Assembly: GCA_013239625.1 (NCBI GenBank)
Contig: MU054220.1
Span: 4,029,374 to 4,093,373, forward strand
Length of the DNA stretch: 64,000 nt
Direction: 5' to 3'
Source: Lama guanicoe
Taxonomy: Eukaryota
The notes beneath the pieces were generated by a model. It did not search any database and was not told where the DNA came from. It saw nothing but the letters and a program-made list of their open reading frames with translations. Below are positions 1 to 64,000 of this stretch, piece after piece; the first letter of the stretch is position 1; every line of letters starts with the position of its first letter. A program made the translations under genes and the position numbers.

Positions 1-200
1 AGGTCTGTCCCACAGAAGGATAGGACACAGAGTGATCCCTTTAAAACAAAGGAGCATGCCACTTAGCTTAGACCCTCAGATCTTCCGCTACACTCAGAAT
101 ACCTCCAAGTGGCCCGCAGGCATGAGCTACCTGAGCTGGCTTCTGACCACCTCTTCCAAGTTCACTCCTATCCCATCCTTTTCCTGCCACGTGGACCTTC

Positions 201-823
201 ATTTATTTATTTACTTACTTACTTACTTTCAGTGAAGTATAGTTAATTTACAATATTGTTTTAGTTTCAGGTGTATAGCAAATTAATTTGGTTATACATA
301 TACATGTATATGTCTATATTCTTTTTGAAAATTCTTTTTCATTATAGTTTATTAAAAGATATTGAATGTATTTCCCTGTGCTATACAGTACATTCTTGTT
401 GTTTATTTTATATATGATAGTGTACATCTGTTAATCCCATACTCCCAATTTATCCCTCTCCTCCTTCTCTTTGGTAAACATAAGTTTGTTTTCTATGTCA
501 TGACTCTGTTTCTGTTCTGTAAATAAGTTCATTTGTACTATTTTTTTAGATTCCACATATAAGTGATATCATATTATATTTGTCTTTCTCTGTCTGACTT
601 ACTTCACTTAGTATGATAATCTCTAGGTCTGTCCATGTTGCTACAAATGGCATTGTTTCATTCTTTTTTCTGGCCCAGTAATATTCCACCACCCACATAC
701 ACATCACATCTTTATTCATTCATCTGTCAATGGACACTTAAGTCACTTCCATGTCTTGGCTATTGTAAATAGTGCTGCTATGAACACTGGGGTGCATGTA
801 TCTTTTTGAATTAGAGTTTTTTT
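201..823 (-). mobile_element. 5'-truncated cetartiodactyl-type L1 (ORF2 C-terminus + 3'UTR), runs into N gap
   Basis: Minus-strand peptide KKTLIQKDTCTPVFIAALFTIAKTWK is the L1 ORF2p C-terminus; (TTTA/CTTA)n tail at 201-230; same subfamily type as the copies at 21422 and 26595. Confidence 0.92.
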
Positions 824-962
824 NNNNNNNNNNNNNNNNNNNNNNNNNNNNNNNNNNNNNNNNNNNNNNNNNNNNNNNNNNNNNNNNNNNNNNNNNNNNN
901 NNNNNNNNNNNNNNNNNNNNNNNNNNNNNNNNNNNNNNNNNNNNNNNNNNNNNNNNNNNNNN
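824..962. other. Assembly gap (N run)
   Basis: 139 N. Confidence 1.
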
Positions 963-1837
963 TGGGCCTCCTTACACTTGCTTGAACCCACTGCACACTC
1001 CCACCCCAGGGCCTTTGCACTCCCTGTTATCTCTTCCTGGACACTGTCTCTCCTTTTATCCTAGTGACTCACTCCCTCACTTCACTCTGGTCTCTGCCCA
1101 GATGACATTGCCTCAAAGAGGTCTTCTTGGGCCGCCCCATCCTTTATTCTGCTTTCTTTTTTAATAGCACTTATCACAATCTGACATACTATGTATGTGT
1201 TTGTTTATTCATAATATTGCCTTTCTTTCACTAAAACGTAGGCTCAATAGGACAGGAATGTGTGTCTCTTCCCTACCGCATCCCAAGGGCTTAAAAAATG
1301 CCTGGCCCCCATCAGGTGCTTATGAAACATTTGTCGAATGACTGAACGAATAAATGAATGAATGAATGAAAACATTTTTGCAACTTATCAAGCAGAGGGA
1401 GATGGGAGAGAAGGAGACAGATCACGGTGAACTAGGAGACTCTGGTAGGGAGTTTGGAGTTTGAACTAATTGAAATAAGGAGATATTGAAGAATTTAACA
1501 TGATTTGACTTATTTTTTTTTTAAAGATAACTCCCCTAGGCATGTTATGGCAGAAAAAACAGAGGGAATTTTTTGACTATGGAATTGGGGGAAATTAGGG
1601 GCAATCTGGTAAGATTATGGGGAAAGCCGCAATTTCAGTCTCAGTCCCCCCATCCATCCTTTCCTTCTCCCTGTGTCCCCAACAATCTCTCTAAAATCTC
1701 CTTCTGGTTAAAAAAACAAAGGAATAAATGTAAGGGTGATAGAATCACTGCCTGCCCCATCCTGCTCGCCGTGCATTTTCTATCTGTTCCCTACGTGGCC
1801 TCCCCATTCCCGAGTGTGTGAGAAGAGGGTCCGGCCC

Positions 1838-1978
1838 TGATTTATGCTGCTGACAGAAAACCTAATGAATTGAAGACATAAAAGCATAACAAGGCTCCCC
1901 CTGGGATAAATCCATTCTGAATTCGGGCCTTTGAGAGGGGCGCGTGGCCGTGCTGACAGCCCGGTGTCCGTGATGGAT
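1838..1978. promoter_or_regulatory. Candidate enhancer with paired PBX-HOX and MEIS/PREP motifs
   Basis: TGATTTAT 1838-1845, TGACAG 1851-1856, TGACAG 1954-1959, TGATGGAT 1971-1978 in repeat-free sequence that retains CpGs. Confidence 0.45.
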
Positions 1979-4174
1979 GTGGCTCTGGACGCCGCGCTTG
2001 GGGGCACCAAGGATCTCGTTGGGGGTGGTAACGGGAGGAGCTCATGTAGACTTCGGAGGCTCTAAAACATCCTTGTAGCAAAAGGAGCTTAAGGCAAATC
2101 CAAAGCGGAGATTCCAAGCACATGCGGGGTGTGCGCAGGGCCCATTCCATTGTATGGGGAGGATGCAGGGACAACCTGGACAGATGGAGGTTCTCCAGCC
2201 TGGTCCTAGCCTTGGTCCAAACTTTGTCACTAAATGCAATCTTGGACAACCCCCTAGCAGGGCATCTATGTCCACTTGTAAAATAAGGCTTCAAACAAAC
2301 CAGGGACTGAAAATGTCAGTCAGTGCCTACAGAAGCCCAGGACAGATTTTGCATAAATGAGAGAAGTGAGCTGGATGGAAGCTGTAGGACAAAGGAGAAC
2401 CGTTGCCCTGTTTATAGGAAGCGGCTGCCACTCAGCTTTTACCAGCGGGATAATAATCAGAGTTGGATCCAGGAAGGAGGCAGTGCCGGCACTTCTGTTT
2501 ATGGAAGAGCACTCAGAAAGTGGGATTCATCCCCTTTTAAAAATGCTGAAAACTAATTAAATAGAATTTTAAATGATAATAGCTAAATCCAGCCTCTGGG
2601 CCACCTATATGAAACCTCCCAATGAGAGGACCACTCAGAATGCTATCCAGTTCTAATTTGATTGATTCAACAACCATTTAGGGGGAACTCCATACATGCT
2701 GGGCACTGTGTGAGACACTCTGGACACAGATAGGACCAACTTGGAGCTCAACACTCAGCAACTATTTACTGGCTAGAACAGTGTGAATAAAGGCTCTGAA
2801 GCTGGAGGGCCAGTGGTGCAGTCAGAGGACAGCCCAGCGGTGGCCAAGACAAGGCAGGACTGGAGCTGAGGCCATGGGCAGGCGGTGGAAGATCCGAAGG
2901 GCTTGGCAGCCCTGGTGGAGGAGGGGTTCTTTGTCCTCCAGCTCACCCCACTTTGAAGCTGGGGGTATGCGGGTCAGACTGTACCCTCTGGTAGCTGTGT
3001 GGACCATGTGCGGCACAACTAAGAGGACCACGTAGGCAGCTGTCAATAATGCAGGGAAAGTTGATGTGGCCTTTTACCAATGTGGCCTTGGCAGAGGCAG
3101 AAGGGAAGGAAAAGAGGTCACCTTTGAAGGACTGGTGAATTTCTCCCCATATTTTCTGGGGCATTTCTCTGTTGGTTGGCACCAACACAGAGCTCCTGGT
3201 GGCAAGTGACAGAAATGAACGGTGGCTAATTTGAACAGACAAAGACTGGAGAACCAGGCTCAGAGGCTAGGCTATGAGGAGCAACCCCCTCAGTCACACT
3301 ATAGAACTGACCCATGAAGATGCCACCACTATCCCTGAGCAGGTCTCAGCCAACTCTACTGTCGCCAGATAGCATAGCTGGCTTGCGACACCGAGTGGCT
3401 GAGCAATAGGTCTTGCTCAGGGGATGATAGTTCTTGCTTCCCTGGGACTTGCAGCTGTAAGGCAGCCATATCTGTAAGGCAATCAGCGTGGTCCCGCAGT
3501 GCCTGGTTGCACAACCACTCAGGAAACGGCAGCTCTGACCATCGTCTTCAGCATCCTTATCATTCCTAAGGTTACTTTTTAAATTACTCCTCCCAGCAAA
3601 GCAGTTAAACTCGCTCCCAAGACAAGGCTCTACATTGTATTCGTGTGTCCACACTCTGCACATTTTAGGGGCTCCACACTCTAAAGTGTTATCCAGTGTC
3701 TGATGGGAAATGACTCTTCAATAACTGGATGGATGGGCGAATGGCCTGTGAGGCCGGAGAATGAATGACAGATGTAGCCAGTTAACTGTTTATTTCAAAT
3801 ATTTCCTTCAGTTGAAATACCACTCTCCTTTTCCCTTCCCTTTGACCAGACGAAGGGAGAACAGATGTCCCGAGTCAGACCAGGGATGCCCCAGCATTGG
3901 CGAGACACCCTCTGTGGCCAGCTCCATGTCTCCCACCGGGAAAGAGGGATTCCAGATGTTTCTGAGGAGCTGGTCACCCACCAGAAGGGTGGCGTAATCG
4001 AGAGGAAGTAGGGGTCTCTGCACATCAGCTGCTAAGTGAGTGTGAGCAAAGGAGGGGGCGTGGGATGGAGCCCAGCTCCAGGACACAAGCCGGGAAAGTG
4101 CTTGCTGCGCATGTGTTGCAACACGGGCTTGTGTGTGGAGAGGTTTTTTCTCACCCCAACGTCACATCATGGAG

Positions 4175-4508
4175 TGTGTCAGAGACAGTGGGAACCCACA
4201 AAACATCCAAGTGCTCCTTCCATCTCCCAGAACCCCTTGCAGCTGGGGCGGGGCCCCAGGCTCCCCCCAGGCCAGGGGACTGTGAATGAAAACTCCGGGT
4301 GTCCCTGCCGGACAGAGGTGGTGACAGCTGGCGTCCCTGCCCTGTCTCTCTCTCTCCTCTACCTCAGGACCTTAGTGGCCACAGGTTCCAGATGCTGCTG
4401 CTGACACACAGCAGAGTTTATGAGAGTGAGAAATACAGTGTTACTGCGTCAAGCCGCTGAGGGGTCCGGGCTTATCAGTTCCCATGGCGCAGCCTTGTCT
4501 ATCCTAAT
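4175..4508 (+). mobile_element. MaLR LTR (MLT1I/J-like)
   Basis: cccagaaccccttgcagctgggg body and gagtgagaaata...aagccgctgag...tatcctaata 3' end typical of MLT1. Confidence 0.6.
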
Positions 4509-4599
4509 AGTTGGGTTCACATCTAAGTAAGTCTACATTTTTCAGAGGTAGCCAAGATCTCATAGTTTTATCAACGCAAGAGCTAATTGTATGGACTCT

Positions 4600-4720
4600 C
4601 AGAATCTTCTAGTTCAACCACCCCCTTTTCACAGGTGGAGAAACTGAGGCAGGCCCAGAGAGAAGGAGCAACATGCCCACTAAGGCAACAGGGTGGTGCA
4701 CAGATGAGTCCTCCACTGGG
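4600..4720 (-). mobile_element. MIR SINE
   Basis: ttttcacaggtggagaaactgaggc...cccagagagaagg core. Confidence 0.65.
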
Positions 4721-5289
4721 TCCCCTGATCTGCAGCCCATCATGACCACTCTGATCAAATCAAAGTTTTGTGAAAAATACTCTAAAAGTTCAAGAGACAT
4801 ACTCCTCCAAAGAGGCCTAAAAAGACATCTTGTCTGTGGGTCAGGCTTCTGGTGTCCCAGCTGCTGCCTGTTTTTGGGTAGCTCTCCATGAACTACCCTG
4901 GCTTCCTTCAAACCCTGCTGAGACCCCTCCTTCCCCTTCCCTGGCCCCTGACTGTTTCCCTCTCTCTCACCTTCTGGAATTCCTCCCGCTGAAGGCCTCA
5001 AGTGAGGTTTAAGTCTGTGGCTGATACCCAGAGATGTGTGTGGCTGAGGACCCAGGGCTTTATGAAGCTATCAAGACCTCTTCAAGGCATCATAAGGTTT
5101 ACTATGCAATGAGCAGCCCATATGAGTCGAGGCTGACCATTGCCACAGAGTCTCAAGCTCCCAGATGTCTGTGCAATCCTCTTGAGGATGGAGAGGTATC
5201 CGCTGGTGAAAACCAGGTATAGGAACTGACCTGGAAGTCACATTTACTGGGCACCCTCCCTGTGAATGTGATACACTCCCCCCACCAGG

Positions 5290-6010
5290 AACAGATGTTC
5301 TGTCAGGAGCAGACATGAAACCATTCATTAATTGCAATTGTGATAAATGTCATGTGTGAGATATTCAGGACAACGTGAGAGCAAATCATATCACCTAGGA
5401 TAGGAAGGTAGGAAGGTCCTTTTCAAAAGGATTTAATCAGGTGAGAAAGGAGGCAGGGAAGCACTCCTGGCAGAGGGTTCTGCATATGCAAAGGCCCTGT
5501 GACAGGAAGGAACTTGAAATGTTTGATGACTTGAAAGAAGGCCAGTGTGGCAGGAGGAGAGACAGAGACAGACAGACAGATAGACAGGAGGGAAAGAAAG
5601 AGAGAGGGAGACAGAGGAGATGAAATATGGGTCTAGTCATCGCAGGACCATGTCATGGATTTAGGACATTATTATTTTATTCAGAAAGACACTGAAGGAC
5701 TTTAGACAGAGACAGTGAGTTTTAGATGATGATGGCTGCTCTGTGGAGAATTGATGGTAGGGAAGCAGGAAGACCAGTTTGGAGGCTACTGCAGTGGGCC
5801 GGGGAAGAGATGGGCCTTTGATTAAGATGGTGACAGTGGAGATGGAGAGAAGAGGATAGATTCAGGATATATTTTGGGGGTCGGATGAACAGGCCTTGGT
5901 GATATGTTGGATGTGGGTCTTTGCGGGAGGTGGGGAAAGAGTCAAATTTCTGCCTCAGGCAGCTGACTAGACAGTGGTGCCAACTCCTGAGATCCAGAAG
6001 ACTAGATTTA
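5290..6010 (-). mobile_element. L2 remnant
   Basis: gcaaaggccctgtgacagga; ggaggctactgcagt; gtggagatggagagaag...ggatatattttgg. Confidence 0.75.
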
Positions 6011-6092
6011 TGGGGTAAGTGATTACTTTATCATTGGATGGGGCTTTGAGTGGTGGGACCAGGAGGTGGGCTCTGGATGAGAACTCCCAATC

Positions 6093-6480
6093 TTGTAGGC
6101 AGTAGCAGAGTTGTCAGGTATCTACCTCAATACCTATTCTCCTTTTTCCTCTTTAGTAATAGAACCTCTGATTCTTAGCTGGGCACATGACCATCTGGAA
6201 TAAAAAGCCATTTCCCAGCATTCCTATGATCCAGATGTAAACAGAAATGCTGTGTTCAACTATCGGGCAGTGCCCCAAACAGGAAGAAGGCTACTTTCCT
6301 TGTTTTTAATTCCTCCTTCTGGATAAATGGAAAGCAGACTTGATGTCCGGAGCTCAAGCAGCCATCCTGGATCATGAGGAGTAAGTCCCACGCTGAGAAT
6401 GTAGAGTAGCAACGTGGAAGGAGCCAGGGATGAGACTCTACAGTGCAACACCAGCCCCAACTACATACCTCTGGACTTCT
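6093..6480 (+). mobile_element. MaLR LTR (MLT1J-like)
   Basis: tttcccagcattcct; gcagccatcctggatcatgag; ggaaggagccagg...cctctggacttctt. Confidence 0.6.
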
Positions 6481-6519
6481 TTACCATGCACCTGACCTGG
6501 TCTTAGTGAATGCTAGGAA

Positions 6520-6980
6520 ATCTGACCCCCGACTCTTGAACAGTCTGCACTTCCTACCCCTTTCCCTCTCCCTTACTCCGTGCCAGCTACAGTGGCTTTC
6601 CTGTTCCTATCATGTTCCAAGCTTGTTCCCACTTGGAGACTTTGCATTCACCATTCCTTCTGCCTGGAATGCTCTTCCTGTTTGGTCCCACTCAAACATC
6701 CTCCCTTCAGAGGGGCATCCCCAAGCCCCTTCCTAGCGAAGTTTCTCCCCTTAAGGTTTCCTCTCTCATAGCATCTTGTTTCCTTTCTTGCATAGCATTT
6801 TTAAAAGTCCGGGCATTTTGCTTTTGTCTGTGTTGACTTGGGATGAACTGTTTCTTCTCACTCGAATGAGTGCTTTATAAGAGTGGGGAGCCCTGCTCTG
6901 AGTGCACCCTCATCTCCTAAGACTAAACAGAAACCAGAATGCATGGCGGGCTTAGTACATAATTATTGACAAATTAACAA
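6520..6980 (+). mobile_element. L2 3' remnant
   Basis: ctttgcattcaccattccttctgcctggaatgctcttcc. Confidence 0.65.
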
Positions 6981-7834
6981 AAGAAACTAAAGCAAGTTCC
7001 TATTTTACCAAGACTACTGAGGCCAGAAAAGGAAACTTACTTGCCCAAGGTCACAGTTCAGGTCCAGGACAGGCCTGGGGTCCAGGCCTCCCAGCACCCA
7101 GTCTGGGATGTGCCCCTCCCACATCTCCAAAGGGACAGGCAGACTCCTGGTGGAGGCACCCTCCGTTCCCTCTCTGCCTCTGGGGCAGGAATCTCAGCAT
7201 CTCTGACCTTCCACAAGCCTGGCTGGGCTGGCCTGGCTCCTGCAACCCCAAGACACCATCCCCAAAGAGGGGCTTTTGTCCCTGCCCCTCCTCTACTCCA
7301 GTATTTCCCTGAGGGGACTGCTTAGGAAGAGAGCAGGGGGAAGAGAAGCTGCCTGGGGCCACATCTGGAATGAAAAGCTGAAAACCCAGCTCAGTGCTGA
7401 TAACGCTTTATTGACAGGAGATGAAAGTCACGAGGGCAGCCCCTCTGCACGCCAGCTCCGCTCACTCGCACTGCTTTACGAGGTGTGAGGCGCTCCGGTC
7501 CCTTCGCTGGGCCCTCCCCACCCCTTTCCTGCTCCCAGCCCGCATTAGAGCCTTTCCAGGCAGGAGCCCCTGGCCTGCACTCCCACCCTTGGCCAGGGGC
7601 TTGGGAGGGGGATTGGCCCCACCTTGGAAAAGACTAAAAAGGCCCATGAAAGTTGCTCCTGCCCTGCCCAGCGGGCCTGGGGTTCGGTAGCTGCCCGATC
7701 CCAGAGGCTTGAGCTGAGACAAACCTTTATTCTCCCGTTATGTTATGTATCATAGGTTCTGGGAATGAGAACACGGACACGATTGGGGGAGCATTTTCTG
7801 CTTATCACACAGGCTCAGAGAGAGACCCTCCTGA

Positions 7835-7910
7835 GTATGCGTGTGAGAGAGTGTGTGTTAGTGTGTGTGTGTGTATGTGTGATGAGTGTATGCATGTGTG
7901 TGTATGCAGG
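7835..7910. repeat. Degenerate (TG)n microsatellite
   Basis: gtgtgtgttagtgtgtgtgtgtgtatgtgtgatgagtgtatgcatgtgtgtgtatg. Confidence 0.8.
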
Positions 7911-9659
7911 GTGGGGGGTATGCAGAGAACTGGATGCTCTAGTGGGAACCAGCTCATAGCGTGAGGTAGAACAGTAAGACAGGTATAAGTTTTACAGGCT
8001 ATAAACTCCAGTGTGCAAATAAATGTGACTTTATTTTTCCGTGACGAACCTTAACTTCTATACGGAGCCCTCGTGGTGCCGGTGCAATGAAACTTCATCG
8101 CATCCAGGCGGATGATGCACAGACAGCTATGACGCTCTCAGGCTTTCGCTGGACCAGTGTGGGAGCCAGGGATTACTCAGTCTGGGGACTGCCCCACCCT
8201 TCATCCTTTGGATGCAGGGCTCAGCTGTCAGCCCCTGAGGCTGGGGCCTTTGGAGGCAGCTCAGCCTCTTTCAGGCCTCTCCTTGCCACCTCTTCATGGT
8301 TCATGGGTCTCCTCTGCTTTGGGCGCCCACATTTCTGTCATTTAGCCAACTTGAGTCCCACAGGGGCAGCAGGGAGAGTCCCCGGACACCCACGTGGAGG
8401 CCACACTGTGGGGCCGCGGGAGACCCCACACAGCCAGCTCTGTGCTCTGGCTCCAAGCCCTGCTGCTCAAGGGATGCTGGCACAGGCCCCTTGTGCGATC
8501 ACTGTCACTCCTTGAGGACAAAGGGCTGTGCTCCAGGCTTGCGTGGGTCCCTGGCTGCGAGGCACCGGTTCCTCCTGCCTGCCCATCCCCCAGCGTAAAG
8601 GGGGCTGTTTTTCCCACCTCCTCCGGGTTCTGCCCTGGCGCTGGCAGAGCTCCCGTTCTGACACAAAGCCTCCTGCCACCTCCCCCAAACTCTGCTGTTC
8701 CTGAAACAAACCCCCTACCCAAACGGTTTAGCTCTTCACCTAAATCACAGCGAATTATAGAATTTTGGAATTTTTGTTCTTTCCCAGTCACTTGTGACAC
8801 CTCCCCGGGGACAATAGCTAAAAGCTGCTTAAAGCCAAAAGGCACAGGATGCAGAGTTGAGAGGTGGGTAGTGTCAAAGGGTAAGAAAGTTATAGAAATA
8901 CATGTTAATTAAGATGTCGTTAGTAAGTCTGTCATGATCCCATGGTGATGGATAGCGTGGGCTTCCTAGTCCACCATCGCTGAAGCCCAGTCTCGTTTTC
9001 TGTAAAATGGGTGCAGGAATGTCACCATCTACCTCCCCAGATTGTTTGAGGGCTAAATGGGAGTGTGTGTGTGGGTCTTAGTCAGAGCAGCGCCCTACTC
9101 AGGCTGGCGTCCATTGCTGCTCATTTTGGTGACAGGTAAGCTGTACTGGGGGCTTCCCATTAATAATATGCAATTGGCTTTAGGAATGTTTAAAAGTAGT
9201 CTGTTTACAGTCGATGAAAACTTTATGCCAATCATATTGGTTTTGTAATCTTGTTTATATTCCTTTTTTTTTTTTTTCAACTCAGAGCTGGTATAAAAGT
9301 TGAAAACATGGAGCCCACATCTGCTCGGGAACAATTCCACTGTGACAAAGTCTCAGAGGTCACGCCAGCTTTTTCTCCCTCTCCCCAAGAGCAGCAACCA
9401 TTAACCACGTGGGGAGACCCCCCCGAGGGTGGCCTGTGTGTTTGGGGATTTCTCTCCCGTGTGAGCTGCAGAGCGGAGGGCACACAGTGTGTACGCTGTC
9501 TACTGTGTGTGTTTGCGGGGTGCTTCTCACCTGGCATCATAGACAGATGGACTTCACTTTTTAGAAAGGCTCCGTGGAATTATGCTGGATAAATGCACTT
9601 GGGGCCTTGTAATCCCACCTCCTCAGCTACAGATGTGGACAGTCACAGACTTGCTGTAG

Positions 9660-9950
9660 CACCGTGACCAAGGATGTGCATTCGGAGCCAGGGAGACTCG
9701 GGTTGAAATCCCTGGTCTGCCATTCCTCTTGCTGGGTGATCTGGACAAGTGACCTCATTGACCCCAGCCTCGGGGTCCTCCTCTAACAAATGAAGGTTCT
9801 AATAGTGCCTATCGTTGAGATGGCACTCTTGTCAGGAGAATTAAATGAGGTCATATACAGATCCATTTTACAGATGGGTAAACTGAGGACCACATCACTA
9901 TCCCAGACTCGTCTAAGGTCATGCAAGTCCGCAGAGAAGAATTGGGGGTA
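9660..9950. mobile_element. Two adjacent MIR SINEs in opposite orientation (+ ~9660-9855, - ~9860-9950)
   Basis: gggttgaaatccc...gaattaaatgag followed by ccattttacagatgggtaaactgagg. Confidence 0.7.
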
Positions 9951-10139
9951 AGAGTCTGAGTCTTCACATCAAAATGCGAAAATCCTTGGCAAACAAACCT
10001 CCTCTCAGAGGCTGCGAGCAGGGCACAGGCTCCCAGCCTTCCATCAGCAGGCCTCCCTGTCCCTCCCCTTTCTCTAAGGGCATCTTCCTCCCTATCCTAA
10101 TGATGTCATCAGTGTCCATGTCTCCCTGGCTCTCTAGAC

Positions 10140-11110
10140 AGGGTGACCATGTAAAGACTTGGCAGAGGGGTGAGAGCACACCATGTGCAAAGGCCCTTAC
10201 CTGGAAGGAGCTTGGCAAGTTCAAGACTGACGTGAAGGCTGGTGTGAGTGGTGTGTAGTGGGCCTGGGAGAAAGAGGATGAGGGGACACTGGGGAACTCG
10301 GCAGGACCAGGCCTTCCAGGGCCTTGCAGGGCACAGTAAGTGCAGGAGAATTACACGGTCCCCATTGGAATTCTAATATATCCATTTTTCTGTGGCGTAG
10401 AATGTGCACATGGGCTGGGGAAGGAGGCAAGAGAGAAAGCGGACTCCAGTCCGGAGGTGTACTAGTTGGCCAGGGCTGCCGACGTGAAGAGCCACTGGCT
10501 GGGCAGCTCAAACAATAGAAATTTATGGTCTCACATTCTGGAAGTCTGAGGTCAAGTTATTGGCAGGGTTGGTTCCTTCAAGGGCTGTGAGGGAGAATCT
10601 GTTCCACGACCCTCCCCCAGCTCTTGTTGGTTTGCTGACCATCTCCGACTTTCCTTAGCTCATAGAAGCATCACCTGCATCTCTGCCTCCATCTTCTCCC
10701 TGAGTGCATGTCTGGGTCCACATTACCTCTTTTCTGAAAGACACCAGTCATGTTGAATTATGGACCCATCCTACTCCAGTATGACTTCATAGTAACAAAT
10801 TACATCTATCCACAAATAAGGGCACATTCTGAGCTATTGGGCTGTCTAGGACTTCAACATATGAATTCGAAGATTTCGAATTTTTCAACCCACACCAGGA
10901 GGCTAGGGCAATAGACCAGAAGGGATACAGCATGTGGCCTGGATCAGGTGATGTCGGTGGAGATGGGGAGAGTGGTCAGAGGGAAGACATATTTTGAAAG
11001 CAGAGCTGACAGGGTCTGCTGATGGATTGGAGGTGTTGGGGGAAGGTGGTGGTAGTGGAGAGGGAGGACCCATTCTGATTTCAGATTCTGGCTTGAAGAA
11101 CCAGGGGGAT
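10140..11110 (-). mobile_element. L2 remnant split by the MLT1 LTR at 10458-10897
   Basis: The flanks join into an L2-like ...ccagtcc-ggagg-ctagggcaatag...gtggagatggggagagtgg...atattttgaaagcagag. Confidence 0.75.
10458..10897 (-). mobile_element. MaLR solo LTR (MLT1B/C-like) with 5-bp TSD
   Basis: TG...CA termini flanked by GGAGG (10453-10457) and GGAGG (10898-10902); gggctgtgagggagaatctgttcca and ggacttcaacatatgaat motifs. Confidence 0.88.
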
Positions 11111-12049
11111 GTTGGGTGGGGGGCTGGGAAGTCGGGCTGGGAAGTTGGTCTGGGGGCAAGAAGTCAAGAGCAAGGTTTGCAGCCAGCGGGGGCAGACACA
11201 TGTGGTGTTTGCCCCGGCTTACCTCGCGGGTCCACCTTGTCCTGGGCTGGAGGAAGCGGGCCCTAATGAGAGGCAGCTGTGGCCGGGCGGCCGGCTCGCA
11301 TTCGTTCTGCTTGCAGCATCAAAGGCCTGAGAAGAGGTTGTCCAGCCCTGAAGGCCACGGCCATCCATCTTGGAGGCTACATTGCCAAGAAACCAGGTCC
11401 ACGTGGCCAGCGCCTGCTCTCTCCGTGAGGAGGACCCCTGCCCCCACTTCCCAGCACAATTCCCCCGCTGCAGCTTTGGAAGCTTTCCCTCCACCTAACA
11501 CCCTCCCACCCCTACCCCAGGACTGGTTTGCCCCTGCGCGAAGAGCTAAATCACATGAGATAAGGAGAGGGTGGGTAGCTGCAAAGACAGAGAGGGAGAG
11601 GCTCATGGGACATGCCTGACTGTGCCCAAAGTGGCCCCCAAACACGTTCAGTTCTACTTAGTAGCAGGGGAAGGGAGCCAGCACGCTCTGCCATCACCCT
11701 CCTGTGTTAGAGCCCAGGTCTGCCTCTTACCGGCATCTATAAAACAGAGGAAGAAATGATGCCTGTGTCATAAGGTAATCGTGAGACCTGAGTGCTTGTC
11801 ACACGGTAAGTTCCTGTTTTTATTACAATTGCTGTTATTCTTGTTATTTGGGAGTAATCATTTTACATCAAAATTTTGTATTTCAAGTGTTCACACTAAC
11901 AAAACAAGAAAGACTCAGACCTTCTATGTGAATCTTCTGCTGGAGGTAGGAATGTAAGCAGTTATGGTATGATAGATTCTCAAAATTAGTAATAACAAAT
12001 GTTTATAGCCAAGCCACGTGCTGGTGTGGAAAGATCACCTACCGTGGCA

Positions 12050-12230
12050 GCCAGCTGGGAACTCTCAGCTCACATCTGCTGTTCACTAGCTGTGTGACCC
12101 TGGGCAAGTCACTGCACCTCTCTGAGGATCTAAATCAGGGACGAAATGATAATACTTGTGAGTATTAAAGATCATATATAAAGGATCTGGCCCCAGGACA
12201 TGGCTCACAGTAAATACGCAGTAAATAATA
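12050..12230 (+). mobile_element. MIR SINE
   Basis: actagctgtgtgaccctgggcaagtcactgcacctctctgag. Confidence 0.75.
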
Positions 12231-12235
12231 AGTTT

Positions 12236-13034
12236 TGTGGTAGATTGCTGGTGTTAATGCCTCCATCCCCTCCCCCTTCCCCACCTTCTGCCAAATTCTT
12301 TACCCCTCAGGTGTCCTCACTCTTTGTTGTGTCCTTTTTTAGCATCATGCCTCTATGACTGTAGCTCAGACACGTGACTTGTTTTAACCAATGGAATGTT
12401 AGCAGGTGTGATGCCAGCTTGTACCGCTGACCCCTGAATAACGTGGGGTTTAGGGGCTCCAACCATCTGCACAGTCAAAAACCCAAGTGTAACCTGCAGT
12501 TGGCCCTGTGTACACGCAGTCCCCCTGCACCTGTGGTTACCCATCTCCACGACTCCACATCCACAGGACCATCACCCCTCGGTCTGTAGTACTACAGTAT
12601 TTCCTCCTGAAAAAAACTTGAGTATAAATGGACCCTGTGCAGGTCAAACCTGTGTTGTTTAAGGGTCAGCTGTACTTGAGAAAGCACCTGTGTATTTCCA
12701 CTCCCTGTCTCCTGTTTCTCTGCACCTGCCATGACACTAGGTCTGGGCCACCCTGGCAGAAGATGCAACCTGTGCGGAGAGCTGAGTCGGCCCAGTCATC
12801 TCGGACCAGGCCAGCCTAGATCAGCCGAGAGCCAGCCAACTCCAGACGTGTGCACGGACTCAGCCAGAGAGAGCTGCCCAGACAGCACGAGCAAGTCCAG
12901 CCAAGGACCGCCAAGCCCACCCCAGATCAGCACAACCCTACAGACGCTTGAGCCAGATACATGTTTGTTGTTGTACGCATCCAAGTCTTTGCGGCTGTAA
13001 ATCAGCGTTATTGTGGCAACAGATAATAGATACA
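12236..13034 (+). mobile_element. MaLR solo LTR (MLT1G/H-like), interrupted by a Tigger MITE
   Basis: tgtggtagattg start; gtgacttgttttaaccaatggaatgttagcagg; ggcaacagataatagataca end. Confidence 0.75.
12424..12672. mobile_element. Tigger2-family (TcMar) MITE
   Basis: Terminal inverted repeats ccgctgacccctgaataac / gttgtttaagggtcagctg (consensus CAGTTGACCCTTGAACAAC); TA target duplication at 12422-23 and 12673-74. Confidence 0.85.
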
Positions 13035-13559
13035 GATATCAATAAGCTGCATTAGTGATGCTTGCTGATGGAATCCAGACTCCTTTAGACCGCTCTTAAG
13101 GCACTTGGGCCCCCAAATACTGACACGTGTGGAGAGAGTTTATCCTTGTTCTAACCCCCTTAAGTTTATTTCACTGTTAACCCATCAATCTCAAAATCTG
13201 AAATGTAATAAATAAGCTTCATTCTTTTGTTTTGTTCAAGGTAAAGAGCCAAGAATAAAAATGCCAGAAACATGCATGATGTTGGCCAGACAGAGGAAGT
13301 GAGAAGGGGAAATAGGCCAGATCGCTGTGTCTTTCTGTCTTCTAACCCAAGTCTTAGCCATCTTGGCCCCAGAAGCCTAAATTAGGGCCCTCCACTTAAG
13401 ACCTTCCCTGTTGATTATACAAATCTGACCCTAAGCATCTTAATGTGATGGTTGTAGCCACATCCTGGGCAACTGTTCACTGCAGAAATGAAAAATCTCC
13501 TTGGGTCTGGCAATCCACTTAGCTCCCACCAGCCGAGGGAGGAAGGCAAGCACAGAGCT

Positions 13560-13770
13560 TGAGGGGATGGCTTGCCTTCAGGAGCCTTGGACTTGAATCC
13601 CAGATACACCTGTGCTCCAGCTGTGCAACATTCAGCAAATCAAGGAACTTCTCTGTGAGGTTTTCACACAGGCTCCTTCTCTGTAAAACAGATGTAAACT
13701 TGGTACCCACAAAATAGGGTTTGGTGAGATAAAGCAAGGAAAGAGTCAGCACGTAGGAAGGGCTTGGTGA
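13560..13770 (+). mobile_element. MIR SINE
   Basis: gacttgaatcccag...cttctctgtaaaac...agggtttggtgagataaa. Confidence 0.6.
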
Positions 13771-13989
13771 TGTGGCTCCACCATGATGGATACGTTCATT
13801 TACCCGGACTACAGCATTGAGCCTGGATGCCCCAAACTGTCCCAGCAGCGTCAGTCCTAGGACCTGGGGGTATCACTGATGCACTGCCCCATCCTTCTAG
13901 TTTCAGATTTGTTGAAGCTCCTGCCAATTTCATATCTTGAGTTGGATTTTCAAGATGTTCAGATGGCTAAGTAATCACTGAAAACTGGA

Positions 13990-14440
13990 TCCGTTACAGT
14001 AAAGTTAGGTGATACAAAGATAGAGTAAGTCCCAAGATCTTAGTGGCTTAACAGAATAGAAATTTATTTCTTGTTTGCATAAAGTCTAAATGGCAGTGGG
14101 ATACCAGGGAGGTGTTAGTCCTGAGTGCTCAGGAACCCAGGTTGATGGAGTCTGTGCCATCTTTATCTCCTAGGTTCAAAGGTCACGCTGGGCATCAACA
14201 TTTAGCCAGAGACACAAGAGAGAGGAAGTGGAGGACCACCAGGACGGATTCTGTGGGGCTGGCCCGAGGGAACTCATCACACTGCCCATATTCCATCAAC
14301 TAGAACCAGTCATGTGACGACAGAGAGATGAAGTGGGCTGGAAAGTGTGGTCCCCAGCAGGACTGCTGTTTGCCAGCAATGACTGCACTCTGGAAGCAGA
14401 GCATAAATCTTGGTGGGTAGACAGCCAGCACTGTCTCAAT
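13990..14440 (-). mobile_element. MaLR LTR (MLT1K-like)
   Basis: cttagtggcttaacagaatagaaatttatttcttg; agaaccagtcatgtgac; ctgggaagtgtggtc-like segment; ggtgggtagacagccagc. Confidence 0.65.
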
Positions 14441-15002
14441 GGCTAGCACTCCCTGGCTATGTGCCTGGCACCACGTGATACCCTCTACACCCATCATTCT
14501 TGGATGCTCATGGCAGTTCCATGGGGGAACATCCTTACTACCCCCTCATCTTCCAGCTGAGGAATTAGGCCCTGAGGGATGACCCCTCGCTGCAGCTCTG
14601 CCTCTCAGAAGCAGCAGTTTCTCCTGTGTTCTCATCATGCTGGCAAGGTGGCTGGGGTTCCATTTCTGGACTCTGGCTTAAAGGCTGACTCTTGGCACTG
14701 TCTTAGCAGCACAGCAGTGTGGTCCTCTTAGGCTCTGTCCTTGAGCACTGTCCATCACCCACCTGTGCAGAGACCTGGGGCTCGTCTCCATGCCCCAGCA
14801 TCACTGCCATCTCCAGCCCTCAGCTCTCACCAAGACACTCACCTCTCTGTCGCTCTAAATTAACATACCTTGCTCTGCTCTCTGCCCTAGCTAAGATCAG
14901 GCAGACCAGATCACTAGACTTCAAACCATATCATATGAAAGAGCTTTAGATAGGGTTTCATGTTTGGCTGTCTTGATCTGTGTGGCTGCTGGGGTAACCA
15001 CT

Positions 15003-15280
15003 TGTGGTAGGCAGTATGATCCCCTCCAAAGTTGTCCACATCTTAATCCCCCAGAACCTGTGAATATTTCATTTCACACAGCAAAGGGGAATTTGAAGGT
15101 GTAGTTGACTTAAGGATTTTGAGATGGGGAGATGAGCCTGGATTATCAAGGTGACCAGCCCTATCTGTAAACATAATCGCAAGCATCCTTACAAGAGGAA
15201 GGCAGGAGGATCAGAGAGGAGATGTGGCAATGGAAGCAGAGATTGAGGTGATGTACTTTGAAGATGGAGGAAGAGGGCTG
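15003..15280 (+). mobile_element. MLT1D-like LTR, 3'-truncated
   Basis: tgtggtaggcag...gtccacatcttaatcccc...aacctgtgaata...aaggattttgagatggggagat...ctttgaagatggaggaag. Confidence 0.8.
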
Positions 15281-17897
15281 CACCTTCTTTGCTCTGAAGT
15301 GGGTCCCTTGGTGCGACGCAATATTACGCATGAATCTGTGTGGGTAGATGAACACATGGCTAGACGTTGAATACTGGTAGATACTGGCTAAAGTCCTGTG
15401 GACAGAAAAGAACAAACTCATCCCCTGAGCATGTGTCTCTTTCAGTCGAGATAAATTTGTTCTTCCCTGGGCAGAAGGAATTCAACACAGCCACTTGCCA
15501 CCAAGTGGCTATTTGGTCTCCTTGAGGGAAGGTGTCGTATGGTGGGGGGGCTCAGCCTTGGTCCCTTTCCTGGCGGTTTGACTGTTTAGCAGCAGCAATA
15601 GCTAGACCAGCCTGGAGGATGGGGACCCCTCTCGTGTGTGGCCTCCACCCTTGCCATCATGGCTACTCCATTCAAGTCCCACTTACGCAGGCGCTAGGGT
15701 GGCTGATACCACTTCGGCTGAAATCATCTGGCTGAGTCATTCTGTCTGTTTAATTGGTAAGTGTTTCTTCTGAGGTGGACACTCCCTTGCAGGTATTAAC
15801 ATGCAGTAGAAAGATCTTCACACTTTATGCCTCTTCTCTTAAATCCATCCACTTATTTCTTCCAGATTTTCTCCTTTCAGTTTTCTGAGCAACCAGTCAA
15901 GCCCCTCACCGCTGCCTGAGTCCATCCATATTCTAACCTCGGGCCAGCTCTCTCTCTGCACTAAGTGGATGACTGGGTCACAGCCCAAAACTCCATCCAG
16001 GACTAGAATCTACCCCCAGCACTGTTTTTCAGGACTAACCCCAAGTGGGGCTATATGCAGTTAGGGTCCATTTGCAGCCTGTGTCTACACATCAGTCTAA
16101 CCCATCTGTGAATTTCCCCCTCTCTATCAGTTGTCCCTACATATGGACGTGGGGTGAGTGGAAGAGTGGCGGATAACGTGGGGACTTGTCAGCTTATTTG
16201 TACCCTCTGGTCCTGTTGGGCCAAACTTCTGGCTTTGCAGTGCCGTCTGAACTCAGTCAATGATGGACAGCTCTGCCTGCCTGGAGACTTCCGTCCGTGG
16301 TTGGGCACTCCATCTCTGTCAGTACACTCTATCATTCCAGGAGCTGTTTTTGAAAGATGTGTATTTTCCCACTGCAGATGGCATGAACTAGCTCCAGAAA
16401 TTCAGAGGTCTACACTGAGATTCTCCTGTTAGGGCTCACCATAAAATCTACATAGCATTTTCCCCCCACCTTGGAGAGCTCCAGTGCCATGTAGTCAGCT
16501 GGGTCCTATGGTCCAGGCAGCAGGCTTCTTGCACTACGGCCTGGGTCTGCTGTAGACAGACTCTGCTCTGGTCTCCCCTAAAAGCGTCTCATGTGTTCTG
16601 ATACATGGGCTGGAAAACATGACAAATATTCTCTTTCTAGAACCTGAGGCCTACCAGGCATTGTGCTTGAGATGCAATAATTTGCCCTTTGCTTTAGAGG
16701 GAATATCCCAGTACGCTCTAGACGAGGACCAAAACTTCACTAATGTGGCTCCTGAATCTTCTAGGACTGCCCCCCACTTCCTGGAACACACATTATACCA
16801 AGTATATACATATATTTCCAATGCATTTGCTACTTATTGTTTATCTAGTCCAGTTAACATGATGGCATCAACCTAGAAGACTAATGTGATGTTCTGCAGG
16901 CTGCATCCCAACCAGATGGTGCAGTTCCTTCAGATTATATTATCACAGAGGGTAGAAGAATTAACATAGCCCTGGGGGTAAGACAGTAAATGTATACTGT
17001 CACTCCTTCCAAGTGAATGCAAACTGTTTCTGACCCTCCTGTCTGATAGATGGAAAATAACACATTCACCAGATCAGTGGGCATTTCCTAGAGCCCATTC
17101 TAATATGTTCTAGCAAAGAAGCCACATCTGGCACCACAGCAGCTGCAACAGGGGCTGCTACTTGGTTAAGTTTGCAGCCTTCCATTGTCATCCTTCAGGA
17201 TCTGTCTGGCTCTGTCCTACTGGAGCTGGGATAAAATAATGTTTTTTAAATTTACTATCTTGGTTGAGGTGAGGGGGTCAATTTCAAAAGTTTACGCTTG
17301 GATCTTACTTCACCTGCCAAGAAACCAATGTGTTCTGCCAAATTCTAAGTATAGACATTCCAGTGATAAATTTGGGGACCAGGCAAATGATCTGAGTAAG
17401 ACCATAGACGCAGTGGACCCTGGACCTGGCTCCCACATGCACCCACTCTAACAGAAGGTCCATGGTGATGCTTTGAGTCCCCAAGTCTCAGTGTCAACTC
17501 ATGCCCTGTGTTTAAGGAATACCTCTTTTCCCAGAGTTCAGTTACTCAAGTAAATGGCTCTAAGTCCCTCTGGTGGAAGAGCTGGGGAAATCCTTACCAT
17601 AGACACCTGCCATGGTGTTGTAGGCTTCTTCCTCCTGGACACCAAGAAGAATCTTCAGCCAATGGATTTAGGTCTGAAAACTGGCTCAGGATCAGAAACT
17701 GGTCAAAGGATCATGTCTTGGGGCTGCTGCTCTCAGACTCCTGATTGTTCATTCCTGAATTTCATTGCTGTGGTGCTCTAGTGATTCTCAGTGCTCCACA
17801 TGCCAACAGTGATGAAGCCCTCACTCCCAGGCAGCAGATAATCCAGACCAAAATCTCACTTTAAATTCTGCCTTCTTGGATCACTTACAGAACCAAC
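15281..17897 (-). mobile_element. Decayed ERVL-class internal region (ERV3-16A3_I-like), pro-pol remnant
   Basis: Manual minus-strand translation: protease LNTGHELTLRLGDSKHHHGPSVRVGACGSQ (~17517-17427); RT GS*RMTMEGCKLNQVAAPVAAAVVPDVASLLEHI (~17200-17100); integrase LSPPPYDTFPQGDQIATWWQV (~15555-15492) and NIASHQGTHFRAKKVQ (~15325-15280); many stops and frameshifts. Confidence 0.85.
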
Positions 17898-18322
17898 TAT
17901 CACAGGTCAGATTTCTTAGAATCAGATTCTGAGACAGAGATCTGCTTGTGGGAGGTTCACGAAGAGATGTTCTCAGCATCCACACCTACAAGGGGGTAAA
18001 GGAATCATTTGGGGGCACTGGGAGAAGTTGAGCTGCAGTGCAGACACGACAAAAACCTCAGCCCATCCCACAGGGTGTTCTGGAACAATAGTTACCCTAC
18101 ACTGGGGTGAGAAGATTCAGTCTTATACAACCTCCGTTAACCAGTCAGGGATGAGGACTGCCCCAGGAGGCAGGCGTGACCTTGTGTAAGAAGTTTCTTT
18201 TCAGCCAAGAGCAATCCCTGTGGTGGCTGGAGTGGGGGTGGTACTCAGCTGTGAGCTCTCAGCTGTCAACCCTCCTAGTAGCTGAAGGAGGCTCTGGGTA
18301 ACACACCACAGCACCCAATACA
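17898..18322 (-). mobile_element. LTR16-like 5' LTR of the ERVL provirus
   Basis: cagattctgagacagagat...gggagaagttgagctgcagtgcag...cctcagcccatcccacagg; abuts the internal-region start (minus strand gttggttctgtaagtgatcc). Confidence 0.75.
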
Positions 18323-18399
18323 CCACAATTTTTCTCACAGGAGAAGATGTATAAAAGCCCCAAAAAAGACAGAAATGTATTCCCAGTATTTTGTACATT

Positions 18400-19650
18400 T
18401 AAAATGTTGATTGGTATGGCCAAATTTCTCTCCAGAAAGCTTGAACCCATTTGTACTTCTACAAACAATTTATGAAAATGCCTATGTCCCAAACTCTTAG
18501 CCAACTTTGAGTATTTGATCTTTAAAAACCGTCAGGGTGAACCGTGGCTGGGATGGGGTGGTGGGGAATACACCTCATTGTTCTAATTTTCATTTCCTTT
18601 ACTATTAAAAAGGTTGACCATCTTTTTGAATGTTCAGGTTCTTTGCTTTTTTTTCCCCCCTCTCATTGATTTGTAGAAACTCTTTCTATCTTACAGATAG
18701 TAAACGTATCTCTATCATATTTTTTTCCCAAGTGAAGCTTGTCTTTCAACTTTATTTGCAATGTATTTTATTGTAAAATCTGTAAAACCTCAAACAGCCT
18801 ATCTTTTCCATTATGGCTTCTTGGTCTCATTTGCCACTTATAAAGGCTTTTCTTTATAAAATATTCTTCTATCCTTTTTTTCCTAATATTTTTATGGTTT
18901 GGGTTTTTACATTTAAATTTTATTCCATCTGGAATTTATTCTGGTAAGAGAAGTATGAATCTGTCTTTTTTTTTTCCCAAATGGCCAGCCAGTTGCCCAC
19001 ATCATCTATTAAATAATACATTGCTCCCCTCTGATTAGAAGTGTCTCTTCTCATGTACTAAGTTCTTGCGTATTAAGTTGCATTTTCCATTCTGTTCTAT
19101 TGACCTCCTGATTTTTGATCTCATATCAAAGCATCTATATTATTCTGTTTTTATGTTTCAATAACTGCTAGTGCAACTGTCCCTCTTTTCTTATTTTTGC
19201 CCCAGATATGTATTTTCTCCTATTTATTCTTCCATGCTGTCAAGCTCCAAAAATAACCACACTGAATTGTGGTTGAGATTGGATTGGATTTTTCAATACG
19301 TTTTAGGAGAACTGACGTTTGTATAATTTTGAGGCCTTCTAGACAAGAACAAGATACATCTATTTATTCAAGTCCTTCTCTCTAGATTTTGGGGAAAATA
19401 TATATATATATTTTTTTCATATAAACCTGCACATTTCCTACCAAACTTATTCCCAGTATTTTGTTTGTTGTTGTTATTGTTGCTTTTGTGAACAAATTCT
19501 TTATTTCCACTATACTGATTATTGTTTCTACTTAAGAAATCTACTGATTTTTGTATATTTATTTTGTAACTAGACATAATACCAAACCTTTATATTATTT
19601 CTCATAGTTTTCCATTAATTATCTTGGCCTTTCCAGATATCTGAAAATAA
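18400..19650 (-). mobile_element. Old L1 (L1M/L1ME-like) ORF2 remnant
   Basis: Minus-strand SSYKINIQKSVDFL resembles ORF2 SGYKINxQKS; T-rich plus strand. Confidence 0.8.
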
Positions 19651-19949
19651 TCTTCTTGCCTCCAAGATCAATGCTTCAGAAAGATTATTTTGGGGGAAAA
19701 ATTGGAGGTGGTAGAGATTAGAGGCTCAGAGTGGATCTTAGCTGTAAATGGCCCATTGTATCAAGTATGTTTTCTTTCTGGTAATTTACATTAGGACTGA
19801 AAACCTTAAGGATACTAGACAAGAATCCATAAGTGCTGCCTATTGAATTGGTGATGAGGGGAAATGAATCTTCAGTTCTTTGAAATGCAATTTTATCATG
19901 ATTTACTTTAATATTTTACTATAAGAAATCAATCTGTGTTGATAAAGGA

Positions 19950-20170
19950 TAATAATTAAAGCAAACACTAAAGTGGCACAAGCTGTGTGCTAAACACTCT
20001 CCTAAGTACTTTCTATGCATTCCCTCATTTAATCACCAAGGCATCCTTTTGAGAGTGTGCACCCATTTTACAGGTACAGAAACTGAGGCACAGAAAGGCT
20101 GAGTGACTTATCCACAATCTTATAACTCATAGTTGGTAAATTCAAGATTTGAGTCCAATGACCCTGGAAT
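19950..20170 (-). mobile_element. MIR SINE
   Basis: ctcatttaatc...cccattttacaggtacagaaactgaggcacagaaagg. Confidence 0.8.
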
Positions 20171-20809
20171 CTATTGCCCAATAGTTTGTACAGCACCATG
20201 GTTTAAGCCAGTAGAAATCTGCTCTTTATTCAAAGCTCCAGAATAACCTCTGAAACCCAAAGCCAGATTAACCACAGGGCTTGCCTTTTCTTTTTCGCAT
20301 CTTCTTTGACTCAGTCACCCCAGGAGGTCAGGGACTCTCAGCTTTCCAGGCATCCCCAGGATGTTGGACCAAACGAGCGGAGCCATTTGGAGAGGCTCCA
20401 AGTATGGGGTTAGGAGATGAGTTATAGGGCAACAACCAGATGCTGAGTTGGTATGACCAGGCCCTGGAAGATCTCAGTTTTTAAAATGCAAATTTTCTCT
20501 GGGTGGCTGTCTTACTTCATTATGTTGTGGTCGGTGGTTGGAGTTTTCTCCCTCTTTTGAAAATTGTTTCTAGTTTTTGGCCCCAGTCTCTTCTTCTCTG
20601 TCCCATCAGCTGCAATGATGGGGATGAAGCCTCTTTGCCTGTGTCAGCCTGCTCCTGGCTGGGGCTTCCAGGCCTCTAAGACAACAAGGCTGACCGCTTC
20701 TCTCAGAAAATCCCTACAGCAACTCTCAGTAGCCCTGGACTAACTTACCTTAAACCAGTTCAACCCCAGGTCAGTTGGCAAGTAGACATCTGCACAAAAT
20801 ACCCCGGAA

Positions 20810-22250
20810 ATCAAAGAGGGCTTCAGAGAGGAGGTGACATTTGAGGCATTTCCAAATTAATTTTATATGAACAGTATTGATATTAATCCTTTCATTTAAC
20901 AAATATTTCAAGCTTTTATTGTGTGTTGGGGATAGAGTGATAAACCAGACAGAGGAGTCCTTGCCTTTAAGGAACTTTACCTTCTAGGCACTAACAAGTA
21001 AGTGAATAAGATAATTTCAAGTAGGTGGCATTGTTGTAGATAAGGTAAGATGATAAAACAAAGAGATAGGAGGTGAAGAATGGGGAGGAGAGACTTAAGA
21101 GTGGTGGTCAGGAGAGGCCTCCCTGAGGAGATGAAAGTTCACTTATAATATACCCCAGTGTTTAGAAGGAGCCAGAGCTGTGAGGACCTGAGGGTCACTC
21201 AGGCCACTGTGTGGAGAATAGACTGTAGTGGGCAGGGGCAAGTGGGAGACCACTTAGGAAGCAGTACCATCAGCGAGGGGGCTGTGATGGAGAATTGGAA
21301 CAAGAGAAAGTGGGGGAAATGCAGGGAGGTGGCCAACATGGGGCAGATTTAGGAGGTGGCACAATCTGCTCATGGATCAGCCTCTGAGCATAAAGAAAGT
21401 GAGCTATCAAAGGTGACTTCTGACCCTCCTACACTGTTGGTGTGAATGTAGATTGGTGCATCCATGATAGAGGACAATACAGAGGTTCCTTAAAAAACTA
21501 AAAACAGACTTACCCTTCAGCAATCCCACTCCTGGGCATGTATCTGAAGAAAACTCTAATTTGAAAAGACACATGCACTCCAGTGTTCACAGCAGCACTG
21601 TTTACAGTAGCCAAGACATGGAAACAACCTAAATGTCTACCAACAGATGAACAGATAAAGAAGTTCTAGTATGTATATACAATGGAATACTACTCGGCCA
21701 TTAAAAAGAATAAAATAGTGCCATTTGCAGCAACAAAGATGGACCTAGAGACTATCATATTACGTGAAGTCAGGCAAAGACAAATATCATATGATATCAC
21801 TTATATGTGGAATCTTAAAAAAATGATACAAATTTTATTTGCAAGCCTGAAATAGATTCACAGACATAGAAAACAAACTATGGATACCAAAGGGAAAGGT
21901 GAGGAAGGATAAATTAGGAGTTTTGGATTAACAGATACACATTACTATATATAAAACAGATAAATAACAAATAAATAAATATAGCACAGGGAACTAAATT
22001 CAATTTCTTGTAATAAGCTACAATGGAAAAGAATCTGAAAATATATGTATATGTATATATACATATAACTGAATTGGTTTGCTGTACACCTGAAACTAAC
22101 ATTGTAAATCAACTACAGTTCAGTAAAAAATGAAATTAAAAAAAAGGTGACTCCTTGATTTGGGGCTTGAACAATATTTTATGAACGGTGAGGCTGTTTT
22201 TCAAAGTGAGAAACAGAGGATGAAACAGGTTTTTGATGGGAGGAAATAAA
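20810..22250 (-). mobile_element. L2 remnant interrupted by the L1 at 21422-22142
   Basis: ttcatttaacaaatattt; ggtcaggagaggcctccctgaggag; continues after the L1 with aaggtgactcc...ggcttgaacaa. Confidence 0.7.
21422..22142 (+). mobile_element. 5'-truncated cetartiodactyl-type L1 with TSD
   Basis: ORF2 C-terminus/3'UTR (ccctcctacactgttggt...ggaaaagaatctgaaa...gctgtacacctgaaactaac), A-tail, 13-bp TSD aaaggtgacttct (21409-21421) / aaaggtgactcct (22143-22155) with 1 mismatch. Confidence 0.93.
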
Positions 22251-22495
22251 AGTTACATGAATAGCAACAATGATAACGATAGTTCATCGAACACAAAGCG
22301 CCTGCCATTTGCTTATATTAGATCCTTCATTTATCAATAATACTGTGAAATAGAAATTTTCCAAAAGGAAAAAGAGTTTTGGAGAGGAGAAGTGACCCTT
22401 GGCTCATAAAGGACAGAGCTGGAATTCGAACCCAAGTCTGCCTGCTCTTAACGGTTAGACTCCATAGTAACTTTATAATTAAACTTTTATAAAAA

Positions 22496-22727
22496 TAGTT
22501 GACCCTTGAACAACACAAGTTTGAACTATGCAGGTCCACTTATGCCCTGATTTTTTTCAATAAAAGTACAGTTAGCCCTCCATATTTGCGGGTTTCACAT
22601 CCACCAGACGGGGGACTATCATACTGATTGCATTAGGACATTTTATATAAGGGACTTGAGCATCCATGGATTGTGGTATAAGAGGGGGCTCCTGGAACTA
22701 ATCCATGTGGATATTGAAGGGTGACTG
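22496..22727. mobile_element. Tigger2/MER8/MER2-type MITE
   Basis: agttgacccttgaacaacac left end; ttttatataagggacttgagcatccatggat...gggtgactg-TA right end. Confidence 0.8.
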
Positions 22728-22949
22728 TAGTAGCATTTTTAAAAACAGTCGCAGAAATTTTTTTTTATTCTTTAACGACTTTAAATCACTTGGATAAATT
22801 ATTTAACATATCTTTAAAATACCAGAAGATTAGACAAAAAGAAATAAAATAAATAAGTCCATCTGGGCATCAAAATCCTCCATATGGATGATTTGTTGCC
22901 CAATAGGCACATGAACCCCAGTGAAGACATAGGTTGCCCTCAGTGGCCA

Positions 22950-23420
22950 GGATCCAGATCCTTGACACACCCTTCAAGGCCCCGCCTGGTCTGCCTCCCC
23001 CATCTCTCCTCCATGGATTTTCAGCCCATCCCCAAGAACCTTTCCTCATCTCTGTCCTCCCGCTGACCAGGACTTCTGTTCACGTCCCCCCAAACTCCCT
23101 GCTCACCTAAATCTGGGATTCTCACTCTTCTGCCTCAACTCTTGGTTAACTCCAACTCATATGACAGACTCATGTCAAACCTCACCTCTTCCAGGGAGTC
23201 TTCCCAGACTCCCATCTGGTTCTTCGTGTCAGGCTTCATAGAATCAAGCTCCTCATCTCCTCAGCACTTCCTTTAGTTTTAGTTCCCGTTCCTCAGTGTG
23301 ATTTCTCACCACCTCTCCACTAGGAAGGAAGAGACCACGTCCCCTTTTGTTCACCATAGTACCCCCCATCTCAGATGGCACTGTGTGGGAACTCAGTAGC
23401 TGGCAAGTGAGTGAATCATG
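22950..23420 (+). mobile_element. L2 3' remnant
   Basis: cacctcttccagggagtcttcccagac; ttgttcacca...ggcactg...gagtgaat. Confidence 0.6.
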
Positions 23421-24739
23421 TCTCTTGGCAACTTTGAACTGCTCTGCCTCTTGTCTGTGAGTCCTCAGGGGAGAGTCCTGGCTGAGCTGCCACTCTGCCA
23501 CAGCAGTCCCGCTGGAAGAACCATCCAGGTCACCTGCTTTCCAGGGCGGGCAACATGACTGCCAGAACTAGGAGCTCAGGAGGGAGAGCCTGGGTGGGGA
23601 GTTATGGGAAAGGGGAGTCGTAGGCCTTTGGCTGAGATGTCATTGAGGAGGGGGGGTCCAAAGTCTCAGTGTGGTAGATAGACAGTGAGCCCCCGACAGC
23701 TCAGCCCTGTTATCTGGAAATACTGCCTACCCACCATGGACTCTAGACCATCAGAGTTCTGCCCCTCTCCTGGCCAGGACCCCTGTCCTGGGGCCCTTAC
23801 AAGAGGGCTTCGTTTTGAGGCCCAAGCCAAGGCTGAGTGGGGAGACCAGCTCCACAATCCAAATATTTATAAATGGAGCGGTTTTCCCAAGCAAAGCAGA
23901 ACAGATGCCACCACCCTGCAGTGGAGGCCAGGCCTTGGCCCTGGGTGGCAGGCTGGAGGCTAGGAGGCCGAGCTGTAGAGCTGTAAGGTGGAGGCCGGCC
24001 ACAGACTGTAACATGGGGCCCTGGGAAGGGGGCTGCTTGTTACATATTTTTATGCTACCTAAGCTAGACGGTGATCCAGAGAAGGGCAGGGCCTGCATCT
24101 CACTCGTATCTGGGTTCCCAGCATCTGCTGAGGCCAGTTACACCGTGGGGCCCAGTCCAGGCCTCCTAAAAGACTGACAGGCTAGTGCCTGGACCAGCTC
24201 CGGCTGTCACGTCAGTCAAACTCAGACTGGGCCAGACTTAGGAGCGGCACACCCTTGGCCAAGGCACCTGATGGCTCTGTGCCTCACTCACCTCCTCTGT
24301 GTCACGGGGATGATAGAGTACTTGCCTCACCGAGTTGCCGGGTCGCCCAAGGAGGCCGTGAAGATGAATCTAGCTCCACGCTTGGCCCAGCATTGGCTGT
24401 TTGGAAACCATCACACTTAGTAACCCCAACAATTTGCTGGGGGGAAATTGGTGGAACGGGAGACGCTGCTCCATGGAAGTGGCGGCACGTGGACTCTGTG
24501 GATCCAGGGAAATCAGGGGTGGGGTGGGTGTGGAAGCACAGAGGACAGAGCCCCCGAGAGTTGGCGGCCCCAGTTACAACAAGATGCCTACATTTAAGAT
24601 GCTCATTTTAGAGGGATGCAAAAAGCAGAGGGCTAATAATGTTTAGATTCTTCTTTTCTATCAAGTTTCTTTAAAAATAAAAGGAAGTGTGGGGTGGAGA
24701 GGAAGGAGGGACAACAGAGAGGGACCGTGTGAGGCAGTA

Positions 24740-25190
24740 GTTCACTGTGGGCTCTGGGGTCAGGCTGCCCGGCTCAAATCTCACTTTGCTGTGGTGCCCA
24801 TTCTCCCACCTCCCAGTGCTTTATTTTTCTCATTTGTTAAATGGGGCCATTAGAGGTGCTGATGTCCCAGGGCGACTGCAGGGATTTAATAGGTTGATAC
24901 CTCTCAATGCCCAGAGCAGTGCCAGGCCTTGCCGCAAGTGTTTTTGTGTTTGCTTGAAGAGAGAGAGCGTGGCATGTTGGGAAAAGTATGAGTTTGGTTC
25001 CAACATCCAAGCTCAAATCCAATTTCCTCTCTTTCCCAGCCGTGTCATCTGGGACGAGTCACTGAGCCTCTTGGAACTTTAGGCACCTGCTTGGGAAAGT
25101 GGGACTAACAACAGAAAGAATGGTGGTGGTGATGATGATGATGATGACATGTGGGGAGTCAGCAACACTCAGTAGGCAGCTGTTTCACGT
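24740..25190 (+). mobile_element. Two tandem MIR SINE fragments
   Basis: gggctctggggtcaggctgcccggctcaaatc...ctcatttgttaaatgggg; gctcaaatcc...gtcactgagcctc. Confidence 0.65.
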
Positions 25191-25273
25191 GATTCATGGA
25201 CTGAGATTCTCCTGGAAGATGAGGTCTTAGCTGTCAAGAAAAACTGACCTAAAGGCTGGGTCTTCAAGGATCC

Positions 25274-25742
25274 TGTAACAGTCAAGCATATGGTCAAGTT
25301 GACTGGGTCATAGTGCCCAATATTATTCTGGATGTTTCTGTGAGGGTGTTTTGGGATGGAATTAACATTTAAGTTGGTGGATTTTGAGTAAAGCAGATTG
25401 TCTTCCATAATGTGGGTGGGCCTCATCCAATCAGTTGAAGGCCTCAATAGAACAAAAGACTGACTCCCCCAGGTAAGAGGAAATTGCACCAGAAGACAGC
25501 CTTTGGATTTGAGCTGCAACAATGGCTAGTCCTTGGGTCTCTAGGATGCTGATCTACTCCACAGATTTTGGATTTGTCAGCATCCATAATCATGTGCACC
25601 AATTCCTTAAAATAAATCTCTCTCTCTGACTCTATATACACACACATTATATGTATACACATACATATATATGAATACACACAGACACACACACATACAC
25701 ATCCTATTGGTTCTGTTTCTCTGGAGCATCCTAACTAATACA
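25274..25742 (+). mobile_element. MLT2B-like ERVL solo LTR with 5-bp TSD
   Basis: TG...CA termini flanked by GATCC (25269-73) and GATCC (25743-47); aatgtgggtgggcctcatccaatcagttgaaggcc; internal CA-rich tract; cctattggttctgtttctctggag. Confidence 0.9.
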
Positions 25743-26594
25743 GATCCTATGTTTATTGACAATAAAATGTATGGCCAGCACCAGCCACCTCATGGATGAA
25801 AAGAGAAGGAAAGTTCTCAGCAGGCTTCTTTGAAATTGACCTGGAAGTGTATCCTCAGGAAGTAGATCCTTGGGGCGCCAGACCCTGGGCACGCCCTGAG
25901 TGGTTATTGGGGTAGGGGATGGGGACTAGCCCCAGACCGGGGTCTGGTTATTCTGTGAAGCCGCAGCAGACTCAGCAGAAGGAAAGGAAGCTCCTTCTTG
26001 GCAAAAACGTCAAGGTAGTAAGGTTGACGAGATATCCTGATGGAGCCCAGCATGTTCTCTATAAGGGAGAAAATTTGTGAGTGGAGAGAAGATTGGCGTC
26101 CTAACCTGAGTTCCCTTCCATAACCCTGAGCCTCAGCCTCAGGCCTAGGGCCTTGGATAGGAGCAGAAGCACCTCCTGGGATGCAACCCAAGCAGCAGGC
26201 TGGGAAGAAGTCCTGTCGGGGAACATGTTTTTAATCTGAGGATGCTTGAGAAGAAAAGCTACTTCAAGGCTTGCTGGGTGGGTCTTTGAGAGCGGGGAGG
26301 GGCCCCTCAGGGTTCAGGGATTCCAAATGAACAAAGGTTTTTGCTGCACTATCAAATGTTTCTATTAAATATTTCTTCAAAGACATTTTAAAATTATTCA
26401 GGCCCCCTCCACTCTACCTAATTTAATTTTTTGTATGTCGTCATTAAAAAATAACCTCGGTGTTTGCTTTTTCTTCTTAAGAAAATGCTAAGTATTTATT
26501 ATAGCATGTTAAGAAAATTAACATAAGGGGGAAAAAAGAAATTTACCCATGCATTAATTAGGGTAGGCCACCTGATGTTAATAAACAACTTCCA

Positions 26595-27260
26595 GGAAAA
26601 CAATATGGAGATTCTTTTAAAAACTAAAAATAGAGTTGCCAGATGATCTAGCAATCCCACCCCTGGGCATGTCTCTGGAGGGAACTCCAATTTGAAAAGA
26701 CACAGGCACCCCAATGTTCATAGCATCACTATTTACAACAGCCAAGACATGGAAGCAACCTAAATGTTTATGGATAGATGACTGGATAAAGAAGATGTGG
26801 TCTATATATACAATGGAATATACTCAGCCATTAAAAAAGGATGAAATAATGCTATTTGCAGCAACATGGATGGATGTAGAGATGATCATACTAAGTGAAG
26901 TAAGTCAGACAGAGAAAGACAGATGTCATATGATATCACTTATGCATGGAATCTAAAAAAATGACACAAATGAACTTATTTACAAAACAGAAACAGACTC
27001 ACAGACATAGAAAACAAGCTTATGGTTACCAAAGGAGAAGAGGGGGGATAAATTAGGAGTTTGGGATTAGCAGGTACAAACTACTATACATAAAATAGAT
27101 AAATAACAAAGTCCTACTGTATTGCATAGGGAACTACATTCAACATTTTGTAATAACCTATAATGAAAGAAAAAATATATATATATATAACTGAATCACT
27201 ATGTCTACACCAGAAACTAACACAACATTGTAAATTAACTGTATTTCAATTTTTAAAAAA
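26595..27260 (+). mobile_element. 5'-truncated cetartiodactyl-type L1
   Basis: ORF 26714-26956 MFIASLFTTAKTWKQPKCLWIDDWIKKMWSIYTMEY is the L1 ORF2p C-terminus; 3'UTR ends tcaatttttaaaaaa. Confidence 0.95.
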
Positions 27261-28553
27261 TGTTATGATTTCATTGGCTGTGAATAGATCAACAAATAAC
27301 ATCTCACTTTATTTACCAAAAGCCAAGTTAAAATATGCAAACTGTCCTGGGGCTTGCCCATAGACACTGTTCAATGGTGTGTCTGCAGTTAGCCATTAAG
27401 AACTAGTTCTGTGGACATTACTGTAACAGACAGACCATTTGAAGAAAGGGTGGGCTCCAAGAAGAGAAGTGGTGCCTTTATCCAGCTTGCCCACAGGAGA
27501 TGAACTGTGTCTGTAGCCTGGGGACAGGCCGAGCTGTAATACTTGCTCAGGACAAGAGATGCTTTATTGAGGCATCACCCGGAATGGGACATGGATGGCG
27601 GAAGGTGCGTACTGTTTGGGTGAACATAGGGTCTTTAGGCCGCAGTTTATCTTCTGAAATGTACCCTTCAAACTTCTGCTCATCCTTCAGAACAAGATGG
27701 AGAAAGATCTTGGTAACGTGAGAAATGAAGATGATTAGCGGCATTTGTGTTTCCTGACACTGGAAATGTCAGCATGAAGAACTTGCTTTGAGGGAAAAAT
27801 AGTTTTAAAAAAATGTGCAGTTTGAAATGAAACTCTTTACCCTAGTTAGCAAAAGGTGTGAATAGAATGGATGAAATGAAATGAAATGGAATAAGTCTTA
27901 TGAGAAAGAAGGGCTTTTCTTGGGAGCTGTTTTGAAGGAGTAATTGGGCAATTAGTCCTTTTCTTAAAACTCTTTAAAGATTCTAAGCCTACTAAAATGC
28001 TCTGGGATTTAGCTTTAGAACATTTTATTTTCAGGCTTTATAGCAGTTCCTGTTTTCCACTGCAGCAGGTGAAAATCTAATCTGGCCCAATGGAAAGGAA
28101 GAGAAGATATCAGAGCGTGAGGTTATATTCCATTGCCCATGAAGCTTTACTATTTAGTCGCTCAAGTTCTTTATCTCAACTTTTAAAAATGAAGCATTGT
28201 TACACTTTGTAAAATAGTGTTCACCCCATGACAAGATGGAATCTCACAAGTCCTAAAGAAAAGGTCACTATCTGCCTTAAAAATTATGATATGCATCTGT
28301 TATTCAGATTAACACATAGAACTAAATAATTTCTATTTGTGAATAGCAGCAAATTCACTGGTATATGAAGTATGGAGCCAATGAATTGAATTTAAAGAAA
28401 TTTTGGTTTTCTTTCAGTATGCAAAGGTGGTGTTGCTTTTCAAGTCAAACATAAACCTGTCACAGTATTTCTGTTGGTTTCTTAAAAGAACTAAAGAACA
28501 AACTGATGTATCTTCAAATTAAAAACTTCACTGAAGTTAAAAAAAAAAGAAAA
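27261..28553 (+). other. L1 3'-transduced unique sequence with poly(A) tail
   Basis: Non-repeat DNA between the L1 end and ATTAAA (28518-23) plus poly(A) (28539-28553); the whole L1+segment is bounded by 12-bp TSD aaacaacttcca (26583-94 / 28554-65). Confidence 0.85.
27290..27684 (-). pseudogene. Putative transduced terminal exon of an unidentified gene
   Basis: Minus strand: pyrimidine-rich acceptor ctttctccatcttgttctgaAG|G at 27684; open frames DEQKFEGY...KHLLS* (stop 27547) or (x)MSRSLKGTFQK...PFRVMPQ* (stop 27564); local CpG enrichment; AATAAA at 27313-27308 followed by a GT-rich tract. Confidence 0.45.
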
Positions 28554-29002
28554 AAACAACTTCCAAATCTCAGTTGCTTAGCAGAATAGATTATTTTTGC
28601 TCATGCTAAAGTCCAGTGACACTATTTGGTCTATGACCTTTTCTCTTGATGATTCAGGCACCTGGAATCCTCATGTCTTGTGGCTCCATCACCCTCTAGG
28701 GCCCTGAGTGCTTATCTCAAGCCAGTAGGTGGGGAAAAAAGAGAGTAAAGACTGTGCAGCAGGTTTTATGGGTTAGGCTTGGAAATGGCAAGCATTATTT
28801 CTCCCCCCATTTCATTGGCCAGAATTCACCCACATGGCCACATCTGACTGCAAGGGAAGCTGGGAAATGTAGTCTAACTGTGTATCAGAAAGAAGAGAAA
28901 TGGGTTCTGGTGAACGTACCAGTGTCTGCCACAACCCAGATTTCAACATCCTGACAGAACCCCTGTTCACATTTGAGGGATCTCCTTCCATTCTTTTCTC
29001 TA

Positions 29003-29683
29003 TGTCATGTACAGTTTGTGTAATAAAGCATTTGGCTGGTCTTTGTCTCTAGTTCCTGGGAGGCAACCTCTAAGCCATTGGAAATTGCTGAGTAACAGGA
29101 CTGCATGATTATCCCTGGTGGGCCCCTCGGACCACACCTGATAGTTTATGGCAACAGGATGGCTCAGGATGGGGCCTGGCCACGCCTTAAAGACCAACTG
29201 TGTGATTAGAGGGTTAGAACTTTGAGCCACGTAATACCAACCCAACTTCTGGAGCGCGGAGAGGGCTGGAGATCGAGTTCAGTCAGTCATGCCTATGCAA
29301 TGAAGCCTCATTAAAAACTCTGGACACTGAGGCTCTGGAGAGGTCCTGGTTGGCAGTACTCTTTGTCATATGCCAACACCAGGAGTATAACACTGTCCTG
29401 CAGGTGACGGAAGCATCGTATTTGGAACCCTCCCAAACCAAGCCTCATATGTGTCTTCTAATTTGTGCCCTTTTGCTATAATAAAACCATAGTCATAATT
29501 AATAGTGCTTTTTTGAGTTTTGTAAATCTTTCTAGCAAATCATTAAACCTGTGGGGGTCCATGGGGACCTCAGAGTCTATAGCCAGCTGGTCTGAAGTAC
29601 AGGGACCCTTGGTGTCTGAAGTCAGGGCAGTCTTGTAGAGATCCATGGTCTTAGTCTGTAAAGTTTGGCCCAATTCCAGGTCC
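29003..29683 (+). mobile_element. MER21-like ERV LTR
   Basis: ctggtctttgtctctagttcctggg; accacacctgatagtttatg; aagaccaactgtgtgattagagggttagaacttt; ctagcaaatcattaaacctg; agccagctggtctgaagtacagg. Confidence 0.75.
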
Positions 29684-30466
29684 ATATGGAAATAGATACA
29701 GATTCATACCTGTAGACTCACTGAAATGCATGTGTCTGCATAAGTATGATTGCTCTATAAATCCTGCTTAAAAGATTTTTTTTTAAATTTGACTCTTGTT
29801 GCTGATGTCATTCCAAGGATTTGATCTGAATTTGAGGTTACACAGTTACTCGGCCAGAATTCTAGGATTCCACTTGTTTTCCCGAGTCTGGGACAGATGA
29901 GATGAGGCCCAGCTCAGCCTCTCATCCTTGTCTGGTGCCCAGTCCCACACCTGGCCCTTGTCTCTGACATGATCCAGAAGCACCTCGGAAGGAGGACCAG
30001 GTTGGCTTAGTAGGGCTAAGTGTGTGCAGAGAGACCCAGGCCCATGGCAAGCTCTCCAGAGCCCGGGACAGCAGATGTCCCTAACCAGAGCTGTGGCACA
30101 GGGGTGGGGATCTGGAGCAGACCTGACAATGTGAGCTGAAACAATGGCCCCACACAGGCTCCAGCTCACATGGACTTCTGGACTTGGGAGCGGGCTGGGC
30201 CAGCCCTAGAGCAAAGATCCAGCCTGGAGGCCCCAGCACAGAGCTCCGGTTCCACCCAGGCTCCAGCCCTTCACCCACTGCTGTCCTGCTGCAGCTGCTG
30301 ATTTAGCCCCAGCCCCATGCATGCCAGGCCTTCCCCTGCAGCTTATCCTCAGCAGAGAAAATTGGGTGGGAGTGGGAGTAGGGGAGGCAAGCAAAAAGAC
30401 AGGTAATGTCCACTGACCTTCAGATCACATGCAGAGCCTGAAATTGACCTTAGACATTCTCTGTAT

Positions 30467-30660
30467 CAGTGCTTGTCATGTCAAACTCTAGTGCTTGTTA
30501 GAATCACCAGGGGGAATCTATTCAAAAGGAAGATTTCCAGGCACCACCCTCTAGAGAGGCTTACCCATTAGGGCTGAAGTTGAGGGGAGCATAAGAACCT
30601 ACAATTAGCGCATCACTCACAGGCGATTCTGATACAAGTGGGCCCTGGGTTACTTTCTAG
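30467..30660. mobile_element. MER5A-like hAT-Charlie remnant
   Basis: tcaaact...ttagaatcaccaggggga...gattctgat. Confidence 0.6.
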
Positions 30661-31139
30661 TCTACCCTCCTCATCTTCCTGAGACTCAGAGAGGTTAGGT
30701 GACTTTTCAATGCTACACAGTTAATGGAGGTCAAAACTTGGGTGAGAATCTCGGTCTTATGACGTAGCTTAAGGCAGGTGGGTGGGGCATGGCTAGCTAC
30801 ACGCAGGGCAAAGGACAATTTGAAGAGCACCAGGAAGGAGCCCACAATCAAAGACCTGCCAGTGTCTGAAATTCCAACATTAGATATTCATTCCTTTGGA
30901 TATCAACCGGATTTCCCAGAGTCCATTCTGAAAATACTTATCTTTCTGGGGAGGAAGCTTCCTAAATTACTGCCATTAGCAATAACTGGCTCCTTGGCAC
31001 CTTCCAACAGGAATGAGGGCTTGGAAGAAGCACAGTCTACACACCATGTAGTCCTAGATGGGGTGAGGCTCTTTGGAAGGGGATGTGGGTGCAAACCAGA
31101 ATCAGACCTCATCTTCTTTACCATCTTAGGAGACAGAAC

Positions 31140-31330
31140 ATCATGGCAGAGAGAGCATGGTGTCTTATAGTTAGCCTGGCTTGGGTTTGACTCCAAGCTC
31201 TGCTGCTTCCCAACTCTGTGGCTTTTGGCAATTCAGCCACTTTATTGCTCTGAGCCTCAGTTTCCTCTTTTGTAAAACAGGAATAACACTAACACCTGTC
31301 TTATTGGAATGTAAATTCTGGAACAGTCTG
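31140..31330 (+). mobile_element. MIR SINE
   Basis: ctctgagcctcagtttcctcttttgtaaaacaggaataacac. Confidence 0.8.
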
Positions 31331-33577
31331 AATCTGCAGATCTGTGCCCTGACAACCAGGATGTGTCCAACCCTGGAGAGGCACAGGAGACCTACAGTCA
31401 CCCAAGGTCACCCTGTCCCCACTCTGGGGCCAGAATGAGTGGTGGCTCTGGGGAGCTGGCTTTGTTTACACAGTCCCCTGGCCCCCAGGCATCCACTGAG
31501 CCCGGGTACCACTGAGGTGAAGACCTTGTCATCCCAGCAGGGGTTCACATTCTTCCCCATTTTTTGGCGCCTGGAAACTCATCCCTGCCCTTTCTTCTCT
31601 TTAGGAAACAGCAACAAAGCCAGACTCCTGTCCTGGGGGATAGCGCTGCCTCCACCCCACAGGAATGGCAGCGGGGAGGGCTTTTTCCACCCCCCCCCCC
31701 GTGCTAACCACAACTGTGCAGTCCCTGCCCTCCCTCCCTCTGCCTCCAGCTGGCGGGCTGGCAGGGTGGAGGTCCCTGGGAAAACTCCCCGGAGGAGCCG
31801 AGGAGCCAGCAGACATTGCCCGGGGCCTTGGCAGGGGACTGGAGTCACGATGCCTCCTCTGCGGCTCAGCCTCCAGTCGGGATGCCCTGACGTGATGTCT
31901 GGTGGCTCAGCACTGGCATGGCAGGGCTGCGCCGGGCAGGTGATGTCCATGCTGCTCCATGTTCCCACAGGTAAGGCTGGACAGGCCAGGGAAGGATGGC
32001 CAGAGAGTTCAATCGCCCAGGGATGAGGATGGAGTGACAGGGACAGCAGAGATGGGGGCCCAGGACGATGCTCCAGACTGAGAAGAATCTTTCTGTCTCT
32101 TCCTGGTTCTGCCAGCAGAAAGCTGCTGACCCACCAATGCCTCCTTCTACAAAGGCAGCCACAGGTCTCATCCGGGAACTGGAGGCGCCAGGGCCATCTG
32201 CTCCCGGCTTCCCACCCAGTTCCAGAAGAGCCTGTACAACCTCCTTATTAAATACTCATCCTGCCCCACCTCTGACACTTGCAGCTCTCTCTTATTACTC
32301 AAGAAACACACATTCATGGTAGCAAAGCTGAAATACAGATTAAAAAGAAAAAGAATTATCACCCCAACCTCACTATTTAGAGAAATCACTCTTGCCCTAG
32401 TATTGCATTTCCTCCCAGACTTTTATATAAGATATAAAACACGGCAATTTAAAGTGTGGTCTGGGAGCTGTTTGTTCCTGGTGCCTGAAGAGATAAGTAT
32501 GGAAAAGACTAAGCATTTAGAAACTTCCATAGCAATTTGACATAGACACCGCGTTTTTATCTGTTGTGTTTTGCAAAAGTATTGACTTGCGACAGATTGA
32601 AAATCACGAAGTGGTCCTTCAGCATAGCTAGTTTGAGAAGCACTAACATAGACGTTTTGATAAACAGGGGTTCATATCCTGGTTTGCAGCCCACTCCCCA
32701 CCCCATCTTCATACTGTGTCTCCCTTACCGTGTCATGTCGTGTTTAGTGCTTGCTTCCATGGATGCTCTGCGATTTTGTTTACCAGTCCTTAATGCTGGA
32801 CATCCAAATGGTCTTCACTTTTCAGGATAATAAGAAATACTTGATGAATGTCCCTGCTCAAACTCTCTCTGTGCATTTGCGCCATTATTTCCTTTACATA
32901 CAAATTTCAGAAATGGAATTGCTGGAGCAAAGAATGTATGTCTTTGAAAGACTTAAGACACTTGTTGCTAAAATGATATGAACAAAAAACCAGCTGAATC
33001 ATTTCATATCTTCACCAGTAAGTTAGGAGAGTTCAGTTTTTAAGGTAGGCTTCCTGTAGGTGCCCGTCAGACACCTTCCGATGATAGATGTTTCAGACAA
33101 GATTCAGTCTCCTGTTCCCAGGTCATTCAGTCACTTCTCATGGGCACCCAAGAACAGCAGGCTCAGAAGGGACATTAGAGATCCCAGGAGTTTCCAATTC
33201 AGGTTCCATGGATCACTGGTTCTGCAGGGTGTTAATTGGTGCTAGCACACAATCCGATTTATGATTGAATACTCTTGGAAATCAGCGAGTTAGACAAACT
33301 CAAGAAGGCATTCTCTGCCACAGGACTTCTCAGAGCATTTAATATGTTAATATGTACTATTTTTTTGCCAAGAAGGGGCTACAGTGAGTAAAGTTTCCCA
33401 AGCTCATTTGACCATGGAGTCCTTCTGGGTCACATTCTATGCCCAGAGAGGGGCATTAGAAAAAAAAAAAGACCCATCTCCCTGTCCCCAAGGAGTTTAA
33501 GTCTGGCATATGACACACACATAGACACAGGCAAAGGGAATTACAAATACAAACAGGTATGTAACAAAGACAAGTGG

Positions 33578-34117
33578 TGTGATGGACATGTGTTTTTCGT
33601 TGGCCACACACCCCTTTGGAAAGCTGCCTTTTCCCTACTCAACCCCTGGCAAGGTGTCAATCAAAAAATTCCATGTTTCTGGCCCATCGTGTGGGATGTG
33701 ATTCTTGTCTGGCCAATCACTGCACCCTATTCTCCTGGTCTTAGTGACTGGTCTGGAATGGTATGTGACCCAAACCTGGTCAATCAGAACCATTCCCTAA
33801 GCTTGTAGGCAGATGCTGTCATTCACGTGGGGCCACTAAATTGGAATGGCGGGAGCCAGCTGCTGATCATGGCCATGTGCTCTTTCTGCCCCCCACTGCA
33901 TGGAGGTGCTCCATTTGCAGTAGAAAAGAGTGAGGTAGCCCCGGAGAAATGAAAGGGTTGAGTGGTGAAAGGTGAGACAGTCCTGATATCTTCCTTTCTG
34001 GGACCTCCTCCAAGTCTGGACTTCCCAGATATGCAAGCCAATTAATTTCTCCTTCAGATGCTACGGAGAGCTGAGTTTCTGGGTTGTTTTTTAATCAAAG
34101 GTGTCCTTGACTAATGC
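33578..34117 (+). mobile_element. MaLR LTR (MLT1L-like)
   Basis: ggccaatcac...agtgactggt...atgtgacccaaacctggtcaatcagaa; ccttgactaatgca end. Confidence 0.6.
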
Positions 34118-34647
34118 AAGGAGCAGAAGAACTCAAGGAGGGAGATATTTCTTCCACCAAGAATAGTCAGAGAAGGTACCTTGGAGAATGTTAAACTTGA
34201 CTTGGAAGGGTGTAAATCCTCCAGAAAGGAGGTGGTAGAGCATTGGAGGCAGAGGGGATGGTGTGAGCAAAGACAGAAGGTTGGGAAAATACCACAGTTG
34301 TCAAGAGGACAAAGAAGGAAATGGAAAGACAGATTTGGGCGACTCTGTGGGATGGCCTTGAATACCAGGGTGAAAGTTTTAAATGTTATTTGGTTGGCAA
34401 TGGGGAGCCACTGAAGGTGTCTGAGCTTACATGATGGGGATAGAGAAGGGGTGGTATTGTCTGCTTAGTGTTTTGGGAAGACCTCTGTGATAGCAGGTAG
34501 CAGGTGGAGCATGGGCAGGAAGGAGGGGGATGTACCACTGAATGACCTGGAGCACAGAGCTGCCACCAGTAGAACAGAGAAATGAGGAGGAGACGCTGAC
34601 TAGGGGCAGGAGGGCAGGTTGGATTAGGCCACAATGAGACTGAGGCC

Positions 34648-35000
34648 TTCTATGGACTGAATTGTAACNNNNNNNNNNNNNNNNNNNNNNNNNNNNNNNN
34701 NNNNNNNNNNNNNNNNNNNNNNNNNNNNNNNNNNNNNNNNNNNNNNNNNNNNNNNNNNNNNNNNNNNNNNNNNNNNNNNNNNNNNNNNNNNNNNNNNNNN
34801 NNNNNNNNNNNNNNAGCTCTCTCTGCCGTGCAAGAATACAGTGAAAAGATCTGCAAGCCAAAAAAAAGAGCTCTCACCATGAACCGAACTGACCAGCACC
34901 ATGACCTTGGGCTTCTCAGCCTCTGAAACTGTGAGAAATGTGTCTGCTGTTTGAGCCACCCCATCTATGGTGTTCTGTCACTGCGGCCTGAGCCATCCTG
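34648..35000 (+). mobile_element. MLT1A/B-like LTR containing N gap 34669-34814
   Basis: ctatggactgaattgt start; ctgcaagcca...cttctcagcctctgaaactgtgagaaat...ctgctgtttgagccacc. Confidence 0.75.
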
Positions 35001-35139
35001 CAGGTGGGCAGGGACATAACAGTGAACCTGGGTGAACCTCCACCTGGGAGCACTTTTCTTGAGGATCTGGCCCAGGCACCCGGAGGATGAGGTAAAACCA
35101 GCCCCACTATCTGTTGCCAAACCTCTTTCAGAATCTGGA

Positions 35140-35480
35140 CCCATTAAATAGCAACCTCCCCTTCTCGCCTCCCCCCAGTCCCTGGTAACATCTCTTCCAC
35201 TTTCGGTCTCTGTGAGTTTTCCTGTTCTAGGTACTTCATATAAGTGGAATCATACAATATTCATCCTTCTGTATCTGACTTTTTTCACTTAGTGTAATGT
35301 TCCTATGGTCCATCTATGTTGTGACATGTGTCATAGTTCCATCCTTCTTATGGCTGAATGATATTCCATTATATGTACAGGCCACAGCTTGTTTACCCAT
35401 TCCTCTATTGATGGTCACTTGGGTTGTTTCCACCTTTTGGCTATTGCAAACAATGATGCTATGAACATGGGTGTCCACAG
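35140..35480 (-). mobile_element. L1MB-like 3' fragment
   Basis: ttcatataagtggaatcatacaatat...atggctgaatgatattccatt...gggttgtttccaccttttggctatt. Confidence 0.85.
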
Positions 35481-35689
35481 CTGTACTCTTAACCATGAGG
35501 CTAAATTCTTGAGTGGTATTTTTCTGAATCAGTGAAGAACACTTTTTATCTACCAAATAGATTCAAGGGGAGTTATTGTGTTTTAATTGAGATTTGATTC
35601 CTCTCACAATCTCCCCACACTCTGCTCCATAAACCTGAACCACCTTCCCAAACACCTCAGGAAAACTCGAGTTTAGTCCAAACCCCTCA

Positions 35690-36370
35690 ATGTCCAGCTG
35701 CCTGCCCCTCCCACTGCCCCTCTACAACTCACTTCCCCCGCCTCCTGCTCTAGTGGGTTTTGACAACAAAGCCAGCTCACACCCTGCCTCTGCTTACAGC
35801 TCTCTGGTGGCTTCCCATGCCAGTTAGAATTGCGTCCAGATCCCCTCCCCTGGCTTGTAAGGGTCCATATCTACACACCTCAGCCACCAGTCTCCTGCCA
35901 AGCTCACCTGTGCCACTTCCCCTGTTCACACTCCATTCTAGCTACTGGGCCCTTCCCTACTCGCTCCTTTCTCAGGTGGGGACTTTTCAATTTCATGTAT
36001 TTTCTGCTCAAAACTCTTCACCTGGATCTTTGCATAGCTGGTTGCTTCTCACCTCCAAATGATCCACTCCAATGTCACCTCCTCCAAGAAGCCTCCTTGA
36101 CTGCCAGACTGAAGCAGCTTCCGGGTGCTCTCTGCCCAGATATCTCCATCTTCTAACCACACTTATGGTCTTTGCACTCCTCATTGCTATCCAGAAGAAT
36201 CTGCTGGCTCTATCTCCTCGTTCACTGCCCCTTTTCTCCCTCCTAGATGTAATCTCTGCCAGAATGGTGATCTGTCCTGTTTGCCATTCCACCCCTTCCC
36301 ACCTCCCTGTTCCTAGAACAGGGCCTGGCACAGAAGCACTCAACCTTTACTGAAAAAGTGAACAATTAAA
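35690..36370 (+). mobile_element. L2 3' remnant
   Basis: ggcttcccat...aatgtcacctcctccaagaagcctccttgact...cctagaacagggcctggcacagaag. Confidence 0.75.
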
Positions 36371-37419
36371 TGCACAAGGATGTGTGACCAGGGTAGAGCT
36401 GAAGTCTACATATGTTTTCTGTGGCTCTTAGTGGGATTTAGGCTCTGCCAACACTTTCTGGTGGCCCAGGGTCTCACATAAACAATAAAAGTGTGGACCA
36501 TCTTCTGCCAGGCGGTTGCCAGACTGGTGCTTTCTCATCAGGGGCATCAGCTGCAGGGAAGGGTGTCTTTAGAGAACATGGACAAGCACAGACATGGACT
36601 CTTTCCATGAGGGTGCCCGCCTCATGCCCAGGCTCTGGGACTCCATGTGGGAAACTGGACTACCTGGGGACAGGCCACTGCTCCTGGCAGTTCCAGGAAA
36701 CCTCGGGGCCTCCCAACATGTGGTCTTTTCTGCTCTAGGGAGGAAGCCGATGTTTCAAAGACAGCGTCTCCCTGTCTTGTGGTCAGGCTATTCTTGTGCC
36801 CCGGAATGCTCTCCTCCTCGGCGCTGACAGCCGCCACCTCTCCCGGCAGTGCCAGGCCCCTGGAGTCCCACTCACTGGGTGGCAAGGGCCTCCTCAGCCC
36901 CCACGCCCACCTGGGCTCCGGCAGGCGCCGCAGGAGGAGATTGGAGCATGAGGCACTGGGGGGCTCCTCTCCGGCCTCCCTCAGCTCTTCCTCCTCCTGC
37001 CAAACAAAAGCTTCCTGCTCAGGCAGGGACAAGAGCCCATTTCTAATTGTGGAACAAACAACAGACCAAGCCCTTTGTAGCAGGGGGGAAGCAGGGCTGT
37101 CCAGTGTCGATGCTTGATTTGCTCGCTTTTTCCCAGGCTTGGAGCATACAGAGGCCATGGGGGAAACATTCGCCTTCTCGAAGAGTCAGAAGAGTGTGTG
37201 CCGGGACTGGTGGCGGGGCCATTTTCTCTACCACCACTCTCCACTGGCAGTGCTCCCTTGCAACTGGGCTCCTCCCTCCCTCGCTCTCCTCTGGCCTCTG
37301 GACTGATGGTCATTACCTACTACTGCTGTTCACTCTTCCTCAACACCCAGTGTATCATGTCTGGACTTTTCCTGAAGCTGACCGTAGTCCCCTTTCCTTC
37401 CTGCACCATTGCTCAGTCA

Positions 37420-37535
37420 GAAGCATGAAACCATCATCGCTGTCATCATCGTCCTCATTATCTCATCACCATAGTTACCATTTACTACCTTTACCATCAT
37501 CTCCATGGTTACCATTTAATCACCATCATTGTGGT
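37420..37535. repeat. Degenerate (CAT/CAC)n low-complexity tract
   Basis: ccatcatcgctgtcatcatcgtcctcattatctcatcaccat... Confidence 0.7.
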
Positions 37536-37539
37536 TGCC

Positions 37540-37990
37540 ATTTGTCTGGCACCAGGCTAAGTGCTCTGCATGTCTATTCATTCCTTGTGAAGTCATTTTT
37601 ATTCTCCTCTTCATTTCACAGATGAGGAAACTGAAATCAGAGAGGTTGAGTCATTTGTCTAGGGTCACACAGCTGGCGTGTGGCCACCTGGGATGCTCAC
37701 CTGATGCCAAAGATCTGCTCAGCCCTCAGGCCATATGGCTTCCCCTGGTAAAGAGTGTAGGATGTGAATTCTGAAGCCAGACCATCAAAACATTTCAAAT
37801 CCTGGTCTTAGTCCTGCCACTTCCTCGCTTTATGACTTTAGTCATTCTCTGACCTCTCTATGCCTCAGTTTGCTCATCTATGACATGGGGATAACAAGGG
37901 TACCTACTTCCAGGGCTGCTGGGAGGATTAAAGGAGTTAACATATGGAAAGTGTATACAGCGCTTAGCACAGTTCCCGGCACATTGTAAA
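37540..37990. mobile_element. Divergent MIR pair (- 37540-37700, + 37750-37990)
   Basis: catttcacagatgaggaaactgaa and tgcctcagtttgctcatctatgacatggggataac. Confidence 0.75.
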
Positions 37991-38189
37991 TGCTCTGTGA
38001 CAGACACAAAGGTGCAATAAGACATAGCCCCTGCCCTCACAAGCTTCTAGTCGAATGGGGAAGATTGTCCCATCTTGGGATGATCTAAGCCACAACAGGG
38101 AAACAAACAGGGCACTCAGGTGTACATGGCAGGGACATCTACTGGCCTTAGGGGCTTCCACTCATGGCTGTGCCTAAGCCAGGTTAGTT

Positions 38190-38400
38190 TGGTTTTTTTT
38201 AATAAAGTTTTTATTTTGGAATAATTTTAGATTTATAGAAAAATTATAAAGGTAGCACAGAGTTCTCATAAACTCTTCTCCCAGCTTCTCCTAATGTGAA
38301 CACCTTATATAACCAAGTTACATTTATCAAAACAAAGAGATGAACATTGGTATACTCCTATTAACTAAACTACTGTCTTTGTTGGGAATTCAAGTTTTCC
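38190..38400 (-). mobile_element. L1MC-like 3' end
   Basis: ttttattttggaataattttagatttatagaaaa...tagcacagagttctcata. Confidence 0.75.
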
Positions 38401-38559
38401 CAATCCAGCATCCATTTCATTCATCCTTTTAGGTAACACGGATATATGGAACAGCAGCCCTGAGCCACCCTGGGGGTTCAGTGGGGGGCTTCCCACAGAG
38501 CACCATCCTCTCATCCTTCAACAAGAATTACGAATGGTATAAGCCTTTTTCCTGCCCCA

Positions 38560-39018
38560 GGGAAAGTCCTACTGCTACCATGACACATTACCACACACTT
38601 AGTGTCTTAAACAACATCAGTCTATTACCGTACAGTTTTGGAGGTCAGAGGTCCCAAATCAGTCTGACTGGGCTAGAGTCAAGGTGTGGGGAGGGCAGGT
38701 TAATCAGGGGAGGAATCTGTTTCTTCTTCTTTTTGCTAGCTTCCGGAGGCTGCCTGCTTTCCTGAGCTCGTGGCCTCTTCCTCCATCCTCAAACCAGCAG
38801 TGTAGCATCTTCCCTCCTCTCTGACCTCTGCTCTGTCCTTCTCTCTTATAAGATTCTTGTAACTACAGTAGGCCCACCCAGATACTCTGTGAGAGTCTCC
38901 TCATTGCAAGATCCTTAACCTAATTATATCTGTAAATTCCCCTCTGCCATGAAAGATAATACATATACAGATTCTGGGACATGGACGTCTTTGAGGCGGC
39001 CATCATTCAGCCCACTGC
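38560..39018 (-). mobile_element. MLT1D-like LTR
   Basis: attaccacacacttagtgtcttaaacaaca...ggaggtcagaggtcc...ggattctgggacatggacgtcttt-like segment...attcagccc. Confidence 0.8.
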
Positions 39019-39999
39019 AGGTTCTTTCTCGAAGTGTTTGAGAGCCCAGGCTCTCAGACCTGGGTTGGAATCCAGGCCCTGCTGTTTCTTGTTGTGTGAG
39101 CTTGTGTTCACTCTGTGCCTCAGTTTCCTGTCTGTAAAATGAGACTAATAAGTGCAGCCATCTCAAGGATTGTTGTAAGAATTAAACAGCCATCATATGA
39201 GTTCTGGCCAGAGAACCTTAAATAAAAACAATAGAAGTTGCCTTTGTGCTGCTTTAAGCAGAAAAGTCATCAGGAAGGCTGGAAATCTAGGGTCAGAAAA
39301 TGCCAGGATAAGGCAGAACTGGCAGCCAGAACCACAGCCCAAACTGTGCTATGGAACCCGTCCAGTGAAGCTTTCTGTGTACCACCCCCTACCCTGTGCA
39401 CACGATGCCTGCTGCCTGTGGTCCCACCACCCCCAAGACACTGGCAGCTATGGGGTCAGGCTCTCCACTGCTCCTGGGCTGAACTAAGTGCTGGGCAGGA
39501 GCTCGGATTGGCTGGCTCTGGTCACATGCCCACCTGTTGGTTGCAAGGGATCCTGGGAAAGCAAGGATCTGGCTTTCTCGGGGTCTTGGTGGAAGCCTGG
39601 CTCTCCTATCCCAACTCCGGCTCGTGGGATGGAGAACCCCCAAACAAAAAGGAGTTCAGCTCCCAAATCACGCACTCATCCAATGCTACTCATGATTAGT
39701 ATCAGTCCAGGCTTCCTACTGATGGTCGTGGTAAAACTGTACCCGTTCCCCAGAACTGGAGAGGGAGGCAGAGATACTGGTCCGTGTCAAAACTTGATTG
39801 GATGTAGCCCGATGTCACAGGCGCTCTCACCTAGAGTCCAGCCAAACACCAAGAATGTCAGCCATTCCTGGGTGGCCATCCAGCCAGCAAGACCCTGCTT
39901 GGGATGGGGAGCCCACGTGGCTGGCTGGCGAACTTCCGTCAGCTTTCTTGGAGAGAGAAAAAGAGAAACTGGGAGAGTGCGAACGAGTGTGCAGCAAGG

Positions 40000-40200
40000 A
40001 AAAGGCGTCCGAAAGATGTTTTTAATGTGCATCAGATTATGCAGGCAAGCCAGGGGCCTCTGCCCGGCTTCCCGGCACGTTCCTGCCTGAAGACAGCTTG
40101 ATGGTTTGAAGGGAGCCGCGGTCAGATTATATACCTGTCAACTGCCTCTCGGCGCTCACTGGGGCGTGGGTGCTAATGAGGCCTGACACCTCAGGAATCC
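40000..40200. promoter_or_regulatory. Candidate conserved enhancer
   Basis: Repeated tcagattat (AGATTA 40034-39 and 40124-29), MEIS CTGTCA 40135-40, TAATG sites, CpG retention, no repeat signature. Confidence 0.4.
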
Positions 40201-40309
40201 AGCAGGATGCGAAACAGCCGCAGAGGGCAGGAGGGGAGGCAGGCGGGGCCTGCTCCGGCCACTCGGGCCTGCCTGGAATGCGCCGGAGGAGTATAGGAGG
40301 GAGCCTGGT

Positions 40310-40490
40310 GGGCCCGGCTCCAAGTCCTGCCTTGGCCACTTGCTGGTGGGATAATGAGAAAGTCACATCACCTCTCTGAACCTCAGTTTCCTCATCTATA
40401 AAATGGGTTTCATATTCCCTCAAAGGTTTATTGGGAGGATTCAAGATAGGGTATATTAGCACGGGGCAACACCTAATAAGTGATAACGAT
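40310..40490 (+). mobile_element. MIR SINE
   Basis: cctctctgaacctcagtttcctcatctataaaatggg. Confidence 0.8.
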
Positions 40491-40581
40491 CAGTCTTATT
40501 CACACTGTCAACACCCTCATCAACCTGGTTACCCTCGTCTGCTTCAAATGCCTGTCGAGGTGCTTAGAATTCTACTGTTGA

Positions 40582-40739
40582 GGGGGGAGGGTATAGCTCA
40601 GTGNNNNNNNNNNNNNNNNNNNNNNNNNNNNNNNNNNNNNNNNNNNNNNNNNNNNNNNNNNNNNNNNNNNNNNNNNNNNNNNNNNNNNNNNNNNNNNNNN
40701 NNNNNNNNNNNNNNNNNNNNNNNNNNNNNNNNNNNNNNN
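40582..40739 (+). mobile_element. tRNA-derived SINE head (camelid Vic-1-like); body lost in N gap 40604-40739
   Basis: ggggggagggtatagctcagtg with a Pol III A-box-like TAGCTCAGTG immediately before the gap. Confidence 0.6.
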
Positions 40740-40789
40740 CTCCAAAATTCCTGCATTGAAGCATTTATCTACCATTGTTTTTCCCCCAG

Positions 40790-41025
40790 CTTTCTTCTTG
40801 AGATGTGATTGACATGCAAAACTGTATAAGTGTAAGGTGGACATTGTCTTGATTTAATACACTTATATATTGCAAAATGACTACCATCATAGCATTAGCT
40901 AACACCTCCATGACAGTACACAATTGCCATTTCTTTCCTGTGGCGAGAACATTTAAGATCTAGTCTTCTTAGCAACTTCCAAGTATACAACGCAGTATTA
41001 TTAATAATATATCCACCATCATGCA
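40790..41025 (-). mobile_element. L1MA9-like 3' end
   Basis: atatattgcaaaatgactacca...ttagctaacacctcc...agaacatttaagatct...cttagcaacttccaagtatacaa. Confidence 0.8.
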
Positions 41026-42339
41026 TTGGTTTCCCTCCCAGAGAGCCTGCTGGGAGAACTGTTAGGCTGAGGGAGCTGTTGAGGATGATTTTGGCCAACC
41101 TCCATCTTACTGTAGAGGAATCAAGGCGCAGAGGGGGAGGTAACTTACCCAAGGTCTAACTGCTTGGTGGCAGAGGAGTTTTGACAGCAAGGAAGGGAAA
41201 CAGAACAAGAAGGCCCCTGACTGCCTGGGGCAGAGGGGTGAACTTGATCCTCTTCTTAGAGCTGCTCTCATGACTCTAATCCCAGGCATGTTAGATAAAT
41301 GCAGAGACCAGGAATAGCTCTGTCTTGAGGCCATCAACTATCACTCTGAATAACACAAGCTGAGCATGTTGGAATCCCAAGGAGGGCACAGAGATGTATG
41401 CGAGGGGGCCGGGCATCCCTGTCTTTATGTCCTGGAAAAGAAAAAGGGACACTTAAACAGCTCATCCTAGGCACATACTGAGAACAGCATCTATTACAGG
41501 CCCGGAGTGGGACAGATGAATTCCTCCTGGGGGATGGATGTTTTCACAGGAGCTAGTATCCAAGTTGAAGTTCACAAAATGAGATTCAGGGGGAAAAGCC
41601 TGTAAAAAGAATCACATCTGGTTCAGGGGTAAAGAGGAACTTCAGGAAGGAGATAGGATTTGCCAGATGCTGTGAAAAAAGAACACTATTTCCACAGGCA
41701 GAGGAGGGAAGGGCAAACCTGGCAGTGAGCATAGACTGAGAAGAGGCACAGGGGCAGGAAGCACACAGTGTGCTTGGAAACAAGAAGTTGAGTTGACCAG
41801 AGAATAAGCAGCAAGAAGCAGTTGTAGGAGATAAGGCTAGAAAGGGAGGTTGGGACCAGATGGTGGGCATCCTAAAATGACACGTCAAAGAAATTGTACT
41901 AAATTCCAAAGGAAGAGGGAGTCATGGAAGGTTGCAGAGCAGGAGCGTGGTATGCTTGGGGCTGAGATATATGGGAGGAAATGGAGCAGGGAGAAGCAGG
42001 GCAAGGTGGGCTCTCACCACCACCAAAATTCGCCACTGCACAGCCTGCTAATGCTACCAATAATTGATTTTTAATAGCTCAAAATTCAGTGAGACCATCT
42101 TACTTTATGCTAGGTGCCATGGCTTGTACTTTTTTTGGTAAGCCTGGCATTCCTAAGAATTCTGCCTTGAACGCTGGTTGGTAGGTGGGGAGATGAGGGG
42201 AGAGATGGGGAGCAACCTGCGCAGTCATCCGAAGCTGAGTTCTGAGGAGTGGCGTAATGTTTCTCTAGTTTGGTACCCTGCCTTAACACCCAAGGTGGTT
42301 CGTATAACCCGAGGACTTTGCTTAAATGACGGCAAATAA

Positions 42340-42600
42340 TGGGAAAGGAGAGTGTTGGGGGAGCGCCTGGAATGTGCCAGGCACATTTACATACCTTTGC
42401 TTCATTTAATTCACGTTAGATCTGTGATCTCATTTAACCAGACAACAATCTCACAGAGGAGATGTTATTATTCCCATTTCATAGATGAGAAAACTGAGGT
42501 TCAGAGGGATTCAGTAACTTGCTCAAGGTCTCTGAGCTAGAAAGTGGCAGATCCAGGACTCAGACTCAAACCTGTGCGTCTCTAAACCCTGATTCTTCTT
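42340..42600 (-). mobile_element. MIR SINE
   Basis: cccatttcatagatgagaaaactgaggttcagaggg. Confidence 0.8.
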
Positions 42601-45600
42601 CCCATACCATGATCCCTCTGGAGAACTGAACCCTCCCTGCCAAATGACACAAGGGCTTCTCAACAGGCTCCTTGAGAGTCACTGCACAGCCGAGGTTAGT
42701 CCCAGGCCCTCCTCACTGGGGATTTGGCAACCATTAGCCGTGGGCAGCCAGAAACCTAGGTGGTCCTGCTCAGACCCTGCTGGCCCCTGTCCTGTGTCTC
42801 ACATCATTCGTCGTTTCTGAGAACTGGCACCCCACCTGCCAAGAGACCTCTGGCTGCAGTTCCTCAGAACCCGACTCAAAGGGCAGGGGGCTGGCTTCAC
42901 CCGCATTGTTTCCCACACTTGGGCTGCTTGGTGACCGACCCCCTACTCGGTTCCTGTTGGGCAGCCGTAATGCTGGGGCCGCGCTCTGCTCACACTTTCT
43001 CTGGAGTGTTCTCGGCTCTTCCTTTCCCTGCAGCTCTGCAGAAGCATCCCAGGGACCACTCCCGGCTGGGCAGTAAAAGCATGTCCAGCTTGAGTGTCGC
43101 CTGGAAGGCCCCCTTCCTTCTGACGCCCTTTCTTCCTGGGGATGGGGTGCTTCCCTCTCCACCAGACAAGCATTCCCTCTGGGCTGCAGCTGGACTTCAG
43201 CTGTCCGCTTGCTTCTGTATTAGGATTTTACTGTTTAACTCCTTTGTGTCGGCTTACTCCTTAGCAAATTTCTACCATGCCACACTGCCCCCACCAAGAC
43301 CTTCCCGATCAGCAGGTGACCACCTTTCCCTCTGGCATGGGTCCTACCTCAGTCCTGCCAACTTACCCATCAACACCCAAGCTCTGGCTCTGAGGCAGCT
43401 ACATTAATCAGGTCTCTTTTGATTGCAAGTGACAGAAATCTAGTTGAATGCACTGGAAGCAAAAGAGAAAAGAACGGACTGGAATGGAACAGAACAGAAC
43501 AGCACAGAATAGAATCATTGGTTAATATAACTGGGAGCTGTGGGCATGGGGACAGGACTGAATTCAGAGTTCGAAAATGTAAATAATGATTTTCTCCCTC
43601 CCCTCCCCCAACTCTCTCTGTGGCCCCGAGTCTTGCCTCCTATAGGTGGGCTCCTCTACAGATAAAGAAAACCTAGGATTCCCAGCCTCTCAGCTCCAGT
43701 GAGATTGAAGCCAGTTCCTGCTCCTAGTGACCGCAGCAGAGAAGAACTCTGATGGGCCCTGTAGGGGTCCCATGGCCACCCCTGACCCAATTGTAGGGGC
43801 CGGGGGATGGTGGAATGACTGGTCCAGTCAGGGTCTGCCTGTGCCACCTCTGAACCTCGGGGAAGGGCGCTTGTTACCAGAAGAATGGAGATGGGGAGCA
43901 AACGCTGTGCCCAGTGGAAAGAATAGTTTCATATACCAGGGGAGGGGCTGAGGAGCAGGGAGTTGTGCGTGGCAGGGCACCCTTGAGTTTGCCCAAGAAG
44001 CGCAGCCCCACTCTCTGGGGCCATCTCAGGAGCTGGAAGGAGAGACAGCTGCGGGGGGGGGGGGACAGGGGATGGGGATGGAGCAGTGGTCTCTGTGGCA
44101 AGGGAGGAGCTAGAGGCCCTCCTGCCAGGAGCTTCCCAGATTCCTCTGCGGGGAGGTGCCAAGGGGCAGGAAGCTGAGTGAGAAGATGAGAGAGAGGCAT
44201 CTGAGGAATGCAGAGGCTGCTGGGTGGCTCTGGAGACAGGCTACTGAGGGCAGGAACACCCTGCTGCTCCTGGGGTCAGCCCCTTGTCAGAGGTGGAGGG
44301 TCGCATCCTGCCTCACCATTAACTCACTGGGTGACCTGGGCACTGGGTGACCTGGGCACAGAGTCACCAGCCTCAGTTTCCCTGCCGGTGAAATGAGGAC
44401 GTTGGAATGAAAGAGGCTCAGCCTCTCTTCTCTTCCTCCAGAGCCCACCCCAGCTCCTTCCAACACCCCTAGGAGTGAGGGCCCCCCAGGAGGCCCTGGG
44501 AACCCAGGAATGAGCCCCAGGCCTCAGCTCCTCCCCAAGGAATCTGGGGGAGCAGTGGGCAGGGTAGCTGAAGGTCCCCTCACCCACCTCTCCTCCCCGA
44601 ACCGTTTCTGCTTCCCCCTTTCTTTCCTCTCCTGGCTGCAAAGCACATACAGATGTGGGGCTGTCGGCCACAATCAGGGGGCTCAGGTGAGGAATGGGGC
44701 CTGGCAGCCCTTGGCTTGTACTCGTTTGCCTGAGTGCAATTTCCCCGTAATTACACTTCCTAACTTTTCAGCATCTGTGAAAGATCATCTTCTGACACAG
44801 CGGAGTCAGGCTCACGCCAGCCAGGAGGCAAGCCCCTTCGCTCAGAATCATTTTCAACAGGCAGAGAAAACACATTTGTTCCTTTCCTTCCGGCATGTAC
44901 AATGTCCCCAAGAGACAAGCCTAGGGGCCTGACCAGTGGCTCCAAGCAGCCCGGAGTCTCGGCGCCCGCCACCCCATCACCCTCTCACACCCTCTGATGC
45001 TCCCCACCCACCACCAGCCCCAATTCTCAGCGGCTCCCTTGGTTCCCATTGTGTTGTTGCTGACACCATCATCCACATGCAAGGTGAGCCGCTCAAATTC
45101 CCACGGACCAGCTCTGTCAGTCACTCACAATGACATTTATAATGTCACCTACCCTGTCACCCCTCCTACCTCACCCATAAGCACTGCAGGACCATCTCCT
45201 CCCACCATCACCCACCCATATTCTCTACCAGTCACCTCGTCTGCAACACAGTGGCATTCAGAGATGTCATTTTAACTGCCCTTTCCTGTCCCCCTGAGTG
45301 GCTCTGAAGCCAGCCTGAACCCTCCCACACTGGCCCCACAGCCAGCCAACTTATCTCCTTTTCCACTCTGAGACCCTGGGATTGGCAGAGGCTTTGTTCG
45401 GGGTGCCACCAAACTGGAGATCTCACACCACCACTCCCAGGACCTCAGGTGTAAAGGCTTGATTTGACAAGGTGAGGGGCCAGGGCAAGAGGCAGAGAGA
45501 ACTGAGGGTCTCAGAAACTCTGAGGAGGAAAGAACCACGAGGGACCTTGTAAACACATTAGAAATGTGGCCAGGCCCAGGACATCGGACAACAAATAGCT

Positions 45601-46399
45601 CAAGCAACAGTACTGTATGCGGGGTGTGCAGAGGACAGAGTGGGGGGGAGGCCCCCATGGGGTCTAATCTCCCCAACCTGGGGCCTGCTGGCCCTGGGGC
45701 CTGGGGACCAACCCCACTGCCTCAGGGTAAATAGGCTGTAAGCCAAGGAAGACACCTCCCACTGTGATGGAAACCAAATCCCCTAAGGATGAGTTGTACC
45801 CCATCCTCCCTCTCTACTTACAATTCTGTAGGAAACATTCTTGTTTCCAAAACCCAGAATCTGGGCAGAGCCTGGTGTGGGACATGGCTTCAGGAGAGGT
45901 TTTCCTTTTGTCCAGAGAGGTAAATATGAGACATATGTACCCCATCCTGAGCCCATGGCAGACATCATTAATCAATCATGGCCCAGAGAGGCTAAGTATT
46001 TGGCAAAGGTTGCACAGCTGATAAATGAGAGGACCCAACTTTTGAACCTGGGCAGTCTGGATTCAAGCCTTGATCTTAACCATGGGGCTAGATTATCCCA
46101 TACAAGCACTGGCCCCTAGCCTCAGAGGTGGGCACATCCAGCCTTAGCTACAGCTTCTCAGTAGATAAGAGAGGAAAACAAATACCCTTGAGAGAAAGAG
46201 GCAGTAGAAAGCAGGAGCTAAATGTGAGGTCTGGCATCGATATGAATTCAAAGTCAGGCTTTGCCACTTACCGTCTGTGGGATTTGGAGCAGGTGATATA
46301 AACTTTTTGGAGCTTCTATTATCTCCACTGTAAAATGAATAGTCTTTTAGAAACATACATAAAGTACCTGGTTCTAAATGAATAATAGGCAGAGTCTTA

Positions 46400-46890
46400 T
46401 TTATCTAGAAAGCAAAGTCTGAGCAGCATTATTAACAACAACCAAAAGGTGGAAGCAAGCANNNNNNNNNNNNNNNNNNNNNNNNNNNNNNNNNNNNNNN
46501 NNNNNNNNNNNNNNNNNNNNNNNNNNNNNNNNNNNNNNNNNNNNNNNNNNNNNNNNNNNNNNNNNNNNNNNNNNNNNNNNNNNNNNNNNNNNNNNNNNNN
46601 NNNNNNNNNNNNNNNNNNNNNNNNNNNNNNNNNNNNNNNNNNNATGTGAGGCCTCTAGTGCAGTCAAGTTAAACAGAGAGAAAGAAGAATGGTGGTTGCC
46701 AGGGTCTAGGGGGAGGGGGGAAAGGGGAGCTGTTGTTTAATGAGTATAGAGTTTCAGATTTGCAAGATGAAAAGCTCTGGAGATCTGGTTCACAACAATG
46801 TGAATATACTCAACACTAATGAACGGTGTAGCTGAAAGTGGTATAAAATGGTAAATGTTACATCTGTTTGAATGCAATCAAAAAAACATA
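46400..46890 (+). mobile_element. L1MB-like 3' end with N gap 46462-46643
   Basis: gcagcattattaacaacaaccaaaaggtggaagcaa...agaatggtggttgccaggg...tatagagtttcagatttgcaagatgaaaa. Confidence 0.85.
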
Positions 46891-49408
46891 CAAAAAGCAA
46901 GTCCTATAATGGCCCAAGGAAGGGTGAGTTACTCAAGGTAGGTGTTGAACAGAGGAGGTGGTGGCCTCTGCTGGGGAAGGTTGGAGAAGGCATCTGAAAG
47001 GAGCTGGGGTCTGAGATGGGGTTTTGATAAGACCACCTGGGCCGGGGAAGCTCACGGGCAAGGATGAGTCTATCACCACCTGCCCAAAAAAGAGCCTCTG
47101 CGCTGGGTCCCCCATTCCTATCCTACCCACTTCCACCCCCGACTTGGCTCAAAGCAGAGAATGCTCTGTTGGGACATCTTGGTGGGGGGATGGAAGGGCC
47201 ATGCTGGAGGAAGGTGGCAGCAAGCAAGCCAGCAGGAGGCCAGGGCAGAGGGCAGGGAGGACAGTCTCTCTGCACAGAGGTTTCACTGAGCCCTTGTGCT
47301 GGCCTTCTGGGCACCCCTTACCCTGCAGAGCCTGTTCCCTGGGCAGGGCAGGTACCAATTCCAACACAGGGCAGAAATATTCTGTGACCACCTATTAGAT
47401 GTCAAACCAGAACATTATGGGAATGGGGGCCAGAGACAAAAGACCAAACCCAGCCTCCAACATGACAAGGCTTAGTGACACAGCGGACTCCGAGGACCCC
47501 GGAAACCCTCATGGCAGCTGTGCCCAGGAGGAGGGGTTTGGGAATCAGCGGCGTGCTCACTTCCGCTTTGCTCTATTCCATCCTGGAGGATCCCGTCAGT
47601 CCAAATAAATCTTATCTGCCTGCCCTCTCCCACTCATTGAGGAAAATCCCCCGAGGGCCTCTCTGAGCCCCACCACGGGGGTGGGGAGGGTCCCTGGCCT
47701 CGCCCCTCCTGCCCCGCTGCTCCCTGCTCACGGGAGCTTATCCTGAGTGCAAATCCTGGCTCTGCCATCTACTAGTTCTGTTGGCCTCTTTATGTCTCAG
47801 CCCCCTTCTCTGTAAAATGGGTATTTAATCAGACCTGAGTCACGGGACTGGAAAGCAGTTACAGCTAATCCCGGCACAGAGTGAGCACCCCATACATCTG
47901 AGCTGTTCTTAATTTTGTCATTATTTTATCCTCTTCTGAACTTCTTGTCCACTTCCTGTCCACACTCTTCATCTGACTCTGAGTCAAAATCCATGTATTT
48001 CCTTTTTTCCATGCATAAAAAATGCCCATTCGGGGCAGGGAGCTGAGTTGCCAATGTGTTCATTCTTTGGGGTCACTGCTAAGTTGAAACATCACCCTAT
48101 GATGGAGAGCATATTCTGGTTCTCAGGGAAGCTTTGCTTTCATGATCACATCTATCACACCTTGCTTGGGAGAGAAGAGGCTGCTGTTTGCCATCTAAGG
48201 TTGCAGAAACTTAGCAACAGGCTCATAGCACAGCTGGGGCCAGATCCCAGGTCTCCTGACCCCACGCCACACCCTTTCCAATTCAAGTGCAGTGACAGCT
48301 ATAGGATTTCAACCAAGGAAGAGATGAAGGGGGCTGCTGTCCCCTGCCCTCTCTGTCCTGCACCGCACTCTCTGGGTGTGGGAGCGGCAGCTTGGGGAGA
48401 AGGAAGTAGAGACTGAGTGGGGTCGTCACCAAGCAAGGGGGGTGAGCAGGTGGCATGAGAGAGGTGTCACTCCCTCACCATGTCCATTCGCTGACCTCCT
48501 GGGAGCATCAGGCCTTCTGTGAACCATAGCTTGGACACGGGTTCCTATCTCACCTGAAGGCTCGGAGGGCGACACCCTCAGCTAAAGGCATCGTGTTCTC
48601 CCAGAAAAGACTAAGTGAGGGCAGTGGGAGACACATGGAGTGGACCCTGGAAGGACTTCCCAGCACCAACATCTGTGAAGCCCAGGGTTGCCCTCCCTCC
48701 CCAAGCTGGGCATCCCTCACTCTCACTGTGGTGCTCGCTGGGAACACAGACATCTCGCATCAAGACAAATGGAGCTGAACAGCTGTGTTGTGAACACACT
48801 TCCCCTTTGGGAGCTGCCTGCTTAGAGGAGTTCCAGGCACTTGTTGGGCCTGGGTGGGGCCACTTATAGTCAACCGGCTGAAAAATAATCACTATGATTT
48901 TAGGAATCAGCGTCATTATCTGGGACATGCCTGTCCCACCACATACCACCTGGGTCACCTTGGGCAAGTCCCTCCTCCTCCCTGGACCTCAGTTTGCACA
49001 TCTGTAAAACTGGGCGATTTGAAATTAAGACCCTCCAAGGCCCCTACTTGCTGGGACACCCTCATAGACTAATATTTACCTTTCACCAAAGAGACGGAGG
49101 GAACCCAATTCAAAAGCAGGCATGCGACCCAGTGCCCCAGCTCCTGGTAAGCGTGTATTCCAGCTGGGGAGGGGGGCAGAAAAAAGAAAAGGAATGAAGA
49201 ATTTTAGACAATGAAAAACACTAGGAGTAAATAAAACAGAGTGATGAGATAGGAAGCCAGGAACATTCCAGCACAAGTACAAATGAAGGTCCCCTCCCAG
49301 GCCTCCTTCTCCCCTACCCTGTCTCTGCCCCAAGTCCTGAGGGCCCTTATGTGTGTGTGGACACATGACATCTCCATCTCCTCCTGCGCTCACACCATAC
49401 ACAACACA

Positions 49409-49447
49409 GGGCCACCCTTGGGCCACCCTTGGGCCACCCCTCGGGCC
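49409..49447. repeat. 11-bp tandem repeat x3 (gggccaccctt)
   Basis: gggccacccttgggccacccttgggccacccctcgggcc. Confidence 0.8.
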
Positions 49448-50399
49448 TGGGGAGGCTCACACAAGCAACACAGTTGGCCCTTGGAGGACAGACCCCGGAA
49501 GAGGTCCCCATGCCTAGAAGCAGGCTCAGAATGTCTGGGCAGGGACCTCCAGAGCCCTCAGAACCCTGAGTGTTGGCGAGCCGGATGGGCACATCGTGTT
49601 GGCCCATGGACTCCTCACTCCGTGAGTCGGGCCAGTGCGGGGCCCTCTGAGTCAGGTTCTAGGGGTGCTCCTTTAGGAAGCCTCAGGGGCCGGGGTGCTG
49701 ATTTGGTTCAGGGGAGGAGGGAAGGCCTCCGAGAGGAAGAGGCCTTTGAGCTGAGACCCCATTATGAAGCGGCAGCCCTGACGGCACTGGAAAAGGCATT
49801 CCGGGCAGGGGGAGCAGCCCATCCAACACTCCAGGCCTGCTGCCCGGGCCTCCAGGCCCACCCTCTGCCCTAGCCAGGCGGGGAGGGGCCCCAAGAGGCA
49901 CCTGGAAGCAATCTTCCCCAGCCTGTTCCCTGAAAGTGAAAGCTACTCGCTTTGATAGTCGCCAAATTGCCTTTCTTTCTCCCTTCCTTCCAGGGAGGGA
50001 GGCTGCTGGAGTCTGGGAGGGGGATGCGGGAGGAAAATTAGCCAAAATCAGCCAGCCTTTGGTTCTTCTGCATTGGATGAGCAGCCTTAGAGGCCTATGG
50101 GATCGGTTCTGCGCCCACCACCCAGCTTTCCTTGTCCTTGAACACGGACTCTCTAGGGACCAAGGAAAGGATTCTGCTTCTCCAGCCTGGATGCCCTGCC
50201 TGACCTCTGACCTGTCACTTTCCCTGTCTAAGCCCCTGTCCTTCAGCCCTGAAGAAGAGAAATTCAAAAGCTCCAATTTCCTAACAAGGTTGGAAGTTTC
50301 CATACTGACCCCCACCTCCTCCAAGCACCATTTCATAGACTTCTTTGGCAAAAACCCAAATAATATTCAATCATAACTCAAGTCACCCCACATACTCTA

Positions 50400-50905
50400 A
50401 CCTCTTAAAACACATCTTTAAATTCTCCGACATTCCTCCCATCAAGAGGTGGAGTCTGCGGCCCCTCCCCTTGAATCTGGGCCAATCCTAGAGACTTAGG
50501 TCCACCGCAAGACTACGGCAGAAGAAACCCCATGAGACTTCCAGGGATGGGTTCACCAAGCGGCCTCAAGCTGAAGCCCTGAGTCCCAGGCCAGATTTTC
50601 CACCACAATGAGGCTGCTGTGCTATGAGGACACCCAAACTAGCTCCCCTGGAGAGACCACACAGAGATTCCAGAGATTTCTAGAAAAGAGAGAGATCCCT
50701 GCTCCCACTCAGCGCCTCCAGCCCCTCACCACCCCCTACAGCCACCATCTGCCAGTAAGTGTGAGGGGCCCCAAGCTGAAGCCACCCTGCAAAGCTCTTC
50801 TTGGATTCCCACCCACAGAAACCACGAAAGACACTAACCTAGTGGCAGTTGTTTTTAGCCAGGGTTTCAGAGAGATTTGTTATGTAGCAGTGGGTCATGG
50901 GAACG
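50400..50905 (+). mobile_element. MaLR LTR (MLT1E/F-like)
   Basis: cctcccatcaagaggtggagtctg...cccctccccttgaatctgggc...cccacagaaacc...atttgttatgtagcag. Confidence 0.75.
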
Positions 50906-53900
50906 GCCGTGGTCCCCTCTGTTACCTGGGCTGGACACTCTCTGTTGATTCCTGCGGATGCCCCTCCGCCCTCCTTCTCCCTGTCTGGTCCCCAGGAGAA
51001 TGACTCTCCCACTACCCCATCTCCTGTGTGGCTGCATCCTCAGGTGCCCCGGCCTCCAGCTTCTGGTTGGGCTCAGCCAACAGATGCCACTGCGAGGAGA
51101 GTGGGAGGAAGAAGGGGAGGGAGGCGGGCGTTTATTCCCTGCTCCCACCCGGCCAGCTCACCGAGGGACAGCGGGGCCCCACTTCCACAGGCCACAGCTC
51201 CTGCTGGGCCACCCCTTGCTGTGGTTCCAGTAACTATGCCCACTTGGCCCTGCCCCTTGTGGCCCACAAGTAACACCCTTCTCCACCTCAGTGCTTCTGT
51301 CCTTTTTCCATCATCTTGACACTGGCTGTGTCTTTGTAAACAGCCCTTTGGTAAAATGTCCTCAACTAACCTATCCAATTTTGTCCTGTTTCCCACTGGG
51401 GCCCTGACTGATGGCTGATGCCAGCCCAAATCATAGCTCTGCCCCACCTCCCCCGTCCCATCTGGAAGCAGCACGCCCATGTCTGCACGTTCACTGATTC
51501 AACAAACTTCTCTTGACCACCTGCAGGGTGTCTTGCTTGTTCTAGGGGTCAGGGATACAGCAGCAGGCAGGACGAGCACAGCCCTGCGCTTCATGGGGCC
51601 ACGTGCTTGGGGAGGCAGTACAGGCGGCAGACCAGTCAGTGTGTAAGATAATGTTGGAGAGCAGTAAGTCTGTAAAGGAGACAAAGCAGGGCCATGGGGT
51701 GGAGGGAGCCATGTGGTCCCAGACACCACGCGTGGAAGACCCGTATCTGGAGAGCAGCCCATACGGAGTATCTCCCAGCGTTGGAAGAGCAGCCCACACA
51801 CGGTTGCCTTTGCAAAAGGCGTGGCGCAGTTCTGGGTGCACAGTAGCCTTTCACCACCGCTTACAGATTGGTCAGCTGAAAGAACAAAGCAAGGAATGAA
51901 GCGCACTATTGTTTACACGGGTGAACTTCCTGAAAGATTTTCCCAGGTTGAACCCACGCTGGTGGGACCAGGCCTAGAGCTGGACTGAGCTCCAACACGG
52001 ATGAAATCAAAATGGCGGAAGTCGTCTTTAACACTTGGCTGCAATCCAGGCCTGACCCCCTCCCTGTACTTCCTACACAGTCAGCTCTGATTTGGGGTTC
52101 TCTTGCCTTGAGAAGATGATGGACGAGGCAGAGAGGGGCTCTGGGGAAGTGGCCCAAAGTCTGTCAGCAAAGAACAGAGGCGCCAGGCAAGGCCACTGTG
52201 GCCACATCTTGCCTCTCTCCTCAGAAGCAAAAGGGCCGTTCCCATGACACCCGCCCTGGCCTGCACCCCAGCTGGGCACACACAATACAGCCGCTTGTTT
52301 GAGGCTCCAGCGAGGCCACGGGCCTTCCTTGCCCTGGAATGGACTGGAATGAGCACAAGGGCTGGGTCACTTTCCCCAGCTTTGGGGAGCTACTCCTCTC
52401 GGCATCTCTGGAATTCTCACCTGCTTCCAATCCTAGAACATTTTGGTCAGTAAAGATGCCGACCCAGTCACCACCCCCCCCACCCCGATTTTACAGAAGA
52501 GGAAGGTGAGGCCCAGGGAGAAGGTTGGGTTGCCGGGCTCACAGGCTTGGTATAAGAAGCCCAGGTAGAGCACAGACCTTCCGGGCCCCTGTAGCCCACT
52601 TTCCATAAGCCTTGCCCTCATTTCCTGAAGTCAGCGCAAGCTCACCTCCAGGATGTCCACCCCGACACCCAAGGCTCCTAGGCTCTCTCCCCATTCTCAC
52701 CCCTGAGAGCTGCGGCTGTGCTCTGCTCAACTTGGCAATTCAGTGTGTCCATCTTTGTTGTTCTTGGACATGAATGCGGCCTCCCCAGTGAGAACATGAC
52801 CTCCTTTTTCCTTCTCCCATCTCCATCAACATTCCCAGCAGAGGCCCAGTTACCCACCAGTTCATCAGTAAGTGCTTCTGGCTTGGTTAATTCATAAATC
52901 AGTAACATCTTTGGTTTTCCTCCACTGAACAATCTCCCTCGACCAAAAAAGGAAGTAGAGAATTTTAAACCAAAGAGCTGCAGCAAACACAGAGGATCCC
53001 ATATATTTCAGGCCCGTCCATTTCCTGTCTGGATTCCCAGCAGTTTGAGTGGAAGAGGTGGGTGTCACAATGTCCTATATGGTCAGAGGGCTGCTCCGGG
53101 AGTCCCAGCTCTTGAAGAAGTGTCTGTGTGAGGATGGCTCCAGGATAGATTTGGGGAGATCCCAAGGACCTGGGGGAGTCCAGTGTCCGTGGCTATTGGT
53201 GTCATCCACACCAGATCCTCTTTTTGCCAAGAGCAGTGACTAACCCCCAGCCTCTCTCTCCTGGATGCTACCACTGGCCAGAAAAGAGAGACAAAAGGAA
53301 AAGAAGCCAGGGTCTTAGTTCACAATTAACTTTTGAGCGACCCTGTTTTTCACAGGACATTTCTCCCATGATTTTCTCCTTTTTTAGCTTCTTTCTTTGG
53401 CTTCTCTCTGGTTGTGCCTGCAAATGGTCACCACAGTGATGGCAGTCCAGCTTGTCCCGGAAGAGCCCCCTCCTTGGTCTTGGCTCCTCTGCCTGCTCCC
53501 CTGGGTAACCCGTCGCCCAGCTGGCCACTGCCTGGGGGCGGGGAGACAAAGGCCCCCTCTTTGGATCAGGCCATGACCCGTGCTCACTGGAGCTTTTACG
53601 CATCTCTGCCATTCCTGCCTTTATCAGATTAGCTTCAATTAGACAAATGAAAATCACATGGAGCAGAGAGGGGAGGAAGCCTGAGCTTGCAGGAGTGCCT
53701 TTCAACAAAAGGACGGGGGCAGGGTGGCCATTAGGAAAGGAGGCTGATGGTGGCGGTACCCACACGTGTATGTGTGGGCACACAGGGCCTTCCATGAGGA
53801 AAGGTCAGCCCAGAAAAGCACAAAGGGCCATCATTAACTTGGAAGGAAACTTTGAATCTTCTATCAAGAAGGGCTGGAGCATTTTGTGAGCCACAGACCA

Positions 53901-53933
53901 GACCCCTCTGGGAATCTGCTGAAGGCTCGGGAG

Positions 53934-54375
53934 CAGTGCTGTCCAATAAAGCTCTAATGTGAGCCACAGATGTGAGCCTCAGATAGAATTTAAATTTTTT
54001 AAATAGCCACATTAAACAATTTTTAAAGAAACTCATTTATTTTAATAATAATTTAAATTTTAAAAACATCTTTTTAAGCCAAATATGTCCAAAATATTAT
54101 AATTTCAACACATGTCCATAAAAAAATTATTAGCGAGTTATTTGACATTCTTTTTTCATGCTAAGTCTTCAACATCGGCAGTGTATGTCACATTTACAGC
54201 CCATGTAATTTGGACTAGCCACATTTCAAGTGCTCAGCAACCACATGTGGCTACTGGCTGCCATGTTTAGGATGACCAACTCCCCCAGTTTGCCCAGGAC
54301 TGTCCTAGTTTTAGAATTGACGGCCGCACGTCTTGGGCAAACTTGGATGGTTGGTTGCCTTAGATTGGATAGCAT
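53934..54375. mobile_element. MER33 (hAT-Charlie) with nested MER81-like element
   Basis: cagtgctgtccaata...atttggactagccacatttcaagtgctcagcaaccacatgtggctactggct...ttggatagcatag. Confidence 0.85.
54268..54362. mobile_element. MER81/MER94-like hAT-Blackjack MITE
   Basis: TIRs taggatgaccaac / gttggttgcctta; cagtttgcccaggactgtcc body. Confidence 0.75.
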
Positions 54376-55826
54376 AGCTCTAAGACCATCTCCCCAGAAC
54401 AGCACACAGACAACGGTTGCCCTATAATTTAAAGAGGTTTGGTGCCCTCTCGTGATCCTTAGTTGGGGAACCCCTAATCCCATTGAACAGACTGAAAAAA
54501 GAGTGATCCAGAAAGGGGAAGGGATTTGCCCAAGGCCACATGGTAACTTTTCGATTAGAGCTACAAGTAGGACCTAGGCGTCCTGATTTCAGGATGCTCT
54601 GTGCTAGCCCACAGAGGCGCCTGGCAAGAGCATGGCCCATGTCTCTGGGCTCCTGAGTAAAATTCCTTAAGTAAAAGAGAAAAAAGATTAGTGGATTTGA
54701 GGAACCGTGCTAAGTAAACAGTGATACAGACAATACCCAGGTATGCCGTATCACTTAGCCACTTAGAACTCCATCTGACTAAACAAAACCCCATCTAGAC
54801 CCAACAAGCAATGCTGGGGTTCAGGGGGCCTCAGGATTCTGGTCAAATCCGGGCATCCAGGCAAGGCCTTACAGACCCCCGTGCTTGCCCTCCTGAGCTC
54901 TTGGACAGAGAGAGGTGCTGCCACGCTCCTCGGCCCTGGCCCTGAGGACACAGCTCACTTCCACGGGAGGGCAGGCAGGCGGAAAGGGGATGTGAAAGGT
55001 CCTTGGTGTGCAGCCTGGGTCCAGGGTATCCCCAGGATCTACTCTCAGTTCCCTGATAGCCCAGATGCTAACTGATAAGTCCATCTTGGTTAAATATTTA
55101 CACCGCGATTGAATCATCAGTGTTAGAGCTGAAAGGGAGGTAGACACTCCTCCCATTTGTTGGAGGACGACACAGTGGCCAGAGAGGGGAGGGAAGGGTC
55201 CAAGTTCACCGTAAAGGTGAGGGTGGAGGAGATCCTACTCATGTGGGGGCAAAGGGTGGCCCCACCTGCTTAAGATCAGGGCCAGATTTTGACAGATATT
55301 TGTTAAGTGAGTAAATGAATAATCGAAGTATTTGACCTACCTCTCACTTCCCTGACACTATTCTCTGCCTCTTCCTAAAAATAGTGGACGTGAAATGTTC
55401 ACTGCATCAAGGGCACTTTTTTTTAAGTTTATATTGTATTTATTTTTAACACTTTTATTGTGGTATGGTTCCTGTACACTAAATTGCACATATTTCAGAC
55501 GTACAATTTGAGGAATTTTGGTAGATGTGTACACCAATGAAACCACTACCACAAGATAGCTAACATTTCCATCACTCCCCAAGAGGTGCAATTTTTGAAT
55601 TCCAAGGGCACTTATTAAATGCACATTCCTTGGGCCACCTTCAGAGATTCTCAATCAGGAGACTTGAAGGGAGGGCCTGGGAATTTAAATTTTAGATAAT
55701 GCTTCCCATCTCCCTGGCCCACCCGAGCTCCTGCAGGGAAGCAAAGGTAATGCCGATGTAGGAGTCTAGGGAGAGACTTTTGAGCCATTGCTTACCTCTG
55801 TAGCGTCTTCTCCCACCCTGGCTGCA

Positions 55827-55845
55827 CAGCGCCCCCTGGCTGAGA
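55827..55845 (-). promoter_or_regulatory. Candidate CTCF site
   Basis: Minus strand TCTCAGCCAGGGGGCGCTG versus consensus TGGCCACCAGGGGGCGCTA; the core CCAGGGGGCGC is intact. Confidence 0.5.
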
Positions 55846-58042
55846 GTCCTGGCCTTGTTCAGAAATTTGTCAGCCCCGCTCTTCTCTTGGAATGATTGAT
55901 CCAGCGGGGCGGGTGGTTGATGGGGGGCCTGGCTCCCTTCAGCCCCTCACCCCCAGGGCCCACCACTCTTAGCCTGGGAGAGCTGATGAATGTCCATTAC
56001 CACAGCAGTCCCCATAAAAAAGATTATGGGGTGTTGCTGAGTTTACAAGCCTGTTCTTGTAAATCTGCCAGACTTGGGGTGGTCACAGCCACTATAGAAG
56101 AAGGACAAAATTATTTTCCCTCTGCTCAGTGCCACACACCCAGTCCCTTTCCTGGGAACCATGGTGGCCTTGTTGCAAGAGCAGTAGATCGTGAATTGGA
56201 AGACCTGGAACAAGTGGAGAGACCAGAGCTCACAGCTGGGCCACCACTGGTTCAGCCAGTGGACGTCCCCAGGCCTCTACTTTTCCACCTGTGAGGTGGG
56301 CTCTTCGCTCATCTCCCAAAGATGGTTGTGAGGATGACTCAAGCTCAGCCTTTGATGTTGCAATACTGTCCAAGGGCCCACATCACAGAATATGACTGAG
56401 TGGTGAGGGTGTCTTTTTGGTGAAGTTGGGGAAAGAAAAAGCAGGCTCGTGGTCTCCGTGCCCCTCACTGCTCCGGCCCCTGCAGGTGAAGGGTGTGACC
56501 TCACAGGCAGAGGTTGGGGTGGCAGGCAGGGGAGGAGAGAGACCCAGGGGCAGCCCCCCGGGACCCCAGGCCCTCTTGGCACCTGGCCAGGCTGGCTTCC
56601 TGGTCGCCTTCACCCGTTTTCAGGCCTGGTTTGTGTCTGGTGAGATGCCCCAGGCCAGTGTGGGCTGCTCGCCCTGCTCCACAGGCCTGGCTGGGGCCCC
56701 AGGAATGCCTTGTCTGATGCTTAATTTTCTGCTCTCTTTCCCCTGTTGGCCTCGGAACTTGGATCATCTGTCAGGCCCTCTCGAGGTGATCGAGCACAGA
56801 GCCCGGAGAGCCCGGGGAGTATGAGGTGACAGGCGAGTCACATGAACACTGACCCCATCAATACCAGGCAGCCCCAGAGCCAGGGGAGGGGGGCTGCTGC
56901 TCCCTAAAACCTCATTAACAGTCCTGACAAATGCACCCAGATGGAGTGTGAATCTTCTTGGCAAAAGACCAGAAAAGCCGTCTGCTAGTGGTGCCAGTGA
57001 AGGGGTAGAGAGAGGGGCCAGAGCCTCGGGGGTGGGGTGCAGCCAGGCCACGGCCACTGAAGCCCAGGTCATCTAGACCCTAAAACTAATGATAAGAATA
57101 AACAGTGCTGGAAAGGCCTGGTGCCATCACCCACTGCACTGGGTGAGCACTTTGCTCTGCCTCTCATCACCACCCTCGTAGCCTGGCATTATGGCTCTCC
57201 GCTTTCTCCAGATGAGGAAGCTGAGGCTCGGACAGGTGAAGTGACCCACGCAAGGGTATATAGCTGGGAAGTGGGGGAGCCAGGACTCAAACCTGACCAG
57301 GGTCTCTTAGGAATCAGAGCAGGCAAAGGCAGAAAGACCAAAATTCCTTCCTTATTTTTTTGCCCACATGCCAATTTCTGTCCTTGGTATGTGTGGCCCC
57401 CTCTGTCCATCCCCAAAGCTTCTCCCTGTGCCCCTTCCGGGACTCAACCCCCAACCAAGATTTCCACGCGCTGGGGCAAGATCAACTGTGTGCAAAAAAG
57501 GGGGATTGTTTTTAGGAACTATAACTAGGAAATAAAACAGTTGTTTTCAATAACAGGCTTTGCTTGTAATATAGTCTTTGTGTGCCCTTGGCCAAGTGAC
57601 TTCCCCACTCTGGGTGGCTTGGGTTGTCCCTCTGCAAAAGGGGGATCATAGGGGCTCCTGCAGCATGGGGTTGCATTGTGGTAGCCCCACGCCTGGCACT
57701 TAGTAAACACTCCATGAAAGTGCATTGTCATCTTAGCAGTAAGCAAGCAAGGTGCGGGGTGGGCAGACTGGGGTACCAGAAGCATCCATGGACCCCCATG
57801 TCAAGAAGTTTCCCACAGTGATAAGGCTATGTACCCGTGTTTCTCTGGGAACGACCCACAGCTGGGTGGCTGGGATAGTGGAGGACTCCAGCAGGGCGTC
57901 CTACTGCAGGGGAGGGGATTCCAGGAGGAGCCAGACCCCACAAACAAGTGGGGGTCAGACAGCGCCCCAACTTAGCAGGAGTTTGAGAGAGTAGCAGGCT
58001 GGAGAGGAGGCTGTGACGGGCCTGGCCCTGGTGCCCTGTCCT

Positions 58043-58490
58043 CGGTGATGTGCGGGAGCCATGCCAACTCATACAAACCTGTTTCAACTCCTGAGGCTCA
58101 CTTAAATTTGCAGGACTTGCACAGGACATTACTAAGAACTAAATGACAGAAACCTACAGTTAAATAAATTTTTAAAAAAGGTAATAAATAATCAAAGCTC
58201 ATTATTTCCTAAGCACATTAGTACCTTTATCAGTAGTACTATTATTAATGCCCACGAGGTTATTTACACTTATGGTACATGCGTGGCGTAAGCACTATAT
58301 AGCGGTGCACTGCCATACCTCTCTCCCCAGCTCAGCCATCCGAGATACCACCCTGGGAGCTCGAAACTGGCCCTGGCGGAGTATTTACATCATAGAAATC
58401 AGCAAACACCACAAAAATCAACACACACCACAAATCAGAGCCACCCCCCCTTCCAGAACTGGTTGTTCTGCACTTGCAAGCCCACCACTG
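58043..58490. mobile_element. MER63-like hAT-Blackjack element
   Basis: aaaggtaataaataatcaaagctcattatttcctaa...ggagtatttacatcatagaaatcagcaaac...caccactg. Confidence 0.75.
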
Positions 58491-59369
58491 CCCTGCACGA
58501 CACTGGTGACTTGCGTGGGGACTCGGGGGCCAGAGCCCACTCCCCGCAAAGGATTGCGAGGCTGTTCTTCCCAAGTGGGAATTACCTCCACCCCCCAGAC
58601 CTCCAGGACTTATTTTAGAACAACCGTGGAGTCTCCCGAATTGATCAGGACCCATTGTTTCCCCTCTCCAGTCGGTGGGCTCCACCCTGCATTGTCCACG
58701 GCCCCGCCCAGCTCCTCCGAGGCTCCTCAGAGGCGGGAGCCCGGAGGAACCTAGCAGCCAGAGCCTTGGATGGCAGCCCTGTGTGCTGGTGGCTTCTGTT
58801 GTGATTGCCCGAGGATCTCGGGGTTTCCTTGTCCATGGGCCTCAGAACCCACTGGGGAACAGCCTGTTTATGGTAAATGATGCTTGTTTGCTTTGATTCT
58901 TAGCTCAGACCCCAGGGCCACGACTGCGTCCCCGTAAATTAAAAGCTGCTTGTATTTGGGGGGATTAAGCAATACTGTGAAGCCCTGGGAACATGGGGCC
59001 TTCGGAGAGAGCTGCCAACTGCGCCTCCCAGATGCAGCCATGGGGCACGTTCATGTCCCCGCCGAGGCGGGACCCTCTGGGTGGTGTCACTGGACTTAGA
59101 GACTAGGGTGACCTGTGTCTCCTCTCACCCATATACTGCTTAGAAAGAAAACAATACAAACTTCTATTACTGTGGGATTATCCCTTTCCCGTGTTAATCT
59201 ATGCTTAAACTGCTCCTCCCGCCTGGGAGGTGCCCCTTCCCCATCATACACACCTGCATCTGAGGGACGGGCCCAATCTTTGTCTCTCAGGGTCCAACGC
59301 AGGAGTAAACATAACAATGGCCAAGATACGCCAAGTCTCAGAGTTTACAAAGCACTTTCCTATGCTTGG

Positions 59370-60825
59370 CTTTTCAGTTGCTTTAGAATACACATAACAT
59401 AAAATTTACCTTCTTAACCAATTTTAAGTGTATAGTTCAGGGGTATTAAGTACATTGTTTTGCAGCCATCACCGCCATCCATCTCCATAACCTTTTTCAT
59501 CTTGGAAATCTGAAACTCTATACCGAATAAACACTAACTCCCCATTCTCCCCTCCTCCACCCCGTTCGCTGGCAACCACCATTAGACATTCTGTCTCTGA
59601 TTTTGACTCCTCTAAGTACCTCCTATAAGTGAAATCATACAGTATTTGTCTTTTTGTGACTGGTTCATTTCACTTAGCATAATATGCTCGATACTCATCC
59701 ATGTTGTAGCGTGTGGCAGAATTTCTTTCCTTCAAGGCTCCGNNNNNNNNNNNNNNNNNNNNNNNNNNNNNNNNNNNNNNNNNNNNNNNNNNNNNNNNNN
59801 NNNNNNNNNNNNNNNNNNNNNNNNNNNNNNNNNNNNNNNNNNNNNNNNNNNNNNNNNNNNNNNNNNNNNNNNNNNNNNNNNNNNNNNNNNNNNNNNAGAA
59901 TATACCAAAAAGCAGAATTGCTGGGTCGGATGGTAATTCTATTTTTAATGTTTTGAGGAATGTCCACACAGTTTTTCACAGCAGCTCCATCAGTTTATGT
60001 TCCCACCATCAGTGCACAAGTGTTCCAATTTCTCCACATCCTTGCCAACACTTGTTGTTTTCTGTTTGTTTTTTATTACCAATAGCCATCCTAGTGGGTG
60101 TGAAATGGTCTCTCATTGTGGTTTTGATTTGCATTTCCCTAATGATTAGTCTAATGTCTTTTCACATACTTTTCTCACTTTTTGAATTGTTTATTTTTCT
60201 GTTGTTGAATTTTAAGAGTTCTGCATATTTTCTGGATATTAATCCCTTATCAGATACATTATTTGCAAATATTTTCTCCCATTCTGTGAGTTGCCTTTTT
60301 GCTCTGTGGATGGTGTCCCCTGATGCACAAAATTTTTAAGTTTTCATGACGTCCCATCTGTCTGTTTTTTCTTTTGTTGCCTCTGCCTTTGGTGTCACAT
60401 CCAAGCCATCATTACCAAATCCAATGTCATGAAGCTTTTGTCCAATGATTTCTTCCGAGAGCTTTACTGTTTTAGGTCTTACATTTAGATCCTTAATTCA
60501 TTTTGAATTAATTTTTGTCTGTGGTGTTAGGTAAAGGTCCAACTTCGTCTTTTGCATGTGGGTATTAACTTTTTCCAGCACATTTGTTGAAAAGCTGTCC
60601 TTTCCCCACTGAATGGTCTTGGCACTCTTGTCAAAAAATCGTTTGGCCGTATACACGAGCATTTATTTCTGGGCATTCTTCTCTCCCAGAAGTCTGTGTG
60701 TTTGTCTTTAGGCTGACACCACACTGCTTTGATTACTGTAGTTCTGCAGCAAGTTTTGAAATCAGGAAGCATGCGTCCTCCAATTTTGTTCTTCTTTTAC
60801 AAGATTGTTTTGGCTATTTAGGGAC
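59370..60825 (-). mobile_element. L1MA/MB-like ORF2 C-terminus + 3'UTR with N gap 59743-59896
   Basis: Minus-strand [16 protein letters not shown] and LPDFKTCCRTTVIKAVW are ORF2 remnants; cataacataaaatttacc 3' end. Confidence 0.92.
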
Positions 60826-61194
60826 CCATCCCATACTTGATTTTATTTTACATGTTAATTCGACAAATACATATTAAGTCGCCACTCTTCACTGTGTTCT
60901 GGGAGCCCTGGAGTGGTGGAGCCTCTATGTACTCTGGGGAGATGTTCGAGATAGGTGGGGCCCAAACCCAGCATCTCCATTTTACAGATCATCTAACGGA
61001 TGCTCTTCTGTCTCATTTGGTTCAGAACAGTGACCTGTGTGGACAGAGCCCAACCCCTGGCCCCCGGGGACTGTCCTCTGAGCCCACTTCTGAGGCCACA
61101 GTCCCAGAGAGTGGCCTGAGGAGGGCCACTCTGTCAGGATAACATAGCCCCACACGGCCCCCTCCCCCTTGCTCGGAAGGGCCCCACCTTCCCT

Positions 61195-61900
61195 GTTTCC
61201 CATCAGCGCTCCAGCGTCCGCACTATATTAGGGAAATAGAGCTGAGTATTAGGTAATGACTGTCCAATTTATTCTGACAGCAAGAACCAGAGGGAGGAAA
61301 TTGCCATTGGTGATTTTACTTAGGCTCTGACAACTTTAATTAATCTTCATTCCGTTCCCGGGAAGCGGGAGCCTCCACCGGCGACTGTGAGCCCAGGCGG
61401 CGGCCTCGGTGTGCCGACCGCCCTCGGCTGTGGACACAAGGCTGGGCACCCTGGAGCCTGAAGATCCAGCGTGGCTCCCAGGAGTCCTGGGTCCCCATGC
61501 TCTTCAGCCTCCGCGTCCTCCTCAGCTTCTCCCAGGAGGGCAGAGGAAGCCAGGGCGTCCCCACCCTCTTCCGGAGGGGAGCACCGAGGCCGAGAGAGAC
61601 TCTCGTCCCGCCCGAGACCCGCTGTGAACGGCCCCACCGTCCGCAACAGCTCAGAGGGCACCACACCCAGCAGCAAGGACGGCCGGGTCCGGAGAGTGGC
61701 CCCCAAAGGACCCACCGGGGAAAGGGTCACACAATTTGAATCCTTTGAATCCCAGACCTGAAAGGACCACCGCTTAGAGGGCACCTGTCCATCCAGATTC
61801 TGCGCAGCTGTTACGAGGAAGGGACTCAGGTCCAGAGAGGAAAGGAGTCTCACCAGCCAGCACCCCGGCCCGACGGCCTCTCCGGGAAGACCCCCACCCC
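61195..61900. promoter_or_regulatory. AT-rich homeodomain/MEIS motif block (61195-61350) abutting a CpG-island-like segment (61350-61900)
   Basis: TGACAG 61275-80, TGACAA 61328-33, TAATTA 61337-42; the densest CpG stretch in the window follows (judged by eye). Confidence 0.5.
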
Positions 61901-62169
61901 ATCCCTCAATCACCCAACAACAGCTTCACTGATAAAAAAAAAAGCCCACAGTCCGCCCCTCCCAGGCTCTGGCATCTCCACTGGGGACACTCCGAAGACC
62001 AGAAACCCTCAGGTCCCCAAATAAGAACTGCTGCTGGTGAAAGCAGACCTCCTGGGTCCCCCACACGGGATGACTGTGCACCTCACTGACTCATCCACGC
62101 AGCCCTGGGCACCACTCTTCAGTGTGTGGCTTTAAGCAGACAGAAGGTTCTGGAAATTGGGCCAAGGGT

Positions 62170-62410
62170 GATAATAATTACAGCAACAATAACAGCCAAT
62201 ACAAACTGACTGTGTCTGTGTGCTGAGCCCTTTTCTGTCATGTAAGCCACATCTATTTGGGGTCCTCCCACACCCCTGTGGGGAGTACACCATTATTGCC
62301 CCCCTTTTTCAGAAGCAGCAGCTGAGATTCAGCGAGGGGAAGTCAGCCGGCCAAGGTCTCCTGGCTGGTAAGTGGTAGAAAAGGAATGCAAGGCCGGTTC
62401 TGCCTCCCCA
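62170..62410 (-). mobile_element. MIR SINE
   Basis: ataataattacagcaac...ccattattgccccc...gctgagattcagcgagggg. Confidence 0.65.
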
Positions 62411-63019
62411 GCCGACCAGTCCATCACGGCTGGCCCATTTCTGCCCTGACGAACAGAACCCTGGGGGTCCCAGGGCAGGTGGCACAAAGACCACCACCCT
62501 CCCTATCTTCATCTGAGCCTCTCCAGCCACTTACTTCCCAGCTCCCTGCTCTCGGGCCTGAGCGCCATCAAGCCCCCAGGAGGCTGGCCAGCGAGGTCCT
62601 CATACCTGCGGGCAATTAGGAAAGTCCCCCAGGGGTGTGTGACTCATCCCCCAGCTTTGTGGGGAGCCTGCAGGGAGGCCGAGGGGCGGACCCCTCCTGC
62701 CTGTGCTGTCCACTCTAATTCTTGGTAGTGTTCTCCAAAGCTCCCGTGGCTCCCAGGCTTGGCTTGCATACAGGGGAAGAAGCATGGGCTGGCCATCACA
62801 CCATGAGTGGAAGGCCAGCTGCCCACACCCTTTCCTCATTGGGCCTCCTCTCTGGTCTTACAAGCCTCAGTGTCACCCCCAGAAAATGGGAATATCTGTG
62901 TCCATAATACACGGACAGGACCATGAGGATGCTTTCTGGCCCAGGTGTTCACAAATCAACCTCACTAACAAAATGTAAACGATATTTCCATTAATAACAT
63001 TAAGCAGAGAGATTTCTGA

Positions 63020-63200
63020 ATGTAGCGAAAAGAACACAGGCTTTGGAGGCCCACAGCCCTGGTTTGCATCTGGGCTATGCGCCTTACCGTCTGGGTGTGC
63101 CTTGAGCCCCAGCCTCAGTTTTTTCATCTGTAAAATGGGCTTAATAATACCTCCCTTGCAGGATTGTCCTGATTCAGTGAAATAATAATACATGTAATCT
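63020..63200 (+). mobile_element. MIR SINE
   Basis: gcctcagttttttcatctgtaaaatgggcttaataatacctcc. Confidence 0.8.
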
Positions 63201-64000
63201 GTATCAACAAAATGTTATATTTTAATGAAACAGTAGCACCTTTAAGTGTCTGAAACATGGTCACAGTCAGTCACCAGCACCACTTTTTCCCACCTGTTGG
63301 CTTCATTTCTGACTCATCCTTATTTTACAGAGGAGAAAATGAAAGTCCAGAACTTTCCAAGGTTTTTCCCAGGTCACACAGCTGGTGAAGAGAAGAGATT
63401 TGAACCCAGGATGCAGGCTGCTGCCCCATCCCTCCGTGAGGCAGATAATAGGGGCTGTGGGGAGAAAGAGGTCAAGGATTTAGCTTTTCCCTCTTGGCCT
63501 GGGCCTGGGTCACCCTGCTGGGCCCCTCGGGCCTCCTCCTGTCCTCCCCTCTGCTTCTTGGCCCAGGCAGAGCCCCAACATCCTGTGAAGGCGGCCAGTG
63601 TCAGCCCTGGAGCCACATGAAAGGTCCCACTCTGCTCTGGGAGCTGGCTTCACACTCAGGGACGCCTTCCCACAGAAATGTGTCAAAAAGTCAGTGTTAC
63701 CCTCATCAGCTCTGTGTGTTCCCACAGCTAGTCCCCACCTCTGCCCTGTCGGCTGCTGTCTGCTGCCCCCAGCCTGAGGTCTGTGGTGTCCCAGTGGCTC
63801 CAGAGGCGGGAACACCACTCCAAGATTTTCCACGGATTCATTTCCAGACACAAAGGGTTCACCTCCCCACCTCACAGCGCTGCCTTCGTGACATCCCTCT
63901 GCACTGGGGAGGAGCAGTCATGGGACCCCCTTCTCCTCACCTTTCAAATAGGCCGGAGGGAAGGAATCCCCCGTCAGAGAGTCAAGGTTGGGAAAATCAC

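What the first reader, a model, noticed from the sequence alone, without database searches (positions are those of the whole stretch)
26583..28565. L1 insertion carrying a ~1.28 kb 3' transduction, proven by nested TSDs
Seen: the 12-bp TSD aaacaacttcca flanks the L1 fragment (26595-27260) plus unique DNA (27261-28538) plus poly(A), not the L1 alone. ATTAAA lies about 15 nt before the poly(A). Removing the insert restores a continuous MLT1 LTR with its own ACCCA TSD. Established: this is the signature of L1 read-through and 3' transduction by target-primed reverse transcription. Inference: a second copy of 27261-28538 exists elsewhere in the genome, next to the source L1.
Basis: partly seen in the sequence, partly recalled or inferred. 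Interest (0 to 1): 0.8.

Follow-up and report, generated by a model that had tools for sequence, protein, structure and literature searches.

The report
L1 insertion with 1.28-kb 3' transduction
A truncated L1 retrotransposon, about 1.3 kb of non-repeat DNA and a poly(A) tail sit together inside one exact 12-base target-site duplication in an old LTR, which is the ordinary, well-known signature of an L1 that read through into its neighbouring DNA and copied it here; the donor locus could not be reached with the tools.

Summary
AAACAACTTCCA occurs exactly at 26583-26594 and 28554-28565. Between the two copies lie:
- a 5'-truncated L1 (26595-27260), made of the last ~120 ORF2 codons plus the 3' UTR and ending at the canonical L1 terminus with only A6;
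- 1278 nt of DNA with no other copy in the window (27261-28538);
- ATTAAA (28518-28523), followed 15 nt later by an A10-G-A(4-7) tail.

That ATTAAA is the only canonical poly(A) hexamer on the + strand from 26900 to 28540. The L1's own end has none.

The TSD and the right flank belong to an LTR family. A second, uninterrupted, diverged copy of that family lies at 14008-14373.

The best reading, at about 0.75, is L1 read-through followed by 3' transduction through target-primed reverse transcription. "Proven" is too strong, because no donor locus was seen:
- two metagenome scans were blank.

Part of the carried DNA (27348-28110) has DNA-level homologues in other organisms. These are unnamed ORFs, and the match crosses stops and frames, so this is old single-copy-type DNA and not a coding exon.

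The scan's first readers have noted several other candidate L1 transductions elsewhere in this genome. This is an ordinary kind of event and of low interest.

The parts
26545..26549 (.). ACCCA, left copy of the 5-nt duplication flanking the host LTR
   Evidence: same pentamer at 28934-28938
26550..26594 (+). 5' part of the host LTR (starts TG); its last 12 nt are the left TSD copy
   Evidence: Only the last ~8 nt align to the related LTR copy at 14008-14373. The first 33 nt could not be assigned by any test (shuffle test not significant).
26583..26594 (.). Left copy of the 12-nt target-site duplication AAACAACTTCCA
26595..27260 (+). 5'-truncated L1. It holds the ORF2 C-terminal codons up to the ORF2 stop at 26954-26956, with an in-frame TGA at 26693-26695. 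The 3' UTR follows at 26957-27260 and ends ...CAATTTTTAAAAAA, with only A6 and no AATAAA/ATTAAA.
27261..28538 (+). 1278 nt of non-L1 DNA with no other copy in the window: the putative transduced 3' flank of the donor L1
27348..28110 (-). Stretch with DNA-level homologues in other organisms. It matches the unnamed ORFs P0001 and P0002-P0009, and the match runs across stop codons and frame changes. A 15-codon block around 27660-27705 is identical to P0001; the P0002 group matches 11 of these codons.
28518..28523 (+). ATTAAA polyadenylation hexamer, 15 nt before the tail. It is the only AATAAA/ATTAAA on the + strand in 26900-28540.
28539..28553 (+). Poly(A) tail, A10-G-A4. The next three A could belong to either the tail or the TSD.
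28554..28565 (.). Right copy of the 12-nt target-site duplication
28566..28933 (+). 3' part of the host LTR (ends CA)
   Evidence: The joined LTR (413 nt) matches a diverged copy at 14008-14373 with nhmmer E 2.8e-6.
28934..28938 (.). ACCCA, right copy of the LTR's 5-nt duplication

Best explanation
A donor L1 elsewhere in the genome was transcribed from its own promoter. Its 3' end carried no strong polyadenylation signal. The copy here ends CAATTTTTAAAAAA, with no AATAAA or ATTAAA. RNA polymerase II therefore ran 1.28 kb into the flanking DNA, and the RNA was cleaved and polyadenylated about 15 nt after the first canonical hexamer, ATTAAA.

The L1 machinery then nicked the bottom strand of an old LTR at 5'-GTTT/ATTAAC-3', which reads AT|AAAC on the top strand. 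It primed on the poly(A) tail and reverse-transcribed the flank followed by the L1 3' UTR. It stopped about 120 codons before the end of ORF2, which gives the 5' truncation. Second-strand cleavage 12 nt away produced the AAACAACTTCCA duplication.

Shown here: the anatomy, the L1 identity, the canonical L1 terminus, the single hexamer, the exact TSD and the repeat nature of the target.

Inferred: that one read-through RNA from an L1 promoter carried both parts, and that a donor locus exists.
For: - The exact 12-nt TSD encloses the L1, the extra DNA and the tail. The chance expectation at these positions is 5e-7 to 3e-4.
- The L1 piece matches ORF2p residues 1195-1273 of 1274 with E 3.8e-24.
- The L1 piece ends at the same terminus as two other L1 copies in the window.
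- The tail follows ATTAAA by 15 nt. That ATTAAA is the only canonical hexamer in 1.6 kb. Dinucleotide shuffles expect 3.9 hexamers, and the probability of none upstream is 0.018.
- The target AT|AAAC matches 4 of 6 positions of the L1 endonuclease preference TT|AAAA. The preference is cited from my own knowledge; the site is read.
- The TSD sequence is part of an LTR family whose other copy at 14008-14373 is uninterrupted there.
- The carried DNA has homologues in other organisms on contigs up to 14.7 kb, as expected for ordinary single-copy DNA picked up from another locus.
- The defining anatomy of TSDs, L1, unique sequence and non-reference poly(A) is as described in PMC4862182. About 25% of L1 insertions in a tumour cohort carried a transduction (abstract of PMC13009371).
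Against: - No donor locus was seen, so there is no direct proof that 27261-28538 lies 3' of an L1 anywhere.
- Only six A separate the L1 end from the carried DNA, although a donor L1 would be expected to bring its own tail. The tail may have been short or may have shrunk.
- The missing L1 hexamer could have been lost after insertion.
- The genomic position of the homologues from other organisms is unknown. Presence of this DNA at the syntenic site in outgroups is therefore not excluded, though the perfect TSD and the nearly pure tail argue for a much younger event.
Confidence: 0.75

Rival explanations
1. This is a 5'-truncated processed retrocopy of a host RNA polymerase II transcript (mRNA 3' UTR or lncRNA) that happened to contain an old sense-oriented L1 3' fragment 1.28 kb before its poly(A) site. 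L1 proteins copied it in trans. The L1 part was a passenger, not the driver.
For: This gives exactly the same anatomy at this locus: TSD, tail, ATTAAA and the single hexamer. The short A6 after the L1 end would fit an old, decayed L1 embedded in a transcript.
Against: From my own knowledge of mammalian genomes, transductions are far more numerous than retrocopies of transcripts with a sense L1 end in their last 2 kb. No tool here measured this. The minus strand of the carried DNA, not the plus strand, holds the conserved block and an AATAAA, so no plus-strand host gene is indicated.
Confidence: 0.08
2. Two separate events produced the block. A truncated L1 inserted first and made the 12-nt TSD. 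Later an unrelated 1.28-kb retrocopy inserted into that L1's poly(A) tail in the same orientation. Its own duplication consists only of A and cannot be seen.
For: A-tracts are present on both sides of the 1.28-kb piece: A6 at 27255-27260 and A10-G-A7 at 28539-28556. L1 endonuclease prefers such sites (own knowledge). Nothing at this locus excludes the scenario.
Against: It needs a rare retrocopy to land in an L1 tail a few bases long. It also leaves unexplained why the L1 end lacks its own hexamer and why the first hexamer downstream is the one used. The combined right-hand tail is only 18 nt.
Confidence: 0.06
3. This is a template-switch chimera. Reverse transcription started on the poly(A) tail of an unrelated RNA, ran 1.28 kb, then jumped to the 3' end of an L1 RNA and continued.
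For: One TSD and one tail enclose two parts of different origin, and the join lies exactly at the 3' end of the second template. That is the known pattern in U6/L1-type chimeric retrogenes (own knowledge).
Against: Known chimeras mostly carry small nuclear RNAs or other short RNAs as the 5' part and are far rarer than transductions (own knowledge). A jump onto polyadenylated L1 RNA would be expected to leave a longer A-tract than A6.
Confidence: 0.04
4. The 12-nt repeat is a chance match, and the L1, the 1.28-kb DNA and the A-run are unrelated neighbours.
For: Exact 10-11-nt repeats are common in this AT-rich stretch, and one other exact 12-mer pair exists.
Against: The repeat lies exactly at the L1 5' break and exactly after the A-tail. 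The expected number of chance matches there is about 5e-7. The repeated 12-mer is part of the LTR that is split by the block.
Confidence: 0.01

Closest known systems
L1 (LINE-1) 3' transduction by read-through transcription and target-primed reverse transcription
   Same: - L1 3' end in sense orientation.
- Non-L1 DNA directly after it.
- A downstream poly(A) hexamer 15 nt before an A-tail.
- One 12-nt TSD around the whole block.
- A-rich endonuclease-type target and 5' truncation inside ORF2.

This is the anatomy described in PMC4862182.
   Different: Nothing differs in kind. The length of 1.28 kb is on the long side for germline events (own knowledge). Only A6 lies between the L1 and the carried DNA. 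The donor was not identified.
Processed retrocopies (processed pseudogenes) made by L1 in trans
   Same: TSD, poly(A) tail, hexamer before the tail and 5' truncation.
   Different: The 5' part is an L1 ending precisely at its own terminus. No coding sequence or known gene was found in the carried DNA.
Chimeric retrogenes made by L1 template switching (U6/L1 type)
   Same: Two-part insert inside one TSD, with the join at the 3' end of the 5' part.
   Different: Here the 5' part is L1 itself and the 3' part is unique DNA, which is the arrangement expected from simple read-through.

Membership tests
L1 3' transduction | A genuine L1 sequence, in sense orientation, ending at the canonical L1 3' terminus | tested here: met
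   ORF 26714-26953 matches the last 79 aa of human L1 ORF2p with E 3.8e-24. The piece is 80-82% identical to other L1 copies in the window. Its terminus is shared with two other copies.
L1 3' transduction | Non-L1 DNA directly 3' of the L1 end, closed by a poly(A) tail that is preceded by a poly(A) signal at 10-30 nt | tested here: met
   27261-28538 has no other copy in the window. ATTAAA is at 28518-28523 and the tail starts at 28539.
L1 3' transduction | One target-site duplication enclosing L1, extra DNA and tail | tested here: met
   Exact 12-mer at 26583-26594 and 28554-28565. The chance expectation is at most 3e-4.
L1 3' transduction | Weak or bypassed L1 polyadenylation signal | tested here: met
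   There is no AATAAA or ATTAAA between 26900 and 28517. Shuffles expect 3.9, and the probability of none is 0.018. This is the state of the copy now; the state in the donor is unknown.
L1 3' transduction | L1 endonuclease-type target site (TT|AAAA-like) | tested here: inconclusive
   The top strand reads AT|AAAC at the left TSD boundary, matching 4 of 6 positions. This is compatible but not discriminating.
L1 3' transduction | A donor locus where the same DNA lies immediately 3' of an L1 and continues past the cleavage site | not testable with these tools
Two metagenome scans were blank. The findings search by sequence was blank.
L1 3' transduction | Empty (pre-insertion) site in relatives or outgroups | not testable with these tools
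The only indirect evidence is a related LTR copy at 14008-14373 that is uninterrupted at the matching point.
MaLR (MLT1-type) LTR as the target | TG...CA termini and a 5-nt target duplication | tested here: met
   TG is at 26550 and CA at 28932-28933. ACCCA is at 26545-26549 and 28934-28938. The joined length is 413 nt.
MaLR (MLT1-type) LTR as the target | Similarity to the MLT1 family consensus | not testable with these tools
   No repeat library was available. A diverged relative in the window (nhmmer E 2.8e-6, joined positions 41-354) shows that it is a repeat family. The name MLT1 rests on my memory of the consensus only.

The most novel reading that the evidence does not exclude
The L1 did not carry junk. 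It duplicated an evolutionarily old, constrained non-coding element. Within 27348-28110 there is a 15-codon-long block, about 45 nt, that is identical at the translated level to the copy in one other lineage; a second lineage keeps 11 of the 15 codons. The surrounding frames are not kept. The new copy inside the LTR could have been put to use as a regulatory or RNA element. That would make this a natural case of L1-mediated shuffling of a functional non-coding module.
Probability: 0.07. Interest if true: 0.4.

Novelty: new member of a known kind. Interest (0 to 1): 0.15.

Why it matters
L1 3' transduction is a textbook route by which mammalian genomes duplicate and shuffle non-repeat DNA. A clean 1.28-kb case is a useful marker. 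The carried sequence tags the donor L1 and so identifies a once-active source element. The nested order of LTR first and L1 block second gives a relative date. It does not change any concept. Its value is as a well-documented example and as a lineage marker if the insertion proves to be clade-specific.

Tried and rejected
There is no read or contig evidence on a donor copy or an empty site. No letters of 26595-26635 were sent to any search tool afterwards; later calls started at 26700 or beyond.
The contigs that carry the homologous DNA in other organisms could not be read.
3. Two scans of JGI metagenome contigs, with alignments of the homologous ORFs, found nothing.
4. The search of earlier findings by sequence was blank.
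5. The minus-strand ORF 27547-27744, raised as a lead by the sibling note s1-860416, has no Pfam family and no PDB relative. Among 1.8 billion representatives it has a single unnamed hit. That hit and its relatives align across stops and frame changes. I therefore reject the reading as a protein-coding terminal exon. A non-coding exon is not excluded.
6. Rfam gave nothing above noise. Tandem Repeats Finder gave only (AT)7 and (ATGAA)4.
7. The left 33 nt of the LTR (26550-26582) could not be tied to the related LTR copy (shuffle test not significant).
8. I did not try a DNA-pattern scan of metagenomes for host contamination.

Full report
**1. Observation**

- AAACAACTTCCA stands at 26583-26594 and again at 28554-28565. 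With one mismatch the repeat extends to 15 nt (family D2).
- In 26000-29200 there are only two exact 12-mer direct-repeat pairs. The other is a purine run, GGGGAAAAAAGA.
- From base composition, about 3e-4 copies of this 12-mer are expected in the 3 kb upstream of the tail. About 5e-7 are expected within 2 nt of the point where L1 similarity begins.
- The repeat is therefore not a chance match. It sits exactly where a target-site duplication should: just before the 5' break of the L1 and just after an A-tail.

**2. The parts**

L1 piece, 26595-27260:
- It matches other L1 fragments in the window (337-818 minus strand, 21474-22052 plus strand) at 80-82% identity.
- Its ORF 26714-26953 aligns to residues 1195-1273 of the 1274-residue human LINE-1 ORF2 protein with E 3.8e-24.
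- The stop at 26954-26956 is therefore the ORF2 stop, and 26957-27260 is the 3' UTR.
- An in-frame TGA lies upstream at 26693-26695 (read).
- In an alignment with the two other L1 3' ends in the window, all three stop at the same place...ACATTGTAAATTAACT.T..TTCA followed by A-rich sequence. The L1 piece therefore reaches its canonical terminus.
- It ends CAATTTTTAAAAAA, with six A only.

Carried DNA, 27261-28538:
- It has no other copy in the window, no tandem structure and no Rfam match worth the name.

Signal and tail:
- ATTAAA lies at 28518-28523.
- The A-run starts at 28539, 15 nt later, and reads A10-G-A7. The last three A also belong to the TSD.

**3. A detail that fits read-through**

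On the + strand between 26900 and 28540 there is no AATAAA, and the only ATTAAA is the one at 28518. The L1's own end thus carries no canonical hexamer, and the first one downstream is the one followed by the tail.

Dinucleotide-preserving shuffles of 26900-28517 hold 3.9 such hexamers on average and none in 1.8% of trials. For the unique part alone, 10% of shuffles hold none. This is modest, but it points the right way. A caveat is that the L1 hexamer could have been lost after insertion.

**4. The target**

With the block removed, TG at 26550 and CA at 28932-28933 bound a 413-nt element. It is flanked by ACCCA at 26545-26549 and 28934-28938.
- nhmmer with the joined element finds a diverged relative in the window at 14008-14373 (E 2.8e-6, joined positions 41-354).
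- A local alignment runs AACTTCCAA-ATCTCAGTTGCTTAGCAGAATAGA against AAGTCCCAAGATCTTAGTGGCTTAACAGAATAGA.
- The duplicated 12-mer is therefore itself part of this repeat family, and the relative is uninterrupted at that point.
- The first 33 nt of the element could not be tied to the relative.
- The name MLT1 fits my memory of MaLR consensus sequences, but no repeat library was available to test it.
- The nick site deduced from the left TSD boundary is 5'-GTTT/ATTAAC-3' on the bottom strand, or AT|AAAC on the top strand. This matches 4 of 6 positions of the known L1 endonuclease preference TT|AAAA (own knowledge).

**5. What the carried DNA is**

A sibling note of the scan (s1-860416) proposed an antisense terminal exon at 27290-27745. 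I tested its minus-strand ORF, 27547-27744.
- It has no Pfam family and no PDB relative.
- In an exhaustive HMMER search of 1.84 billion representatives it has one hit, P0001. This is an unnamed 190-aa ORF from a single 1417-nt Logan contig.
- A word search with P0001 found P0002. This is a 183-aa unnamed ORF with eight variants, 96-99% alike, on 13 contigs of up to 14.7 kb in ENA metagenome assemblies. I could not see the contigs or their organisms.
- tblastn of these ORFs against the window gives matches over 27348-27840 and 27570-28110 on the minus strand. The matches run through stop codons and change frame.
- This is DNA-level homology of non-coding sequence, not a conserved reading frame.
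- One block of 15 codons (IFLHLVLKDEQKFEG) is identical between the window and P0001. The P0002 group shares its first 11 codons.

I conclude that at least 60% of the carried DNA is old, single-copy-type DNA that exists in other organisms. It is not a protein-coding exon. Whether it is a non-coding exon or a conserved element is open.

**6. Where else it occurs**

The sampled 31-mers of 27261-28538 are held at 0.88-0.97 by 20 DNA runs. These come from 7 studies under four coded organism labels. The segment is therefore near-identical in several closely related taxa or populations. This does not say at which locus.

**7. The decisive test could not be run**

It needs mammalian assemblies or reads, and none of the available routes worked.
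- Two metagenome scans found nothing.
- The scan's own index held no look-alike.

**8. Mechanism and rivals**

The simplest account is one RNA. An L1 transcript ran past its weak 3' end, was polyadenylated after the first ATTAAA 1.28 kb downstream, and was inserted by target-primed reverse transcription with 5' truncation in ORF2.

Three rivals give the same picture at this locus:
- a retrocopy of a host transcript that contains an old L1 fragment;
- a second retrocopy nested into the poly(A) tail of an earlier L1 insertion, whose all-A duplication would be invisible;
- a template-switch chimera.

I rank all three well below transduction. Transductions are common: TSD, L1, unique sequence and poly(A) is the standard definition in PMC4862182, and about a quarter of insertions in one tumour cohort carried one (abstract of PMC13009371). 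The rivals need rarer coincidences. The relative frequencies are from my own knowledge, not from a tool.

The short A6 between the L1 and the carried DNA is the one feature that sits a little less easily with transduction.

My estimates are: transduction 0.75, host-transcript retrocopy 0.08, nested insertion 0.06, template switch 0.04, chance 0.01. The remainder is unassigned.

**9. Verdict**

The event is of a well-known kind, and first readers have flagged several other candidates in the same genome. Interest is low. The only mildly unusual points are the length of the carried piece and the old, partly conserved non-coding stretch it contains.

Noticed in passing
window 27348-28110 (minus strand): This non-coding stretch is homologous to unnamed ORF calls from other organisms: P0001 (Logan) and P0002-P0009 (ENA metagenome assemblies, probably host DNA). 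A 15-codon block is identical to P0001, and the P0002 group shares 11 of its codons, while the surrounding frames are broken.
   Followed up: partly
window 14008-14373: A diverged second copy of the same LTR family that hosts the insertion (nhmmer E 2.8e-6). It is uninterrupted at the point where the focal LTR is split.
   Followed up: partly
window 337-818 (-), 21474-22052 (+), 35240-35471 (-), 59625-59706 (-): Other L1 3' fragments, 74-82% identical to the focal one. The copy ending near 22100 has an A-rich tail reading A6-TG-A3-TT-A8.
   Followed up: no
window 824-962, 34669-34814, 40604-40739, 46462-46643, 59743-59896: Five N blocks of 136-182 nt (757 N in all). They were left as they are.
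   Followed up: no
window 26528 and 28731: A second exact 12-mer pair, GGGGAAAAAAGA, straddles the block. It is a purine run, one copy lies outside the LTR, and I judge it a chance match.
   Followed up: no
window 27307-27312 (minus strand): An AATAAA on the minus strand lies about 240 nt downstream of the stop of the minus-strand ORF. This is the basis of the sibling note's 'terminal exon' idea. No coding support was found.
   Followed up: partly
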